Notes under the pieces: model-generated
The model's database searches: none
Told to the model about the DNA's origin: nothing
The model's input: the letters and a program-made list of their open reading frames with translations, nothing else
Shown here: positions 1 through 64,000 of the stretch, piece by piece
Layout: the number at the start of each line of letters is the position of its first letter
How positions within the stretch are numbered: position 1 is the first letter of the stretch
Program-made: the position numbers and the translations under genes
Assembly (NCBI GenBank): GCA_965207445.1
Contig: CBDBLX010000002.1
Location: forward strand, 2,039,849 to 2,103,848
Reading direction: 5' to 3'
From: Nitrosopumilus sp.
GTDB lineage: Archaea > Thermoproteota > Nitrososphaeria > Nitrososphaerales > Nitrosopumilaceae
Length of the DNA stretch: 64,000 bases

Positions 1-123
1 GGATTATTCAAAAATAACTTCTAGCTAAATGCATCGCATTCATGACATTCAATATGCAGACAGTGATGTGACCAAATATATGTATATGATTGCATTATTG
101 CATCTAAAGAGCTTGGTTTACAC
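1..123. mobile_element. MITE family B, copy truncated by window edge
   Basis: Similar to 36005-36127 (ttcaaaaataact.ctagc.aaatg...gagcttggtt.acac) and ends in the family TIR. Confidence 0.75.
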
Positions 124-210
124 ACATCATTTTGATCTTTGTAGTATTTGGGTCATAAAGGTCAAAATGTACTAGTGTAGAGAATTGATGATGTAAGAGA
201 GGATCAAATG

Positions 211-286
211 GTAACCGTTGAACTCCGTGCCAGCGCCAGACGTTAGGCGTCAAATGTTCCCAATTGGGAAGGAATTAAACGGTTAC
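211..286. mobile_element. MITE family A (IS66-like ends), degenerate copy
   Basis: gtaaccgtt...aacggttac TIR; internal similarity to 3799-3879. Confidence 0.8.
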
Positions 287-450
287 AATTAAGTGACGTG
301 TATAGTATATTGTCAGTAGTAGTGATTACAATTTCTACTGCCACAGAAAAACAACCCATATTACTTGATGGCGTTGTTTTTAGTGAAAATTATAAACACG
401 CAAATTAGCCAATAGAAACAGCTAAATATCAACAATCCAAATATTGTAAT

Positions 451-1089
451 ATGACGATCTCAAATACAAATAGAGAATTTATTGACAATCTAATTAATTA
501 TTACATAAGTGAGTCTAGTTCATACAAACAGATTGCAGAACATTATGTACCTGAGATAGAATCAGTTGCAGATGCAGCATTTGGTATAATCACAGGGTGT
601 ATTTACGCAAGTTTTCTTGAAACGTATAGAAATCAACAGATACAGCCCGGACTAGAAGACATGACAGAGTTTAACAATATGATAAAAAGTAGAGCGGCAG
701 AAATTAAAAAAGCAATAATTGATCCCGCATCAGTAGGGACAAATTATACGGCACATGTAGATACTAAAAAGAATTCAAAAAAAGACCAGTACAATGAACA
801 AACACATAATGCTACAAACCAACATACAGTAGATAAAAAATTAAACAAAACAACAGACAAAGGTACAGATGAGACAACGATAATGGGTAAGGAGGACGAT
901 GTACCAAATGAGCAAAAGACCAGTAAAGATACAAATGTAAAAGATCATAATGTATCTACAAAGGTATCAAAAGTAAAAACAACACATGAGTCAGGATTTG
1001 AGCCAAATGAGCAAAAGACCAGTAAAGATACAAATGTAAAAGATCATAATGCATCTACAAAGGTATCAAAAGTAAAAAATATCTCATAA
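451..1089 (+). CDS. Hypothetical protein: ~90-aa globular N-terminus plus low-complexity tail with a 25-aa duplication
   Basis: ORF; PNEQKTSKDTNVKDHNxSTKVSKVK occurs twice. Confidence 0.75.
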   Translation: MTISNTNREFIDNLINYYISESSSYKQIAEHYVPEIESVADAAFGIITGCIYASFLETYRNQQIQPGLEDMTEFNNMIKSRAAEIKKAIIDPASVGTNYTAHVDTKKNSKKDQYNEQTHNATNQHTVDKKLNKTTDKGTDETTIMGKEDDVPNEQKTSKDTNVKDHNVSTKVSKVKTTHESGFEPNEQKTSKDTNVKDHNASTKVSKVKNIS

Positions 1090-1202
1090 CAGTCACCATC
1101 ATTAGCACCACATCATTAACACCCATTAGCACTACCACTAACACGCCTGAAAAATTACCACCACAAGCAACAGTTTAATTTTCAAACATACACAACACAC
1201 AC

Positions 1203-1298
1203 ATGGGTCTTGAAGGTGGTAAGATAATATTTGTATTTGGTGTAGCAGGGGCAGTAGCAACTGCAGTTATAGCACTATACTTTTCCCTAATTCGTTAA
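1203..1298 (+). CDS. 31-aa single-TM microprotein (MGLEGGKIIFVFGVAGAVATAVIALYFSLIR)
   Basis: Manual translation; hydrophobic helix; not in ORF track. Confidence 0.55.
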   Translation: MGLEGGKIIFVFGVAGAVATAVIALYFSLIR

Positions 1299-1329
1299 AG
1301 ATAAATCACTAGCAAATACGAGTCATCAT

Positions 1330-1653
1330 ATGACAACAAAAGATGAATTTAGAATTGCGCAGATTGTAGATAATGGTAAGACAATCCAGCTCACTCTAGT
1401 AGAGGATGTCTCAACTGAGCCAATCACGCAAAAACAAATGATAATGGAAAATGTCTCAAAGACTCTAGATAACGATACCAAAGAACACGTCATGCCAATA
1501 CTGACTGCAATATTGCAGGCGCAACCCACAGTAAAGATAAAGTCATATCAACAGACTCAAATCGTAATGACTATGCCAGTATCAAGATTCGAATCCATGG
1601 GAAGGCCAAGTGTAGGCCAAGTGATTGAACTAGACTTTAAAAAACAAACTTGA
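1330..1653 (+). CDS. Hypothetical protein
   Basis: 107-aa ORF with protein-like composition. Confidence 0.75.
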
Positions 1654-3750
1654 TTGAAGTTTATTACAAATCTCATCAATATTAGACATGGGTAATGAGC
1701 ACACAGAGTCTTTACACACATACACACTAGTTTTTTTCTGATCAAAGATTTTTCCTTTGAAAAACAGATATGTGTTAGATAACATCTCAAGTGATGCAGC
1801 ATCATCAATTGAAACTACAAACGAGTCAGGCATGTACATCTGATATATAGTATTACGTATATCAGGACTAGGATTGAGTACAGTAACCTCACGTGGTCCA
1901 GTAAACATCATCAACATTACATTGAGCATGTATCCAAATGCAAATGGATTCTCTGCACTAGCACGAAAAACAGAGTGAATAGACGCACTACACACATCAA
2001 GATATGTGTTATTTCCTGTAAGATGATACAGTCGAAGCATAATATATGTTGCAACAGAATTTCCCGATGGTACAGAGAGGTCATAGATATTTTGAGGTCG
2101 CGTAATTAATTGTTCATGGGAATTTCCAGTCATGTAAAAGCAGTTTTTTGTAGCATCCCAAAATTCATCGCATAGTATATGACCAAACTTCATAGCAGAT
2201 TGTAGATATTGAACATTAGATTCAACCTCAAATAGATCTAAAAGTGCACATGTAAAATACGCATAATCTTCAAGATACGCATCTATTTTGGCATGTCCGT
2301 CTTTGTATGTACGCAAAAGTTTACCATCTATAATCATTTTAGACTCAATAAATGACACACATTTTTTAGCAGCATTCAGATATGCAATATTCCCAGAAAC
2401 GCGATAACCCTTTACAAGTGCAGAGACAAACAGAGCATTCCATGACACCAATATTTTGGTATCAAGTCCAGGTGTCAATCTTTTGTTGCGCTCATTTAAT
2501 AACTTTGTACAAGATACATGGAGTGAACTCTTTGCATCTTCTTCTGATACTCCAAGCTTAAATGCGACAGTAGATAAGGCCAAATTATTACACAAGATTG
2601 TCTCGCCTTCCCAATTGCCACCATCCGTAACATCATAATATAGACAAAAAAGATCGGCATCAGCATTATTGCCTAAAATACTCAAGATCTCTTGTTTTTT
2701 CCACGTATAATATTTTCCTTCAACACCTTCAGAGTCAGCATCATATGCAGAATAAAAACCACCATCAGGGGACGTCATGTCACGCAAAACAAAGTCAAGA
2801 GTTTTTTGCATAACATCCAAAAAGAACATATTCTTTGTTATTTGATATGCTTCTGCATAATTGATTGGGATCAAAGCATTATCATATAACATTTTCTCAA
2901 AATGTGGCACAAGCCACCTAGCATCAGTAGAGTATCTATGAAATCCGCCACCGATTTGATCAAATATACCACCCCTAGCCATCTTCTCAAGTGTCTTTAA
3001 TGCAAATGCCTCAAACGTTGCATGTCCAGAGATTTTTGCGTAATATAACAAAAATGACACACATGCAGTATTGGGAAATTTCGGAGCAGAACCAAATCCA
3101 CCGTATGTAGAGTCCCCATTGTCATACAAATTCATAGCCGCCTCATCAAATGTAATCTTGTCAAACCCTAACTCTTTACGAGGTTGTTGTGAAGAGAGTA
3201 ACGTTTGTGATTCAATATCAGTAGTTTTAGGTGTGTCGTGGATACGCTCTGCCTTTTTCATTGTGTTAACAAAATCATCGGCTCGAGACTTTACATCATC
3301 TTGTTTTTCACGCCATGCTTGAGCAAGTTGCCTACAAAGACTACCAAATCCAGGTCGGCCATATGAATCCAGAGGAGGATAATATGTGCCAACATGAAAT
3401 GGCTTTTGGTCAGGTGTCAAAAATACGCTTAATGGCCATCCTCCTTGACCAGTAGCCATTTGACACGCTTTTTGATATATGTCATCTATGTCAGGCCTCT
3501 CTTCTCTATCTACCTTTATGTTGATAAAATTCTCATTCATAAACTCAGCAATATCATCATTCTCAAATGACTCATGTGCCATAACATGACACCAATGACA
3601 AGAACTATACCCGACACTCAGAAAGATAGGTTTGCACTCAGCGATAGCTCTTTGAAGGGCTTCACTGCCCCATGCATACCAATCAACAGGATTGTCGGCG
3701 TGCTGTAAGAGATACGGACTAGTTTCTTGAGCAAGTCTGTTTTTAGCCAC
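1630..3750 (-). CDS. YyaL/SPATA20-like thioredoxin-domain (DUF255) protein
   Basis: [50 protein letters not shown]; probable GTG start at 3750; the longer ORF reads through a MITE. Confidence 0.92.
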
Positions 3751-3798
3751 AATAAAAGACGAAAAGACGCCTATTTGTATGAATCCGAGGTCAGATAC

Positions 3799-3879
3799 GT
3801 AACCGTTCAACCCCTTCCCAAATTTAGGCACAAATTCACCACCTAACGTCTGGCGCAGGTACGGGGGTTGAACGGTTAC
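3799..3879. mobile_element. MITE family A, 81 bp
   Basis: 16-bp TIR gtaaccgttcaacccc/ggggttgaacggttac; nearly identical to 53824-53904. Confidence 0.9.
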
Positions 3880-3988
3880 AGTAAAAATACTGTAAACTTT
3901 AAAATACACAAGTCTGTATAATACACGTACGGTTCCCGCTAGTGGAAGTTGCTGGCTACGGGTTCATACCGAGGCTCAGGGACCGACA

Positions 3989-4141
3989 TCATCTATAAAC
4001 GCAACCCGACTCAAAGTAACTGCCGTCAATGTTGTGATACTTTTCCCTGATGGACTCCCACCTGCGCTTCTTGACATGGTCGGTCTTGTACATGATCTGA
4101 ACCGCGTATGCAAAAAAGTCAGCCAGTTGGAGGACTGGTTC
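3989..4141 (-). pseudogene. 3' fragment of a DUF3800-like gene
   Basis: Translates EPVLQLADFFAYAVQIMYKT...SGCVYR*; QLADxxAY resembles the DUF3800 motif. Confidence 0.55.
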
Positions 4142-4157
4142 TTGCAGCGGGTCTCCA

Positions 4158-4880
4158 TTACGTATCCTTTGTTATCGTAACTACATCGATTTCGGCATCA
4201 CAATTCTTATTCGTACACGTAGTGGTGGTCAAATCACACACGTCTGTTACTGGCATCTCCTCAAGCGTGTATGCCTCCTTTGGATTTTGTTTACGACGTC
4301 TTGTGTTCTTTTTGGATTGGTTGCTCTTTGTACTGAATGCTCTTTCAATATGTTGTGGTTTGATCTGTGTGCACTCTTACCGTTCTCTCCATCACTCTTG
4401 CTTTTCTTGCTCTTGCCTGCGTCTATCCATTCCTCATCCTGGTAGTTTTCTGCATTCTTTTTGCGGTATTTGGCAATCTTTGACTGGGCATCACTATCCA
4501 TGGACGGAGGTGTTTGAATTACTTGTGAGCTTGCCTCGCTTTTTTTCATCATCAAGTTCCTTTTCGGCCTTTTCTGCCCGCTTCTCATCGCGAGTGTGAA
4601 TAGACTCTTCTAGTTTAGTCTCATCAAACTCTATGTTGTTTTCAGACAGTAGACTTGTCAAAGCCTTTGTCAGTCTGATCTGTCTATCCAATAGTTCGTG
4701 CATCTCATCTCTCTGCTGGATGGCCGATTCTGCCCTAACTTTTTGACTAAATACGTCCATCTTCAGACTCTCCATTGTGCCTATCAGGCACTCTACCACA
4801 CCCACAAGACCATCTATCCGCGTGGCCATTTCGTGTAATTCCCTGCGCAACACTACCGTCTCAGATACTGCAACAGCCAT
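4158..4880 (-). pseudogene. Frameshifted N-terminal part of an IS66-like transposase
   Basis: Coiled coil, SNSNT/PPSMD across a frameshift (resembles IS66 NSSxPPSxD), later Cys cluster; lies inside IS66-like ends. Confidence 0.55.
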
Positions 4881-5202
4881 CTCAAGACACTCCCGTACCC
4901 ATATTGGTTAAATTCAATCCACGTGATGAATTATCATTGATATTTGCACTCATTATTTTTCACGGTAATAATGAGTGTCGATATCTGCTTATAACCTCAG
5001 TATTGACCTTGCGATCTGATCTAGAGTACAAGTACACGTAGTGTGTGGGTAGATAATCAAGTCAAAGCCGCATCTGTGCTACTCTGGGCTTGGTGGTGGA
5101 GGGGGGTGATTGAGAGGTTGAACGGTTACGTCGGATACATTTGGTGTAAGTGTTGTTTTTTCTCACTATGAGTGCAGGTATTATGATTATTGTGCCATTA
5201 AG

Positions 5203-5250
5203 AGTGAGTGAGTGAGTGAGTGAGTGAGTGAGTGAGTGAGTGAGTGAGTG
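5203..5250. repeat. (GAGT)n microsatellite
   Basis: About 11-12 tandem units. Confidence 0.95.
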
Positions 5251-5325
5251 TTTTACAATCATCAAACCATACAAATCAGATATTTCAAGTGAAACATTCA
5301 AAATGTACAACATACGAGATATAGC

Positions 5326-5667
5326 ATGCCAGCAGATGGATATGTTAATGTGACAAAACAGTGCATATGTGCAGCCATTCCTATTTTAGACATGTATTCT
5401 GCATACCACATTAAGAAACTGAGAAGATATCTACTGTATGTGATTCTGCTAATTGCCATACCACAAAGTGTAATAGAATTTGTTGTGTTTGGAGGTCCTG
5501 GGGATATACAATATGCATATACTGCATTTTTGAATCCAGAGTCAGTCATGTTTTTTCAGAGTTTGTATATTGTGTTGTGGACTATAGGTGGGATTGTATT
5601 TTCTGTTATGATTATAAGATACTGGTCAATTGAGTGGAATTACAAGAGAGATATTTTAAATCTATAA
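5326..5667 (+). CDS. Hypothetical membrane protein
   Basis: ORF with 2 hydrophobic segments. Confidence 0.6.
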   Translation: MPADGYVNVTKQCICAAIPILDMYSAYHIKKLRRYLLYVILLIAIPQSVIEFVVFGGPGDIQYAYTAFLNPESVMFFQSLYIVLWTIGGIVFSVMIIRYWSIEWNYKRDILNL

Positions 5668-5985
5668 TGTTGTTATAAAATATAATTATGTAAAAATTGC
5701 ACTTTAAAGAGCACACTAGCGTCGCGCCCAATAGACAGTATGATCTCCATACATATACTATCCACTAGGAGGCATTGTTTCTTGCAAATCATACGCAGGT
5801 CTTAAGATATTACATATAAAACAAGTTTTCAATATCATTTTATGTTCTTCCTTGGGATATAATAAAAAATGAAGATTTAAAAATGTCGCGGTGTGATTAT
5901 ATTTGCTATCTTAACTTGTGTAATCGACTAAAAAATCCACTGCCAAACGACCGTATGGCATCAAAAAAAAAAGATAATCAGTTAT

Positions 5986-6270
5986 CTATCTGTCCCAGAT
6001 ACCTTTGCCTTCAGTCAATTCATATATTCGGACATTTATCTTTTTGAGTAAAGCTGCTTTGGATTTAGCAGTCTTTTTTGTCTGAGAGTAATCTTTGCGT
6101 TCTACCATACCCTGCAAAACTACAAGTTCATCAAGTGTCAGTTGGTTTATGCCATTTCTTGATTGGGCAACAATATTCAACAGTCTAACACGTTCTCTGT
6201 CTTCATTTGTAGTGTGCACAGTATTACAACTCTTAATTTCAGTGATGTATTGTACTATATATGATTTCAA
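5986..6270 (-). CDS. Small basic hypothetical protein (start uncertain)
   Basis: ORF; helical, Lys-rich C-terminus. Confidence 0.65.
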   Translation of the reverse strand: MKSYIVQYITEIKSCNTVHTTNEDRERVRLLNIVAQSRNGINQLTLDELVVLQGMVERKDYSQTKKTAKSKAALLKKINVRIYELTEGKGIWDR

Positions 6271-6399
6271 ACATAACGCTATTCAAAATTATAATTATTT
6301 GGATATGTGTGACGTGTTGCTATAGTGTGTCAAACGTGTATGTTGTAATTGTATTGCTTGTTTTCATTGCTCTCATTTTTTGGTTATAATGTTTTGATC

Positions 6400-6547
6400 G
6401 TGTGAATCAAGCTCTGTGGATGCAATAATAAAATTATATACCGTATTTGCTCATACTCCTATCGGCATATTGAATATCATGTATGCGCTATATTTGGCTA
6501 GGAGTTATTTTTGAATGATCATATTAATTATGGAGTTTGGTTCGCAC
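6400..6547. mobile_element. MITE family B, 148 bp, with 8-bp TSD
   Basis: TIR gtgtgaatcaagctc / gagtttggttcgcac; TSD ttttgatc at 6392-6399 and 6548-6555. Confidence 0.9.
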
Positions 6548-6709
6548 TTTTGATCTAATGTGATGATGTATAATTACAATAGTATGACATCAGTAACTGA
6601 AATTTAGATTTGGTCAACTAGACAACTAATCACTAAACAACTAATCAATTAAACTACAAACACAAACATAACGAAAAATATTAAAATTCAACATAAAGTA
6701 CAAAATCAC

Positions 6710-7747
6710 ATGAAAGATACTATGCGCGTCATGATGCTAAATGAATGTGCCCCAATAGAGACCAATCCACTTAAGCTCACCACAATAAAAAGACACAAGA
6801 TCAATAGACCCGATGAGATCTTGATCAAAATAGAAGCATGTGGAGTATGCCACTCTCAGCTTCATGGAATAGAAGGTGACTGGAAAGACATTGGAATACC
6901 GCCCACTCTGCCTACTGTTCCAGGACATGAAGTGGTAGGTACCATAGTAGAAGTAGGTAGTTCGGTTACAAAGTTCAAAGTAGGGCAAAGAGCAGGCGTA
7001 ACACCATTACTAGAGGCATGTGGTAAGTGTCAATACTGCACAATAGAGGAAAAAGAGTATCTCTGTGAATCATCCACAATAACAGGTGAGTCTATACGAG
7101 GCGGATATGCCGAATATATCACCGCTCCAGAAAACTTTGCAACACTAATACCAAATGACATGAAACCAGAATACGCAGCACCACTGTTTTGCGCAGGCAT
7201 TACAGCATACAAAGCAGTTAAAGCAGCAGAACCACAAAAGGGAAAAAAGATAGGCATATTTGGAATAGGTGGAGTAGGGCATATGGCAATTCAATTTGCC
7301 AAGGTCGAAGAGTGCAACGTAACAGCAATATCAAGGGCACAAAAACACCTTGATGTTGCAAAGAGACTAGGGGCAGATAATATAGTAGTGTTTACAGATA
7401 ATACAGAATTCATAGGTGATATAAAAGACAAAGTAGGATTACTTGATGCTGCAATAGTATTTGCACCTGCAGATGCTGTGATGGATATGGCAGTTGCATC
7501 GGTTAAAAAAGGAGGTATCATAGTGATCGCAACTATTGGAAAGAATCCAGAGTTTCTTGCATTTGAGGAAAAGACAATACGTGGAACACTGATCGGATCT
7601 ACAAAAGACATGGAGCAAGTAATCAAGATATGCAAAGAGAATAATCTAACGGTAGTTTCACAGACATATCCACTTGAAGATGCAAATCATGTATTACACA
7701 TGTTAAAAGACTCCAAGATAGATGCGCGTGCAGTACTAATTCCATGA
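6710..7747 (+). CDS. Zn-dependent alcohol dehydrogenase (MDR family)
   Basis: CGVCHS, GHEVVG, CxxCxxC, GIGGVG. Confidence 0.93.
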   Translation: MKDTMRVMMLNECAPIETNPLKLTTIKRHKINRPDEILIKIEACGVCHSQLHGIEGDWKDIGIPPTLPTVPGHEVVGTIVEVGSSVTKFKVGQRAGVTPLLEACGKCQYCTIEEKEYLCESSTITGESIRGGYAEYITAPENFATLIPNDMKPEYAAPLFCAGITAYKAVKAAEPQKGKKIGIFGIGGVGHMAIQFAKVEECNVTAISRAQKHLDVAKRLGADNIVVFTDNTEFIGDIKDKVGLLDAAIVFAPADAVMDMAVASVKKGGIIVIATIGKNPEFLAFEEKTIRGTLIGSTKDMEQVIKICKENNLTVVSQTYPLEDANHVLHMLKDSKIDARAVLIP

Positions 7748-7818
7748 ATAATCAAAAAAATATTACACAAATATGATTATAGATACAAGTTATAACCCAT
7801 ACTAAAAACAATACAATA

Positions 7819-7989
7819 ATGATTTGTAGTAGATGTCACCACACACACGAAGCACACACATACAAGAATCAAGATGCACAAAATAATAAAAATAGTTCAC
7901 TTATGAGAACAGGTGAGTGTATTGTACCAGAGTGTAATTGTAAGCAATACATAGATCCCATAATCGAGATAGATGAAGAATTATTGTAA
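7819..7989 (+). CDS. 56-aa Cys/His-rich putative metal-binding microprotein
   Basis: Manual translation MICSRCHHTHEAH...GECIVPECNCKQYIDPIIEIDEELL. Confidence 0.7.
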   Translation: MICSRCHHTHEAHTYKNQDAQNNKNSSLMRTGECIVPECNCKQYIDPIIEIDEELL

Positions 7990-8017
7990 ATTCATATAAC
8001 AGGTACAATTATAAAAT

Positions 8018-8275
8018 TTGATGAAAACACACAAGGATCATAAATCTTCTGAGCAAACTCTGAAAGAGTTAGACAATGTGCTATCGCGGTTAAATGCAAT
8101 GGAGGTTGTGGCTGATAGTGACTTTCAAAAAGACACCATAAAGATAATGAGAATGCTAGTAGATGGCCAGATGCATTCAATTAAAGAATTTGATCATCTA
8201 AAAAAAGCAATGGATGTGATGTTGCAACAAATATTCAAGATTCAGAACCAAAGCAACATGGCACAGTCACAATAG
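8018..8275 (+). CDS. Hypothetical coiled-coil protein
   Basis: 85-aa ORF. Confidence 0.7.
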   Translation: MMKTHKDHKSSEQTLKELDNVLSRLNAMEVVADSDFQKDTIKIMRMLVDGQMHSIKEFDHLKKAMDVMLQQIFKIQNQSNMAQSQ

Positions 8276-9064
8276 ACGAGTCTCACTCATACCACAATCA
8301 GTGCATCGGTACAGTACAGAATTTTCTCCAACCTTGTTTGCCAAGTTCATATAAGAGCCACAACATGGGCACGCGATGACATTTGGTGCAGAGGATGCGA
8401 GATCGTCTTTTGTAACGGTTTTTGATGCTGTAGATGAGGTAGTTTTGTTATTGTTGTCTGCATTATGATGAACATCATCATCATTATCATTATCATTATT
8501 ATCATTATTATTATCATGATCATTATTATTACTACTATCATCATTCTCAAAGTGATCATGATTATTATTTTTATCAGAAACATCATCAATAGAGTCATCA
8601 GTATCAGATAAAGAGTCAATCTTATCAGTTGTAGAATCAGTATACTCATCATCAGAATCTAGTATCTTTCGAACACGATAACTTGGTTTTTTCTCAAGTG
8701 CGTCAATTGCAGGATTACATAATGGTCGATAAGTTGAAAGTATACGTCTTTGAATTAGTTGCCTCTGCTTGGGATTATCTTTGAGTGGTAGAACTGCAAG
8801 GTGTAAAGCAGAGTCAGTACCGGCTTTTTCCACCCAGCACTTGAATTGTTTGTGTTGAATGAAAAAGGCCTTGTCATTAGTATAAGAACAATCACCCACA
8901 TACAAGATATTGAATCTGTCCTTGTCTCTAGACATTACAAGATAGACAAGATCACCCATAGGAGGACCCCATTCAGATAGTGGGATTGGTCCTAGAAACT
9001 CATATTGTAATATTTGTATACTCACAATTGATATCATCATGTATTGTTTTTCACTGTTTCGCAT
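8267..9064 (-). CDS. Hypothetical protein with D/N-rich linker and C-terminal Zn ribbon (start uncertain)
   Basis: CPCC...CTDC at C-terminus; poly-D/N tract. Confidence 0.75.
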   Translation of the reverse strand: MRNSEKQYMMISIVSIQILQYEFLGPIPLSEWGPPMGDLVYLVMSRDKDRFNILYVGDCSYTNDKAFFIQHKQFKCWVEKAGTDSALHLAVLPLKDNPKQRQLIQRRILSTYRPLCNPAIDALEKKPSYRVRKILDSDDEYTDSTTDKIDSLSDTDDSIDDVSDKNNNHDHFENDDSSNNNDHDNNNDNNDNDNDDDVHHNADNNNKTTSSTASKTVTKDDLASSAPNVIACPCCGSYMNLANKVGENSVLYRCTDCGMSETRLL

Positions 9065-9213
9065 TATCCATCAAATACTAACAAACTAGTCATCGATGAA
9101 TGATGTCATCAGTTGTACATCAAAATAAAATTCATCATTAAAATCACGTAATGCCCCAACAAAAATCATACACTTGAAAGGATTAAATTTATGAATTGTA
9201 GATTCATATCTAA

Positions 9214-9462
9214 ATGAGCGACCCACATAACCATGCAAAAGTAGGCCATGCAATGATCGTAGTATCAGCAAGCCTTGCAGCAATAGGTCTCTTGGCGCTT
9301 GCAATTGGTTCTGATGTATTATTTGCAGATAACATACAAAGAGATAACACAATGCACTTTAACGAATGCAAAGCAAGCGACTTTCAGCTAGACGGTTGTG
9401 AAAAATATCATGACAGAATCAATAATGCAATATCTGGAATTTATGTAGACTTGGACAAGTAA
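9214..9462 (+). CDS. Small membrane protein
   Basis: N-terminal TM helix. Confidence 0.7.
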   Translation: MSDPHNHAKVGHAMIVVSASLAAIGLLALAIGSDVLFADNIQRDNTMHFNECKASDFQLDGCEKYHDRINNAISGIYVDLDK

Positions 9463-9556
9463 TGACATAAATGAAAAGTTATTATTATCATATAAAGACA
9501 ACATTGAATTATTAATGTAAGCGTACATGATTTCAATTTATCAATTACACCAATGA

Positions 9557-9611
9557 TCATACGTCAATCATACGTCAATCATACGTCAATCATACGTCAA
9601 TCATACGTCAA
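9557..9611. repeat. 11-bp tandem repeat (TCATACGTCAA)x5
   Basis: Directly visible. Confidence 0.9.
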
Positions 9612-9723
9612 TAATTAGACGCGAACTTACCATACACTGCCTCAACCACATGAATTAAATAATTTCTCTAAGAAATAGCACACAAGGGTTTACTTTAATT
9701 TCTCTCAAGATATACAAAGTTCA

Positions 9724-9966
9724 ATGACACCTATTTCACATATCAAAAAGCTCACAATACTTGCAGGTGGTATAATGATTGTATTTGGTTTTGTATTTTT
9801 ACTACAAAGTCAAGGCACACTAGGACCAGAATCATCATTTATGTACGCAAATCCTCAATGGGACACAAACGGTAAGGTGATAATAATTATGGGTGTGTGT
9901 TTATGTATCGTTGGCATAATAGTTCAAATTGTTACAAAAACACATAGAAAAGATACTTTGCGTTGA
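9724..9966 (+). CDS. Small 2-TM membrane protein
   Basis: Two hydrophobic helices around GPESSFMY. Confidence 0.7.
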   Translation: MTPISHIKKLTILAGGIMIVFGFVFLLQSQGTLGPESSFMYANPQWDTNGKVIIIMGVCLCIVGIIVQIVTKTHRKDTLR

Positions 9967-10158
9967 CGCAATGTTAAAAATCATCTAAAAAACCATGTAT
10001 AGAAATTATTGGGATTATATACAAAGGCAGACTAAGCATTCTATAGTGAGTGGATCTGCAGTGCCAACCCACAAAGATCATACTGTTGCCTATGATGGAG
10101 TGTATTCGAACATGAACATTAAGGACTGTTTTATTTTAAATAAATTAAGACCCTGTGC

Positions 10159-10239
10159 GTAACCGTTCAACCCACGTGCCTGCACCAGATGTTAGGCGGC
10201 GAGTCTGTGCCTAAATTTGGGAAGAGGTTGAACAGTTAC
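10159..10239. mobile_element. MITE family A, 81 bp
   Basis: gtaaccgttcaacc...ggttgaacagttac. Confidence 0.9.
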
Positions 10240-10618
10240 AATGGCAAGGTACGAAAATTACGGCGGACTTGTAGGTGGAAAATTATTCACAATGGATGTG
10301 TTTGTAGATTCAATTGCCGGAGCGATCAGAAAAATGCTTCGGTGGGAATTAGAGCACGGTGGTTCCCTGCCATTGTAAATTTGTCGCACTGCATAATTAG
10401 AAATAAGATCATTAAAAATTGAGCACATTGCGAACTACTATCTTGCATATCTGCAATCCCAAAACACGCGAATCTGACGGCCCTGCTTGGAGATTTGGAT
10501 CATCACTATGGAGTATGTTCTAATGCTTGCGATGTTCCAAGCACGTTACTATAGAAAACCGACACATTGCGGTGATAGGAGATGTCGCAACGACAGTAGA
10601 TCTTTAACAGAGCTACTA
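10240..10618 (+). mobile_element. Degraded IS remnant ending in a family C-type terminal repeat
   Basis: 10599-10618 gatctttaacagagctacta resembles gatctttaatgaaattacta; broken ORFs, higher GC. Confidence 0.45.
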
Positions 10619-10631
10619 ATTTTGTTATACA

Positions 10632-10741
10632 TACTGATATGATTAAAGATCCGATATTTTGATTGATATTCATCTCGAAGTTGAGCACATATTATGAATA
10701 CAAAATATTAGAAAACTAACGGATCTTTAATGAAACTATTA
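10632..10741. mobile_element. MITE family C, ~110 bp
   Basis: Two mismatches from 21362-21471; TIR attaaagatccg / cggatctttaat. Confidence 0.9.
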
Positions 10742-10916
10742 TAGACTAGTTCGAATCTCGGTCTTTATTTGTCGAGTTCTTTAGAGTGTAATATCGTATT
10801 GTACCACTGAGTGATGGCAACGAATTCTTCTTGGACTTGTCTTCAGACGCCATTGGTATTCTTAAGGTAGATTTATTTAAAAGATTATCGAGTACTTTAT
10901 GTGCATATCGATAACC

Positions 10917-11476
10917 GGTTCCCTTGCAAACGCGATTGTGACAATTAATACAGATTTGAACCGTTGCGGTCAATCCGGACACGTAACTAGTATTTTGTCG
11001 CCACGTATGATAAACTTCAAACCCTCCGGATTACCAAGTTTGGCAAGGACTGGTTTTGGAATGTACGAGTAACTGGTACCCCTTTTCACATTGTGGGTTA
11101 TGGATACTTGGAATTCAGTGGCATTGGCAGGCCATTTAGTCATGTTTGTTGTTGTCAATCCAACGTTATAACGTCACTGACACCAGATTGCACAGATTCG
11201 GCACATTACACATCACATATACAAACACGCTATACATTTGTTTGTGTTTTGATGTCAAATCAAACTATCATTTTTGGCATACAACTCAATTTCTTCAAGG
11301 TGAACCACCACACCCATGTTTGTCTTTTTGATACCAACTCTAACTATATCCCTATTCCAAACTATCGTCACAGTCACGCAATAAAGTACTAAAAATTTAC
11401 ACTTTTTCAGCATCAAATACCAAATTCAGATAAAAAGTTCATATAAAAACCGATCAACCGCGTTTGCAAGAGAACC
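10917..11476. mobile_element. Non-autonomous IS6-like element D, copy 1
   Basis: TIR ggttcccttgcaaacgcg / cgcgtttgcaagagaacc, resembling IS6-family GGTTCTGTTGCAAA; duplicated at 25641-26192. Confidence 0.8.
10970..11158 (-). CDS. AbrB/MazE-like small DNA-binding protein carried by element D
   Basis: SYIPKPVLAKLG...LKFII swapped-hairpin-like pattern; identical protein at 25696-25884. Confidence 0.65.
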   Translation of the reverse strand: MTTTNMTKWPANATEFQVSITHNVKRGTSYSYIPKPVLAKLGNPEGLKFIIRGDKILVTCPD

Positions 11477-11519
11477 CATTTCTATATAATCCATGAAATT
11501 ATATATTAAAAACCAGATA

Positions 11520-12935
11520 TTAAAAACCAGATGCAATAGGGTCAGGTGACTTGATTATCTCTCGAAGTAGCATAGTAGCAAATGATCCTCTAGCAAGAGA
11601 AAACACAACAGTTTTGCTATTGTGCCGCCACTCATATTGTGAGCATTGCATAATAGAATCTCTAAACCCACCCTCGCCACTGACTTCTTGCATCTCTTTT
11701 ACAAAAAAATCCTTTGGGGATACACACTCATCTGCAAGTACAGATGACACAAAAGGAGCAAATCTAGTCTTCGCATAGTAAGAGTACCCTACAATTGGAA
11801 TCGTGACACTGTATGGACTAATTCGTATTAAATTATGTTCATTATTGGTGTTATGGTTTGAATCGTTGATACTACTATTATTAGTAGTAGTAGTAGTCAA
11901 ACCCTTTTGATTTTTATCATATTTGCCAAGTTGCCCAGCACGATCAAAACAAACATCACCACGAATTGGTACTAATACATCTTCATTCTTGGAAATAGCA
12001 ATACTCAAGACACGATTGAATATATACGACTGGTATGCACTAATGTATAATCTACGCAGTTGTAAAGGAATTGCCCTAAATGCCTTGAACGAATCACCAT
12101 GTGCATCAAGCTCACCTAGTATTAATCGTTCAGTATCCATGCCAGCGGGCAGCCGTCTCATGGACTGTCCATATTTAGCAGGATCTGCGAGGTTTTCGCG
12201 CATATTACGGCGATCATCAGTATCATACTTTGAGTCAAACTCTAGTATCAATCGCACAGCCTCATCAAAATCGCATTTTATAACAGCACGCCCCACAAGA
12301 TGCGTCACAGGGCGCCTAGATCCAAATCTCTGATAACCATAAAAGTTTGGGATGCGCGTATATTCTGTGAATCTGGCCGGATCACATATTGAACTATCAT
12401 CTATCTTGCTCCAGTCACCGGTTATTCGTATATGAAACCTATTTCCTAGCATCTGTTTTTTAGTAAGAGGTTTTTTGAGATAACCTACAAACGTTATGCT
12501 AAACTTTGGAGTGGCAATATCCTGAAGACGTTTATTCATACCAGTTGAACAAACATATTGACTAGTACTAGCAGATGCGTCTTTGAGTCCCAATGATTTT
12601 AGACGTGCACCAGTCATTTTGTATATTGTAGATAATACATGTGCAGTATCGATTCCACGTTTTTTGAGCATGTATACTGCATAACCGCCTTTGCTACTAT
12701 AGGTATCAACAGATGCAACATCAGAAACACCTCTACGTGCTATATCATACTTGCCAGCATTATTAAAATAATCATTAGAATTGGCAAGTGAATCAAGTGT
12801 CTTTTGAGACAAAATCTCATGTACTGCAAAATCATCTACTGTTGCACGGATGCCGTATCCGCTACCAAGGCCTTGAAATGCAGTTGCATATAGGCCAATG
12901 CCAACATCAATATCAATATCAGGAACTGTACTCAC
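11520..12935 (-). CDS. truD: tRNA pseudouridine(13) synthase
   Basis: GLKDA, GNRF, PNFYGYQRFG, GSFATMLLRE. Confidence 0.93.
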   Translation of the reverse strand: MSTVPDIDIDVGIGLYATAFQGLGSGYGIRATVDDFAVHEILSQKTLDSLANSNDYFNNAGKYDIARRGVSDVASVDTYSSKGGYAVYMLKKRGIDTAHVLSTIYKMTGARLKSLGLKDASASTSQYVCSTGMNKRLQDIATPKFSITFVGYLKKPLTKKQMLGNRFHIRITGDWSKIDDSSICDPARFTEYTRIPNFYGYQRFGSRRPVTHLVGRAVIKCDFDEAVRLILEFDSKYDTDDRRNMRENLADPAKYGQSMRRLPAGMDTERLILGELDAHGDSFKAFRAIPLQLRRLYISAYQSYIFNRVLSIAISKNEDVLVPIRGDVCFDRAGQLGKYDKNQKGLTTTTTNNSSINDSNHNTNNEHNLIRISPYSVTIPIVGYSYYAKTRFAPFVSSVLADECVSPKDFFVKEMQEVSGEGGFRDSIMQCSQYEWRHNSKTVVFSLARGSFATMLLREIIKSPDPIASGF

Positions 12936-14602
12936 TGTACCGTCACGGTGAAAAATTTGCCTACTGCTACATCAGGTGCCTGAGCACCAAGTAAGATTTT
13001 GTAAAGTCCGTTAGGCGCATTAGCAGTCACTGATATTATAACATCATAACTTGTAACTCTATGGTCAAATACTTCTTGATTATTTAACATAATATCATTT
13101 GCCTCGGGAATCATTGTGACTGTAATGTGTTCGCTTGCAGATATCACATATGGCTCAAACTGTATATGAGGAGTGTTTGCATTTAATGTGTTGTTGCTCA
13201 TAATTACATTGAATGTGAGAGATTCAAGTGTAGATCTCTGTAACGACAAAAATTCAGAGGATAGTTCAATGTCAAATGGTAGAGGATGCGCAGTATCAAC
13301 TACACCAATCTTATTCTCGGCCCATTCTGTGAACCAGATCTGATCTTCGTATATGTCAAAGTCAAATATCTGTGCAACACCACACCGTTCAGCAGACAAT
13401 AGAGCAGCAGTATCATTAAGAGTAGGTGCATTGCAATCAGACCAATAAGGGTTTTTAGATGGTACATGATACTCTACTAATTTTTGAGATGCAGTATCAA
13501 GAACAGATATGTTGTTTGATGTCTGTGCATTAAATACAATGCGACCTGCATCATCTGTTGCCAACCAGTATGGTCTTGAGATTGGTTGTTTTATGACCCC
13601 CGTGTAATTCCCATATGTAGAGGGCATTGGGTCTGCTGTCGTATATTTTGTAAAGTATCCAAATGAAGGTATAAATTCAAAGAGTGACGAGGATGATGTA
13701 TCTGCAAGCCAGACATTACCATTTGGAGATATTGCAATACCATTTGGTGTCTGAAGTTCAGTAGGTAGATTGTAAATATCTACAAAGTCAATTGGAGGTA
13801 AAAATTGTTGACCAGATGCAGCTGCAATATCAACATATCTCTTATGCTCAAACTTTACAAGGTACCCATCACCATCAGGGTACTGCCAGCTTGTATACCA
13901 TATGTTCCCATTACCATCAGGTACAAAACTAGCCGTCACAGAACCATCAAATGGAGATGGTGCAACCAAATAAAAGTCAGGTTGACTAACATCCAAAAAT
14001 GTAATCATATTTCCATAAAAATCATTCACTATAATTTGTGAGCCATCAATTAACAGTCGTTGAGGAAGTGGATCATCTACTGCTCGTGGATATGGAATAT
14101 TCCCATACTGTCCGATTGTAGGATTAAATGCCCATATTGAATCAGACCAATCATCAGTATACCATATCAAGTCATCAGGAGCATAATCCATACCCCACAT
14201 CATCGAAGTAGCACCAGTAGGCCAATTAGGATTAGGAAATTCGGTAAATGTCTCAGTGTCAGGATCAAATGTTGCAACCATGCCAGTGTTTGATTCTGCA
14301 AACCATGGATGTCCATCATAATCTACTGTAATAGCAAGTGGATTTGTACATGCAGTAGGGATCTCAAACTCACGAATGTAATCAGTTGATGTAGGAGGTT
14401 GCCCAGTACCACAGAACATTATGCGGTCAGCTTCTGGGTGGTTTTGAGAGTAGTCATAATTTACATCATGTGTGTTAGACATCATTGAATCAGAGGACAT
14501 GTTATCTGGAACTATACCAGGTATTGCAATCACTATAGTAGATGTAAGCATTATTCCACCAAGAAACGCAAATGCAAGTAGTCCTTTAGTACGCTTCTTC
14601 AT
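12932..14602 (-). CDS. Membrane-anchored Vgb-like beta-propeller protein
   Basis: N-terminal TM; repeated P-x-G/A-I...W-F-A/T-E blades. Confidence 0.8.
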   Translation of the reverse strand: MKKRTKGLLAFAFLGGIMLTSTIVIAIPGIVPDNMSSDSMMSNTHDVNYDYSQNHPEADRIMFCGTGQPPTSTDYIREFEIPTACTNPLAITVDYDGHPWFAESNTGMVATFDPDTETFTEFPNPNWPTGATSMMWGMDYAPDDLIWYTDDWSDSIWAFNPTIGQYGNIPYPRAVDDPLPQRLLIDGSQIIVNDFYGNMITFLDVSQPDFYLVAPSPFDGSVTASFVPDGNGNIWYTSWQYPDGDGYLVKFEHKRYVDIAAASGQQFLPPIDFVDIYNLPTELQTPNGIAISPNGNVWLADTSSSSLFEFIPSFGYFTKYTTADPMPSTYGNYTGVIKQPISRPYWLATDDAGRIVFNAQTSNNISVLDTASQKLVEYHVPSKNPYWSDCNAPTLNDTAALLSAERCGVAQIFDFDIYEDQIWFTEWAENKIGVVDTAHPLPFDIELSSEFLSLQRSTLESLTFNVIMSNNTLNANTPHIQFEPYVISASEHITVTMIPEANDIMLNNQEVFDHRVTSYDVIISVTANAPNGLYKILLGAQAPDVAVGKFFTVTVQ

Positions 14603-14723
14603 AAATGAGATGTTTCATGCACCGTTAATATCTCTATAATGTCGACGATTATTCATCTTTTGTAAAACTACTCTTCTAGTAAGTCTGCATCACATGATGC
14701 ACATGAGCATGTTAATTCACAAG

Positions 14724-15080
14724 TCACAATAATTTGAGGTGTCCCGTTATACGATCTATTGCATTTTCAGGTGCAGGTCCTATTGACATACAAGTGACAG
14801 TTCCAGGCTCAAGCTGAGTATGTCCCGCATCAGATACAACTGCATAGGGTAAGTTATCATGGGCAGAGGCAATCTTTAGTTGGTTTAAATCAGCAATATT
14901 TGAAACCTTGAGTGCAATCTTCTTTTGGCCCTCATTCCACCATATGTCATACCATTCGGGATGAGTTTTTCTCACACGATCAACTCCCAGTACACAAGCG
15001 TGTCCAGCTTGGGCGGCCATCTTTCCACGACCCATACCAAGGTCAGTTCGCATTACAATCACCTGTTTTATTGAATCCAT
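14724..15080 (-). CDS. pth2: Peptidyl-tRNA hydrolase Pth2
   Basis: KQVIVMRTDLGMGRGKMAAQAGHA, DAGHTQ; start moved to ATG at 15080. Confidence 0.95.
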   Translation of the reverse strand: MDSIKQVIVMRTDLGMGRGKMAAQAGHACVLGVDRVRKTHPEWYDIWWNEGQKKIALKVSNIADLNQLKIASAHDNLPYAVVSDAGHTQLEPGTVTCMSIGPAPENAIDRITGHLKLL

Positions 15081-15161
15081 GATATAACATAACACAAGTG
15101 CATCAAAAACATTTGCAATAGTTAAAACAACAACAAAAATACAGAAATAATTATCAAATTC

Positions 15162-15228
15162 ATATACGTGGCACAATACGTGGCACAATACGTGGTACAA
15201 TACGTGGTACAATACATGGCACAATACA
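15162..15228. repeat. 12-bp tandem repeat (TACGTGG[C/T]ACAA)x~5
   Basis: Directly visible between divergent genes. Confidence 0.9.
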
Positions 15229-15287
15229 TACTAGAAAAACCAAACGATGATTTCATCAATTAAATAATTCAAATACAGAGTCAATTC

Positions 15288-16475
15288 ATGAGTACTTTGT
15301 ATGATGTGGTAATTGCAGGAGGTAGTATTGCAGGACTCTTGTGTGCAAGGGAAATAGCATCAGCAGGACATACAGTACTAGTAGTTGAGAAAGATTATGA
15401 GATTGGAACACCAGAGCACTGCGGAGGACTTGTTAGTAGTAAAGGGTTAAGTGAGCTTGGAATAGTACCATTTGGAAATACAATATTACATCATATAAAA
15501 AAAGCCCAAATAACGACGCCAGATGGCTCACACAGCATAACAATAGATGCAAAAAATCAAAACGTAATTGGAATTGACAGACGTGCACTTGACAAACAGA
15601 TTGCTCATCAAGCTCAAAAAAGCGGAGCCAAGATAATCACCAAAACCACCGTGCAGGAGATGACAGATGATGGCGTAAGAGTGACTACATATGGCAACAA
15701 TAGCACAATCATAAAATGTGATATTGTTGTAGATGCAAGAGGAGTATCATCTCTGATTCAAAAGGACAGAACAGGTGCAATACCATCAGCACAATATGAA
15801 GTATATGCAGATTGGATAAAAGATGGAACGGTAGAGATCGTACTAGATCAGCAAAAGTATCCAGGGTTCTTTGCATGGGTTATACCATCAGGTCGCGGCC
15901 GCGGTCGTGTCGGTGTGGCAGGTAGAAAGGTGAATGTGGGAGATGCATTAGAGTTGTTTCTTGCAAAAAGAGATCACAGCTCAAATACTTGTTCGATCAT
16001 CAGAAAGATATTTGCACCAATCTGGATTAATGGACATATAAAAAAGTTTCATGACGGAAAAATGATAATAGTTGGGGATGCAGCAGGACAGGCAAAACCC
16101 ACCACAGCAGGTGGAATATTTTCAAGTGGTATGGGGGGCATACTTGCAGGACGTGCAATATCACAATACCTCAAAGGAACAATAGAGAGCATAGATGAGA
16201 TGGGTAAGATGTATCAGAAAAGATGGCTTGATAAATTCGGACACGAATTTAATAAACAGATACTTGCAAGAAAGACATTGGAGAGAGTAGACAATATTGC
16301 AATAACAAAGATGATAAAATCAGTACCAAGTAATACACTGCAAGAGATATCCAAAAGTGATGACTTTGATTTTCATGTATCAGCAATTTTGAGATTGTTG
16401 GGAGTGACGGGAACAGCAAAGGTAGCACAAAGTATGGTTGCATCAGAGTTGAGAAGAATTATCAACAAAAAATAA
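15288..16475 (+). CDS. Geranylgeranyl-reductase-family FAD oxidoreductase
   Basis: YDVVIAGG, GDAAGQAKPTTAGGI. Confidence 0.85.
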   Translation: MSTLYDVVIAGGSIAGLLCAREIASAGHTVLVVEKDYEIGTPEHCGGLVSSKGLSELGIVPFGNTILHHIKKAQITTPDGSHSITIDAKNQNVIGIDRRALDKQIAHQAQKSGAKIITKTTVQEMTDDGVRVTTYGNNSTIIKCDIVVDARGVSSLIQKDRTGAIPSAQYEVYADWIKDGTVEIVLDQQKYPGFFAWVIPSGRGRGRVGVAGRKVNVGDALELFLAKRDHSSNTCSIIRKIFAPIWINGHIKKFHDGKMIIVGDAAGQAKPTTAGGIFSSGMGGILAGRAISQYLKGTIESIDEMGKMYQKRWLDKFGHEFNKQILARKTLERVDNIAITKMIKSVPSNTLQEISKSDDFDFHVSAILRLLGVTGTAKVAQSMVASELRRIINKK

Positions 16476-16986
16476 AACTTTAATCTGCAAAAAAAATAAA
16501 ATCACTCATTTGCTGCCTATGGAGCAAAAGTAAAATTCAAGTTTGTGTTTATACACATGGACAAAAAGTTGACAGCAAAACCTTAGATCAAATGATCCAC
16601 ATCTCAATGATAGTCATAAATCATATCTGATTATAATATTGTACGTGTGTGTAAAAAAAAAGTCAGTCATATGCATCTATAAACAGATGTTACATGTAAT
16701 GGTTCTAATTCTCCTGTCATTGTTGTAATCAGTTAGTTTTGGAGAACAAGCAGTGCATCTGTAACGTCGAGTATGTGTAGTATTTGTTTTAAGATGTAGA
16801 TGGTTTTGATTTGATGGTTTTGTGAAATGTGGTAATCTCTTGTATTTTTGTCACAACATTACTATTGTTTACAAATACAATGATAGACAAAGTAATAAGC
16901 AAAATACTATCCATCAATATACATCATATGATCAAACATAACAAAGTGAATAAAGGTATAAATGATGCCTGAAAAGAAAATGCGTC

Positions 16987-17169
16987 ATGTCATCATCGAC
17001 AATAGTATTGCCAAAATGTAGTTCTTGCTTTAGATATATAATGCCAAATGACAAGTGTGTAAAGTTTTACTGTCCGAGTTGTGGAACAGAGTTGATATGG
17101 AGATGTCAAAGTTGTCGAGAAGCGGCAATAGAATACAAATGTATAACATGTGGGTTTGAGGGTCCTTGA
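16987..17169 (+). CDS. DUF1610/HVO_2753-type zinc-finger protein
   Basis: Four CxxC pairs, CGFEGP end, upstream of EF-1beta. Confidence 0.9.
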   Translation: MSSSTIVLPKCSSCFRYIMPNDKCVKFYCPSCGTELIWRCQSCREAAIEYKCITCGFEGP

Positions 17170-17189
17170 TTAGTAGCGGTGATATGTAA

Positions 17190-17471
17190 ATGGCGCAACT
17201 TTTGTTAATTACAAAGATACTTCCAAGTGAGATAGAGGTAGACTTGGATGTCATGGCAGAGTCCATAAAATCAGCATTGACAGATGATATCACACTAAAA
17301 AGATACGAGAAAGAGCCACTGGCATTTGGTTTGCACTTTTTAAAAGCAGAGTTTGTCTTGGAGGACAAAGAAGGGCAGATGGACTCACTAGAAAAAGCCG
17401 TGCGTAGCACTAAAGGAGTAAGTGAGTTTGAAGTTCTCAACATGAGTAGAATGTCAGTAGATGTAAAATGA
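17190..17471 (+). CDS. ef1b: Elongation factor 1-beta
   Basis: EPLAFGL motif, size, synteny. Confidence 0.93.
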
Positions 17472-17475
17472 TGAT

Positions 17476-19752
17476 GTGAGCTTCTTGGCACGCCAAGATA
17501 TAGACAACTCCCAGATGAGAGTAGGCGAAGCAATACAGCGAGATATCGGTAAAAAGAGAGCCCGTATAAGTCAAAGTGTATTAGATCATATAAGAATAAA
17601 GGCAGGTGACATAATCACAATATCAAACACAAAGAGCAATGGGAATAGTTGCGTGACGGTATGGCCCATGGATGAAAGTGATGACAAGTCACCAAACATC
17701 ATAAGAATAGATGGCCAAACAAGGAATAACATAGGCGTGTCAATCAATGAGACAGTTCAGATAAAAGAAGCAAATGTTCAACAAGCACAATCAATATCAT
17801 TAGCATCTATGGGTGAGCGAAACACCAAAGGAGTAAATGACGGAAATGATTCGACTCATAATAGTAAAATTGACAAGGACTTTGTCGAGTTTATCAAAAG
17901 TAAATTAATTGGAACGCCAATCATGAAAGATGAGGAGATATCAGTCATGATACTCGGTAGTCCCAAAGTCTTCAAAGTATCAATGACTCAACCAAGAAGT
18001 GGTGTGCTCAAAGTAAATTCAAATACACTAGTCACGATACAAGCAGCAGATCACACTGATAAAAATATAGAACTTGAAAAGAGGCGTATAACGTATGAGG
18101 AAGTCGGCGGTCTCTTAAAAGAAGTCAGAGCGATGAGGGAGATAGTAGAGCTCCCACTCAGGCATCCAGAGATGTTCTCAATGTTAGGTGTAGAGCCACA
18201 CAGTGGCATACTATTGTATGGCCCACCAGGATGTGGCAAGACACTACTTGCAAGAGTTCTTGCAAACGAGTCAGAGGCAAAGATGTTTTTGATAAACGGT
18301 CCCGAAATAGTGACCAAATATTATGGGGCAACGGAGGCAAATCTCAGAGACATATTCAAAGAAGCAAAAGATGCATCTCCGAGTATAATATTCATAGATG
18401 AGATAGATGCCATTGCTCCAAAAAGAGACAATGTACGTGGTGATGTAGAGAAACGTGTCGTGGCACAACTGCTTGCGCTAATGGATGGTCTCAATGATAG
18501 AGGAAATGTCATGGTGCTTGGTGCAACCAATATGCCAGACAGTGTAGATTCTGCATTACGACGGCCAGGTAGATTTGATAGAGAATTTGAGATATCTGTT
18601 CCAAATGAAGAAGGGCGACACGAAATATTGCTCATACATACACGAGGAATGCCAATGGCAGCAGATGTAAATACAAAAAATTTAGCATCAGAATTGTATG
18701 GATATACGGGGGCCGACATCAAATCACTGTGCAGAGAAGCTGCAATGAAATCCATTAGAAGATATGTACCAGAGATCGACTTGGCATCAGAGAGTATCCC
18801 CTCAGAGGTTTTACGTTCAATGCAAGTCACGCTTGCAGATTTTTATGATGCAATGCAAGAGATCGTACCCACTGCAATGAGGGAATTTTACGTAGAGAGT
18901 CCCACCATAAAGTGGCAAAATGTAGGAGGTTTGGATGATCTCAAAGAGGCATTGACAGACAATATAGTATCTGCCATAAAGGATCCGACAAAGTTCACAA
19001 AGATGGGAATAAAACCGCCAAGGGGTGCGCTAATATATGGACCGCCAGGATGTGGCAAGACAATACTAGGGAGGGCACTAGCAACTGAAACAGGTGCAAA
19101 TATGATACTTGTTAGAGGTCCAGAGATACTCTCAAAGTGGGTAGGAGAATCAGAAAAAGCTATTCGCGAGATATTTCGCAAGGCAAAGGCATCATCACCA
19201 TGTATTATAATATTCGATGAGATCGACTCACTTGCGCACCACAGACAATCATACGGGACAAGTGACACAAATAATGCATCAGTAAATGAGACTATACTGA
19301 GTCAGTTGTTAACAGAGATTGAGAGTGCATCATCTAGAGTGGCAATAATTGGCACTACGAGTAGGCCAGACGTTCTTGATAGATCACTTTTGAGGACAGG
19401 TCGACTTGACCTTGCATTATATGCATCAGCACCCAACAAACAAGATAGACTTGATATAATAAAGATACTCGTATCAAAGATGCCACTTGCAAATGACGTT
19501 GATCTAGACAAAATTGCATCAATGACACAAAACTATACAGGAGCAGATATTGCAGCAATTTGTAGAGAAGCAGCAGTTGCAGCAATAAAAGACAATTTAG
19601 ACACCATAAGTGACATACACTTTACACATGCACTAAAACAGGTCGGACCGTCCATCACAGATGAGATAAATCAGTGGTATGATACCATCAGGGAAGGTAT
19701 ATCTAATGTTGTTTTACCATCAAAAAATAGTAAAACTACATTTTATGGATAA
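17476..19752 (+). CDS. cdc48: CDC48/VCP-family AAA ATPase
   Basis: Two GPPGCGKT AAA modules, RRPGRFDRE. Confidence 0.95.
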   Translation: MSFLARQDIDNSQMRVGEAIQRDIGKKRARISQSVLDHIRIKAGDIITISNTKSNGNSCVTVWPMDESDDKSPNIIRIDGQTRNNIGVSINETVQIKEANVQQAQSISLASMGERNTKGVNDGNDSTHNSKIDKDFVEFIKSKLIGTPIMKDEEISVMILGSPKVFKVSMTQPRSGVLKVNSNTLVTIQAADHTDKNIELEKRRITYEEVGGLLKEVRAMREIVELPLRHPEMFSMLGVEPHSGILLYGPPGCGKTLLARVLANESEAKMFLINGPEIVTKYYGATEANLRDIFKEAKDASPSIIFIDEIDAIAPKRDNVRGDVEKRVVAQLLALMDGLNDRGNVMVLGATNMPDSVDSALRRPGRFDREFEISVPNEEGRHEILLIHTRGMPMAADVNTKNLASELYGYTGADIKSLCREAAMKSIRRYVPEIDLASESIPSEVLRSMQVTLADFYDAMQEIVPTAMREFYVESPTIKWQNVGGLDDLKEALTDNIVSAIKDPTKFTKMGIKPPRGALIYGPPGCGKTILGRALATETGANMILVRGPEILSKWVGESEKAIREIFRKAKASSPCIIIFDEIDSLAHHRQSYGTSDTNNASVNETILSQLLTEIESASSRVAIIGTTSRPDVLDRSLLRTGRLDLALYASAPNKQDRLDIIKILVSKMPLANDVDLDKIASMTQNYTGADIAAICREAAVAAIKDNLDTISDIHFTHALKQVGPSITDEINQWYDTIREGISNVVLPSKNSKTTFYG

Positions 19753-20150
19753 TGATTGAAATGGTATCTCTAATTAAAAATACATTATATGAAAAGGTAA
19801 AGAATGTAGGCGCACTGACAGATACAGAACTGTACAAGAATATGACAAAAGATGGAAATGTGATATCAGAAGACCAGTTCAACAAACTATTACTTGATTT
19901 GGAGATACAAGGCTTGATCAAAGTATCATGGTCTACAAAAGACAACCGCCGTATAGAAATATCAAATGAAGAACCCATACAAGATAACTATGCAAATAAT
20001 AATGACGGAAATGATAGTGATAATAATAGTAGTAGGGGTGGTAGTGGTGGTGGCAATGCCAATTCATACACATCGGGCAACAGCAATGCATCAAGATCAA
20101 ATGACGAAGATGTGTCATACGAGGCCAGTTTTCCTGGCTTTGAAAAATAG
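19752..20150 (+). CDS. Winged-helix-like hypothetical protein with N/G/S-rich insert
   Basis: LLLDLEIQGLIKVSW; YEASFPG end; overlaps the cdc48 stop. Confidence 0.75.
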   Translation: MIEMVSLIKNTLYEKVKNVGALTDTELYKNMTKDGNVISEDQFNKLLLDLEIQGLIKVSWSTKDNRRIEISNEEPIQDNYANNNDGNDSDNNSSRGGSGGGNANSYTSGNSNASRSNDEDVSYEASFPGFEK

Positions 20151-20372
20151 TATGAAAATATTAAATCATATATTATTTACAATTATAAACACAATTACAT
20201 ACCAACACACTCATACATACACAACAATCAGTTATCAAAACACTAAAGCACGCACTAAATATTAAAGTTCAATATGGCAATCGATATTTTGCACATCATA
20301 TGTACAATCAATGTGTGTGAAGATTGACGAATTCACAAAAATTATACATCACACAATAGTGATGGCATACGC

Positions 20373-21260
20373 TCAAAACAATGGCATGTGAAACGCAGCA
20401 TCCAACACTACTGCTGCAAATATTATAGTGAGATAAGGTGCAGTCACCTTGTATGCTTTCCATGCAAACTCAGATGTAGGAGTCTTTGTGAGTTTGTAGT
20501 GATAAATGAGCATTAGTCCACCAGATATAGCAGCAATTACAAAATATACCAATCCCATACCTGCGGGGATAAATGATAGTGTGAATGAAAACGGTACGAG
20601 TATGATGGTGTTTGCAAGTATGTAGCGAGATGTCTTTTGCATTCCTATTACAACAGGGAGCATTGGAACATTTGCTTGTGCATATTCGTCTTTTATCTTC
20701 ATTGCAAGACACCAAAAGTGAGAAGGCGTCCATACAAACACCAAAAATCCGACCAAAAATCCAAGTAAATCCATGCTACCAGTAGCCCCTGCCCATCCTG
20801 CCCATGCAGCAGCACTACCTGCAATTCCACCAATTACTATATTTGATGTGTTGAGTCTTTTTAGCCACACTGTGTATATTATTACATACGAAAAAATCCC
20901 AAGCGATATGAATGCAGCAGATACAGGATTTAATGCAAAATATCCATATATAACAGAAACACAACTGACTGCCATACCATATACCAGCACTGTAGACGGT
21001 GACATGCGTCCTGCTGGAATGGGTCGTTTACGCGTACGGTCCATCATAGAGTCAATGTCGCGATCATAATAGTGATTCAATGCACTAGAACCAGCAGAAG
21101 CAAGAGAGCCTGCAATAATAATATGAATATAGTGTATATAATCTAGATCTGGTGCGCCATCGACGAGTTTGCTAGCACCATACATGGATGCAACAGCAGT
21201 TATAACTAGTAAAATTACTATTCGAGGCTTTGAGACTTCTACTATATCACGTAATGTCAT
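20373..21260 (-). CDS. cyoE: Protoheme IX farnesyltransferase (heme o synthase)
   Basis: KPRI, DRDIDSMMDRTRKRPIPAG, WTPSHFW. Confidence 0.95.
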   Translation of the reverse strand: MTLRDIVEVSKPRIVILLVITAVASMYGASKLVDGAPDLDYIHYIHIIIAGSLASAGSSALNHYYDRDIDSMMDRTRKRPIPAGRMSPSTVLVYGMAVSCVSVIYGYFALNPVSAAFISLGIFSYVIIYTVWLKRLNTSNIVIGGIAGSAAAWAGWAGATGSMDLLGFLVGFLVFVWTPSHFWCLAMKIKDEYAQANVPMLPVVIGMQKTSRYILANTIILVPFSFTLSFIPAGMGLVYFVIAAISGGLMLIYHYKLTKTPTSEFAWKAYKVTAPYLTIIFAAVVLDAAFHMPLF

Positions 21261-21361
21261 TATGCATATCACAGTATAATACAATTTATTTTCTTGTAAA
21301 TTAGTCAATACAGTCAATGATGAGGACTTATCTAGAGTGAGACCGATCAAAACCGAATGCT

Positions 21362-21471
21362 TACTGATATGATTAAAGATCCGATATTTTGATTGATATT
21401 TATCTCGAAGTTGAGCACATATTATGAATACAAAATATTAGAAAACTATCGGATCTTTAATGAAACTATTA
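21362..21471. mobile_element. MITE family C, copy 2, flanked by TGCT
   Basis: Near-identical to 10632-10741; tgct at 21358-21361 and 21472-21475. Confidence 0.9.
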
Positions 21472-21662
21472 TGCTCAAGGACAAAGAAGGCATCAACATA
21501 CGCATGAGTAAGAGACGTAACCCACAGGACAAAGTCGATGTTGTTAAAGTGATGCAGAAAAATGAACTAAACATACGAACAATAAGAGACGTAATCCACA
21601 GGACAAAGTCGATGTTGTTGTAGTATTTTTTATCACCCACATATCTGCAGTTGAGATATGCT

Positions 21663-23331
21663 TAGTAATTTCATTAAAGATCCGATAGTTTTTACAGGCG
21701 ATTTCGGCTAGGCAGGCGGGTACGGAGTGGAAAAATAGACGTAATTGGCACTATGTGTAGCAGATACCGTGTGGTAGCCGGAAGAGAGACGAGGAATTGA
21801 GGTGTATATCCAGTGGCATGTATTAAGTAATTTTTGATCAATTGGTTGAATTAATTTGACCTCGAGTGTCAAAAGGCGATGTGGCCATTAGTGTTTGATG
21901 AAAAACGAAAAAATGGTACATCGACTAGTACTCGTCGATGCCATATTTAACGACTCTGCAGGTAGATCGTCTTGCGGCATCGACGAGGTGCGTATTTTTT
22001 GAAGACAGTCTATGTAGAAAGAGGGGACGGGTTCATGCCCGACGTGTCCCTGGAGGATCTAAAAGCCGCCTACCGCAAAGAGCCTCCGGGCAAGTCCCGG
22101 GACAGACTGCAGGCGGCAGTTGGACGAAAAAAGGGCAAGAGTGAGTCTGTAATAGCCGCCCAGCTCGGACGCAGCCAGAGCGTCATATCCGAGTGGCTCA
22201 ACAGGCTACAATCAGAGGGCTTGGAGGGCAGATATGACCGCAAGAGCCCCGGCAGGCCGTGCAGACTCACAAAAGAACAACAAGAACAGGCAAAGGCCGA
22301 TCTGAGTAAAGAGCCGATGCAGTGCGGCTTTGAGCGTGGGACATGGACTGCCGCCTTGTTTGCATTGCATCTGGCAAACATTTTTGACGTCCAGTACACG
22401 TGGACCGGGGCCCTGGCGCTAGCTCACAGGATGGGCTTTTCAATAAGAATGCCCAGGCCAATTCACCACAAGTCTGCCAGTCCATTAGAAGAAATGTATT
22501 ATGTACACGACACAATACGCGCCATCATGGCGCACGCCCGTGCCGGCTACGAGGTGTTCTGTATGGATGCCGCTGCAATCACAAACTCGCCGTATGTCGC
22601 GCGCGGACTACATCTCCGAGGAGGCTCTGAGACTGTAAATGTCAACTTTTCAAAAACAAGCATGAAAATGCTGGGTGCACTCGGGGCCGGTACATGCCAC
22701 CTGCACTTTTGCGACAGTGCGAATACTGTAAACGTCATAAAACTGTTGGAGATGCTCCGAGAAAAGTACGGCAAGGTATTTGTCATATGTGACAATGCAT
22801 CTGCGCACAAGTCCAAAGACATCAAGCAGTATCTGGAACAGGCAAGAGGACAAGTCGCACTATGGTACTTGCCGCCATACACTCCTCAACACAATCCCAT
22901 AGAGATCCAATGGCGTGAGATAAAGCGCGCATTGGCAGGCAGATACTACAAGGGTGGTTTTCCAGAGATTCAAAAGTCCATATTACACATGATGGAAAAA
23001 GGCGAGGTAGGTACAGTCAGACTGCTAGAGTACATGCGCAATGCCATACAAGACGCAAAGAACAACGTGTTAATACCAGAACTCCGGGCTGCATGAACTG
23101 CATATTACGCGAACTAGGTAGGTCCGGGCGAGGCTGTGCGACACACAGATCACACTATGATCAGGACGGCTGCGCACATACCCTTTACCACGTCGAAATA
23201 CATGGCTAGCATGCCCCATGTCCATGGGAAAATCATGGAGCATGTATGGATTACAACATGGGGCCTGGCTGATTTCCCAATATATGATTATAAGAATGTC
23301 TAAAAACTATCGGAACTTTAATGAAATCACT
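21663..23331 (+). mobile_element. TIR-bounded element (family C ends) containing an IS630 transposase
   Basis: tagtaatttcattaaagatccgatagttttt / aaaaactatcggaactttaatgaaatcact(a); terminal base displaced to 24747 by the IS110 insertion. Confidence 0.8.
22035..23096 (+). CDS. IS630-family transposase, apparently intact
   Basis: HTH + GRP motif, WT motif, CMD / CDNASAH / LPPYTPQHNPIE triad; GC-rich. Confidence 0.93.
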   Translation: MPDVSLEDLKAAYRKEPPGKSRDRLQAAVGRKKGKSESVIAAQLGRSQSVISEWLNRLQSEGLEGRYDRKSPGRPCRLTKEQQEQAKADLSKEPMQCGFERGTWTAALFALHLANIFDVQYTWTGALALAHRMGFSIRMPRPIHHKSASPLEEMYYVHDTIRAIMAHARAGYEVFCMDAAAITNSPYVARGLHLRGGSETVNVNFSKTSMKMLGALGAGTCHLHFCDSANTVNVIKLLEMLREKYGKVFVICDNASAHKSKDIKQYLEQARGQVALWYLPPYTPQHNPIEIQWREIKRALAGRYYKGGFPEIQKSILHMMEKGEVGTVRLLEYMRNAIQDAKNNVLIPELRAA

Positions 23332-23464
23332 CCTATGATAACTCCCGAGCGTACGAGTCGTACCTTTCCGATATTTCATCCGTCTCATGACTACCAAGTA
23401 CAGAGTGTAGTTTATAGCTAACGCTAAGGGTTAATCTGTACATATGCATACGCGGCAGATGTGC

Positions 23465-24559
23465 TTATGCCTTGTTCTGTCGTCGTCTCTCCAGCTTGGC
23501 CAATTTGCGCTTGTACAGATCTTCGTTGCGTGACTCGTAGCTAGTATTGTTTTGGAGCATGTGCCACATGATGTTCATCATTTTATTCGCGACTACGACA
23601 ACTGCAAGCGCATGCTTGTCTGCATGTCGTTTGCGTGCTGCTTCGTATGCGGCTTTCATTCTCAGATCATGTCTGGCCGCCACACTGGCAGCCTCACACA
23701 TTATCCAATTTACAAGCCGGTCTGTGCCTGCCTTTTTTATCTTTCCAAGACGCATCTCATTACCTGATTGTCTTATTGTAGGACAGAGCCCCGCCCATGA
23801 GATCATTTGTTTGGGAGTCTCAAACCTCGATATATCCGATATCTCAACTGCCAATAGTATGGCCGCATACGTGCCAATACCTGTCATACTGACAAGCAGT
23901 TTTGCATACTCATTTTGAGCTGCTTCGGCATCCAACTGTTTGTCAGTTTCTACAAGCTCGCTTGTGTAGTGTTTGATTTGTCTTACACACTGCTTTAGTA
24001 CAAAGTTATCCTGTGCATCACCGAGATTGAGAGTGTCCAGATAGAATAGTGCCTTGTGAGAGTACATGTTGGCCGCATGTGCGGCCTTGCCATGGGCATC
24101 AAGCAGGTTGTGTATTTGGTTTATCACCTTGGTTCTTGCCTGTACCAGACGTACATGCTGCCTCACAAGATTCCTAATTGCACGTATGTGCTTTGATGGA
24201 ATGTAACACTCTGGAATGGAATTCATCCTGAGTATCTGTGCTATCTTTTCTGCATCTATCTTGTCAGTCTTTTTTCCAGTCTTGTTAATCAGTGCCATCT
24301 TGTACGAATTGGCAAGCTTGATCGGAATGCCAACATCTTCAAACGCATTAATTGTCGTAATCCACAGGTTAGCTGTGGTCTCGCATGCTGCAGTGCATTT
24401 TCCCATCTTACCATACTTGTCAAGTATGGCGCGTGCACATTGTCTTGCATCCTCTTGCGTGTTAAAGTATTGCCCACGGTCGAGTACCTTGCCCCTATTG
24501 TTAACTACACAATAGTCACACTTTTTCTTGCTAATGTCTATACCTATGCTTATCTTCAT
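23465..24559 (-). CDS. IS110-family DEDD recombinase/transposase
   Basis: GIDIS, CET, KTDKIDA (DEDD), GIG, WAGLCP..QSG (catalytic Ser region); SD-like AGGAGGTGA at 24569-24577. Confidence 0.95.
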   Translation of the reverse strand: MKISIGIDISKKKCDYCVVNNRGKVLDRGQYFNTQEDARQCARAILDKYGKMGKCTAACETTANLWITTINAFEDVGIPIKLANSYKMALINKTGKKTDKIDAEKIAQILRMNSIPECYIPSKHIRAIRNLVRQHVRLVQARTKVINQIHNLLDAHGKAAHAANMYSHKALFYLDTLNLGDAQDNFVLKQCVRQIKHYTSELVETDKQLDAEAAQNEYAKLLVSMTGIGTYAAILLAVEISDISRFETPKQMISWAGLCPTIRQSGNEMRLGKIKKAGTDRLVNWIMCEAASVAARHDLRMKAAYEAARKRHADKHALAVVVVANKMMNIMWHMLQNNTSYESRNEDLYKRKLAKLERRRQNKA

Positions 24560-24591
24560 CCTTTGCTATCACCTCCTGGTCGGATGTCTTT

Positions 24592-24712
24592 TGATGAAAC
24601 GGAAGCTGCATACTCCTATCAGGGCTCGCAGCCCAATCATACAGCAGCTCGGATTGCCCCAATCTATGCAAAGGGAGCATTGTCCCATAGTGATTCAGGG
24701 GTCGATTCATCA
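24592..24712 (-). ncRNA. Predicted bridge RNA (target- and donor-binding loops)
   Basis: 7-bp closing stem with two stem/internal-loop/stem modules whose loops match the insertion site and the element junction. Confidence 0.8.
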
Positions 24713-24901
24713 CTACTAGTACGTAGAGGGGGTTATCATGTATTCTATGCTGTAAACACAACGTTTCACCTGCGACATTTCAGGACTGGAGGATAAATTC
24801 CGGCAGGGTTGTAGGCGGTCGCTGCCAGCCACAGAAACGCTGACAAGAACCATGTCGGCCTTGTAATCTTTCACTAACTTCTCTAAGACACGCATTATTA
24901 A

Positions 24902-25564
24902 TTACTCACACTTCTTTCGAACAATAATTTCCCACTGACTCCATGTGCCGGTTTTTGGTAAAGTTCTTGAATGAACTCTTTCATTTATGGAAATAAGGTC
25001 AAACTCTTTTAACATTTTAATGAGACCGTTACGAGTGAAAAATGACAGCACAAGCCCACATTTTGGACCGGATTCGTACCGTATAGTAATCCCAAATTCT
25101 GTAGTAGATAAAATCGTATGTTCGTGATAAATGGTGGTATTTGATGAATTTATGCGCAAGAAGAATAACCCACCTTTGACAAGTAACTCCTTGACTTTGG
25201 TAAAATTTGCTCGTATTGAATCAAATGTGCCATGTTGAAACACTTGAATTGCAATAAGATAATCAAATGGCTTTTGAGCATTGTAGTGTTCAAATGCAGT
25301 ACATACTAAACGTCCTTCAAGACCAGGTTTCTTTACTAAAAGTTGATTTATGGCTACCATAGAGACATCTATTCCCGTTAAATTCAATCCGTCTTCATAA
25401 AGAGGTATAAAATTACGCCCGTTGCCACACCCCACATACAACCCACATCCACGAAGGGGGGCATATTTTTTGATGTCATAAATAAAATCCACAGATTTGT
25501 CCGACTCATACCTACCAAGTGTATACTCAGTATTCCACCGTTTGGTTAACAGTGGCGGCATCAT
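24902..25564 (-). CDS. Class I SAM-dependent methyltransferase
   Basis: VGCGNGRN, GIDVS, FDYL, LVKGG. Confidence 0.85.
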   Translation of the reverse strand: MMPPLLTKRWNTEYTLGRYESDKSVDFIYDIKKYAPLRGCGLYVGCGNGRNFIPLYEDGLNLTGIDVSMVAINQLLVKKPGLEGRLVCTAFEHYNAQKPFDYLIAIQVFQHGTFDSIRANFTKVKELLVKGGLFFLRINSSNTTIYHEHTILSTTEFGITIRYESGPKCGLVLSFFTRNGLIKMLKEFDLISINERVHSRTLPKTGTWSQWEIIVRKKCE

Positions 25565-25640
25565 ATAAATAAAATATCAAGTGAGGTATAAATAAATAAC
25601 TTTTTCTATGCAATATTTACCAATCTACTAGGAGTTAATA

Positions 25641-26192
25641 GGTTTCTCCTGCAAACGCGGTTGGTGGCAATTAATACAGATTTGAACCGTTGCGGTCAAT
25701 CCGGACACGTAACTAGTATTTTGTCGCCACGTATGATAAACTTCAAACCCTCTGGGTTACCAAGTTTGGCAAGAACCGGTTTTGGAATGTACGAGTAACT
25801 GGTACCCCTTTTCACATTGTGGGTTATGGATACTTGGAATTCAGTGGCATTGGCAGGCCATTTAGTCATGTTTGTTGTTGTCAATCCAACGTTATAACGT
25901 CACTGACACCAGATTGCACAGATTCTGCACATTACACATCATATATACAAACACTCTACATCTGTTTGTGTTTTGATGCCAAATCAAACTATCATTTTTG
26001 GCGTACAACTCAATTTCTTCAAGGTGAACCACCCTGTTTGTCTTTTTGATACCAACTCTAACTAATTCCTATTCCAAACTATCGTCACAGTCACGCAATA
26101 AAGTACTAAAAACTTACACTTTTTCAGCCTCAAATACCAAATTCAGATAAAAAGTTCATATAAACACCGATCAACCGCGTTTGCAAGATAAT
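25641..26192. mobile_element. Non-autonomous IS6-like element D, copy 2
   Basis: Highly similar to 10917-11476; ctgcaaacgcggttg / caaccgcgtttgcaag. Confidence 0.8.
25696..25884 (-). CDS. AbrB/MazE-like small protein, copy 2
   Basis: Identical aa sequence to 10970-11158. Confidence 0.65.
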   Translation of the reverse strand: MTTTNMTKWPANATEFQVSITHNVKRGTSYSYIPKPVLAKLGNPEGLKFIIRGDKILVTCPD

Positions 26193-26554
26193 ACACGATA
26201 ATATCCCTCGATATCGTATAATGATGAATCAACCCCTACTGGTTTTTGGGACACGATCCCTTGCAAGAGAAATCATTCGTATTTTGGAGCAAGAAATGGT
26301 ACCAAAGCATGAGATCTACTCCATCAAATTACAAGTGCATTACCTATGATATCTGTATTTTTGCACACACGTACCAAAGCATGTGATCCACTCCACCAAA
26401 TTACAAGAGTAAATCTAACAAATATCAAACACAACAAAAGATTAGTTACGTCACGGATCGTGTGATTTTTACTAAATATATTTTGAGTGTCACATAACAG
26501 AGATTATACCATGTGTGAAAACGGTTATTTAACTAGAAACTCTAGCACAGACAT

Positions 26555-27346
26555 ATGAGTAACTGGGACCTTATGATGCCCGGCATGGGATTGACATCCA
26601 TAGGCCTTGCAGGCCTTGTGATATCATATGCAGATATTGCACATACATTCATAGACGGCATGCATGCATTAACAGGACTCACCATGTTTGTAGGATTGAT
26701 ATTTCTTGCAACGGGCATACTTGATGGTGGAGTATCAACTAGTAACAGAGCAAAGGCTACGACACTAGTCATACTCTCAATTGCACTAGGGTTTGGAATG
26801 TATGCCATGGGTATGAATACATCAAACTACACAGTAACCATTGCCGGCATACTGATGGCAATTGCATTTCCCGCAATTATCATATCATACTTGGCAATGA
26901 AACATCCAGTATACTTGAAACCAGTCGGATCGATTGTGGCAATAGCTGGTGCTACTGGAATTATCATGTGGGTATCATTTGGATTTGTAAGTCCAGATGC
27001 ATATATCATACCACAAGAAGTTGTTGTAGAAGAGGTAGTAGAAGAAATCGGCCCTCAAGGACCAGTATATGACATTGCAATACTGTTAGGTTCTGACACA
27101 CCAGATAATCCCGATTATGACCCAGATATTGCAAATGTACCACTTGGGAATAGTATAGTATGGACTAATCAGGATGAAGTAGCACATACTGTCACGACCA
27201 TAGATGATCAAGGTGAGACCTTTGATTCAGGTCTGATGGCAAAAGGTGAGATCTTTATCGTAGAGACATCAGAGTTGGTCGTAGGTCAATATGATTATTA
27301 TTGTATAGTTCATCCATGGATGCAATCTAGCATAATAATAGAATAG
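26555..27346 (+). CDS. Membrane-bound cupredoxin (blue copper) protein
   Basis: About 5 TM helices plus HTVT...YYCIVHPWM type-1 Cu site. Confidence 0.9.
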   Translation: MSNWDLMMPGMGLTSIGLAGLVISYADIAHTFIDGMHALTGLTMFVGLIFLATGILDGGVSTSNRAKATTLVILSIALGFGMYAMGMNTSNYTVTIAGILMAIAFPAIIISYLAMKHPVYLKPVGSIVAIAGATGIIMWVSFGFVSPDAYIIPQEVVVEEVVEEIGPQGPVYDIAILLGSDTPDNPDYDPDIANVPLGNSIVWTNQDEVAHTVTTIDDQGETFDSGLMAKGEIFIVETSELVVGQYDYYCIVHPWMQSSIIIE

Positions 27347-27442
27347 ACGTGTAATTGATAAAAAAATAGATGTGGATTTTCGGGTTAAATAGTACAACAC
27401 ACATACGAATAATAAAAATAATCAAACATACAACTATACACA

Positions 27443-27871
27443 ATGCAGCAAAGCCACACAATCTCAATATCAAAAGAGAATCTCAGTATTTTAAGACAGC
27501 ATGCAATATCGGTAAAAAAATACGAATCTTGTGCGCTACTACTTGGAGAAAAAAATCACATCAAAAAAGTACTTTTAACAGAAAATTCAGATAGTATTCC
27601 TGAAAAATTTTTCACAATTCCATCTGATCAGTTAATACGAGGATATAAAATGGCAGAGACGCAGGGTTACGAGGTCATTGGCATATTCCACTCTCATCCA
27701 TCATCAAAAGCAATACCATCTAATACAGACATAAAATACATGTCCATAAATCCTGTTGTATGGATGATATACTCAGGTACTGATAATGAGTTTCGTGCAT
27801 ATGTAATCAAAGAAAACAGCACAAACGAATTAGAAAATGTCCACATTATAAGAGAAAAGTCAATAGAATAA
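27443..27871 (+). CDS. JAMM/MPN+ metalloprotease
   Basis: ESCALL, FHSHP...PSNTD. Confidence 0.9.
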   Translation: MQQSHTISISKENLSILRQHAISVKKYESCALLLGEKNHIKKVLLTENSDSIPEKFFTIPSDQLIRGYKMAETQGYEVIGIFHSHPSSKAIPSNTDIKYMSINPVVWMIYSGTDNEFRAYVIKENSTNELENVHIIREKSIE

Positions 27872-28108
27872 ATTCTGTAACAGCAGCAACCTAACAAAAC
27901 TGTAATAGATTTATCAAAGGTTTAACAAACTTTTAACATTTTAAAATCATTATATTCATATAATTATATAATATTATAATTAAATAGATTAATCATCAAA
28001 CAAACAAGCAAGCAAGCAAGCAAGTAAATAAACAAACAGCAACACATCTTTAAACTAACATTGAATAACTATATTTTGAATTAAATAGGACATAATTACG
28101 ATAAAATT

Positions 28109-28366
28109 ATGGAAATCCACGTATATGACACATATGTCAAAGCATCAAACGGAAATACCATGCACTTTGATGTGATTACAGGAGAAAAGAACCACGACAA
28201 AGCTATCGAGTACGGTAAAGAGTGGCTCAAATCCATAGGAGAAGAAGGAGCTACAATGACTTCAAACGAATGTAGATTCTGTCACTCACAAAATGCCCCA
28301 GAACCAGTTGAGCAATCAATTAAAGAAAAGGGCTACTTTATACAAAAGATGGAAGGTTGTCCATAA
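28109..28366 (+). CDS. DUF2024 family protein
   Basis: VYDTYV..MHFDVI..CRFCHSQ..MEGC. Confidence 0.85.
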   Translation: MEIHVYDTYVKASNGNTMHFDVITGEKNHDKAIEYGKEWLKSIGEEGATMTSNECRFCHSQNAPEPVEQSIKEKGYFIQKMEGCP

Positions 28367-29201
28367 ACGGATACCTTGCTATTTTTTCTCTAAATTATTT
28401 TTAAATCTAGTCAATGACAATACATCATATAATCTAGTATACATTAGCAAACTTGCTCAAATCATGCCCAGTGCATCTATCCAAAGTACATGCTACAGTT
28501 ATCTTGTAAATTTAGTTGTCATGTATTTATATAACCATATTATTAAATTTTGACAAGTAATATACCAAACAAACACACAATCTTTTCTAAAAACTAGACA
28601 AAAATCACAAGTCATTTTTTAATTCATTTATTCATGAATTTACCAGAGATGTAATTTTACAAAATGGGATTCTTGTAGTGATGAATGTCACGATACGATA
28701 TAGTGGGTAGCGTGTCTTTGCCCACCATGCAATAGTAGATATGACTGTATTTTGAACAAATGTGACAAACTTCTGTCTATCTCAAGGTGAGTCGGGTGAA
28801 TGTATGATATCAATTTTCACATATTTTACAGAATGTAATTGTTTTTTAGTAATCTAGGAGAAAAGTTATGATGTATGACGTGGTACTGTGAGCATTTAAT
28901 TGTCTGATTTGTGTCCCCCGCATAATTTTCAATTTGTACTTGAGCTCATCATTGAGTATTTTTTGTATGTTGTTTTAATTAAAGACATTTCAAAGACGCA
29001 CCTCTTGGCATGTGAGTGGAATCTGTGAGTCAAATTCATTTGTTGCAGGGACTGACTGCACATATAGTCAGGACGTCTTTTTATCCATAATTGACGCAAA
29101 GATACCTCACAAAGATAAAGGTAAAATCCATCTTTATTAGGGAGTATATAATTACGTACAAAAGCATTACATTTACTAGTTGACTGACACTATATGCAAT
29201 A

Positions 29202-30080
29202 ATGAGTAGATCTCACAAATACAAAGCTTATCCAGAATTTACAAACTTGGAAAAAATAGTTTGGAATGCTCTAAACACAATTGGTAAAACTATACCACAG
29301 ATCGAAAATGAAAGAAATCAGACGATAAAAACAAATCTTGATCATGGAGAAACAAAAAAGATGGCGATTTGGCACACAAAGTCAGAGATTGATAGATATG
29401 TGGAAAATACAATGAATTTGAGACTAAAAGACTATGGTACGAAAATGTCAGAGAATCCACTCTACAAGGCAATTGCAAATGAGATAGGAGTACTACGACG
29501 GAAAGGAATTCTAGTTGACTGGAGACACATAGAATCAAGAAATACAGGAATGGGTGTATGGCGGTTGAATAGAACCAAACTTACTAACCATGTGAACAAG
29601 AAAGCCATATTAGAAATGAGAATGAGAAACTATCGTGCAGAAGACTCAGAGTGTACAATATTTGTGCGACAAAAACAGAGTGCATTTAGAAAAGTGCTGC
29701 TAGAAAATTACGTAAAATGTGCATTATGTATGTTTAAAATTAAAGAGTATCTAATTGGGGCACACATAGTTCCATATTCTGTAATGCGCGTAGAAGATCC
29801 AAACAATGCCATGAATCCAACAAATGGATTGTTGCTGTGTAAATTTTGCGATGTGGCGTTTGAGCACGGATCAATCAAAGTATCAAAAAATTATGAGATC
29901 GATATAGTAGACTCATTACGTGACAATGAAACAAATATGATCAAAACATGGTTAGCATCTATCCCATCAGAATTATGTGCTAAAAATATAATCAATGATC
30001 CACCAGACCCAAAGTATCTTGAATGGAAGTCAAGATTACTAGAATCTGACAATTGTGTAAATAAGAATATTGCACAGTAG
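29202..30080 (+). CDS. HNH endonuclease (possible restriction/defence nuclease)
   Basis: RQKQSAFRKVLL..CALC..GAHIVPY..NGLLLCKFCD..FEHG. Confidence 0.85.
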   Translation: MSRSHKYKAYPEFTNLEKIVWNALNTIGKTIPQIENERNQTIKTNLDHGETKKMAIWHTKSEIDRYVENTMNLRLKDYGTKMSENPLYKAIANEIGVLRRKGILVDWRHIESRNTGMGVWRLNRTKLTNHVNKKAILEMRMRNYRAEDSECTIFVRQKQSAFRKVLLENYVKCALCMFKIKEYLIGAHIVPYSVMRVEDPNNAMNPTNGLLLCKFCDVAFEHGSIKVSKNYEIDIVDSLRDNETNMIKTWLASIPSELCAKNIINDPPDPKYLEWKSRLLESDNCVNKNIAQ

Positions 30081-30263
30081 ACACACAATCAATATGACTT
30101 TATCTTTTGCAGTTTCCCAAACAATAATTATATATTCATATTAACATCAACAATATAATTTTCATATTAGTATTAACTGTGATGTTCGTTATGCAACATC
30201 AAGTCTTTAGAATCGACATCGCTAAACAATCCATATGCATGTTAGTAAAAGATGTTACAATAA

Positions 30264-32303
30264 TTACAATACCAACACTGCTACAAATGCAGATACAAAC
30301 ACAATTGCAATTGTATTGAGTAGTTTGATTACAGTATTCAATGCAGGGCCAGCCGTGTCCTTGTAAGGATCACCAATAATATCTCCAACGACTGCCACCT
30401 TGTGCTCTTCTGTACCCTTCTGCCCCTTCATCTCTACTAGTTTTTTGGCATTGTCCCATGCACCACCAGTATTTGCTAGATGGTACGCCAAGAATATTCC
30501 CGTCACTACAGATCCCATCAATAATCCTGCAACAGCAGTTGGTCCAAGTAATACGCCAAGTATTATCGGGGCAATAATAGCAATGATAGCAGACTTCCAT
30601 AACTCTTTGATTGATGCGACAGTTGCAATATCCACACATTTGGCATAATCGGGTTTTGATTTGCCTGTCAGTATCTCAGGATCTGCTTTGAACTGTCTGC
30701 GAACCTCATCTACCATCTTCGATGCAGCTCTAGATACACCACTTATCAATTGACCTGTGATGATAAATGGAACCAGTCCACCCACAAGCAACCCCACAAT
30801 AACAGCAGGGTTTGTAAGACTATAGTCAAGTGCCAATACACCCTCAAAGATGTGAGCGGCTTCGAATTGAAATGCCTGAATCATGGCAAGCGCAGCCAAT
30901 GCGGCACTTGCAATTGCAAATCCTTTTGTGACTGCTTTAGTTGTGTTTCCAACAGCATCAATCTCATCAGTCACCTTACGATTTTCCTCACCCATTCCAG
31001 TCATCTCTACTATACCACCTGCATTATCAGCTATTGGACCAAACGCATCAATACTAAGCACTATGCCTGCTAGACTCAACATTGCCATTGCAGTAAGGGC
31101 AGTACCAAATATTCCATAAAGGACAGGATCTTCTCCTGCAGGTGCAGCGCTAGATGCCACACTAAATGATATTATTATTGCAGCCACTAGTGCGATCATA
31201 AACGGTCCTGTTGATTGTAATCCCTTTATGATACCCATCAATGTTAAAGATGCATAACCCCAACGTGCAGAATCGGCAATCTCAATTACAGGTTTGTATT
31301 TGTAATTAGTATAATGATCAGTTATCTTCTGTATAACAGGCACCAAAATAACACCAATTATTGTAGTTCCAAACAACGCATACGAAGTTATAGTATCACC
31401 AATGAACCACATTGTAAAGACAAAGTTCAGAGCAATTGCTATACCTGCAGAGACATAAAATGATCTATTGAGGGGTTTCATAACATCAGTAATATTCTTT
31501 GAGCCAACAATTGCCACACCTATAATAGATGCAATCATGCCAGATGTACCAATCAGTATTGGGTACAAGAACAATTCTGGCGCTCCGATGAGGGCAGCAA
31601 TCAAGATGGCAGCCAAGATAGTCACTATATATGACTCGTATACATCAGAGCCCATACCAGCAGCATCACCTACATTGTCACCTACATTGTCAGCTATAGT
31701 AGCAGGATTACGAGGATCATCTTCAGGTATATTGGCCTCTACTTTGCCAACCAAGTCAGCACCCATATCGGCTGCTTTTGTGAATATTCCACCACCGATT
31801 CTTATGAATAGTGCAATTAAACTAGCTCCAATCCCAACGCCTGCAATTGTAATCGGATCCTGATATATTAGATACAATCCAGTAATTGCCAAGAGTGCCA
31901 TTGCAGGAACTGCCAGACCCACAGTTGCACCGCCACGAAATGCCATCGCAAATGTCTTTCCCAATCCACTACCACTCAGATTTGCAGCACGAACAGCTGC
32001 CTTTACTGTAATTTTAAGGGATATTAGCCCTGCTACAGCAGAGAGTGTAGCGCCAACTGCAAAAGCAATACCATTTGATACCTCCAAAAACGCACCTATG
32101 ATAACAGAGAGTGCAATCGCCACAGGTATGATAATCATCATCTCTCGTTTTAAAAAGGCAGCAGCACCTACACGTACTGCATCAGATATTTCCATCATCT
32201 GCTTTGTTCCAGCTGGTTGCTTTGAGATCCAGCCTACCAATATACCTGCAATTATAAACGAAGCCGCACCGGCTGCAAACGGCAGGATCTCAACTAATTC
32301 CAT
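30264..32303 (-). CDS. hppA: Membrane-bound ion-translocating pyrophosphatase, K+-independent signature
   Basis: DMGADLVGKVE, EDDPRN, GNTTKA (Lys at the K+-dependence position). Confidence 0.95.
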   Translation of the reverse strand: MELVEILPFAAGAASFIIAGILVGWISKQPAGTKQMMEISDAVRVGAAAFLKREMMIIIPVAIALSVIIGAFLEVSNGIAFAVGATLSAVAGLISLKITVKAAVRAANLSGSGLGKTFAMAFRGGATVGLAVPAMALLAITGLYLIYQDPITIAGVGIGASLIALFIRIGGGIFTKAADMGADLVGKVEANIPEDDPRNPATIADNVGDNVGDAAGMGSDVYESYIVTILAAILIAALIGAPELFLYPILIGTSGMIASIIGVAIVGSKNITDVMKPLNRSFYVSAGIAIALNFVFTMWFIGDTITSYALFGTTIIGVILVPVIQKITDHYTNYKYKPVIEIADSARWGYASLTLMGIIKGLQSTGPFMIALVAAIIISFSVASSAAPAGEDPVLYGIFGTALTAMAMLSLAGIVLSIDAFGPIADNAGGIVEMTGMGEENRKVTDEIDAVGNTTKAVTKGFAIASAALAALAMIQAFQFEAAHIFEGVLALDYSLTNPAVIVGLLVGGLVPFIITGQLISGVSRAASKMVDEVRRQFKADPEILTGKSKPDYAKCVDIATVASIKELWKSAIIAIIAPIILGVLLGPTAVAGLLMGSVVTGIFLAYHLANTGGAWDNAKKLVEMKGQKGTEEHKVAVVGDIIGDPYKDTAGPALNTVIKLLNTIAIVFVSAFVAVLVL

Positions 32304-32630
32304 ATATGGCGGACTGCCTGAACGTGTAAATATAAATCAAAAAAATACCAAGTGTGATCAACAAAAAACCCTAATCAAACCCAATTTATCGTACTTTTGA
32401 ACATTGTCAGAGATATTGTATGATATATAACCATTAAACTTTTTAAAAACAGAAATTGATTGTGAATCTAATCAATATGCAGAAATGTCAATAAAAACAA
32501 AGTATTAGATGGGTTATCTCAATGATGGGAAAACAGATACGTTTTACACACAGTATAAATGATCATTCAATTATTTTAAATGATTATAATTTATCTGTCA
32601 AATTTGGTTGATGCTTGTCACGTTTTGAAA

Positions 32631-33023
32631 TTATTTTTGTGCATTCTTTTTTGAGTTACGTTTCTTGTAAGGTGCAAAACGTGCACCACGCAGTCCACGT
32701 CTAACAAGTGAATTGAATCGTTTTCCATGAGACATGTAAGGAAATCTCATATGTATGAGTTCATGTACTATTGTATTCTCAAGTACCTTTTCATTTGGTA
32801 TCTTTCGTACGTTTATGAAAATTGTATTATGTTGCATATACGCAACACCATAATACTTGTAAGCAGATGTACGTCTGCCTGCTGTCATATGACGTGGAGC
32901 ATCTAACACTTGACGAGTGGTTAAAAGTACGTGTGGCTCTGCAATTGAAAAACGTGCAGAGTAAATACCAACTTTTTCCAAGATTGATAAACGTAGTTCC
33001 GGCCCATACTTCATAATATACAA
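32631..33023 (-). CDS. Small HExxH metalloprotease-like (YgjP/SprT-like) protein
   Basis: IVHELIH...HGKRF. Confidence 0.75.
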   Translation of the reverse strand: MYIMKYGPELRLSILEKVGIYSARFSIAEPHVLLTTRQVLDAPRHMTAGRRTSAYKYYGVAYMQHNTIFINVRKIPNEKVLENTIVHELIHMRFPYMSHGKRFNSLVRRGLRGARFAPYKKRNSKKNAQK

Positions 33024-33150
33024 TTACAAAATTAGAATATATGACATGTGTACGTCACATGTGTACGTCACATGTGTACGTCACATATGTTAACTCATAA
33101 TTTATTCAAATCAATGGGTATAGGATCAGACATAGGTGTTTAATCACCAT

Positions 33151-33693
33151 TCATACAGCCACCGTCTCATCATCCCTTCCCATTACATCAAGAATATCTT
33201 TTGTTTTATTTCTAACTTTGTCATTGATCACAGTTACTACTAGTCCTTGATTTGGTTGTCCATACAAGACCACAGAGTTTTCAGGAGCATATACACAAAC
33301 AGGGATCACAAGCAGGTCCTCCTCACCATCCACATGTATCCGAATAGGTGGCTCACTTGAGAATGCGTGGCATATTGCAGATATACTTTCAGTTGTTATC
33401 TCTGCAGGGGGGTTTGTAACTTTGATTATCATAGGTACACGATCATCACATCCAACATTATGTGTAAAATCAGGGTATGGTCGTTTTTGGCGCTTCTCAA
33501 GACCATCGACTATCTGTAAAGATGGAACAATTCCAAATTTGATCATGTTTTCAGTACTACGATCACCTACGGTAATTACATAAGAGTTACCAGGAATCAT
33601 CGTTTCAATACGTTCTCGTGTGAGCATATTATCAGGTATTAGTATACCCAAAGGAGTCTTCAATCGATTTCTGTATGATTCAGGTAACTTCAC
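33151..33693 (-). CDS. GTP-dependent dephospho-CoA kinase (DUF359)
   Basis: TVGD, VDG..KR, GEEDL, YGQPNQG. Confidence 0.9.
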   Translation of the reverse strand: MKLPESYRNRLKTPLGILIPDNMLTRERIETMIPGNSYVITVGDRSTENMIKFGIVPSLQIVDGLEKRQKRPYPDFTHNVGCDDRVPMIIKVTNPPAEITTESISAICHAFSSEPPIRIHVDGEEDLLVIPVCVYAPENSVVLYGQPNQGLVVTVINDKVRNKTKDILDVMGRDDETVAV

Positions 33694-33705
33694 ACAAAAC
33701 TCGCC

Positions 33706-34899
33706 TTATTGTGCACTTTGTGTATTTGTAGATTCAATAGATTGAGGGACATTATCAGTAGAATTGCCAGTTGGGGATAAAGGTTTTTGATCAGTAGAGT
33801 TGCCAGTAGAATTGTCAGTGTTTGTATCATTACCAGATGAATCTTGTTGCAATTTTGCAGCAAGTATGCTACACTGTGCAGCAATGTTTCGCGCAGCACT
33901 CTGAAAAGCAGTCCCACTAGGCGAATCAGGTCCCGTGATCATTATAGGTTTGCCTAGGTCAGAGCCAGACATTATTCCAGAGTTGAGAGGTATCTCGCCT
34001 AAAAATGGTATGTTAAATTGTTCGCTTATCTTTTTAGCACCACCGTCACCAAATATATTGTATTTATGATCACAATTTGGACATACAAAGTGACTCATAT
34101 TCTCAACAACACCAAGAATCGGTACGTTGAGTTTTTCAAACATTCCAATTGCCTTTACTGCTACATTACTTGCCACATTTTGAGGAGTGGTAATTACAAG
34201 TATTCCAGTAATAGGAATTGTTTGTGCAAGCGTAAGTGGAATGTCACCAGTCCCGGGCGGAAGATCAACTATAAGGTAATCCAGGTCAGACCAGTTCGTG
34301 TCGACTAGAAACTGTTTCAGAATACCAGATATTATAGGGCCACGATATATGGCAGCTTGATGAGACTGTTCTGCAAAAAATCCAAATGATACAACCTTGA
34401 TGCCGTTTGATTCTGCAGGTTGTAATTTGTTATTGTCAACTTCCATGTATCCATCTTTCATTCCAAGCATTAACGGAATACTTGGTCCATAAATGTCAGC
34501 ATCAAGTAATCCCACACTGGCTCCTGTTTGGCGCAAGGCAAGTGCCAAATTCAATGATACAGTTGACTTGCCCACACCGCCTTTGCCACTTGCAACGCCA
34601 ATGATATTTTTGACAGTTGCCATGGATGCATCATCATCAAGTGAGCGCCCCTCCATTACTTTTGCAGTCACATTAAGATCAAAATTTTTTAAATCATCCA
34701 ATTCGCCTATGACTTTACGTACATCTTCTTCAATCTCAGCATTAAATGGGCAAGCAGGAGTAGTAAGCTCTAGTGTGAATTTTAGATTGTCATCTACTAG
34801 TTCGATGTCTTTTATCATGCCCATCGATACGATATCTTTTTTGAGGTCAGGATCTATTACAGTTGCAAGCTTGCTTATAACTTGATCTACACCAACCAT
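33706..34899 (-). CDS. Mrp/NBP35 (ApbC) Fe-S carrier ATPase
   Basis: DUF59 TTPACP, SGKGGVGKST, DLPPGTGD, CPNC. Confidence 0.95.
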   Translation of the reverse strand: MVGVDQVISKLATVIDPDLKKDIVSMGMIKDIELVDDNLKFTLELTTPACPFNAEIEEDVRKVIGELDDLKNFDLNVTAKVMEGRSLDDDASMATVKNIIGVASGKGGVGKSTVSLNLALALRQTGASVGLLDADIYGPSIPLMLGMKDGYMEVDNNKLQPAESNGIKVVSFGFFAEQSHQAAIYRGPIISGILKQFLVDTNWSDLDYLIVDLPPGTGDIPLTLAQTIPITGILVITTPQNVASNVAVKAIGMFEKLNVPILGVVENMSHFVCPNCDHKYNIFGDGGAKKISEQFNIPFLGEIPLNSGIMSGSDLGKPIMITGPDSPSGTAFQSAARNIAAQCSILAAKLQQDSSGNDTNTDNSTGNSTDQKPLSPTGNSTDNVPQSIESTNTQSAQ

Positions 34900-35157
34900 T
34901 AATTGAAAAACTGCTTTTCTATATTTATAGTCTACAAACCAAAGAATTCATCAGGTATTATCACAAACAACTACAAACATATCGCGTTTTGTTTTAATAT
35001 ACACAACTATTCACTAAATACTACTCTTCACCGCACGCACAAACAACAAAAACATGTAGATGAGACAATTATGCTCACATATAATGAAGGAGATACACAA
35101 ATATTGAAAAATGCAACAAACAAAGATTCATAAATTAATTCTAAAGAGCAAAGTCAG

Positions 35158-35796
35158 TTGTTTTCAATCTCAACCTTGGCAGATGTTGTCAGGATTCCAC
35201 CCGATCAGTTCGGAACTACGCTCCGAAAAGCTGCTATGAGTATACTAAAGGAAAAATACGAGAGTATGATTAATTCTGAGCTAGGGTACATAATCATGAT
35301 ACTAGATGCCAAAGTCGATGAGATGGGAAAGATGGTAGCAGGTGACGGGGGTACGTTTCACAGAGTAAATTTCAAGGCACTTACATTTTATCCAAAGTTG
35401 CAAGAGATCGTTTACGGCGAGATTGTAGATATTACAGATTTTGGTGCATTTGTTAGAATAGGACCTACGGATGCATTGTTGCACCTGTCACAGGTTATGG
35501 ATGACTATTTGAAGAGTGATGTCAAATCTGGAATGATCATTGCAAATCAGAGTGGTAGGACACTCAAAGTAGGTTCTGCACTACGTGCAAGAATTACAGC
35601 AGTGTCACTAGGCAAATCAGCTACAATGGGTAAAATCGGTATAACATGCAGACAGCCATTTTTGGGCACCGATGAGTGGATTGCAGAAGAAATTAAAAAA
35701 ATAGAGGGCGGTAATGAAAAAAGTGATGGGCAAAAAAGCAACAGTGGTGAGAAAAATGCAGGTAAAAAGACAAAGGATGGCGGAGGTAAAAAATAA
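35158..35796 (+). CDS. rpo7: RNA polymerase subunit Rpo7 (E')
   Basis: VVRIPP, GDGG, S1 domain FGAFVRIGPTDALLH. Confidence 0.95.
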   Translation: MFSISTLADVVRIPPDQFGTTLRKAAMSILKEKYESMINSELGYIIMILDAKVDEMGKMVAGDGGTFHRVNFKALTFYPKLQEIVYGEIVDITDFGAFVRIGPTDALLHLSQVMDDYLKSDVKSGMIIANQSGRTLKVGSALRARITAVSLGKSATMGKIGITCRQPFLGTDEWIAEEIKKIEGGNEKSDGQKSNSGEKNAGKKTKDGGGKK

Positions 35797-35984
35797 TGGC
35801 AAGGGAGATGGCATGCCGCAAGTGCAAGTTTGTCACCACCGCAAAATTATGCCCAGTTTGTAAATCATCTGACCTAACTCCAGACTGGAATGGCATAGTA
35901 CTAGTAGTAGATCCATCCAACTCAGAAATCTCAAAAACGCTAGGAATAACACAAAAAGGCAAGTACGCAATCAAAGTCGTGTGA
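35796..35984 (+). CDS. spt4: Transcription elongation factor Spt4 (RpoE'')
   Basis: ACRKC..CPVC..W.G, GKYAIKV; follows rpo7. Confidence 0.95.
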   Translation: MAREMACRKCKFVTTAKLCPVCKSSDLTPDWNGIVLVVDPSNSEISKTLGITQKGKYAIKVV

Positions 35985-36127
35985 GCCAAGCTCCATGACA
36001 GGTATGATCATTCAAAAATAACTCCTAGCCAAATGTAGCGCATACACAATATTCAATATGTAGATAGAGATGTGACCAAATACAAGTATGTGATTTTATT
36101 ATTGCATCCACAGAGCTTGGTTCACAC
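35979..36127. mobile_element. MITE family B, 149 bp, inserted in the 3' end of spt4
   Basis: TIR gtgtgagccaagctc / gagcttggttcacac; TSD tcaaagtc at 35971-35978 and 36128-36135. Confidence 0.93.
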
Positions 36128-36159
36128 TCAAAGTCACATGACCACCATGATTGCAAAAA

Positions 36160-36295
36160 TAATAATAATATCATATTAATAACAACCACAATATCATATT
36201 AATAACAACCACAATATCATATTAATAATAATATCATATTAATAATAATAATAATATCATATTAATAACAATCATAATATCATATTAATAATAAA
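36160..36295. repeat. AT-rich imperfect tandem repeat (AATATCATATTAATAA core, ~6 copies)
   Basis: Directly visible. Confidence 0.85.
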
Positions 36296-36378
36296 TTCAC
36301 ATCTTCATTTAACTATATCTGTATAATTATATTTGAAATTAATAATGAGTGTCAAAGGTGTAATTAACTCAACATGAT

Positions 36379-36957
36379 TCACAAATTCCATCTAGTTACA
36401 AAGTCAAATCCTTCCAACGGGCCTGGAAACTCCAACATATGGTAATGCTTGCGAATTATTTTCTCAGGTACACGTTCTTTGCCAGTTCTTTTACGATTCC
36501 ACACAAATGCCTGCTTAAAGTTGTAAAATGACACTGCATGTATAGATGCATTATACAAACGAGCAAGTCGTATGTATGGCCAGCGCACCTCTTGTGTAAG
36601 ATTTGTATCATCAATCACTACATTTCTGCCAGATTTGAGTATATCAGATATCTGAATATACTCTACTTGTCGACTATTGCTGTTCTGAGTGGTGCTCAAT
36701 TGTGCGTCATGTGTGGTACATGCAGGATTTTTTGGCATAGTACTATACGTTAGACCAAGACATAACGGGTTTTCTTGATCATATCTTTCTTTTAATTTGT
36801 GTCGGGTGAATCCATTCATACACATACGATTTATGTCAAGTGACACATGAACATAATCATAGAGCATATTTTTAGCATATGTTGTTTTTCCACACCCAGG
36901 TATGCCAATCAGCATAACTACATCTGCATGTAGTTGAGTAAGTTTGGAGGCCTGCAT
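36379..36957 (-). CDS. AAA_33/polynucleotide-kinase-like P-loop protein
   Basis: LIGIPGCGKTT, VVIDDTN, NRKR..VP..EGFD. Confidence 0.8.
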   Translation of the reverse strand: MQASKLTQLHADVVMLIGIPGCGKTTYAKNMLYDYVHVSLDINRMCMNGFTRHKLKERYDQENPLCLGLTYSTMPKNPACTTHDAQLSTTQNSNSRQVEYIQISDILKSGRNVVIDDTNLTQEVRWPYIRLARLYNASIHAVSFYNFKQAFVWNRKRTGKERVPEKIIRKHYHMLEFPGPLEGFDFVTRWNL

Positions 36958-37057
36958 GTGGTATCTGTAATGTGTTGTTAAAAAAATATTATGCAAGAAA
37001 TTAAAAATAACCAGAATGCATTATTATAATTTAATCACATATTTAATAAATTGTGAC

Positions 37058-37138
37058 GTAACCGCTCAACCCCTGTGCCTGCACTAGAAGTTAGGCGATG
37101 AATCTGTGTCTAAACTTGAGAATGAGTTGAACGGTTAC
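37058..37138. mobile_element. MITE family A, 81 bp, with perfect 9-bp TSD
   Basis: gtaaccgctcaac / gttgaacggttac; aattgtgac at 37049-37057 and 37139-37147. Confidence 0.93.
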
Positions 37139-37339
37139 AATTGTGACATCATATTTGTCTTGTAGAATCATTCAAGTATTCAAATATGTTTATTAATACT
37201 TATTACTTGTATTAAAAATATTATTATTTTATTTGTAATTGTTATGTTGTTTAAATTATAACATGCAATATTATTATAATTAAGTATTATAATTGATAAT
37301 TAGCATCACTAAAATATTTGATAAAACATCAATAATACA

Positions 37340-38230
37340 GTGAGTGAAATAACACCTCAGATCAAAGAAGAACTAGAGAGATTCTTAAAAGAAGATATTG
37401 GAAAAGGCGATATTACAAGTGCACTACTCCCAAATGGTACAATTACAGCAGAAATAATTACAAAAGAAGATACAATAATTGCAGGTGTAACATATGCAAG
37501 AACTATGTTTGAATTACAAAATTGTGAATCCAAAATACTAAAGTCAGATGGTGTAAAGGCACACAAAGGAGACACCATTATGAGAATTAGTGGAAAACCA
37601 CAAAACGTACTAGCATGTGAGAGAACTGCTCTAAATTTGCTATCAAGAATGAGCGGTATTGCTACTGCAACAGCAGAGATCGTAAACAGGACATCAACAT
37701 CAACAAGAAAAATTGCAAAACTTTATGCTACAAGAAAGACAGCTCCCGGCTTGCGCATATTTGACAAAATTGCAGTAGAGATCGGAGGCGCAAAAAGGCA
37801 CAGAATGAGATTGGATGAATCAATAATGATAAAAGACAATCATATTGCAACAGTATGTACTCTAGATTCAAGATCTCCAAAACACACAACGAGTAGCGCA
37901 ATACAACATCTAATTAAAAAAGCAAAACAAAAGTACAAAGAAATAGAAGTTGAAGTAGAGAGTTCAACAGATGCCATAATAGCAGCGCGCGCAGGTGCAA
38001 CCACAATAATGATAGATAACTTATCACCCTTTGGTGTCATAGAAACAGTAAGGTTACTCAAAAAAGAGGGATTGCGAGATAGTATAACAATAGAGGCATC
38101 AGGCAAGATAACCAAAAAAAATATTGGAAAATATATGAAAAGTGGTGTAGATAGAATATCAATGGGTTCCATTACAAACTCTGTTAAAGGGGTTGATCTC
38201 AGCTTGGAGGTCATACAAGAGTCAAGTTGA
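37340..38230 (+). CDS. nadC: Quinolinate phosphoribosyltransferase
   Basis: GDITS, ERTALN, TRKTAPG, IKDNH, EASG. Confidence 0.95.
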   Translation: MSEITPQIKEELERFLKEDIGKGDITSALLPNGTITAEIITKEDTIIAGVTYARTMFELQNCESKILKSDGVKAHKGDTIMRISGKPQNVLACERTALNLLSRMSGIATATAEIVNRTSTSTRKIAKLYATRKTAPGLRIFDKIAVEIGGAKRHRMRLDESIMIKDNHIATVCTLDSRSPKHTTSSAIQHLIKKAKQKYKEIEVEVESSTDAIIAARAGATTIMIDNLSPFGVIETVRLLKKEGLRDSITIEASGKITKKNIGKYMKSGVDRISMGSITNSVKGVDLSLEVIQESS

Positions 38231-38623
38231 CTCCAAGTTCTCAAGTAACTCCTGTGCATCATTATTTTCTGGATCAATTTCTTGAATCTTTTTACACGAT
38301 AAAATGGCCTGGTGTTTCTGGCCTAATATGATATGAGATCTGGCCTTTAACAATAACGCTTCTGTATCATATGAGCCAATCTCGAGTGCTTTGTCCAAAT
38401 ATGAAAGAGCAGGTTTGTATTTTTTGTGCATATAATATATGGCACCCATAGTAAAAAGTAGATCATGGTTATGATCACCTATTTTACTCACATATTCGGC
38501 ACCACAGCGTAATGCCTTGTCATACTTTTTGTCCTTTACATAGGCCTTGAACTCTTTTAAGAGTTTACCACCCATCCCTTTTGTTTTACTCTTGTTGCCT
38601 CGATTAGAAAAAAGTCCAGTCAT
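38222..38623 (-). CDS. TPR protein
   Basis: TPR-like helical repeats ending IDPENNDA. Confidence 0.8.
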   Translation of the reverse strand: MTGLFSNRGNKSKTKGMGGKLLKEFKAYVKDKKYDKALRCGAEYVSKIGDHNHDLLFTMGAIYYMHKKYKPALSYLDKALEIGSYDTEALLLKARSHIILGQKHQAILSCKKIQEIDPENNDAQELLENLEST

Positions 38624-38628
38624 TAAGA

Positions 38629-39600
38629 TCAGCCAATACGCAACATGCGCTCAATTGCAAGACGTGCCTTGTTTGCGATATGTGAAGGTACCGTCACAAC
38701 ACTACGATCATTGACAAGTGAGTCATATACCTTTTCAAGTGTAATCATTTTCATATATTGACACTCTGCTTTTTCTGATACAGGTATAAACTCTTTGTTA
38801 GGGTTCTGGTTTTGCATACGATACAGAATGCCAGTCTCAGTTGCGACAACAAATGTCTTGGCAGATGACTTTTTCACATGATTGAGCATGCCTTCAGTGG
38901 ATAGTATGGAAACATTTCTGTCGCCAAATCCACCAGTCGCAGAATCATATAACATAGGAGTTGTACAGCTGCACTCTGGATGTATAACAAACTCTGCATT
39001 TTGTAAAGAGTCGAGTTTTTCATTAACATCCTGAGGCGTGATTCCTGCGTGAACGTGACACTCACCGGCCCATATACGCATATTTTTACGTCCTGTCATT
39101 TTGGCAACATAAGAGCCAAGAAACATGTCAGGAAGAAACAACACCTCTTTATGATCAGGGATAGACTCTACTACCTTTACAGCATTAGATGATGTGCAAC
39201 AGTAATCAAGCTCAGATTTAATCTCAGCAGTTGTGTTAACATAACCGACACATATTGCATCAGGGTGAGATGCTTTCCAGTCACGAAGTTCCTGCACGGT
39301 AATTGAATCAGACAGAGAACATCCAGCATTTAGTTCTGGAATTAAGACTCTTTTGTCAGGGCTTATGATTGCAGCAGTCTCTGCCATAAAGTGAACACCA
39401 CAAAAGAGAATTGTCTTTTGGTCAACAGTAGCAGCTTGACGCGATAATCCAAGTGAGTCACCTATGTAATCTGCCACATCTTGCACATCCGGGATTTGAT
39501 AGTTGTGTGCAAGTATGACAACATCTTTTTCCTTTTTAAGACGTAAGATGTTTTCTTTAAAATCATCAACTCTTATTTGTGTCTGTTCTTGTTTTGACAT
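38629..39600 (-). CDS. nadA: Quinolinate synthase
   Basis: LAHNYQ, CGVHFMAET, HPEC, CQYMK. Confidence 0.95.
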   Translation of the reverse strand: MSKQEQTQIRVDDFKENILRLKKEKDVVILAHNYQIPDVQDVADYIGDSLGLSRQAATVDQKTILFCGVHFMAETAAIISPDKRVLIPELNAGCSLSDSITVQELRDWKASHPDAICVGYVNTTAEIKSELDYCCTSSNAVKVVESIPDHKEVLFLPDMFLGSYVAKMTGRKNMRIWAGECHVHAGITPQDVNEKLDSLQNAEFVIHPECSCTTPMLYDSATGGFGDRNVSILSTEGMLNHVKKSSAKTFVVATETGILYRMQNQNPNKEFIPVSEKAECQYMKMITLEKVYDSLVNDRSVVTVPSHIANKARLAIERMLRIG

Positions 39601-39934
39601 TCTAATAGAAATGACAAATATAATTGATTTAAAGCGTTTCAAGTAGACTATAATTGTGACTAAAACTGTATGTATGCGGCAATATTTGCCATAATATTAA
39701 ACTAGGAATAATTACAAACATATTCTAAATATATCGAGAATTATATGAAATGATCTTAAAGTAAATAGAAGAGTACAATAAAACATTAAATTAATAATTA
39801 TGTATGATTATATACATCAGGGTCCATTTGAATCAAATATCAAAAATATACTATACCACAAGGTTACAATGTTTCTTGTCAAGATTAATTATGTTTAATT
39901 GAATAATTATGTTTTAGTAATTATGTTTTAGTAA

Positions 39935-40765
39935 TTATATTTGAACAGGACTAAAATTTCCACTAGGTGAACAATATCTGCGCAACGTATTGATTGCAGA
40001 GAGAGTTGCAAGTATACTTGTTTTTGGATTGTCTGGAGATACAACATTTTCAATCTCAAATGACATCTTGCCAAACTTACCCTTGGCCTCTATTTTATGA
40101 GTATTTGTTGTAGTGTTTGAATCAGCTATTATTCGAACAATTGTTTTGTCACCCCCAATACCTGAGAGTGCGAGTGTTGCTGCAACATTGACATTTGCAG
40201 GGAATAATGAGACAGCCTTAGTAGCAGGTCCCTCAAACAATACCATAGATGATGCAATGTTATCAATATCAATATCACGTGTATCAAAAAATGGAGCTCC
40301 ACGTAGTGAGTTTGGGTGCTTTGTGGTAGTGATGTGTACAGAGTCCAATTCATCACGGATTGCCTGTATACCATCAAGTCCTGCAATAGCACCAGATGGA
40401 ATCAAAACAATAGTCTGAAATTCTTTTGATGCCTCCAAAAGTACATTATGTATTGATTCATCAAGTAATGCACCAACAGATAAAATCATTAAATCTTTTT
40501 TGTTCTGTATTATTGCCAATGCAGAATCTCGAAGGGCTGACTGAGATGCAGCTTCTACTATAATATCAACGCGACTCGTAAACAGTAGATTGGGGTTTGT
40601 CATTATCTGAGGTTTTGATTCTAATTTAGATGCCAATAAATTTGCAGCATCAGGTGATGCATCATATATGTGAGTTAATTTGGCATCTATACTAGTAGTG
40701 TCGATTGCACGTGCAATAGTAGTACCAATAGTTCCACAACCAAGCAAGCCTATTCTCTTCAACAC
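39935..40765 (-). CDS. nadX: L-aspartate dehydrogenase
   Basis: GCGTIG, EAAS, SGAIAGLD, FPANVNVA, NPKTS; nad cluster. Confidence 0.92.
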   Translation of the reverse strand: MLKRIGLLGCGTIGTTIARAIDTTSIDAKLTHIYDASPDAANLLASKLESKPQIMTNPNLLFTSRVDIIVEAASQSALRDSALAIIQNKKDLMILSVGALLDESIHNVLLEASKEFQTIVLIPSGAIAGLDGIQAIRDELDSVHITTTKHPNSLRGAPFFDTRDIDIDNIASSMVLFEGPATKAVSLFPANVNVAATLALSGIGGDKTIVRIIADSNTTTNTHKIEAKGKFGKMSFEIENVVSPDNPKTSILATLSAINTLRRYCSPSGNFSPVQI

Positions 40766-40861
40766 AAGACATAGTAGTTCAATGTTAATTAAATTTAAGG
40801 TTGAGTTCATTTATGCAATACAGACTAATCTTTTTATGACAATCTGACATATGGAATTCAC

Positions 40862-42259
40862 ATGAATAGAATCAACATGATATGTGTAATTGCATGCAGT
40901 GTTATGTTGGTACCAAGTATTATGATTATATATGATATGAATAACAATGTACATTACACAAAAAATGCATTTGCACAAATAGAACCAGATTCACCAAAAA
41001 AACAAGTAGAGTTAGGTGTTATGCCTGAAAATATAATATGTAAAAAAGAGCATGTGCTTGCGATCAGAGTAAATGGTGCGGCTATGTGTGTCACAGTAAA
41101 TACAGCAGAGATACTAGCTGATAGAGGCATTATAGACAGAATCATAGGCCATACAGCAAAATATGAAGATGAGAATGCAAAAAAGAATACCACATCCATA
41201 GAGTTACAAGATAAAATCAATGACATGGACACGAATCAAGGAAATCAGACAATTGTATCAAACTCGACTAGTGCAATGGCAAACACAAATGCAAGCGCAA
41301 CAGCATCAAATACAGATGCAACAAACATGGCAAACTCGACTAGTGCAATGGCAAACACAAATGCAAGCGCAACAGCATCAAATACAGATGCAACAAACAT
41401 GGCAAACTCGACTAGTGCAATGGCAAACACAAATGCAAGCGCAACAGCATCAAATACAGATGCAACAAACATGGCAAACTCGACTAGTGCAATGGCAAAC
41501 ACAAATGCAAGCGCAACAGCATCAAATTCACAAAAAGACAAGTCCAATCCAAGCAGCGTCACTACGATACCAGCATCCACCATGTCAGTTGTGAACTTTT
41601 ATGTCACAGATCACGATCTAAACATAGCTCGAAATGCACCAGAAACAATCTCAACAAAAGGATTATTGGAATTTACTATAAACGGAATACCCATTGAAGG
41701 GCCAAAAACTATGACAGAAACAGGACCCAATACAGGACAATTCTATGTAAAGTTGGAACTTCCTGCCACTATCAATGGCAGACCATTAAATCAAAATGAC
41801 ATAGTAGACATTACATATCTAGACAAATCAGATTATTCTGGAGAGCCACATACGGTCAGAAAGTCATTTACGCTCTCAAGCACATATGCACAACTTCAAA
41901 CACAAGGAGACGGCGGAAAACGAATCGGTCACGAGTTTAGACTTGTAATACATGAACCAGATGCAAACAGAGACTCACAAGAAGAAGACAGAATACCTTT
42001 GAATAGATTTGAGTTTGAAAGTAAAGGTAACATAAAGGTCACACTTGATCATCATGCATTTGATGCAAACAAGAGTCACATGGTAGAGACAGGTCCCAAT
42101 ACAGGAATATTTGATGTTACAATAAAGATACCACGTCAGATAGATGGTAAGATCATTAACATAGGTGACTGGTACAAGATCATATACAATGATTATACAA
42201 CACCATCAGGCACTTCAGAAGAGATAATTTTAAGAGGAAAGATAGGACTGTCATCCTGA
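40862..42259 (+). CDS. Secreted/surface protein with 24-aa tandem repeats and ETGPNTG motifs
   Basis: Signal/TM; perfect 72-bp repeat x~3.7 at 41261-41527; two ETGPNTG.F motifs. Confidence 0.8.
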   Translation: MNRINMICVIACSVMLVPSIMIIYDMNNNVHYTKNAFAQIEPDSPKKQVELGVMPENIICKKEHVLAIRVNGAAMCVTVNTAEILADRGIIDRIIGHTAKYEDENAKKNTTSIELQDKINDMDTNQGNQTIVSNSTSAMANTNASATASNTDATNMANSTSAMANTNASATASNTDATNMANSTSAMANTNASATASNTDATNMANSTSAMANTNASATASNSQKDKSNPSSVTTIPASTMSVVNFYVTDHDLNIARNAPETISTKGLLEFTINGIPIEGPKTMTETGPNTGQFYVKLELPATINGRPLNQNDIVDITYLDKSDYSGEPHTVRKSFTLSSTYAQLQTQGDGGKRIGHEFRLVIHEPDANRDSQEEDRIPLNRFEFESKGNIKVTLDHHAFDANKSHMVETGPNTGIFDVTIKIPRQIDGKIINIGDWYKIIYNDYTTPSGTSEEIILRGKIGLSS

Positions 42260-42383
42260 TCTCATGCCATGTTATGTGTCACATGTAACAAATTCAGAAT
42301 GTAATTGTTCGATTACTGTATCTTAGTCCACTTATTCTGTAAAGGTACACAATGACGCAGGATGATTGTTTGCTTACTATATC

Positions 42384-42860
42384 TTAGGTCACTGTTACAG
42401 TACCAACCATCCATGGATGAACTATACAAAAGTACTCAAAATACCCAGCATCTTCAAACGTATACTCAAATTCATCGCCAGCAATAACAAGACCAGAGTC
42501 AAATAGGTCAGCTATTCCACCATTAGGACTTCCACTTGTCACTGTATGTGCAGCATTATCATCAACGACCCATGTTACAGTAGTGCCACTAGGTATTGTC
42601 AATGCAGGGGGCAAATAGCATGCATCATCTACTTCACATCCAGGTACAGATGTTCCTTCAGGAATTGATATTATCGGTGAAATATCAACTGGTTCTGTTG
42701 TAGTTTCAAGTGTGACTTGAGGTTCAGAGTCCGGTACAACATCAACTGTTTGTACATAGTCACCGATCACATCGTCAGGTGACATTACAATAAACCCAAG
42801 TGATATTGCAACTAGTATGCCAACTGCTACAATAACACCATAAGAAAAGTTCAACATCAT
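42384..42860 (-). CDS. Plastocyanin-like cupredoxin
   Basis: AHTVTSG, FDSG, YFCIVHPWM. Confidence 0.92.
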   Translation of the reverse strand: MMLNFSYGVIVAVGILVAISLGFIVMSPDDVIGDYVQTVDVVPDSEPQVTLETTTEPVDISPIISIPEGTSVPGCEVDDACYLPPALTIPSGTTVTWVVDDNAAHTVTSGSPNGGIADLFDSGLVIAGDEFEYTFEDAGYFEYFCIVHPWMVGTVTVT

Positions 42861-43321
42861 CCTCCAGTAAGTTTTGCAAATTTTTCATTCTTGCAAAGTG
42901 TCTCCATAAAATGTATGTTTGATAGCGCCACAATTGCAGAGTCTACAACAGGCTTATCAGGATCAGTTAATGCTTTTGTAAGTACATCTTTTGCATCACT
43001 AGAGCCAACCACACCAAGTGCAATGGCAGCCTCGTGTCGGACAAAAAGGCTAGGATCATTAAGAGTTGCATCTTCCAAAGGTGCAATCGAGCTCGAATAG
43101 CACATCTGACCTAGTGAGAATGCAGCCTCGTGTCGGACAAGTTCATTTTCATCATATTTTAATACACGTGCAATGTGTTTGACCTTGTCCTCACCACCAA
43201 AATCTACAAGTATACAGGTAGCCCTTGTTCTAATAACATAGTCAGGATGATCAAGTAATTTTACAAAGTATTCAGTATCATGAGACTCATATTTTGACTC
43301 CATCTCTGAGAAAAGAGCCAT
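42857..43321 (-). CDS. HEAT/PBS-lyase repeat protein
   Basis: VRHEAAFSLG, VRHEAAIALG; start uncertain. Confidence 0.85.
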   Translation of the reverse strand: MALFSEMESKYESHDTEYFVKLLDHPDYVIRTRATCILVDFGGEDKVKHIARVLKYDENELVRHEAAFSLGQMCYSSSIAPLEDATLNDPSLFVRHEAAIALGVVGSSDAKDVLTKALTDPDKPVVDSAIVALSNIHFMETLCKNEKFAKLTGG

Positions 43322-43547
43322 CCGATCGTCGGTTACTACTTGCAATTTGTATTGAATATGTATACGGCCTATATTAGTTGTACTTGAGCAACCATATTTT
43401 GAGCAATACTTTACGCGTTTTACCAAAAAACAAAATTCGGTTCTCTGGCTATTACTCTATTAGTGAAAGAAATGCTCTTTAAAACTTCCATATGTACACT
43501 CACACTCAAGTAATAGATATTTAACGCAATAATATCAGAGAATCGTC

Positions 43548-44213
43548 ATGAGTAGTGTTGTAATAGGGCAAAAAGCACCAAATTTTGCTACATCAGAATG
43601 GATTCAAGGGATTCCCACCAATTTTGATCAAGAAGGAGATCACATCGTACTAGTAGAGGTGTTTCAAGTGAATTGTCCAGGTTGTTTTATGCATGCAATA
43701 CCAGAAGCCATTCAAATTTACCAAAAATATGTCAATGATGGAGTAAAAGTGATAGGACTAGCAACGGCTTTTGAGGATTTTGAGTTAAACACAACAGAAA
43801 ATCTCAGAATGCTTGCAGAGACAGGTGAGGTTGTAGGAGAGACCAAAAAGGCGCTTGCAGCATACGGTCAACTAGAACAGGGAACCAAATACATATACAA
43901 AATACCATTCCCACTTGCCATGGATAATTTGATAAAAAATGAAAAAGAACCAGATCATGAACAGATCATGCAGGTGATACGACCTCAGATTCCCAACTTT
44001 GAGTCAGAACCATTAGAATATCAAAAACAAATAATACAACGAGTGAAAGATTATCTGAGTACAAAAAAATACTACGCAGAAACTTTTGAAAAGTTTATGT
44101 TGCGTGGAACACCATCTACAATACTAGTAGATAGAAAAGGAATACTACGTCACGTCTCATTTGGTCAATCAGGTCATTTAGATGGCATGATAAGAAAACT
44201 ATTAGACGAATAA
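43548..44213 (+). CDS. Thioredoxin-like redoxin
   Basis: FQVNCPGC, GTPSTILVDRKG. Confidence 0.85.
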   Translation: MSSVVIGQKAPNFATSEWIQGIPTNFDQEGDHIVLVEVFQVNCPGCFMHAIPEAIQIYQKYVNDGVKVIGLATAFEDFELNTTENLRMLAETGEVVGETKKALAAYGQLEQGTKYIYKIPFPLAMDNLIKNEKEPDHEQIMQVIRPQIPNFESEPLEYQKQIIQRVKDYLSTKKYYAETFEKFMLRGTPSTILVDRKGILRHVSFGQSGHLDGMIRKLLDE

Positions 44214-44216
44214 CAA

Positions 44217-44300
44217 CTATGTATACACAGCAAACAAGACCACTGATAGAGCCACGACAATTACAAATCCCCCAACCAGTGCAATTTTTGCAGCATCCAT
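44217..44300 (-). CDS. 27-aa single-TM microprotein (MDAAKIALVGGFVIVVALSVVLFAVYT)
   Basis: Manual translation. Confidence 0.45.
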   Translation of the reverse strand: MDAAKIALVGGFVIVVALSVVLFAVYT

Positions 44301-44486
44301 TAGCAAGTATATCTAAATTCCAATTATAGTCTTTTGTTAATGTGTTGAATATTCATTTTAAAAATAGATTTAGTCAACAGTATAATACAACAATTGTATA
44401 AAAAAATAATTTTTGGGCATAATATAAATACAAACATAATATCAAAATAAATATTTAGTATATTATTTAATATATTATTTAATATA

Positions 44487-45560
44487 TTATCTAATACATG
44501 ATCTAAACAAAATCATCAAAACAGCTATTGGTGCCACTATGTACATACCAATGTTGAGTGCAATCACAGACACACCAAAAGTCAAGATATCCACCTCTGA
44601 TCCGGCCTGTGCGTTATGCATTATTCCAAGCGAGAGTAGCATTGGTCCAAGATAGAATCGTGTTATATCCTGAAGCATCACATTTTCGCGCTGATAGTCT
44701 GCAACAAATGGACTAAATGTATAGTATATTGAATTAAACTCATTTAAAAATACGCGCCCAGATTCAGTGCTTGCAATCTTTGTATCACGTATCTCTCGGA
44801 GTTGTTGTATGTGGTGACTAAATTCAGAGCCAAATGCTGCAGTTGCAACAAGACATCCTCCTCCGTTGCCACTATCACTCACAGCACTATCACTCACAGC
44901 ACTATCACTCACAGCACCATGTTCATTATTATCATCCATACTATCATCTATACCATCATTAGACCCATTTACATCATCATCATCACCATCATCATTATTA
45001 TTGTTAATAATATGATCAGGTAAAATATAATCAGAAGAAGGAGCAGGAGTATATACACTCACATCTGTTTTTGTTCCAATTATGTCAATGATATACCCAT
45101 CACGTAGAGTCGGTTCAACATCATCTGAAAACCGCAATACTAAAAATGAAACTTCATTAGTTGATCTCACAACAGGGTCATGTAGTACATCATCTACATA
45201 TAGAGTAATGTCACCGGATAAGAGATTTACAGGAATTATAATTTCTGCAATATTTTTGGACAAGCCAGGACTCGTATTCAACGTTAGTCGTTTATTATCA
45301 ACATCAAAAGAGTGATCCAAGATATCAAAACTAGATGTTATCATGACCTCATAAGTACCAGTATCAGTAGGTATGTTGATTCGATTTATCAATCCCGTTG
45401 CATCAGACAATGATTGTGCATACACAGAGTTAATTTCAACAGTAGGTATTGCAACAACAACAACAACAAATAGACTTGATAAAAACAAAAGTGTCCAAAA
45501 GTATACAAAACGACGACGCTGTAACATAAAATATCCATTAGACATATTCATACAAAACAA
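44487..45560 (-). CDS. CFI-box-CTERM domain surface protein
   Basis: GGGCLVATAAFGSE...QQLREIRD...YYTFSP, C-terminal TM. Confidence 0.85.
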   Translation of the reverse strand: MFCMNMSNGYFMLQRRRFVYFWTLLFLSSLFVVVVVAIPTVEINSVYAQSLSDATGLINRINIPTDTGTYEVMITSSFDILDHSFDVDNKRLTLNTSPGLSKNIAEIIIPVNLLSGDITLYVDDVLHDPVVRSTNEVSFLVLRFSDDVEPTLRDGYIIDIIGTKTDVSVYTPAPSSDYILPDHIINNNNDDGDDDDVNGSNDGIDDSMDDNNEHGAVSDSAVSDSAVSDSGNGGGCLVATAAFGSEFSHHIQQLREIRDTKIASTESGRVFLNEFNSIYYTFSPFVADYQRENVMLQDITRFYLGPMLLSLGIMHNAQAGSEVDILTFGVSVIALNIGMYIVAPIAVLMILFRSCIR

Positions 45561-45585
45561 ACTATAATACAGTAAACATAATTAC

Positions 45586-46044
45586 TTATGCAACAGTTGC
45601 AAACACACGTCGATTCAGTTCTCTGTCACGTGCAATTCTAGGATGCATTGGGTCTGCAAGTATTACCTCAAACCAATAATGCATACCATCTTTATAGATG
45701 AAATATGATCCTAACAAACGCATGTTTGGATATCGCTCCAATACTCTACGCTCAGCTACAATCTTCATACTGTCATCGGCCTTGATTCTAGTCACACCGA
45801 GGTGTTTTGGACGTCTACCACCTCTTGGTCTCTGTTTGCGCATACCACCCGTACCAACACGCATACGAATAACAACAATTCCTTGTTTCGCCTTGTATCC
45901 TAGTCGACGTGCTCTTTGAATTCGACTAGGTTTATCAATACGTGTAATTGCATTTTGTTTACGCCAAATCACAACACGTTGACGTAGTTCAGGTGCATTT
46001 TCACGCCATAGACGTACCCATGTTTTGTCCTGATAGGAAGGCAT
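45586..46044 (-). CDS. rpl15e: 50S ribosomal protein L15e
   Basis: RARRLGYKAKQG, WFEVILADP. Confidence 0.96.
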   Translation of the reverse strand: MPSYQDKTWVRLWRENAPELRQRVVIWRKQNAITRIDKPSRIQRARRLGYKAKQGIVVIRMRVGTGGMRKQRPRGGRRPKHLGVTRIKADDSMKIVAERRVLERYPNMRLLGSYFIYKDGMHYWFEVILADPMHPRIARDRELNRRVFATVA

Positions 46045-46356
46045 ATGATACTTGTACTAAAATCCCCTTAATAATTGATTTCTGTCACAAATTTGAAACT
46101 GTTAATGAGTAAACATCCATCATGAGAGTGTCACATGGCTATGCAAATCCATCTTGATGGAGAACATACTTGTGTCATTGATGAGAGGTAATGTCATAAT
46201 TTAGTCAAATTTTTAATGCGCACTCCAAAAACTATTTTGTTATTTACACCAAATTCACAATGCTACTGCATAATATTTATATATATACATATACAAATAT
46301 AAAAATTAATAGAGATTGGTAGTTAATTTCTCAAATGTAAGATCATTTTATATAAA

Positions 46357-47118
46357 ATGCAACTGTTAAAAGACTCAATTTTAATTGAGGCACACATATC
46401 AAGACGTATGGGAGACTATGGAGTACAAACACTTGTGTTAGTTTTTACTCTTATGAGTATAGTTACAATTGTACTTGTAGTTCCTACACAAACTACACAT
46501 GCTGAAGATGCGCCAAGCATAAAGATAACAATTGCAAAATCAACATACCAATACTGTGAAAAACTTTCGTATGTAGTATCAGTTTCTGAGGTAACTGGTC
46601 AAATAGCAATTGCACATATCATAGATCAAAATCAAAAGAGTAGTCAAGCAATTCCCATTCCAATTGAAATGTTAGAAAATGAGATTAATGCCCCATTTCC
46701 ATTTGAGAGGGCAATATTTCCAACAGGTACATATACAATTAACATGACGTACGCAGGAGCACAGTCAACTGCAAGCTTTGATCTAGTTGATAATGACAAT
46801 ATTTGCATTCCTGCTCAAATTAAACAGATAGCATCAGTATGGGTAACAGGAACAGTTTCAGATGGATTTGTAATCGATGCAATTAAAAAATCAGTAGATC
46901 CCAAACTAATAGAGGTGCCATTTGATGTTGATCAAGACAACATATACAACATATCCATACCTCAATGGGTAAAAATAGTCACTTATTGGTGGATTATAGA
47001 TGATGTGACAGACGACGAGATAGCAAATGTGTTTGACTATTTGATAAAGACCAAAATCATAAATGCCAATGAAGTTGAAAAGGAAAATATGCAATCAAGC
47101 CAGAACGACGATACGTGA
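46357..47118 (+). CDS. Secreted protein with thaumarchaeal IP.W(V/I)K..WW repeats
   Basis: IPAQIKQIASVW and IPQWVKIVTYWW; signal peptide; start uncertain. Confidence 0.75.
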   Translation: MQLLKDSILIEAHISRRMGDYGVQTLVLVFTLMSIVTIVLVVPTQTTHAEDAPSIKITIAKSTYQYCEKLSYVVSVSEVTGQIAIAHIIDQNQKSSQAIPIPIEMLENEINAPFPFERAIFPTGTYTINMTYAGAQSTASFDLVDNDNICIPAQIKQIASVWVTGTVSDGFVIDAIKKSVDPKLIEVPFDVDQDNIYNISIPQWVKIVTYWWIIDDVTDDEIANVFDYLIKTKIINANEVEKENMQSSQNDDT

Positions 47119-47127
47119 CATAGATAC

Positions 47128-47652
47128 GTGACTAGTATGGACAAGTATACAATAATTACAATAATTGCAATAATTGCAATAATCACACCATTTGCAATAT
47201 CAGCTGTAAACATAATTGGAGCAGAACAATTACAATATAGATGGGATTCACCCGGAATGTTTTCATTTTTTAAACTGTCGACAGATGGTAAACTAGAATT
47301 TTGTAACACAATACCATTTTGGACAAATTTTGATGAATTCAAAGTTATAATGTACTATCGAGGGGAAGTAGTTGGAACATACACAGTAGAATCATTTACT
47401 ATAAATCCAAGCTCAGCGAGTGTGCAAAACGGCGTATTTACATCAGAACACATAGCAAGAGCACATAGTATGGCAATGACAATTGACCATGGAATCAATA
47501 GTGGCGAGTTTAGAATAGATGAAAGACAGTTCATAATACAAACAATGATATCAACACCCATACTTGGATTAGTACCATATGATGTGACGACTCAGATGTC
47601 AGGATCAGAGTTCAATGACAAGATGAATGCTGTAAACCTGTATTGTAATTGA
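47128..47652 (+). CDS. Membrane-anchored hypothetical protein
   Basis: N-terminal TM. Confidence 0.7.
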   Translation: MTSMDKYTIITIIAIIAIITPFAISAVNIIGAEQLQYRWDSPGMFSFFKLSTDGKLEFCNTIPFWTNFDEFKVIMYYRGEVVGTYTVESFTINPSSASVQNGVFTSEHIARAHSMAMTIDHGINSGEFRIDERQFIIQTMISTPILGLVPYDVTTQMSGSEFNDKMNAVNLYCN

Positions 47653-47758
47653 TAGTTTGTAAAATTTTGATAGGTATCTAAAAAGAAGTGTAAATGTGTA
47701 AATGATAATTATGCCCAAAATTAATCTTAAAATTATGACTAAATTGTGATCAATTTTT

Positions 47759-47906
47759 GTGTGAATCAATCTCTTTGGACACAATAATGAAATCACATAC
47801 TTGTGTTTGGTCACATCCCCGTCTACATGTCGAGTATTGTGCATGCGATACATTTGGCTAGTAGTTATTTTGAATGATTATATCAGTCATGGATCTTGGT
47901 TCACAT
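47759..47906. mobile_element. MITE family B, diverged copy
   Basis: gtgtgaatcaatctc / gatcttggttcaca; aattttt on both flanks. Confidence 0.85.
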
Positions 47907-48001
47907 AATTTTTCTATTTATAATCAAATTGTAATTACTTTGAGGTAATTAAAGCAGATAAATTAAAACTATTTAATAAAAGCAAATTTTGAATATTGGA
48001 A

Positions 48002-49213
48002 TTACAGTGACGTCTTCGGTGACGATTTTCGCCTATTTGCACGATGCATCAACGCCAATATAACACCCACAAAACCAGCAATTACAAAACCAGCAATTAC
48101 ACCCGTTACAAGTTCACGTCCAGACACCTTTGCAGTGCTAGCAGCAGGTATTGTTTCAGGTTCATCATCATTTACAACAGATGTTGAGTCAGATAATTCA
48201 AGTACACAGGTGTCATCTACTAGAACAGTTCCAGGACCGCACTTTGATGTGTCAGTAGGAGCATCAGATTCAAGTATACAGGTGTCATCTACTAGAACAG
48301 TTCCAGGACCGCACTTTGATGTGTCAGTAGGAGCATCAGATTCAAGTATACAGGTGTCATCTACTAGAACAGTTCCAGGACCGCACTTTGATGTGTCAAA
48401 TGGTTGAACGGCAATAATATCAAATGTAGGCAAATCTTCATCAGAATTATCAACAGTATCAAGATCAGGTATTGGGATTGTATCAGGAGAGATCTCATCA
48501 GACACAAAATTATTTTCTGTAAAAGTATCATCTATTATGTCTTCTGTCAGGGTATCATCTACAACAGTATCATCTATTATGTCTTCTGTCAGGGTATCAT
48601 CTACAACAGTATCATCTACAACAGTATCATCTACAACAGTATCATCTACATCGTCAATAGTAGTTTCTTTGGCAACAAATATTTCAACAGTCTCAATACC
48701 TACAGGTAATTCTGAAATTATCAAATTTCTTTGAGATATTTCAAAATTTTCATGAAAATCTGTCTCTGTAAGAATTTGAAAGTCAGCATTAATATCAAAT
48801 ATGGGATCAAACACCATATCTGAGAGTAAAATTTCTAATCGTGTATCTGCGGTAACAGCATCATCATCAAAGCTCACAGAAAGTTCAAGAAATGGAAATG
48901 TTCCCAATGTAGCAGTAGTGATAGCCATTTGGGAGCCTTCGTACTCTAATAATGGAGGAACTTCCACAGATGCATCATAATCATCATCAGAATAGCCTAG
49001 AGGTACAGTTGTAGCATAAACAGGAACAGAGATCAACAAGGTTGTGGCAACAATACACACAGACACAATAACAAAAACAGATAAGATATTATTCATAGCA
49101 TCAAACATAGACACACGTGGACATTTAGATATAGTAAAATTCAATACATAATTGGCGTCATTACATACTGTTAAAAGTATTGAAAAACACACAGAATTAT
49201 CGTATATAATCAT
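48002..49213 (-). CDS. Acidic surface protein with CGPGT repeats and C-terminal TM
   Basis: DTSKCGPGTVLVDDTC x3 (72-bp period), DDTVV repeats; start uncertain. Confidence 0.8.
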   Translation of the reverse strand: MIIYDNSVCFSILLTVCNDANYVLNFTISKCPRVSMFDAMNNILSVFVIVSVCIVATTLLISVPVYATTVPLGYSDDDYDASVEVPPLLEYEGSQMAITTATLGTFPFLELSVSFDDDAVTADTRLEILLSDMVFDPIFDINADFQILTETDFHENFEISQRNLIISELPVGIETVEIFVAKETTIDDVDDTVVDDTVVDDTVVDDTLTEDIIDDTVVDDTLTEDIIDDTFTENNFVSDEISPDTIPIPDLDTVDNSDEDLPTFDIIAVQPFDTSKCGPGTVLVDDTCILESDAPTDTSKCGPGTVLVDDTCILESDAPTDTSKCGPGTVLVDDTCVLELSDSTSVVNDDEPETIPAASTAKVSGRELVTGVIAGFVIAGFVGVILALMHRANRRKSSPKTSL

Positions 49214-49259
49214 TCAATATAATCATTCACAAGATCGCATATCTAGACTCAGATTTGAT

Positions 49260-49465
49260 GTAACGCGTCACCTCCCTCCTCTTCCTCCTCACTAGTAATA
49301 TCTCAAATTACGCCATATCATAATACCTCGAACAGTGTTATCGACACGTATAATTCCTGTTAGATGTGTTTTTCTACAGATGATACATATGTGCACTAAG
49401 ATATATTCGTGTTAGTGTGACCTTATTTAGGCACAGTGCGGCGGCGGTGGGAGGTGACATGTTAC
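49260..49465. mobile_element. MITE-like element E (206 bp) with GTAAC termini
   Basis: gtaacgcgtcacctccc / gggaggtgacatgttac, 15/17; single copy, no TSD seen. Confidence 0.6.
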
Positions 49466-49600
49466 GAAAGAAATTTTTATCACGTCTAAATTTTTGTTCT
49501 AAAATTACGACTGAATAATAATTGTTTGGTTTTTCTCAAATTCAGACATAAATTTTATCAGTTATCATCTTGCACATGTACATAATATTGACGATTGCCA

Positions 49601-50533
49601 TCATATGACACCACGTAAAATCTGAATTATTTTTTCACCAATTACATTTGCAGCAAGCAACTGTGCTTCTTTTGTCTGTGCTCCAATATGAGGAGTCATT
49701 ATGACATTGTCGAGTTTTGTAAATTGGTTTCCAATAGCAGGTTCCTTTTCAAACACGTCTAGTCCAGCACCACCAAGACCACCATTCACAAGAGCATCAT
49801 ATAACGCATCTTCATCCACTACGCCACCGCGCGATGCGTTCAACAGTATAGCAGTATCTTTCATCAATGAGATCTTTTGTGCATCTATCATATGATATGT
49901 CGAATCAAGTAATGGTACATGCAGTGACACATAATCAGAACTCTTCAAAAGTGTATCAAGATCAGCCTTTATCAATCCCACGTCTTTGACAAAGTCATCA
50001 TCAATTGGAACAACATCATATCCGATAATATTCATATTCAGTGCACGTGCAATCCTACCGAGTCGCTTGCCAATATTACCTAGTCCTATAATTCCAAGGT
50101 ATTTGCCACGCAGTTCAGTTCCCTTTAACTCCTTTTTGATCCATTGGTCGTTTCTAATTGAGCGATCTGCTCTAGCAGTATGCCGTGCAAGTGACAACAT
50201 CATGCCAAGAATCATCTCGGCCACGGCATTTATCGCACCTTCAACTGCATTTATTACACGAATGTTTTTCTCCTTTGCAGCATCTTGATCAATGTTATCA
50301 AGCCCAACTCCTACGCGTGCAATAACCTTACAATGTGTAGCACGCGCGATCATTTCACGTGTGATTCTAGTTCTGCTTCGAACAATAACTATACTGAATT
50401 GAGATATACATTCTAGTATTTGATCCGGGGTAATATCAGGCTCATAAGAGACTTTTAGTCCATTATCAATCAATATCTTGTTTAATACAGAATCCACTTC
50501 ATCACAGATCAACACAGATTCATCAAATGCCAT
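49601..50533 (-). CDS. D-3-phosphoglycerate / D-2-hydroxyacid dehydrogenase
   Basis: GVGLDNID, GLGNIG, NASRGG, TPHIGA. Confidence 0.9.
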   Translation of the reverse strand: MAFDESVLICDEVDSVLNKILIDNGLKVSYEPDITPDQILECISQFSIVIVRSRTRITREMIARATHCKVIARVGVGLDNIDQDAAKEKNIRVINAVEGAINAVAEMILGMMLSLARHTARADRSIRNDQWIKKELKGTELRGKYLGIIGLGNIGKRLGRIARALNMNIIGYDVVPIDDDFVKDVGLIKADLDTLLKSSDYVSLHVPLLDSTYHMIDAQKISLMKDTAILLNASRGGVVDEDALYDALVNGGLGGAGLDVFEKEPAIGNQFTKLDNVIMTPHIGAQTKEAQLLAANVIGEKIIQILRGVI

Positions 50534-50647
50534 AATCTTGTTATCAATTGATAAAATATAACTTGTGTTGTAAGTTATTTGAGCTCAAAATATACATTAT
50601 AATAATTACATTCAAAAAAAGAGTCACATAATAAACAAGTAAACACT

Positions 50648-50698
50648 AGTCACATAAACCAGTCACATAAACCAGTCACATAAACCAGTCACATAAAC
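50648..50698. repeat. 13-bp tandem repeat (AGTCACATAAACC)x4
   Basis: Directly visible downstream of nirK. Confidence 0.9.
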
Positions 50699-50741
50699 AA
50701 TTAACCATACCAACAAAAAAATAGAAAAAGGATTGTAAAGA

Positions 50742-52151
50742 TTAGGAAGTAAGTATCTCTGCTACTTGGGGAATTACTTCCCAAAGAGCAACATAGTCAC
50801 CAGACTCTTGCATCTCTGCTACAACTTCATCAGTATACAGTCCATGTATATTGACAGCTGGGTGTGCAATACTGTTCATTCCCATTGGAGGAACAGCGCT
50901 ACTTGGATTACCCAATGCATATGCATATGATGGAACTGGTTCTGGAAGTATGCCCTTCTCCACTAGTGTGGGGTTCAAATTGAACGGATCACCTGCTACA
51001 AATACAGTAGCAGCACCTGAGAAGATTGCTGCATAGTCATGATTGACTGCAGCATACACTCCTGGTTCATCAAACACCAAGTCAACAATCATACCTTGTG
51101 ATCCACCTAGAGACCATGTCTCTGTTGCGGCAGATTGAACTCTATTACCCTGTGTGATTCTGTCGAGGATCTCTCCTACAATGTGGAAGAAGACAGGCTC
51201 ATTACCCTGATTCTCTACAAAGATTCGCACATGTTGATCATTCTCCACAAAGAGCAACTGTGATTGGTATTGTTTAAGATCAATTCCATTCCAAGGCTGT
51301 GCTACAAAGATGTTCTTGTTCGTATCACCATTCACAAGTAGGTTGTGTGCCATATTTGGAACATATCCAAACTGAAAGCCATTTACAACAGTACCAGTGT
51401 TTTGATGCTTGAACATTGCAGATTGATCAAAGTTACCATCAGATGTGAGGTAAAGTTGATTGTACTGAAGTTGGAACTCTAGTGCGTCAGCATCGTAAAA
51501 CTTGCGATCGATCTCGCCACTGCCACTGGTCTTTTCAACCATCAATTTTTTGTAGCCGTTTGCAGGATCAACAATTGCAATACCATACATGCCAGAGAGC
51601 ACGTGTTGGTCCATTGCTGCAAGCTTTATACCAGAACAGTGATATTTGAACATACCAGCAGACTCAGCAATAAAGCAATATTGGCTGGTCTCACCTGGGT
51701 TTATGGATTCAAATGCTGCAGCTGTAATCTGAGATGCATGCATGTCGTTGCCATGTGCAACAGGTTCATCATCAGGAATTGTAAGTGTCATCTTGATCAC
51801 GTCGCCTTGTAGAACCCTAATTGTAGGTCCAGGTACCATACCATTGAATGTCATGGCATGATATGTCTTGCCACCCATTATTGGGAGCTCGACACTTTCA
51901 GCAGTTAGATCAAAGTTGTGAACTGTTCTTCCCGATGACTCCAGTACACCGCAGTCAGTCACTGCAAACGCCTCTGGCATTACCAATTGTAATCCGCCCA
52001 TTTGATGAATTTGTTCCACCATATCAGCGTCCAATTGTGCAATGTTAAGAGATTGTCCAGTTTGTGTCTGTGTGTATGTACTTCCGAATAAGGTAGCTCC
52101 CATAACTGCTACTGCTGCAACAGTAAAGAGCATACTAATTCGTTTATTCAT
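50742..52151 (-). CDS. nirK: Copper nitrite reductase (AOA type)
   Basis: GPTIRV, HGNDMH, KYHC..MDQHVLSGM, FFHIVGE, VNHD. Confidence 0.92.
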   Translation of the reverse strand: MNKRISMLFTVAAVAVMGATLFGSTYTQTQTGQSLNIAQLDADMVEQIHQMGGLQLVMPEAFAVTDCGVLESSGRTVHNFDLTAESVELPIMGGKTYHAMTFNGMVPGPTIRVLQGDVIKMTLTIPDDEPVAHGNDMHASQITAAAFESINPGETSQYCFIAESAGMFKYHCSGIKLAAMDQHVLSGMYGIAIVDPANGYKKLMVEKTSGSGEIDRKFYDADALEFQLQYNQLYLTSDGNFDQSAMFKHQNTGTVVNGFQFGYVPNMAHNLLVNGDTNKNIFVAQPWNGIDLKQYQSQLLFVENDQHVRIFVENQGNEPVFFHIVGEILDRITQGNRVQSAATETWSLGGSQGMIVDLVFDEPGVYAAVNHDYAAIFSGAATVFVAGDPFNLNPTLVEKGILPEPVPSYAYALGNPSSAVPPMGMNSIAHPAVNIHGLYTDEVVAEMQESGDYVALWEVIPQVAEILTS

Positions 52152-52357
52152 TAAGCGCCGTATTTGACACACGTATATATATGAATAGTGGTACAGATAC
52201 CAAACATTAAAATGTACATATATTTATTCACTCCCACATAAAATAGACACCAGTCCATTGAAAACTAGAACATGAGAATCATCAAAATGAAAAATGACAA
52301 AACACAAAATACCAATTATTAAAAGAATTGAAATATACCCAAAACGCATGATAATTA

Positions 52358-53734
52358 ATGAAAAAAAAGAGATACAGGTTTGATCAAGATTCACTAGGAA
52401 AAGTAAAGATACCACACGATGCATACTATGGGGCATTTACCGGAAGAGCCATAAAACAATACAACGTCACAGGGCGATACGCCCACCCATATTTAATAAA
52501 ATCATTTGTTATGATAAAAAGATCATCTGCGGTGGCAAATCAAAAAGCAAAGGCGATAGACAGATCAAAAGCAAAGGCGATAATATCTGCATGTGATTTG
52601 ATACTTGCGGGAAAACATACAAATCAGTTTGTAGTAGATATGATAAACTCTGGTGCAGGAACAGCATTTAATATGAATACAAATGAAGTAATAGCCAATG
52701 TCGCATTACAACACGTTCTCAAAAAGAAAAAAGGAGAGTACGAACATTTACATCCAAATGATCATGTTAATATGTCTCAATCAAGCAACGACACGTATCC
52801 GACTGCAATGCACATGTCAATATTGATGAATCTCAATGATGCAATACCTGTAATTAAAGACATGGTAAGGTCAATAAATACAAAAGCAGCAGAGTTCTCC
52901 AAATTTAAAAAGATAGGAAGAACACATCTCATGGATGCACTTCCAGTCACATTAGGCGGCGAGTTTGCAGCACATGCAACTGCAATAAACAGCACAATCA
53001 ATTCACTAGAGTTTGCAAAAAAAGGACTGTATGCAGTAGCATTGGGAGGCACAGCAGTTGGGACAGGTGCCAACACACCAAAAGGATACCGTAAGATAGC
53101 AATTACAGAATTGAGTAAAATATCAAACCTACCATTAAAACCAGAAAAAGATATGCAATATGGATTGCAGAGTAGAGCAGCAGTAACAGCAACGTCAAGT
53201 GCGCTACGCAATATGGCACTTGAGATCGGACGACTCGCAAATGATATTAGGCTGATGGCATCAGGTCCGGTAGCTGGACTAGCAGAGATTGGGATACCAG
53301 CAGTGCATGCAGGCTCATCGATCATGCCAGGCAAGGTAAACCCATCACTTGCAGAGTGTATGAACATGACATGTTTTGCCATAATAGGAAACGATGCCAC
53401 AGTATCATATGCTTCTCATGCAGGACAGTTTGAGCTAAATGTAATGTTGCCAGGAATGCTAAATGCAGTGCTAGAATCCACAGATATGATCAAGCGATTT
53501 GCCCCCATATTTACTAGAAATCTTATAGACGGATTAAAAGCAAACAAAGAGAAACTAAGTGAATATATAGAGAACAGTCCTGTTATCGTAACATTGCTTG
53601 CTCCAAAGATCGGATACTTGCGCGCAGCAGAACTCTACAAAGAGTCACTGAACACAGGTAGGACAATCAGAGATCTTGCAGTATCAAAAAATGTTGTGAC
53701 GAATACAGAGCTAGACATGTTGCTCAAAGAATAA
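52358..53734 (+). CDS. Class II fumarase / aspartate ammonia-lyase
   Basis: GSSIMPGKVNP, GRTHLMDA, SQSSND. Confidence 0.9.
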   Translation: MKKKRYRFDQDSLGKVKIPHDAYYGAFTGRAIKQYNVTGRYAHPYLIKSFVMIKRSSAVANQKAKAIDRSKAKAIISACDLILAGKHTNQFVVDMINSGAGTAFNMNTNEVIANVALQHVLKKKKGEYEHLHPNDHVNMSQSSNDTYPTAMHMSILMNLNDAIPVIKDMVRSINTKAAEFSKFKKIGRTHLMDALPVTLGGEFAAHATAINSTINSLEFAKKGLYAVALGGTAVGTGANTPKGYRKIAITELSKISNLPLKPEKDMQYGLQSRAAVTATSSALRNMALEIGRLANDIRLMASGPVAGLAEIGIPAVHAGSSIMPGKVNPSLAECMNMTCFAIIGNDATVSYASHAGQFELNVMLPGMLNAVLESTDMIKRFAPIFTRNLIDGLKANKEKLSEYIENSPVIVTLLAPKIGYLRAAELYKESLNTGRTIRDLAVSKNVVTNTELDMLLKE

Positions 53735-53823
53735 CTTTGTAAATAAAATAATAAAAATTATGCCAAATACAGGTTAAGAGTGTGTTGCATACGTCACATT
53801 TTGATAAACTGTACCTAGTGACA

Positions 53824-53904
53824 GTAACCGTTCAACCCCTTCCCAAATTTAGGCACAAATTCACCGCCTAACGTCTGGCGCAGGTACGGGAGTTGAACGT
53901 TTAC
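53824..53904. mobile_element. MITE family A, 81 bp
   Basis: Nearly identical to 3799-3879. Confidence 0.9.
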
Positions 53905-53970
53905 ACTTGAACTATCTACATCACTAATAATAGCAACGACAGATATAAGCCACACAAAACAAGATGATAT

Positions 53971-55272
53971 ATGGCAAAGATATTTGTAGAAGCATACGGA
54001 TGCTCTGCAAGTTTTGCAGACTCTGAGATGATAACAGGGATGATACAAAATGGTGGACACACCATTATTACAGATAGTGAAGAGCAATCAGACCTCAACT
54101 TGATAGTCACGTGCTCTGTAAAAGATGCAACAGCAAAGAGAATGACACATCGCATAAAAAAACTTGGAGCAGCAAAAGAGCCACTAATAGTGGCAGGGTG
54201 TTTACCAAAAGCAGAGCCGGACACTGTAGAGAGATTTGCAGGTAAAACAGCAAGTATGATGGGACCAGGCGCCATAAGCCAAACCTTGCAAATTGTAGAA
54301 TCAACCCTTCGAGGAGAAACGATAATAGAACTAGAGGACAACGCAGAGCCAAAAGTTGGACTGCCAAAAGTCAGGCTCAATCCAGTTGTTGGTATAATAG
54401 AGATAGCAAGTGGGTGCATGAGCGAATGTACGTTTTGTCAGACAAAACTTGCAAAGGGGGGATTGACAAGTTATCGGCCAGGTGACATTATCAGGCAAGC
54501 CAGAACAGAGATAGCAGATGGTTGCAAAGAAATTTGGTTGACATCGACTGATAATGGATGTTATGGACTAGACATTGGAACAGATCTACCAGAGCTTGTT
54601 GATTCAGTATCAGATGCAATACCAAACGGTTGTATGATCAGAGTAGGTATGATGAACCCAATGTACATGCCAAGAATTAGAGACAGGTTGTTAGAGTCAT
54701 TACAATCAGATAAAGTATTTGAGTTTCTACACATACCTGTTCAGAGTGGTAGCAATCGCATACTACACGAGATGGCAAGAGGGCACACTGCAGAGACATT
54801 CAAAAGGATAGTAAAGGACGCGCGTGAGTTAATGCCAAATATCACAATATCAACTGATATCATAGTAGGTTTCCCATCAGAGACAGACTCAGAATTCAAT
54901 GAGACTGTCAAATTACTTGATGAGACAAAACCCAATATTGTAAATCTCTCCAAATATAGTGCTCGTCCAGGTACAGATGCAGCAGTAAGAGTAGACCAAA
55001 TTTCACCATTACAGATAAAACAGCGTAGTAGTATGATAACAGACCAAATCTCAGAGTTATCATACAATGCAAACAGTAAATGGATGGGCTGGGAAGGTAC
55101 AGTACTGCTTGATGAAAAAACAGAGTCAGGAATAAAGGGTAGAAATTACGCATACAAGCCAATATACATAAAGAGTGATACACCAGATACGCCAAGTTTA
55201 GGTGCAAGATGTAACGTATCAATTGTTGATACGCACAGAAACTATCTAACAGGTGTAATTATAGCAAAATAG
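53971..55272 (+). CDS. tRNA t6A methylthiotransferase (MiaB-like radical SAM)
   Basis: YGC UPF0004 domain, CxxxCxFC, IIVGFPSET, TRAM. Confidence 0.9.
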   Translation: MAKIFVEAYGCSASFADSEMITGMIQNGGHTIITDSEEQSDLNLIVTCSVKDATAKRMTHRIKKLGAAKEPLIVAGCLPKAEPDTVERFAGKTASMMGPGAISQTLQIVESTLRGETIIELEDNAEPKVGLPKVRLNPVVGIIEIASGCMSECTFCQTKLAKGGLTSYRPGDIIRQARTEIADGCKEIWLTSTDNGCYGLDIGTDLPELVDSVSDAIPNGCMIRVGMMNPMYMPRIRDRLLESLQSDKVFEFLHIPVQSGSNRILHEMARGHTAETFKRIVKDARELMPNITISTDIIVGFPSETDSEFNETVKLLDETKPNIVNLSKYSARPGTDAAVRVDQISPLQIKQRSSMITDQISELSYNANSKWMGWEGTVLLDEKTESGIKGRNYAYKPIYIKSDTPDTPSLGARCNVSIVDTHRNYLTGVIIAK

Positions 55273-55365
55273 AGTTAGTTGACATCATGCAAATGATCTT
55301 GTATTAGTTTAACATTATAAATTGACATTACAGTTGAAAAATCACTAAAAGTTTTTTAACAAAGT

Positions 55366-56382
55366 ATGAGACACATATTAGAGATGACACTTGAAATCAG
55401 AAAACCAATCCTAGCAATAGGATTAGGTGGTGCAGGTTCTAAACTTGCAACAAAGGCAAGCAATCTACTCAACTGTGATCATATGTTGATCAGTAATGAT
55501 GTAGAGGACCTGAAAACGTCATCACAGCACAACAAGGTAATCAAAGTCGACACAGGCGCAGTGATAAACCCCACCATAAATCTAGTAAGGGCAGCTACAT
55601 ACAGTAAGATCGACCAAATAAGAGAACACGTGTCAGGATATCAAACAGTATTTCTGTTTGGCAACTTGGCAGGCAAAGTAGGATGTGCTATTGCGCCGAT
55701 AATATCAGAGGTATGCAAAGCAGAAGAATCAAAGATGATATCATTTGCAATCATGCCATTTGGTTATGAAAAATCTCAACTGTTTGCAGCAGGTGTTGCT
55801 CTAAGACGACTCAGGGAATCATCTACAAGTACCATAGTACTTGACAATGACTCTATACTAGAGAGCAATCCAGACTTGACTCCAAAAGAGTGCTATGGTA
55901 TAGCAGATACTGCTATACTGTATGTGTTAAGTTCTATTGAAAAATCAGACCTCGAGTCAAGTGACAACATTTTGGTTGCAAGCAGAGACAGGGAAATGCT
56001 AGAAGTGTCACTACGAGATGCATTAAAGACCATGTATGGAAGTACAAATCCAGAGTCCATAAAACACTCGATTCTGTACGTGGTAAATGGTGAGAACATA
56101 CCAACAGGTATGCTAAATACAACTACCAAACTCCTCAAAGGTGCACTTGCAACAAAAAGTGCCAAATTTGGGAAAATGACATCACATGCAACCGCAGACA
56201 CAAAAGTAGTATCTACAACAACAGATAGATCCAGAATAGTAATGCTATCTACTGTACAAGACATGTCAAAGTTTGAAAGGTATGATCCACTTGGAGCAAT
56301 ACCAGAAGACAAAATGCTAGATTGGACAGAACCAGAGTGTAGTATTGATTGCCAACTTGCAGACTTGTATCAATTAGAATGA
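55366..56382 (+). CDS. ftsZ: Divergent thaumarchaeal FtsZ-like protein
   Basis: IGLGGAGSK, MPFGYE, LDND; degenerate signature NLAGKVG. Confidence 0.8.
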   Translation: MRHILEMTLEIRKPILAIGLGGAGSKLATKASNLLNCDHMLISNDVEDLKTSSQHNKVIKVDTGAVINPTINLVRAATYSKIDQIREHVSGYQTVFLFGNLAGKVGCAIAPIISEVCKAEESKMISFAIMPFGYEKSQLFAAGVALRRLRESSTSTIVLDNDSILESNPDLTPKECYGIADTAILYVLSSIEKSDLESSDNILVASRDREMLEVSLRDALKTMYGSTNPESIKHSILYVVNGENIPTGMLNTTTKLLKGALATKSAKFGKMTSHATADTKVVSTTTDRSRIVMLSTVQDMSKFERYDPLGAIPEDKMLDWTEPECSIDCQLADLYQLE

Positions 56383-56709
56383 CTGGTGCAATTCTTTCTT
56401 ATTTTTATTTTATTTTATTTTATTTTTATGATTATCATATACACACGCATATTTTATATAAAGATCATATAGATAATTTTTATTGTCTTGTAAAAGATGG
56501 AAAATATAAAGATTGTTTGTAGATACCATCTAAATAGCCAAATTTATTGTAACAAAATTCTTTGAATATGCATGCATATATATAAGATCATTTATGTTTA
56601 TCAGAATAAAAAACAAAAACAGTCGCGAGTATAGAATAAAAAATATATAATCATTATTTACACATAGTAATTATCAATATGAATACGTATGATTTGACAG
56701 ATAGAATAG

Positions 56710-57564
56710 TTATGATTCTTTGTTAGGTGATTCAGATGTGTCACTTGAATTGTCAGTGGTATCTGTAGTAGTGGTATCTGTAGTAGTGGTATCTGTAGTA
56801 GTGGTATCTGTAGTAGTGGTATCTGTAGTAGTGGTATCTGTAGTAGTGGTATCTGTAGTAGTGGTATCTGTAGTAGTGGTATCTGTAGTAGTGGTATCAT
56901 CAGATGTATCTAGATGATCATCTGATTTAGCATCAGATGCAGATGGCTCAGAGATTGTCTTTGAGACATCATCACCATCATCATTAGTATCAAAGTCCAA
57001 AGATGAATCACTTACATTATGAGTATCACGATAAGATTCAAGTGATGTATCAATATTTGCAGTATTATTAGATGATGCATCATCACGTTTGTCATCAACA
57101 CCAAGACCAATGTCATCAAAGTCAGCATCAATCTCTTTTTTATCAGAGAGTTCATCAATGGGTTCTGGAAGAGTTGGGGCGGTGCTAGTGGCGGCAGCAG
57201 TAGCAGCAGCAGTAGTAGTGGTAGTGGTAGTATCTATTGCCGCCGTTGCAAGGTCGTCATCTATCTTTGGCACATTTAAGTTATCAGTAGGCAATGATTC
57301 TACAGGTATTTCGTATTTTGATACAAGAATGTCACCTGTATCCGTTTTATACATACGAACTCTGATCTTTCGAGGAGGGCGTCTTGCTCCCCTGGCCCAA
57401 ATCTGTTGTGCTAAATCTTCATCAATTTTGATACTTTGAGTTCTCATGTGACGTCGTGCAAACTCACGAATCATGTTAAGCGCACGAACTGATCTGTGTT
57501 GTGATTGTGACAATAATACTTTGCCCAAGTTTATCGTGTAAACACGCTCAAGTTCTTCGGACAT
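56710..57564 (-). CDS. rpl31e: 50S ribosomal protein L31e with ~195-aa acidic low-complexity extension
   Basis: ERVYTINL..IWARG..PPRKIRV; (DTTTT)x~10 tail. Confidence 0.92.
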   Translation of the reverse strand: MSEELERVYTINLGKVLLSQSQHRSVRALNMIREFARRHMRTQSIKIDEDLAQQIWARGARRPPRKIRVRMYKTDTGDILVSKYEIPVESLPTDNLNVPKIDDDLATAAIDTTTTTTTAAATAAATSTAPTLPEPIDELSDKKEIDADFDDIGLGVDDKRDDASSNNTANIDTSLESYRDTHNVSDSSLDFDTNDDGDDVSKTISEPSASDAKSDDHLDTSDDTTTTDTTTTDTTTTDTTTTDTTTTDTTTTDTTTTDTTTTDTTTTDTTDNSSDTSESPNKES

Positions 57565-57723
57565 TTATCCTACCTCCACATCAGTTGAGCGCCACGGTCT
57601 ACGTTTTGGGTTTGTGCGCACACCCCTTTTGGTTCTTAGAATAATCCACGCAGGTACAGGTGAAGCCTGTTTTGTCTTTTTCATCAGACGTATCTTACGA
57701 GGCGTGGATTTGCGTGCTGCCAT
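57565..57723 (-). CDS. rpl39e: 50S ribosomal protein L39e
   Basis: Manual translation MAARKS...PVPAWIILRT...NPKRRPWR. Confidence 0.95.
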   Translation of the reverse strand: MAARKSTPRKIRLMKKTKQASPVPAWIILRTKRGVRTNPKRRPWRSTDVEVG

Positions 57724-57901
57724 GAGTCATCAAATCTTCAAGTTCTTTTTAAATGAATCTAACTTTCAAAATTCATGCAAAATATGAAACATTTTACTTG
57801 TTCAAAGTCAAATCTAAAAAAATCAACAACAGACCAAATACCAATTCACGCAAAAAGACTCAAAATATAACTTGAATACATATAATTTTGTAACAAAATA
57901 T

Positions 57902-58606
57902 TCATAGTTGTTTTCCACCCAAAATATCATGAATCTGCTTTAGTATACGAGCAGAAGCGCCCCATATCTTTTGACCTCTTGTATTGCTATGCTCAAAGGT
58001 GTACATGTCAGGTGTTGCATCGTGCGCGGGGTCCGTATCTTGTGAAATAGTATCAAGCAGTATATCAAGTGGTATCTCCAATATCGACTCAACCTCAGTA
58101 TTTGGAGTCATTGTAGGCCTCTTAGACAGTGTGGCTACAAATGGCACAATAAGAAAGCCAGAGTTGCGAGTTCTCACTGGACAGAGTCTACTAATTACTT
58201 GTTCACGTTTTAGTTCTAGTCCTAACTCTTCATGAGTCTCACGCAATGCAGTATGCAAAAGGTCAGTATCAGTTGACTCAACCTTTCCTCCAGGAAAAGC
58301 AATCTCACCTGCATGTATATTCATATTAACTGACTTTACAGTCATTATTACAATAGGTCGCATATGAGACATGCTCAAAGGTGGTGACGCCGTGTAGTTT
58401 GAAAACTCAAGTTGATCTTGATTGTGTTGTAATCCATAAACTATAACTAAAACAGCAGCACGTTTGTGGGGCAGATTAGCATCAACATTGCAATCATTAG
58501 AATTACAAATATGATCATAAGATATAGTATCATTACACGAGAATTGAGACAGCACAAAATGTGTCTTGTCTAGTGATAGTACATGTGAGAACAATCCCAT
58601 ATTCAA
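57902..58606 (-). CDS. Nudix CoA pyrophosphatase
   Basis: HAGEIAFPGG...ALRETHEELGL, IWGASA; start uncertain. Confidence 0.88.
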   Translation of the reverse strand: MNMGLFSHVLSLDKTHFVLSQFSCNDTISYDHICNSNDCNVDANLPHKRAAVLVIVYGLQHNQDQLEFSNYTASPPLSMSHMRPIVIMTVKSVNMNIHAGEIAFPGGKVESTDTDLLHTALRETHEELGLELKREQVISRLCPVRTRNSGFLIVPFVATLSKRPTMTPNTEVESILEIPLDILLDTISQDTDPAHDATPDMYTFEHSNTRGQKIWGASARILKQIHDILGGKQL

Positions 58607-58637
58607 AGATTTTAACAGGGAATAAAAGAGTCATACT

Positions 58638-59381
58638 ATGGGCAACATAAGATACGAGTACAATCCACCAAAAGTCCAACCCAATACAGATATCAACACA
58701 ACAGTTACAATAGGAATGGAGCGTTTAATTACAATTGCACCAAAATGCGATGCAATACACATCACAGAAAATGTGCTAGGATTTGAGCGAGTATCCCCTA
58801 TAACAATGGGAGTAAAACTCAAAGAGATCTTACCACAAACATCAGTGACAGTAAGTCTTAGAGTCAGAGACAAGACAGAGAGTGAAATATCGGTATTTGT
58901 AGATCAGTGCATTGATGCCAAGTTTGATGGAGTATTGATCTTGATGGGGGATCCATCACGCGATGGAAGACCCGATACTGGTCAAATACCAAGTACCGTC
59001 ACAGAGAATCTAAAGGAATGTGGTATAAACTCAAAGATTGAATTGTACATGTCAATATCAAATGAGCCAAGCGCTACACAGATTCAAAAAAAGATAATGG
59101 TGCAGCCAAACGGCTTTTTTACCCAAGTTGTTCAGAGTGCACAACAAGTAAAGAATTTGACAAAATACATGTATGGATTAAGAATCATACCAGTTGTGTT
59201 ATTACCGTCCCAAAAGAACAAAAAATCTGCTGAATTTTTAAACCTGGATATGGATACATATGCAGATAATTTTTATGAATTTGTAAAAGAGGTGTACGGC
59301 ATTACAGAGGATATTTTAATCACATCACCAAATGATTTTGCAGCAGCAAATGAATTTTTCTCTAGTTCAAAATTATACTAG
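58638..59381 (+). CDS. Methylenetetrahydrofolate reductase-like protein
   Basis: EYNPPK, IHITE, LRVRD, LMGDP, TQ. Confidence 0.75.
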   Translation: MGNIRYEYNPPKVQPNTDINTTVTIGMERLITIAPKCDAIHITENVLGFERVSPITMGVKLKEILPQTSVTVSLRVRDKTESEISVFVDQCIDAKFDGVLILMGDPSRDGRPDTGQIPSTVTENLKECGINSKIELYMSISNEPSATQIQKKIMVQPNGFFTQVVQSAQQVKNLTKYMYGLRIIPVVLLPSQKNKKSAEFLNLDMDTYADNFYEFVKEVYGITEDILITSPNDFAAANEFFSSSKLY

Positions 59382-59495
59382 AAAAAAATGACAAACCATC
59401 AAGACAGGATTTTGTAGTTTTATACAAGACGCACATCAACTATGAATAGCATTATTCAAGTCTACACATATTTACACCCATGCAACAACAAAGAC

Positions 59496-60542
59496 TCAAT
59501 TCGGCCCATTCACATCAACACTTTCAATACTAGTCTCATAAAACAGATCAGAGAGATCATAGCTACCTCTGCCCATGTAGCCTAATGCGTCAGCCCGTTG
59601 TGCAAACTCGTATACAGTATCCTCTAATAGATCAGTTGTGACCTCAGTGTTGTGCACAGACACATAAACAATATCAGGATCCAATTTTTGGCCAAAATGC
59701 CCATATAAAAAATTATTAAATGACGTACTTGTCATATTTGCATCAGAATTTATGAGTTGTTCTACATTATAGTGAGCAAGTAACAATCCATGTAAGATAT
59801 CAGGATTCGCATCTGTATAATCAGTGTTTGCAATTAATAGTACAGTTGCAAACTGACCGTTTGGCCACAACTCTTCTTCATAAAACAGACGAATTCCATC
59901 ATATTGTTCCACTAGTATGGTTGCCCATGGCTCTGAAACCCAAGCGCCATCTATCTCACCTTTGAGAAACAGAGTCACAATATCGGGGTTTGGGATATTA
60001 TACACGGTGACTGTACCGCCTTTTTCAGTAGTTTGTAGTCCGAGTGTGCTCAAATAGTGACGTAGCGATACATCCTGTGTATTTCCAATTTGAGGAACGC
60101 CAATCTTTTTGTGTGCAAAATCAAAACTAGAAGAAAAAACATCAGGATGTACTACAAAACTAGTCCCACCACTTGCAGCACCAGATAGCACACGTATCTG
60201 GCCATCCTTTGAGTTGAGAAATGCGTTTATCGCAGGACCAGGTCCCACATATGCAATGTCAACTGAACCGGCAAACATAGACTCTACTACCTGGGGCCCA
60301 CTATCAAACACAAGGGGTTTGATCTGCACATCAGATGGCATAAAATCTTGAAATATTCCACGTTCTACACCTATTATTGGTATTGCATGACCTACTACAG
60401 GAAAGTATCCAAGTCGTACCGTCTTTGAATAATTCTCTGTTGTATCATCAACATTATCAACTACAAACAATGTCGCAATTATCACAACAGTTGTAGCCAC
60501 ACCAGCTGCTACACCATATGCTACACCAATACGCTTTTGCAT
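59496..60542 (-). CDS. ABC transporter substrate-binding protein (SsuA/TauA-like)
   Basis: RLGYFP, YVGPGP, GNTQDV, EPW. Confidence 0.88.
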   Translation of the reverse strand: MQKRIGVAYGVAAGVATTVVIIATLFVVDNVDDTTENYSKTVRLGYFPVVGHAIPIIGVERGIFQDFMPSDVQIKPLVFDSGPQVVESMFAGSVDIAYVGPGPAINAFLNSKDGQIRVLSGAASGGTSFVVHPDVFSSSFDFAHKKIGVPQIGNTQDVSLRHYLSTLGLQTTEKGGTVTVYNIPNPDIVTLFLKGEIDGAWVSEPWATILVEQYDGIRLFYEEELWPNGQFATVLLIANTDYTDANPDILHGLLLAHYNVEQLINSDANMTSTSFNNFLYGHFGQKLDPDIVYVSVHNTEVTTDLLEDTVYEFAQRADALGYMGRGSYDLSDLFYETSIESVDVNGPN

Positions 60543-60746
60543 AAAGTGGCAATATAATCAAAGTTTAAAAAATGAACGTATTTTAGCTCAAGCTCAATAT
60601 GTCCACTAACAGGCACTAATTTAGATCAAATGATAAATATAATTTTTATAATCATATACAAATTAACATTACTCGATATAAATAACACTCGCAAAATCAA
60701 ACACCACATCATAAAAGATAAATTCAAACTATATAGACAATTAACA

Positions 60747-61946
60747 ATGTCAAAAAAAGGCATACTTGCATTTTCAGGTGGGCTTGATACATCAGTAGTC
60801 GTCAAATACCTCCAAGAAGAGCACGAACTAGACGTCATTACCGTAACAGTAGATGTAGGTCAAAACGATAACAAAAAAGAGATTGCAGCAAAAGCAAAGA
60901 GTTTGGGCGTTAGACGTCACTATAACATTGATGCAAAAACAGAGTTTGTCAATGATTATGTATTTCCAGCAATAAAAGCAAATGCCATGTATCAAGACAA
61001 GTACTGTCTTGCAACGGCACTAGCAAGACCACTCATTGCACAAAAAGTCTTAGAGATAGCAAAAAAAGAGAATGTCGTAGCGCTAGCACACGGATGCACA
61101 GGCAAGGGAAATGACCAAGTAAGATTTGATCTCACATTAAGGGCAGGATCAGACTTGCCAATTATAGCACCCATTAGAGAGAAGAATCTTGATAGAACAG
61201 CAGAATTGGAATTTGCAAGAATGCGAGGAATCAAAATTGATACTGTTGCAAGAAAGTATAGTATTGATCAGAATTTGTGGGGACGAGCAATAGAAGGCGG
61301 TGACATTGAGGATCCATACAAAGAACCGCCAGAGGATGCATTCACATGGGTAAATACAAAGAATACACCAGATACACCCACATATATTGAGATTGAATTT
61401 GAGCAGGGCATCCCCACCAAAGTGGATGGAAGGAAAATGAGTTCACAAAAAATAATTAATTATTTGAATACAAAGGCAGGTAAAACAGGTGTCGGAATAG
61501 TGGATCATATAGAGGATCGTACAGTGGGTTTAAAATCACGAGAGGTGTACGAAACTCCTGCTGCATTATGTGTAATAGAAGCACATTCAGATCTTGAGAA
61601 AATGGTACACACAGGCAGAACAGGCAGATTCAAAAAAGTTGTTGATACAGAGTGGGCATATTTAGCATATGCAGGACTATGGCATGACCCACTCAAAAAA
61701 TGCCTAGATAAATTCATAGAAGCATCTCAGGTGCCAGTGACTGGTACTGTTCGCCTCAAGCTATACAAGGGCAGTCTCAGGGTAGTGGGACGCAAATCAG
61801 ATAACTCACTTTATGATCGTACAGAGTCCACATATGGTGAAGACTCTACTTTTGACCAAAGAATGTCAATAGGCTTTGTCAATATGTGGGGAATGCAGCT
61901 TACAGAAGCTAATAAATTACAAGAAAAGAGGGCAAAAAAATCATGA
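60747..61946 (+). CDS. argG: Argininosuccinate synthase
   Basis: AFSGGLDTS, HGCTGKGNDQVRF, KSREVYE. Confidence 0.97.
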   Translation: MSKKGILAFSGGLDTSVVVKYLQEEHELDVITVTVDVGQNDNKKEIAAKAKSLGVRRHYNIDAKTEFVNDYVFPAIKANAMYQDKYCLATALARPLIAQKVLEIAKKENVVALAHGCTGKGNDQVRFDLTLRAGSDLPIIAPIREKNLDRTAELEFARMRGIKIDTVARKYSIDQNLWGRAIEGGDIEDPYKEPPEDAFTWVNTKNTPDTPTYIEIEFEQGIPTKVDGRKMSSQKIINYLNTKAGKTGVGIVDHIEDRTVGLKSREVYETPAALCVIEAHSDLEKMVHTGRTGRFKKVVDTEWAYLAYAGLWHDPLKKCLDKFIEASQVPVTGTVRLKLYKGSLRVVGRKSDNSLYDRTESTYGEDSTFDQRMSIGFVNMWGMQLTEANKLQEKRAKKS

Positions 61947-62119
61947 CTAGTAGTAATTGTGCAGAATGTGACGCAGTACTTGACATACCAGATGATGCCG
62001 AAATAGGTGAGATCATATCATGTCCTGAATGCGGAGCAGACTATGAAATTGCAGGAAGAGACGAGACGAGTGTCAAGTTAAAGCAGGCAGAGACTGTGGG
62101 TGAAGACTGGGGAGAGTAA
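61943..62119 (+). CDS. lysW: Amino-group carrier protein LysW
   Basis: Manual translation CAEC..CPECG..EDWGE. Confidence 0.95.
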   Translation: MTSSNCAECDAVLDIPDDAEIGEIISCPECGADYEIAGRDETSVKLKQAETVGEDWGE

Positions 62120-62122
62120 GCA

Positions 62123-63019
62123 ATGACGAAGCTTTGCATCGTCTTTGATCGACTCAGGTCAGAAGAAAAGATGCTCAAAAGTGAAGCAGAGTCACTCGGA
62201 TGCCAGATATCCCTGCTAGATGCAAAGACTGCGCACCTAGACACAGACACGAAACTCGACGAGTTGATCTCAGGTGATGTGACACTTGAGAGATGCATAA
62301 GTTACTTTAGGGGACTGCACATGACAGCGGCACTCGAATCAATGAACATGCCTGTGATAAACTCGTATGATGTTGCCAGTGTATGTGGAAACAAGATGAT
62401 AATGACACTCAGACTTAAGAATGCCAGAGTTGCAACCCCAAAGACGTATTTTGCATTCTCATCAGATACGGTTAAAGATGTAGTTGAGAGTGCCAAATAC
62501 CCACTTGTGATAAAGCCGGTCATAGGGAGTTGGGGAAGAGGTGTCGTACCCATATATGATGAAGATACGCTCATGGCAATACTAGAGGCAAGAACAGTCA
62601 CCGATGGTCCATTTGATCGCATATTTTATCTGCAAGAGATCATCAATAGTTCAGGGCATCTGAGGGGTGAGCAAAAGCGCCGTGACATTAGAGTTATCAT
62701 GGTAGGTGATGAGCCGATATCTGCAATGTACAGAGACGCAGCAGGTGGATTTAGGGCAAATGTGGCAGTTGGTGGCGAGCCGAAGCCATGTGAGATAACA
62801 CCACAGATGGCAGAATTGGCAATAGCAGCATCAAAAGCAGTTGGTGGGGGTATACTAGGAGTAGACATGATGGAGAAGAGTAATGACAATCAAGATGGAG
62901 ACGAGTTAATAGTGCACGAGGTCAACAATACAGTAGAGTTTAAAGGAATCTCAAAAGTGTCACAAAAAAACATACCAAAAGCAATGATACAGTATGCCAT
63001 AGATGTGGCAAGACGATAA
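62123..63019 (+). CDS. lysX: LysW ligase (LysX/ArgX, RimK family)
   Basis: KPVIGSWGRG, RDIR, HEVNNTVEF. Confidence 0.92.
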   Translation: MTKLCIVFDRLRSEEKMLKSEAESLGCQISLLDAKTAHLDTDTKLDELISGDVTLERCISYFRGLHMTAALESMNMPVINSYDVASVCGNKMIMTLRLKNARVATPKTYFAFSSDTVKDVVESAKYPLVIKPVIGSWGRGVVPIYDEDTLMAILEARTVTDGPFDRIFYLQEIINSSGHLRGEQKRRDIRVIMVGDEPISAMYRDAAGGFRANVAVGGEPKPCEITPQMAELAIAASKAVGGGILGVDMMEKSNDNQDGDELIVHEVNNTVEFKGISKVSQKNIPKAMIQYAIDVARR

Positions 63020-63091
63020 GCACACTTACAATCGAGTAACTAAAAGTAAAAAATATGCAGGACATAAATTATAGCGCAGAATTGCAGATGT

Positions 63092-64000
63092 ATGGTAAGA
63101 GTAGGTGTAATTGGTGCATCAGGATATGTGGGTGGCGAGACACTCAGGCTACTTGTAACACACCCAAAAGCAGAGATTGCAATGGTGACATCAAGACAGC
63201 ACGTGGGTCAATATCTTCACAGAATACAACCAAGTCTCAAAGGATTCACCGATCTGACATTCTCAGAGATGGATTATGACAAGGTATCTGACAAGTGTGA
63301 TCTAGTATTTACAGCAGTTCCACACGGAACGGCAACTGAGATAGTAAAGGCACTATATGACAGAGGTATAAAGATAATTGACTTGAGTGCAGATTATAGG
63401 CTGCACAATCAAGAAGGGTATGATAAATGGTATGGATGGGAACACTCACATCCAGATTATTTGGCAAAATCAGTATATGGTGTACCAGAGCTTCATAGAG
63501 ATGCCATCAAAGGTGCACAACTAGTCTCATGTCCAGGATGTATGGCAGTCACATCAATGCTTGCACTAGCGCCGCTTGTTAAAAATGATATTATAGATAC
63601 AGATCATATAGTAGTAGACTCTAAGATAGGCTCATCAGGTGCAGGGTCAGGTTCTGGAACTGCGCATGCTATGAGGGCAGGCGTCATCAGACCATACAAG
63701 CCTGCAAAGCATAGACATACAGGTGAGATTGAACAAGAGTTGAGTGAGATTGCAGGAAAAAAGATCAGAGTTTCAATGTCTCCACATGCAGTTGATGTGG
63801 TCAGAGGCATACTGTGTACAAATCACACATTTATGAAAAAAGACATTGATGAAAAAGAGTTATGGAAAGTATACAGGACAGCATATGGTGATGAAAAGTT
63901 TGTCAGACTCATTCGTGACAAAAAGGGATTGTACAAGTTCCCTGATCCAAAGTTTTTGGTAGGCTCTAACTTTTGTGACGTTGGATTTGACATTGATGAG
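63092..64000 (+). CDS. argC: LysW-gamma-aminoadipyl/glutamyl-phosphate reductase (ArgC/LysY), truncated by window end
   Basis: MVRVGVIGASGYVGGE, DLSADYRL, CPGC, GSSGAG. Confidence 0.92.
   Translation, partial: MVRVGVIGASGYVGGETLRLLVTHPKAEIAMVTSRQHVGQYLHRIQPSLKGFTDLTFSEMDYDKVSDKCDLVFTAVPHGTATEIVKALYDRGIKIIDLSADYRLHNQEGYDKWYGWEHSHPDYLAKSVYGVPELHRDAIKGAQLVSCPGCMAVTSMLALAPLVKNDIIDTDHIVVDSKIGSSGAGSGSGTAHAMRAGVIRPYKPAKHRHTGEIEQELSEIAGKKIRVSMSPHAVDVVRGILCTNHTFMKKDIDEKELWKVYRTAYGDEKFVRLIRDKKGLYKFPDPKFLVGSNFCDVGFDIDE

Follow-up and report, generated by a model that had tools for sequence, protein, structure and literature searches.

An IS110-family element at an IS630 terminal repeat

The window, a stretch of 64,000 nucleotides, contains an IS110-family element on the minus strand, with a recombinase gene, a predicted RNA upstream of it and subterminal inverted repeats at its ends. 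The element lies against the terminal repeat of an IS630-family insertion sequence. An earlier sequence-only reading had called the host a thaumarchaeon, which is supported by an archaeal SSU rRNA match and an archaeal AmoA match of 387 bits (AmoA was found in 0 of 14 control genomes). Re-read on the minus strand, the sequence statements of that reading hold where it had placed them. The features are:

21664..23330 (+): IS630-family insertion sequence, ORF 21972-23096, which provides the target in its right terminal repeat
23323..23329 (-): TGATTTC, right half of the target and outer tip of the IS630-family terminal repeat
23330..24746 (-): whole IS110-family element, with one AG core (plus strand CT) per end included
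23335..23346 (-): subterminal inverted repeat of the right side (GGGAGTTATCAT), set 3 nt in from the end
23411..23427 (-): motif TTAGCGTTAGCTATAAA of the non-coding right end, kept in most close homologues
23465..24559 (-): gene of the 364-aa recombinase, whose domains are DEDD (RuvC-like) and Tnp (Pfam PF01548, PF02371)
24592..24712 (-): predicted bridge RNA, 121 nt (covariance model R1, 129 bits; helix covariation)
24610..24621 (-): 3' strand of the donor-binding loop (UGAUAGGAGUAU); AUAGGAG is the last 5 right-end bases plus the core
24635..24643 (-): 5' strand of the donor-binding loop (UGUAUGAUU); UGUAU complements left-end bases 2-6 (ATACA)
24661..24672 (-): 3' strand of the target-binding loop (UUUGCAUAGAUU), the same sequence as the left flank and core, then handshake-like bases
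24687..24697 (-): 5' strand of the target-binding loop (UGAAUCACUAU), complementary to the gene-sense strand over core and right flank
24728..24739 (-): subterminal inverted repeat of the left side (ATGATAACCCCC), set 5 nt in from the end
24747..24750 (-): GCAT, left half of the target, lying beyond the element; the same 4 bases at copy B, GTAT at copy C

Three copies of the element are found in the genome (identity 100, 99 and 97%), hereafter the window copy, copy B and copy C. The extent common to all three runs exactly from AG core to AG core (CT on the plus strand), and the cores enclose 1413 bp of element sequence. Each copy has an AG core at either end, with no duplication longer than this, and the 2-bp core is fixed because uninterrupted GCATAGTGATT sites exist in the same genome; the CT cores earlier proposed as boundaries are thus confirmed. 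On the gene strand, the rebuilt empty site of the window copy is GCAT-AG-TGATT, which occurs uninterrupted 7 times in the genome, against about 1.8 expected from base composition, and 5 of these 7 sites are other ends of the same IS630-type repeat. Two other delimitations, a TA core and an element including GCATAG, were ruled out by the uninterrupted sites and by GGAG at the right end of all three copies. The IS630 ORF encodes Pfam DDE_3 and HTH domains; its terminal repeat occurs about 97-99 times in the genome, and paired repeats lie about 1.65 kb apart at many loci, with TA at both sides.

The recombinase ORF is intact, as had been claimed. Its 364-aa product carries both domains of the IS110 family, the N-terminal DEDD (RuvC-like) domain (DEDD_Tnp_IS110, PF01548; E 1.2e-27, residues 5-155) and the C-terminal Tnp domain (Transposase_20, PF02371; E 1.2e-20, residues 220-306). 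Residues D8, E60, D99, D102 and S265 lie in motifs that align with the ISCro4 and IS621 chains, their catalytic roles being assigned from published IS110-family work, and these two proteins are its relatives in the PDB (ISCro4, E 4.4e-11; IS621, E 2.3e-8). The best matches outside the class are haloarchaeal and rhizobial genes annotated as 'IS110 family transposase' (28-32% identity). A conserved GGAGGTGA stands 9 nt 5' of the recombinase ATG.

A conserved two-loop RNA upstream of the gene

The predicted RNA lies upstream of the recombinase ATG (24559), the left end of the element measuring 185 nt and the right end 133 nt. It is ordered as a closing stem (P1), a target-binding hairpin, a 7-nt linker and a donor-binding hairpin. 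The closing stem has 7 bp (TGATGAA, 24712-24706, with TTCATCA, 24598-24592); loop 1 reads CCCC-TGAATCACTAT-GGGA..TCCC-TTTGCATAGATT-GGGG, and loop 2 reads AGCTGC-TGTATGATT-GGGCT..AGCCC-TGATAGGAGTAT-GCAGCT.

The RNA is present upstream at 25 of the 26 homologous recombinase loci that were given to the covariance model. Across 21 homologues, pairing is kept in 94.2% of cells, against at most 51.5% in slid-register controls, and 17 of 27 base pairs show a compensatory change, a number reached by 0 of 500 shuffles. The closing stem itself covaries (7 of 9 pairs with a compensatory change) and encloses both hairpins, 17 G-U cells are compatible with the gene-sense strand only, and RNAalifold independently gives the same 5 helices. 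The fold of the single sequence is not significant (z = -1.09; 29 of 200 shuffles fold equally well) and does not reproduce hairpin 1 as drawn. The upstream RNA with its 7-bp closing stem and two internal-loop hairpins is thus borne out as a set of conserved, covarying helices, at the compact size that had been proposed (364 aa and about 120 nt); of the checks named in the sequence-only reading, the covariation of homologues spoke for it and the single-sequence fold did not. An Rfam scan of positions 22500-25500 (E up to 1) gave 0 matches, and model R1 gave no match, with filters off and E up to 1, to one haloarchaeal and one Rhizobium locus, taken from the best outside protein matches.

Loop strands follow the flanks and ends of each element

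In the target-binding loop, AATCACT (24695-24689) is the reverse complement of AG plus TGATT, and GCATAG (24669-24664) has the sequence of left flank and core as these stand at the window copy and at copy B. In copy C the loop reads GUAUAG and the adjoining flank GTATAG, just as GCAUAG in the window copy adjoins GCATAG. Family-wide, the left flank agrees with the 3' target guide at 129 of 150 positions (permuted 41.8 +/- 6.1, maximum 73), and the right flank with the 5' target guide at 115 of 182 (permuted 51.1 +/- 6.4, maximum 85). Both scores were equalled by 0 of 100,000 permutations, in which guides were de-duplicated and related elements then treated as independent. Two genomes (G036 and G152) each hold two guide sets, every one of them with matching flanks. 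The claim that loop 1 reads the insertion site is supported, and guide-target covariation, when looked for among homologues, was found for both target strands.

The fit of the window copy itself is less regular on the right. Its 5' target guide agrees at only 3 of 7 positions in the homologues' register; a 1-nt shift raises this to 5 of 7 and adds the core. Of the 9-nt match AATCACTAT, the closing 1-2 bases belong to the scaffold, T being the invariant final base in 21 of 21 aligned homologues. After the core, the bases of the 3' target guide (AA in most homologues) are the first bases of the left end. At the place where one would expect the complement of a TG core, some homologues' 5' guides carry U-A, U-G or C-G instead; as an idea only, these might reflect wobble pairing with the TG core.

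Copies B and C have the same, or nearly the same, loops as the window copy and only the left half-site in common with it, their right flanks agreeing with the 5' guide at only 2-3 of 7 positions. The sequence-only reading had held that identical loops at unrelated sites would speak against guidance. This applies in part here: the copies share the left half of the site and not the right, which speaks against strict two-sided specificity. The flanks of copy B are mixed, with a repeat (X) on the left and the interior of an IS630 element on the right; no orphan right half of repeat X was found when it was sought to explain this copy, and half-match insertion and later deletion could both account for it. 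Half-match insertion is mentioned in the abstract of a 2026 bioRxiv preprint (10.64898/2026.10.21.760802). The empty site of copy C was sought in 40 relatives, with 0 matches.

The donor-binding loop follows the ends in the same manner. Its 3' strand carries ATAGGAG (24619-24613). Of 43 homologue rows, 35 have the 7-mer of their own element at the right end, against 5 of 344 trials with foreign 7-mers. The left end agrees with the 5' donor guide at 100 of 125 positions family-wide (74.8 +/- 3.9, maximum 93), a score that 0 of 100,000 permutations reached; in the window copy this guide spans 5 bases and does not cover the core. All four loop strands thus follow their own flanks or ends across about 30 distinct homologous elements, and the proposal that loop 2 reads the ends and the circle junction, predicted as ...CATAGG-AG-AATACATG..., finds support at the level of sequence. 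The two subterminal repeats match at 11 of 12 positions (mean 9.96 of 12 over 26 homologous end pairs). By inference only, the A/T-rich part of the left repeat is a candidate TATA box, and TTAGCGTTAGCTATAAA is a possible outward-facing promoter box.

A probable bridge RNA and its rivals

We consider it highly probable that this is an autonomous IS110-family insertion sequence of an ammonia-oxidising archaeon, whose 121-nt upstream RNA serves as the bridge RNA of its DEDD and Ser recombinase. The anatomy of the element, the covariation of the RNA structure and that of the guides with flanks and with ends are shown by the analysis. The target loop would pair with both target strands: its 5' strand with the gene-sense strand over core and right flank, its 3' strand with the complement of the left flank and core. 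The donor loop would pair likewise with the right and left ends as they are joined in an excised circle. The point of recombination would be the 2-bp core, which reads AG on the gene strand and CT on its complement. Transcription, binding of the RNA by the protein, the circle intermediate and the catalytic steps may be expected by homology with IS621 and IS1111-type systems. The programmed site would be GCAT-AG-TGATT, which is the tip of the IS630-family terminal repeat with its TA/TGC flank, so the element appears to home to copies of another mobile element. Among bacteria, an IS110/IS1111-type element is also reported to home to the terminal repeat of another mobile element, its target being different from the IS630 repeat seen here.

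The RNA is followed directly, on its own strand, by the conserved GGAGGTGA and the recombinase ATG, as would be expected of a cis-acting 5' mRNA leader that affects only translation or stability; the protein would then pick the site, and the loop matches would come from relatives that share targets. A search for RNA sequencing runs containing the stretch listed none. We regard this as very improbable: the loop strands change with the flanks on an unchanged scaffold, even inside one genome, to a degree that none of the 100,000 permutations attained, and the C-to-U change in copy C, which matches its new flank, is not explicable by shared target ancestry. It is also improbable, if somewhat less so, that the functional molecule is a shorter, processed, seekRNA-like species consisting mainly of the target-binding hairpin, with the ends recognised chiefly by the protein via the 12-bp repeats and the second loop of minor importance. 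Protein recognition of the ends through subterminal repeats has been proposed for IS1111-type elements. The repeats and 7/3 extensions at the ends are of the IS1111 type here, the guide order is that of IS1111, the 5' donor guide is short and misses the core, and Siddiquee et al. (2024, PMC11187229) describe seekRNAs of 70-100 nt as the abundant form in IS1111 and IS110 elements. However, a single covarying closing stem encloses both hairpins, and both donor-loop strands track the ends.

A further question bears on present activity and not on the identity of the element: the family may once have used the RNA while its copies here no longer move, the window copy being a fossil. The 7 perfect target sites in the genome remain unoccupied, copy C carries a frameshift near codon 52, and three remnants of the element lie elsewhere in the genome. 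In four DNA runs from one sample, the contigs contained no circle junction, excised form or empty allele, their loose ends being other genomic copies and other IS630 ends, and read depth fits three chromosomal copies. Against this, ORF and RNA are intact in both the window copy and copy B, which share 99% identity; this favours recent movement, and we hold a fossil state to be rather unlikely. Taken together, the conservation and covariation of the RNA, the tracking of flanks and ends by the guides and the changes within genomes support the overall reading first proposed, that of an IS110-type recombinase with an upstream, two-loop guide RNA.

The bridge-RNA mechanism itself is not new: it has been known in bacteria since 2024, RNAs of the bridge and seek kinds are established, and published surveys already list IS110 recombinases from archaea. 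On comparative evidence, the present element extends bridge-RNA guidance to mesophilic ammonia-oxidising archaea. It offers a compact pair of a 364-aa protein and a 121-nt RNA, whose guides are visibly re-written in nature, and provides a naturally occurring example of a mobile element directed to the ends of a different one, a targeting that shapes the mobile-element load of a genome with about 97 copies of the target repeat.

Comparison with IS621 and IS1111 systems

The element shares much with the bridge recombinases IS621 and ISCro4 and their bridge RNA (Durrant et al. 2024, PMC11208160; Hiraizumi et al. 2024, PMC11208158). Like IS621, it has a DEDD and Ser recombinase and, upstream of the gene, a single RNA with two internal loops, one binding the target and one the donor. 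In each loop the two strands pair with opposite strands of the DNA and meet in an overlap of 2 bp, the core; the handshake-like bases after the core resemble the handshake guides of IS621. However, in IS621 the 5' strand of each loop represents the left target, or the right end, plus core, whereas here the 3' strand does so; with respect to the gene, the order thus runs the other way in both loops, in this element as in its homologues. Subterminal repeats are absent or 2-3 bp long in the IS110 group (IS621 type) and 12 bp long here, and the IS621 RNA has 177 nt and an extra 5' stem-loop, which the 121-nt RNA lacks. The IS621 protein is only distantly related (E 2e-8). The sigma-70 promoter logic of the IS621-type junction cannot apply as such, because the host is archaeal.

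Other traits point to the IS1111 family, whose seekRNA elements include ISEc11, ISKpn4, ISPa11 and ISPst6. According to Siddiquee et al. (2024, PMC11187229), IS1111 elements have perfect or nearly perfect subterminal inverted repeats of 11-13 bp, with which the 12-bp repeats agree, and beyond these a left terminal extension of 7 bp and a right one of 3 bp, matched here by AG plus AATAC (7 bp) and AGG (3 bp) provided that the left core is counted in the element, which is our reading of the convention. In the same paper, the complement of the top strand precedes that of the bottom strand in IS1111 guides, as it does here, and the guide order of ISEc21 falls with that of IS621. Nearly all IS1111 members, with few exceptions, are described there as having their long non-coding region, and with it the RNA, downstream of the recombinase gene, whereas ours is upstream; ISMtsp17, an IS1111 relative, likewise has a long upstream non-coding region, a likeness by description only. 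In many IS1111 RNAs the donor-binding bases are predicted in a multi-loop, and here they lie in a simple internal loop.

Of the earlier likening to IS621 and IS1111 loops, two-loop guidance is upheld; the element is not a plain IS621-like one, because its guide order is reversed and its subterminal repeats are of the IS1111 type. The layout is mixed: the upstream two-loop RNA is that of IS621, and the guide order, 12-bp repeats and 7/3 extensions are those of IS1111. Strand order and ends follow one subgroup and the position of the RNA the other, which bears on the origin of the IS110 and IS1111 subgroups, and Durrant et al. (PMC11208160) proposed that the RNA moved between element ends. One might tentatively speculate, without thinking it the likelier case, that this Nitrososphaeria clade represents a third layout of RNA-guided DEDD recombination, possibly a link between the two groups, which may also run on self-contained archaeal promoter boxes (an A/T box within the left repeat and, in the right end, TAGCTATAAA, which would read across the junction); insertion guided by the left half-site alone may be tolerated, as copies B and C suggest. 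If such a third layout is real, the position of the junction and its polarity relative to the RNA gene can be permuted.

Recombinase, copies and target site

Comparison with homologues gives good support to the view that the IS110-family element (window 23330-24746, minus strand) is a real bridge-RNA system. Its recombinase gene (23465-24559, minus strand) is intact, as the sequence-only reading had proposed for a DEDD and serine recombinase; the 364-aa product carries DEDD_Tnp_IS110 (E 1.2e-27) and Transposase_20 (E 1.2e-20) domains, with the solved recombinases ISCro4 (E 4.4e-11) and IS621 (E 2.3e-8) as distant relatives, and D8, E60, D99, D102 and S265 fall within motifs aligned with these two. 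Relatives occur in 71 of the 401 genomes sampled from the class, a tally that includes the genome of the window (G000) and the unpublished genome G283, used for this tally only. The host is an ammonia-oxidising archaeon, and its genome scores 1453 bits with the archaeal SSU rRNA model and 387 bits with archaeal AmoA, which was found in 0 of 14 control genomes. Two neighbours lie in the window:

21664-23330: IS630-family element (ORF 21972-23096; DDE_3 and HTH domains)
24902-25564, minus strand: class I SAM-dependent methyltransferase-like gene (Methyltransf_25, Methyltransf_12 and Methyltransf_11 matches), adjoining the left flank, outside the element

G000 holds three full copies of the element (the window copy, copy B and copy C; 100, 99 and 97% identity) and one partial, 74%-identical copy. 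On the gene-sense strand (minus in the window) all three full copies begin with AATACATGATAAC at the left end, the RNA side, and finish with GTTATCATAGG at the right end, with AG directly outside either end. To its right, the window copy is flanked by the terminal repeat of the IS630-family element, a repeat present 97-99 times in G000, most often within short derivatives of that element. The uninterrupted site GCATAGTGATT is found 7 times in the genome, against about 1.8 expected, and 5 of the 7 lie at other ends of this same repeat. These sites fix the core at 2 bp, reading AG along the gene and CT on the plus strand, as had been read at the bounds of the element. Contig depth of the element is about three times that of unique flank (112-120 versus 38.6 in X1; four runs, one sample), and no joints of a circle or an empty allele were seen in the contigs of these runs. 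Just outside the IS630-family repeat, sequences in G000 are strongly biased to (A/G)TGCA-TA (G in 77 and C in 81 of 97 places); the cause is either a preference for a palindromic target (TGCA-TA-TGCA) or a repeat that extends further than assumed.

Structure and distribution of the RNA

The 121-nt RNA (24592-24712, minus strand) lies upstream of the gene and contains a target loop and a donor loop. Its initial drawing held on the minus strand: the 7-bp stem that closes it (24712-24706 paired with 24598-24592), the two internal-loop hairpins, and AATCACT, GCATAG and ATAGGAG are all where they had been placed. Single-sequence folding was uninformative (z = -1.09, hairpin 1 not recovered), and Rfam gave no match in window 22500-25500 at E up to 1. 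A search for RNA runs containing the stretch turned up none. Among homologues, the scaffold of the upstream region is conserved and the loops are variable. A five-helix structure on 21 sequences pairs in 94.2% of cells, with compensatory change in 17 of 27 pairs, equalled by 0 of 500 shuffles; slid controls paired in 51.5% or less. RNAalifold, run independently, returned the same helices with 18 of 27 pairs compensatory, and 17 G-U cells in the helices fit the gene-sense strand only.

A covariance model placed the RNA upstream of 25 of the 26 recombinase-relative loci given to it, L054 being the locus without it (the count leaves out L032, L037 and L050, cut by contig ends, and L036, the same as L061). 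In a phylum-wide draw it matched 6 of 151 genomes, namely the window's own, 4 of 19 others of the same family and one from another family; it gave no match at one haloarchaeal and one Rhizobium locus. Homologous locus L069 (G152:C1:1456092-1459129) has a G-rich insertion in the linker between the hairpins (a run of G, then GAGAGGAGGAGG).

Two further motifs were observed:

23411-23427, minus strand: TAGCG(T)TAGCTATAAA with a small hairpin after it, conserved at the right non-coding end in most close homologues
24732-24739, minus strand: A/T-rich stretch within the left subterminal repeat, some 24-27 nt upstream of where the closing stem starts, here and in homologues

The former resembles an archaeal promoter box facing outward and is a candidate for one; in a circular form of the element, transcription from it would cross the junction and enter the RNA. 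The latter is a candidate TATA box, which would allow transcription from integrated copies.

Guides, flanks and ends

We tested guides on 50 aligned matches minus L044, L056 and L086 (without upstream sequence or left-end motif), with left ends placed by means of listed end motifs and right ends by the donor-loop 7-mer. Over 30 distinct guides, the 3' target strand, compared with the left flank at its five non-core bases, was identical at 129 of 150 positions (permuted 41.8 +/- 6.1, maximum 73, with none of 100,000 reaching this score). For the 5' target strand, seven bases were compared with the right flank, and 115 of 182 positions over 26 distinct guides agreed as reverse complement (permuted 51.1 +/- 6.4, maximum 85, again none of 100,000), with 10 rows lacking an exact right-end match omitted and L068 added by hand. 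At left-end bases 2-6, 100 of 125 positions are complementary to the 5' donor strand, versus 74.8 +/- 3.9 permuted. In 35 of 43 rows the 3' donor 7-mer recurs at the right end of its own element, versus 5 of 344 trials with other rows' 7-mers. In the 3' target strand, the core is followed by bases (AA in most homologues) identical to those that open the left end.

Guide changes within genomes agree with the flanks: in copy C, GUAUAG accompanies a GTATAG flank; in the window copy and in copy B, GCAUAG accompanies GCATAG; and in each of the genomes G036 and G152 there are two guide sets whose flanks match them. An identical right flank, CCCAACTCAT, in two distant homologues from different genomes, L051 (G302) and L057 (G205), suggests a shared conserved target. 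Other results complicate a simple reading. In the window copy, the 5' target guide in the family register fits 3 of 7 positions unshifted and 5 of 7 plus the core after a 1-nt shift, and the 5' donor guide does not include the core.

Copies B and C also depart from a simple reading, in that they match the left half-site only, their right flanks fitting the 5' target guide at 2-3 of 7 positions. Copy B has a different repeat (X) as its left flank and, as its right flank, sequence from inside an IS630 gene. The empty site could not be reconstructed from 40 relatives searched for copy C or from an orphan right half of X sought for copy B. Half-match insertion would fit these copies, as the abstract of a 2026 preprint reports for IS621 (insertion at sites matching half of the RNA), and later deletions would fit them as well. 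Repeat X, about 140 bp, abuts copy B (G000:C2:1276531-1276674) and lies in at least 11 places besides this one; GCAT-TA-TGAT is the reading in 6 of 8 other copies, against GCAT-AG-TGAT at the element's site, making X a near-cognate site that differs in the core.

G000 also contains three remnants of related elements:

C2:1978372-1978509
C2:1088809-1088968
C2:1502053-1502148

One keeps the full RNA and a 49-aa gene stub; in its 3' target strand, the AG core and 4 of the 5 non-core bases agree with the left flank of that remnant. Another keeps the RNA and only the start of the gene. The third has an RNA from which the whole target-binding hairpin is missing, and the gene downstream of it contains 4 stops.

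Comparison with known systems

Archaeal IS110 recombinases already figure in published surveys (662 in one; 27 'Archaea' entries, one of them Thaumarchaeota, in another), and a 2026 mining preprint (10.64898/2026.10.21.760802) clusters bridge RNAs at scale; our literature search found no publication that deals with bridge RNAs from Nitrososphaeria. In passages on IS621 (Durrant 2024 PMC11208160, Hiraizumi 2024 PMC11208158), each loop carries, on its 5' strand, the left-target or right-end sequence plus core, and its 3' strand complements the core plus right target or left end. Relative to the gene, this strand order, taken from those passages and the element start in Supplementary Table 1, read by eye, is opposite in both loops to that of our element, whose post-core bases follow the same pattern as the handshake guides in those passages. 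Siddiquee 2024 (PMC11187229) put the top-strand complement first in IS1111 seekRNAs and reverse the order in the IS110-type ISEc21; the clade thus has the IS1111 guide order. Also of IS1111 type are the 12-bp subterminal repeat (11/12 matches; mean 9.96/12 over 26 end pairs) and, provided that the left core is counted, the terminal extensions of 7 and 3 bp. The position of the RNA upstream of the gene and its two simple internal loops are, in contrast, as in the IS110 group, and Siddiquee 2024 also record a few relatives of IS1111 whose non-coding region lies upstream, such as ISMtsp17.

What the first reader, a model, noticed from the sequence alone, without database searches (positions are those of the whole stretch)
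23321..24752. The IS110 target is the terminal inverted repeat of another transposon
Removing the IS110 restores ctttaatgaaatcacta-tgct, the mirror of the left TIR (tagtaatttcattaaag, 21663) plus the flanking TGCT. The left target guide therefore reads the last bases of the family C TIR. IS4321 and IS5075 are known to target Tn21-family TIRs in bacteria. An archaeal analogue would be an RNA-guided hyperparasite that could immobilise or hitch-hike on a resident element (inference from one site).
Basis: partly seen in the sequence, partly recalled or inferred. Interest (0 to 1): 0.75.

Follow-up and report, generated by a model that had tools for sequence, protein, structure and literature searches.

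The report
RNA-guided IS110 targeting transposon ends
A small RNA-guided jumping gene in an ammonia-oxidising archaeon carries a guide that spells out the very tip of another jumping gene and has landed there, and its relatives do the same to the ends of several unrelated jumping genes; it is a clear archaeal example of a habit already known from bacteria.

Summary
A 1,413-bp IS110-family element (23332-24744) sits inside the right terminal inverted repeat (TIR) of an IS630 (family C) and cuts off its last base; removing it restores the TIR and a 4-bp target duplication (TGCT). An upstream two-loop bridge RNA has target guides reading AATCA-CT-ATGC, an 11/11 match: 8 TIR bases plus the IS630's preferred duplication. 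Guides covary with flanks across relatives. Six of 8 perfect sites in the genome are family C ends. Targeting is preferred, not exclusive: of 3 copies here, 1 is in a clean TIR, 1 has a rearranged junction in family C, 1 is in unique DNA with a changed guide. A 90%-identical copy from another study lies in register next to a family-C-like TIR. In 8 of 11 related genomes, 13 of 25 relatives sit 5-16 bp from ends of IS5, IS66, ISH3 or a multicopy repeat. Likely effect: safe harbour and a disabled host end; hitch-hiking has no support. TIR targeting is known (IS4321/IS5075), so this is a new archaeal member; the repeated retargeting across the clade is the interesting part.

The parts
21659..21662 (+). 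Left copy of the IS630 4-bp target duplication (TGCT)
21663..21694 (+). Left TIR of the IS630 (family C)
   Evidence: (I16)
22038..23096 (+). IS630 transposase, 352-353 aa, open frame intact
   Evidence: NF033545 179 bits, cut-off 100; PF13358
23301..23331 (-). Right TIR of the IS630, lacking its last base
23330..23331 (+). Core dinucleotide CT, TIR side
   Evidence: shared by both junctions of all three copies
23332..24744 (-). IS110-family element, 1,413 bp
   Evidence: ends set by two sister copies, 99.4% and 96.7% identical
23335..23346 (.). Sub-terminal inverted repeat, 3 bp from the element end
   Evidence: 11 of 12 match to 24728-24739
23465..24559 (-). IS110 recombinase, 364 aa, with D8, E60, D99, D102 and S265
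   Evidence: NF033542 232 bits, cut-off 140; PF01548 + PF02371; alignment to IS621 and ISCro4
24593..24711 (-). Predicted bridge RNA core: closing stem, target-binding loop, donor-binding loop
   Evidence: consensus fold of 13 sequences, 13 of 28 pairs with a two-sided change; expression not shown
24688..24695 (-). Left target guide (RNA AAUCACUA) = last 8 TIR bases
24664..24671 (-). Right target guide: pairs with core, last TIR base and the preferred duplication TGCA
   Evidence: covaries with the flank in copy 3 and in a diverged partial copy and in relatives
24637..24644 (-). Left donor guide (partial match to the element's upstream end)
   Evidence: weaker than the other three guides
24613..24620 (-). 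Right donor guide
   Evidence: 7 of 7 match to the element's own end in 27 of 28 elements, three covarying forms
24728..24739 (.). Sub-terminal inverted repeat, 5 bp from the element end (7 with the core)
24745..24746 (+). Core dinucleotide CT, far side
24747..24751 (+). Displaced last TIR base (A) and right copy of the duplication (TGCT)
21362..21471 (.). 110-bp MITE with family C ends; not a perfect target of the guide

Best explanation
The element is a bridge-RNA recombinase of the IS110 family whose target loop is programmed for the tip of the resident IS630. Shown from sequence: the junctions, the core, the guide positions (by covariation), the 11/11 match, and that most perfect sites are family C ends. 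Inferred from IS621 work: the element forms a circle, the recombinase tetramer pairs the target loop with TIR tip plus duplication and the donor loop with the circle junction, cuts next to the CT core through serine 265 and inserts without a new duplication. Inferred effect: the element gains a multicopy, low-cost landing site (safe harbour); the host end now reads C where every intact copy has A and is probably a poor transposase substrate until the IS110 leaves. Targeting is leaky: half-matched sites and single-base guide changes give other landings. Across the clade the same scaffold has been reprogrammed several times onto TIRs of unrelated IS families.
For: Guide-flank agreement in 26 elements: right guide 4.6 of 5 vs 1.5 shuffled (max 2.5), left guide 3.65 vs 1.6 (max 2.4). 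5 of 7 free perfect sites are family C ends. Run X7 (another study), record 26: a copy about 90% identical, with a 23/24 match to the family C TIR core in exact register; the host copy here is 97.9% identical to an empty sister, so the two insertions are separate events. Copy 2's one guide change matches the TTACTA tip found at 6 of 15 left ends and 0 of 15 right ends. Uniform inverted-repeat test: 6 of 28 junctions vs 4 of 273 random positions. With empty sister copies, 13 of 25 relatives in 8 of 11 genomes lie 5-16 bp from an element end, including one IS5 with both TIRs occupied (L117).
Against: Only 1 of 3 complete copies in this genome is in a clean TIR. Copy 3 is in unique DNA with a 3 of 5 left match; copy 2 joins the inside of family C to the inside of another repeat, and the other half of that repeat is not beside the family C right end. 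Only 1 of 30 family C ends is occupied and none of 120 MITE ends. In X7 the 8 letters between TIR core and element are not displayed and its guide is cut off. 12 of 25 relatives are not shown to be at ends; one is in a microsatellite; guide-derived patterns found no repeat in G156 or for the G149 variant guide. Most relative searches used patterns taken from the observed flanks, and kin are not independent. No RNA or activity data.
Confidence: 0.82

Rival explanations
1. No specialisation: guides drift by point mutation and the element lands wherever a match exists; in a genome that is 20% repeats one copy hit a TIR.
For: Copy 3 in unique DNA, copy 2 ambiguous; sister copies often differ in guide; 20% of the genome is in repeats of 3 or more copies; 12 of 25 relatives not shown at ends.
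Against: Only 1.8% of the genome is within 18 nt of a repeat end, against 13 of 25 relatives; a second insertion in register in X7; both TIRs of one IS5 occupied.
Confidence: 0.09
2. Hitch-hiking: IS630 plus IS110 move as one unit, cut at the displaced tip by the IS630 transposase.
For: The duplication TGCT flanks the whole composite, which a joint move would also give; the host transposase frame is intact.
Against: Only one composite among 11 paired family C copies; the far end keeps 3 TIR bases (core plus A) and no binding repeat; insertion after the IS630 landed gives the same duplication.
Confidence: 0.05
3. Guides are rewritten from the landing site (target-templated updating), so every copy matches its flank whatever the first target was.
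For: Right guide matches at least 4 of 5 flank bases in 26 of 26 elements, also where sister copies differ in guide.
Against: Mutation first, then insertion at the new match explains the same data; left guides often mismatch their flank (12 of 26 below 4 of 5); both changes here are single C-to-U transitions; no such mechanism appears in the papers read.
Confidence: 0.04

Closest known systems
IS4321 / IS5075 (IS1111 group) in the TIRs of Tn21-family transposons (Partridge and Hall 2003, title only seen; PMC8269217 passages)
   Same: Site- and orientation-specific insertion inside another element's TIR; sub-terminal inverted repeats; a target of about 12-13 bp; occasional landings at look-alike host sites (ureC); read as a safe harbour.
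   Different: Archaeal host; IS630 target; the guide runs off the TIR into the host element's preferred duplication; non-coding region upstream, not downstream, of the recombinase; relatives switch among IS5, IS66, ISH3 and IS630 ends.
ISEc21 (IS110 group; Siddiquee et al. 2024, PMC11187229)
   Same: Upstream guide RNA, recombinase of similar length (358 vs 364 aa), target inside another IS; a natural retargeting case (ISMch6).
   Different: ISEc21 hits catalytic-residue codons of IS3-family transposases, not a TIR; its guide order (bottom-strand match first) is the reverse of this element's when read in the recombinase direction.
IS621 and ISCro4 bridge recombinases (PMC11208160, PMC11208158)
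   Same: DEDD plus catalytic serine, CT core, two-loop bridge RNA upstream of the gene, four guide segments.
   Different: Distant sequence match only (E 4e-11 and 2e-8); IS621 targets REP repeats; here there are 12-bp sub-terminal repeats and the donor and target are read on the strand opposite to the gene.

Membership tests
IS110 family (bridge recombinases) | DEDD RuvC-like domain plus PF02371 domain with catalytic serine | tested here: met
IS110 family (bridge recombinases) | No long TIRs, no new target duplication, shared core dinucleotide at both junctions | tested here: met
   CT at both junctions of 3 of 3 copies
IS110 family (bridge recombinases) | Non-coding RNA with target and donor loops that covary with target and donor DNA | tested here: met
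   (sequence evidence only; single-sequence fold z -0.45)
IS110 family (bridge recombinases) | Circular intermediate, expressed RNA, recombination activity | not testable with these tools
   all runs were contigs and none is on record as RNA
IS1111 group (IS4321/IS5075 type) | Sub-terminal inverted repeats of 7-17 bp | tested here: met
   12 bp, 11 of 12 matched, 3 and 5 bp from the ends; range
IS1111 group (IS4321/IS5075 type) | Long non-coding region with the guide downstream of the recombinase | tested here: not met
   guide RNA is upstream (24593-24711); the paper lists a few such exceptions, e.g. ISMtsp17
IS1111 group (IS4321/IS5075 type) | Top-strand match 5' of bottom-strand match in the RNA | tested here: met
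   true if the top strand is the recombinase strand, which is my reading of the convention
IS1111 group (IS4321/IS5075 type) | Recombinase groups with IS1111 relatives, 330-350 aa | tested here: inconclusive
   364 aa; the GL-P----SG motif is present but also in IS621; no tree with reference elements was built; best plasmid hits are under 30% identical in the rows shown
IS630 family (host element) | HTH plus DDE_3 transposase between TIRs | tested here: met
IS630 family (host element) | TA dinucleotide duplication (recalled, from no call) | tested here: not met
   4-bp duplication outside a TA-tipped TIR in 44 of 65 pairs

The most novel reading that the evidence does not exclude
These elements form an archaeal lineage of 'TIR hunters': one conserved bridge-RNA scaffold that is reprogrammed again and again onto the ends of whichever IS is expanding in its genome (IS5, IS66, ISH3, IS630), tracks tip polymorphisms and even the host element's preferred duplication, and so acts as an RNA-guided brake on IS expansion in repeat-rich ammonia-oxidising archaea.
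Probability: 0.3. Interest if true: 0.72.

Novelty: new member of a known kind. Interest (0 to 1): 0.5.

Why it matters
How bridge-RNA guides get their targets in nature is open. This clade gives a natural series of about 28 guide-target pairs on one scaffold, with single-base guide changes between sister copies and switches between unrelated host IS families, so selection for TIRs can be tested directly. It extends TIR targeting to archaea and to IS630, shows a guide that reads across a TIR tip into the host element's preferred duplication, and offers compact archaeal recombinases with readable guides. If insertion disables the host end, one mobile element limits another.

Tried and rejected
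TA duplication for family C: first assumed, rejected. Copy 2 as a simple second TIR insertion: not shown; its right flank is in register with the inside of another repeat. It can still be a left-TIR insertion followed by a deletion that ends at the core (I put this near 0.65), or a direct insertion into that repeat. The 2 other perfect sites are not transposon ends but lie in a small duplicated reading frame; about 2 are expected by chance (hand arithmetic from 39.6% GC). No near-identical copy in 60 relatives by DNA, 150 genus genomes (best 76% aa), a draw of 400 family genomes, metagenome contigs (2 loci at 55%) or viral contigs (0). No RNA holder listed. The inverted-repeat test on 1.3-kb flanks was too short even for the window's own site (5 of 26 vs 12 of 296) and was redone on longer flanks, where 16 of 44 recombinase hits were dropped because their ends could not be parsed. 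Patterns with no hit: G100 and G156, G156; one non-repeat hit in G149. The single-sequence fold is not unusual (z -0.45). The joint 21648-24754 in runs X1/X4 rests on 23 letters a side with 16 other letters and is not in this genome; not used. A survey of all ends of a second, decayed IS110 family in this genome was not completed, so its terminal fraction is open. No fold or complex prediction was run.

Full report
Setting. The window is G000:C2:2039849-2103848. The nearest protein relatives lie in records titled Nitrosopumilaceae or Nitrosopumilus. The genome is repeat-rich: 20% lies in repeats of three or more copies. Family C is an IS630 (NF033545) with 11 paired copies 93.6-97.9% like the window copy, 5 of 11 with a full frame, 30 ends in all and 120 ends of a 110-bp MITE.

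Observation. The IS110 (NF033542) spans 23332-24744 with CT at both junctions; two sister copies fix the ends. Removing it restores the right TIR. Family C duplicates 4 bp, not TA: 44 of 65 paired ends show an exact duplication against 12.3 for shuffled pairs (max 21), with TGCA in 21 of 44. So the TIR ends in ACTA, the IS110 sits inside it, and the last A plus the duplication TGCT lie on the far side (24747-24751).

Guide RNA. The 185 bases upstream of the recombinase hold a scaffold conserved across 13 aligned relatives, with two hypervariable patches. The consensus fold has two internal loops, and 13 of 28 pairs show two-sided changes. The first patch reads AAUCACUA, the last 8 TIR bases; the second pairs with core, last TIR base and TGCA. 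Covariation: copy 3 changes one base of the right guide and its flank has the matching base; a 74%-identical partial copy has a different right guide and a matching flank. Over 26 parsed elements (3 from this genome) the right guide matches 4.6 of 5 flank bases (shuffled 1.5, max 2.5) and the left 3.65 (shuffled 1.6, max 2.4). The right donor guide matches the element's own end 7 of 7 in 27 of 28, in three covarying forms. Kin are not independent, so these are descriptive figures.

Is the TIR the family's target? For: the 11-base target occurs at 7 free sites, 5 of them family C ends; with the occupied site that is 6 of 8. In run X7, from another study, record 26 has a copy about 90% identical (142 other letters over 23329-24692) preceded by a 23/24 match to the TIR core in exact register, 8 letters away as in the window. 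The host copy here is 97.9% like an empty sister, so this is a separate insertion. A 30-bp remnant at C2:530226 and a loose end in run X4 have the right flank that the guide predicts; their left flanks are unknown. Against: copy 3 is in unique DNA (left match 3 of 5, right 5 of 5). Copy 2 is a chimera: left flank at about base 398 of a family C copy, right flank inside another repeat. Its single guide change matches the tip variant found at 6 of 15 left ends and no right end, the missing piece of that family C copy is its left end, and the break falls on the core, so a left-TIR insertion followed by deletion fits; but the duplication and the other half of the repeat do not match. Half-match recombination, reported for IS621 (10.64898/2026.08.31.748434, abstract and introduction read) and for expanded loci (10.64898/2026.08.14.744561, first part and a term search), would explain such one-sided junctions; that link is inference. 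Only 1 of 30 ends is occupied; MITE ends differ from the copy 1 target at 2 or more of 11 positions and none is occupied.

Relatives. Genus and family searches gave relatives of 41-76% identity. From 39 regions (plus three of this genome), 28 of 44 recombinase hits had parsable ends. A uniform test, a 16-base window over the core with an inverted partner within 3.5 kb, was met by 6 of 28 junctions and 4 of 273 random positions. Comparison with empty sister copies shows homology running from 120 bases inside to 5-16 bases past the core and then stopping. Counting both tests, 13 of 25 relatives in 8 of 11 genomes sit at an end: IS5 or IS5-like in G002, G149, G160, G163, G213; IS66 in G100, G187; ISH3 and a 21-copy repeat in G157. 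The reversed control patterns gave 0-1 hits per genome against up to 33. In G160 one IS5 carries an IS110 in both TIRs with its 8-bp duplication outside. A rough tree (27 rows, copy 3 left out, translations including some flank and X at stops, no formal test) puts these in 8 lineages on both sides of the midpoint. The patterns were taken from observed flanks and are not blind; of three later searches for elements of unknown status one found a multicopy end, one a short palindromic repeat and one nothing. Twelve relatives remain unassigned, one in a microsatellite. A second, decayed clade member in this genome sits 9 bases inside the end of a high-copy MITE.

Mechanism. By homology to IS621 (catalytic residues aligned; passages of PMC11208158; passages and section 12 of PMC11208160) the recombinase would cut next to the core and join circle and target. 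The host end loses its last base; terminal bases are generally needed by DDE transposases (recalled), so that end is probably disabled, which is inference. Hitch-hiking is unsupported: one composite only, and three TIR bases at the far end. The simplest benefit is a safe harbour, the reading given for IS5075 in PMC8269217 (passages), where look-alike host sites are also hit.

Comparison. It is a member of the IS110 family. It works like IS4321/IS5075 but is not filed in the IS1111 group: it has the sub-terminal repeats and guide order, yet the RNA is upstream, an exception that PMC11187229 notes (passages and sections 6 and 13 read). That paper also shows ISEc21 targeting IS3 transposase genes. 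Partridge and Hall 2003 is not held; I saw only its title in reference lists. Searches listed no paper on archaeal IS110 elements in TIRs or on IS630 as target; the archaeal IS survey PMC13343696 names IS110 once (passages); 10.1101/2025.10.25.684509 was seen as abstract only. Subscription journals, ISfinder and supplements were not seen; the target logos and tables in the supplements of PMC11187229 and PMC11208160 could already hold such cases. Unchecked notes of this scan report the same habit in other bacteria and archaea, which lowers surprise and is not evidence.

Verdict. Real, and correctly read in its main point; a new archaeal member of a known kind. Interest 0.5, mostly for the clade-wide retargeting.

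Noticed in passing
window 21659-21662 and 24748-24751; genome-wide family C: This IS630 and its 110-bp MITE duplicate 4 bp (mostly TGCA) outside a TA-tipped TIR, unlike the TA duplication usually given for IS630 (recalled); 44 of 65 pairs.
   Followed up: partly
G000:C2:1500660-1502337: Decayed second member of the same IS110 clade (CA core) inside the end of the high-copy MITE seen in the window at 3799, 10158, 37057 and 53824 (155 exact end copies); its guides fit that site. Other remnants were not surveyed.
   Followed up: partly
L117 (G160:C1:235216-247006): One IS5 with an IS110 in each TIR and an 8-bp duplication outside the whole composite.
   Followed up: partly
L054 / L118 (G152): A relative whose guides match a microsatellite junction, in which it sits.
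   Followed up: no
L127, L128, L152 (G180): Two relatives sit in a palindromic repeat of about 60 bp, with one empty copy found.
   Followed up: partly
window 24692 and 24668 (equivalent positions in copies 2 and 3): Both guide changes between sister copies are C-to-U in the RNA, which by wobble would widen rather than switch recognition; inference.
   Followed up: no
G000:C2:1273491-1275110: The family C copy beside IS110 copy 2 carries three of its own MITEs; 4 other paired family C copies have mismatched duplications, which suggests frequent recombination between copies.
   Followed up: no
G000:C2:1188623-1189443, 1284004-1284993, 1401326-1402144, 1750027-1751016: Four more distant IS110-family genes (about 25% identity); targets not examined.
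   Followed up: no
runs X1 and X4, window 23361-23912: A second variant about 90% identical, sharing substitutions with the X7 copy, is present in these runs but not in G000.
   Followed up: no
L106 (G160): The restored site of this relative is repeated over 134 bp nearby, next to an IS630 gene; unexplained.
   Followed up: no
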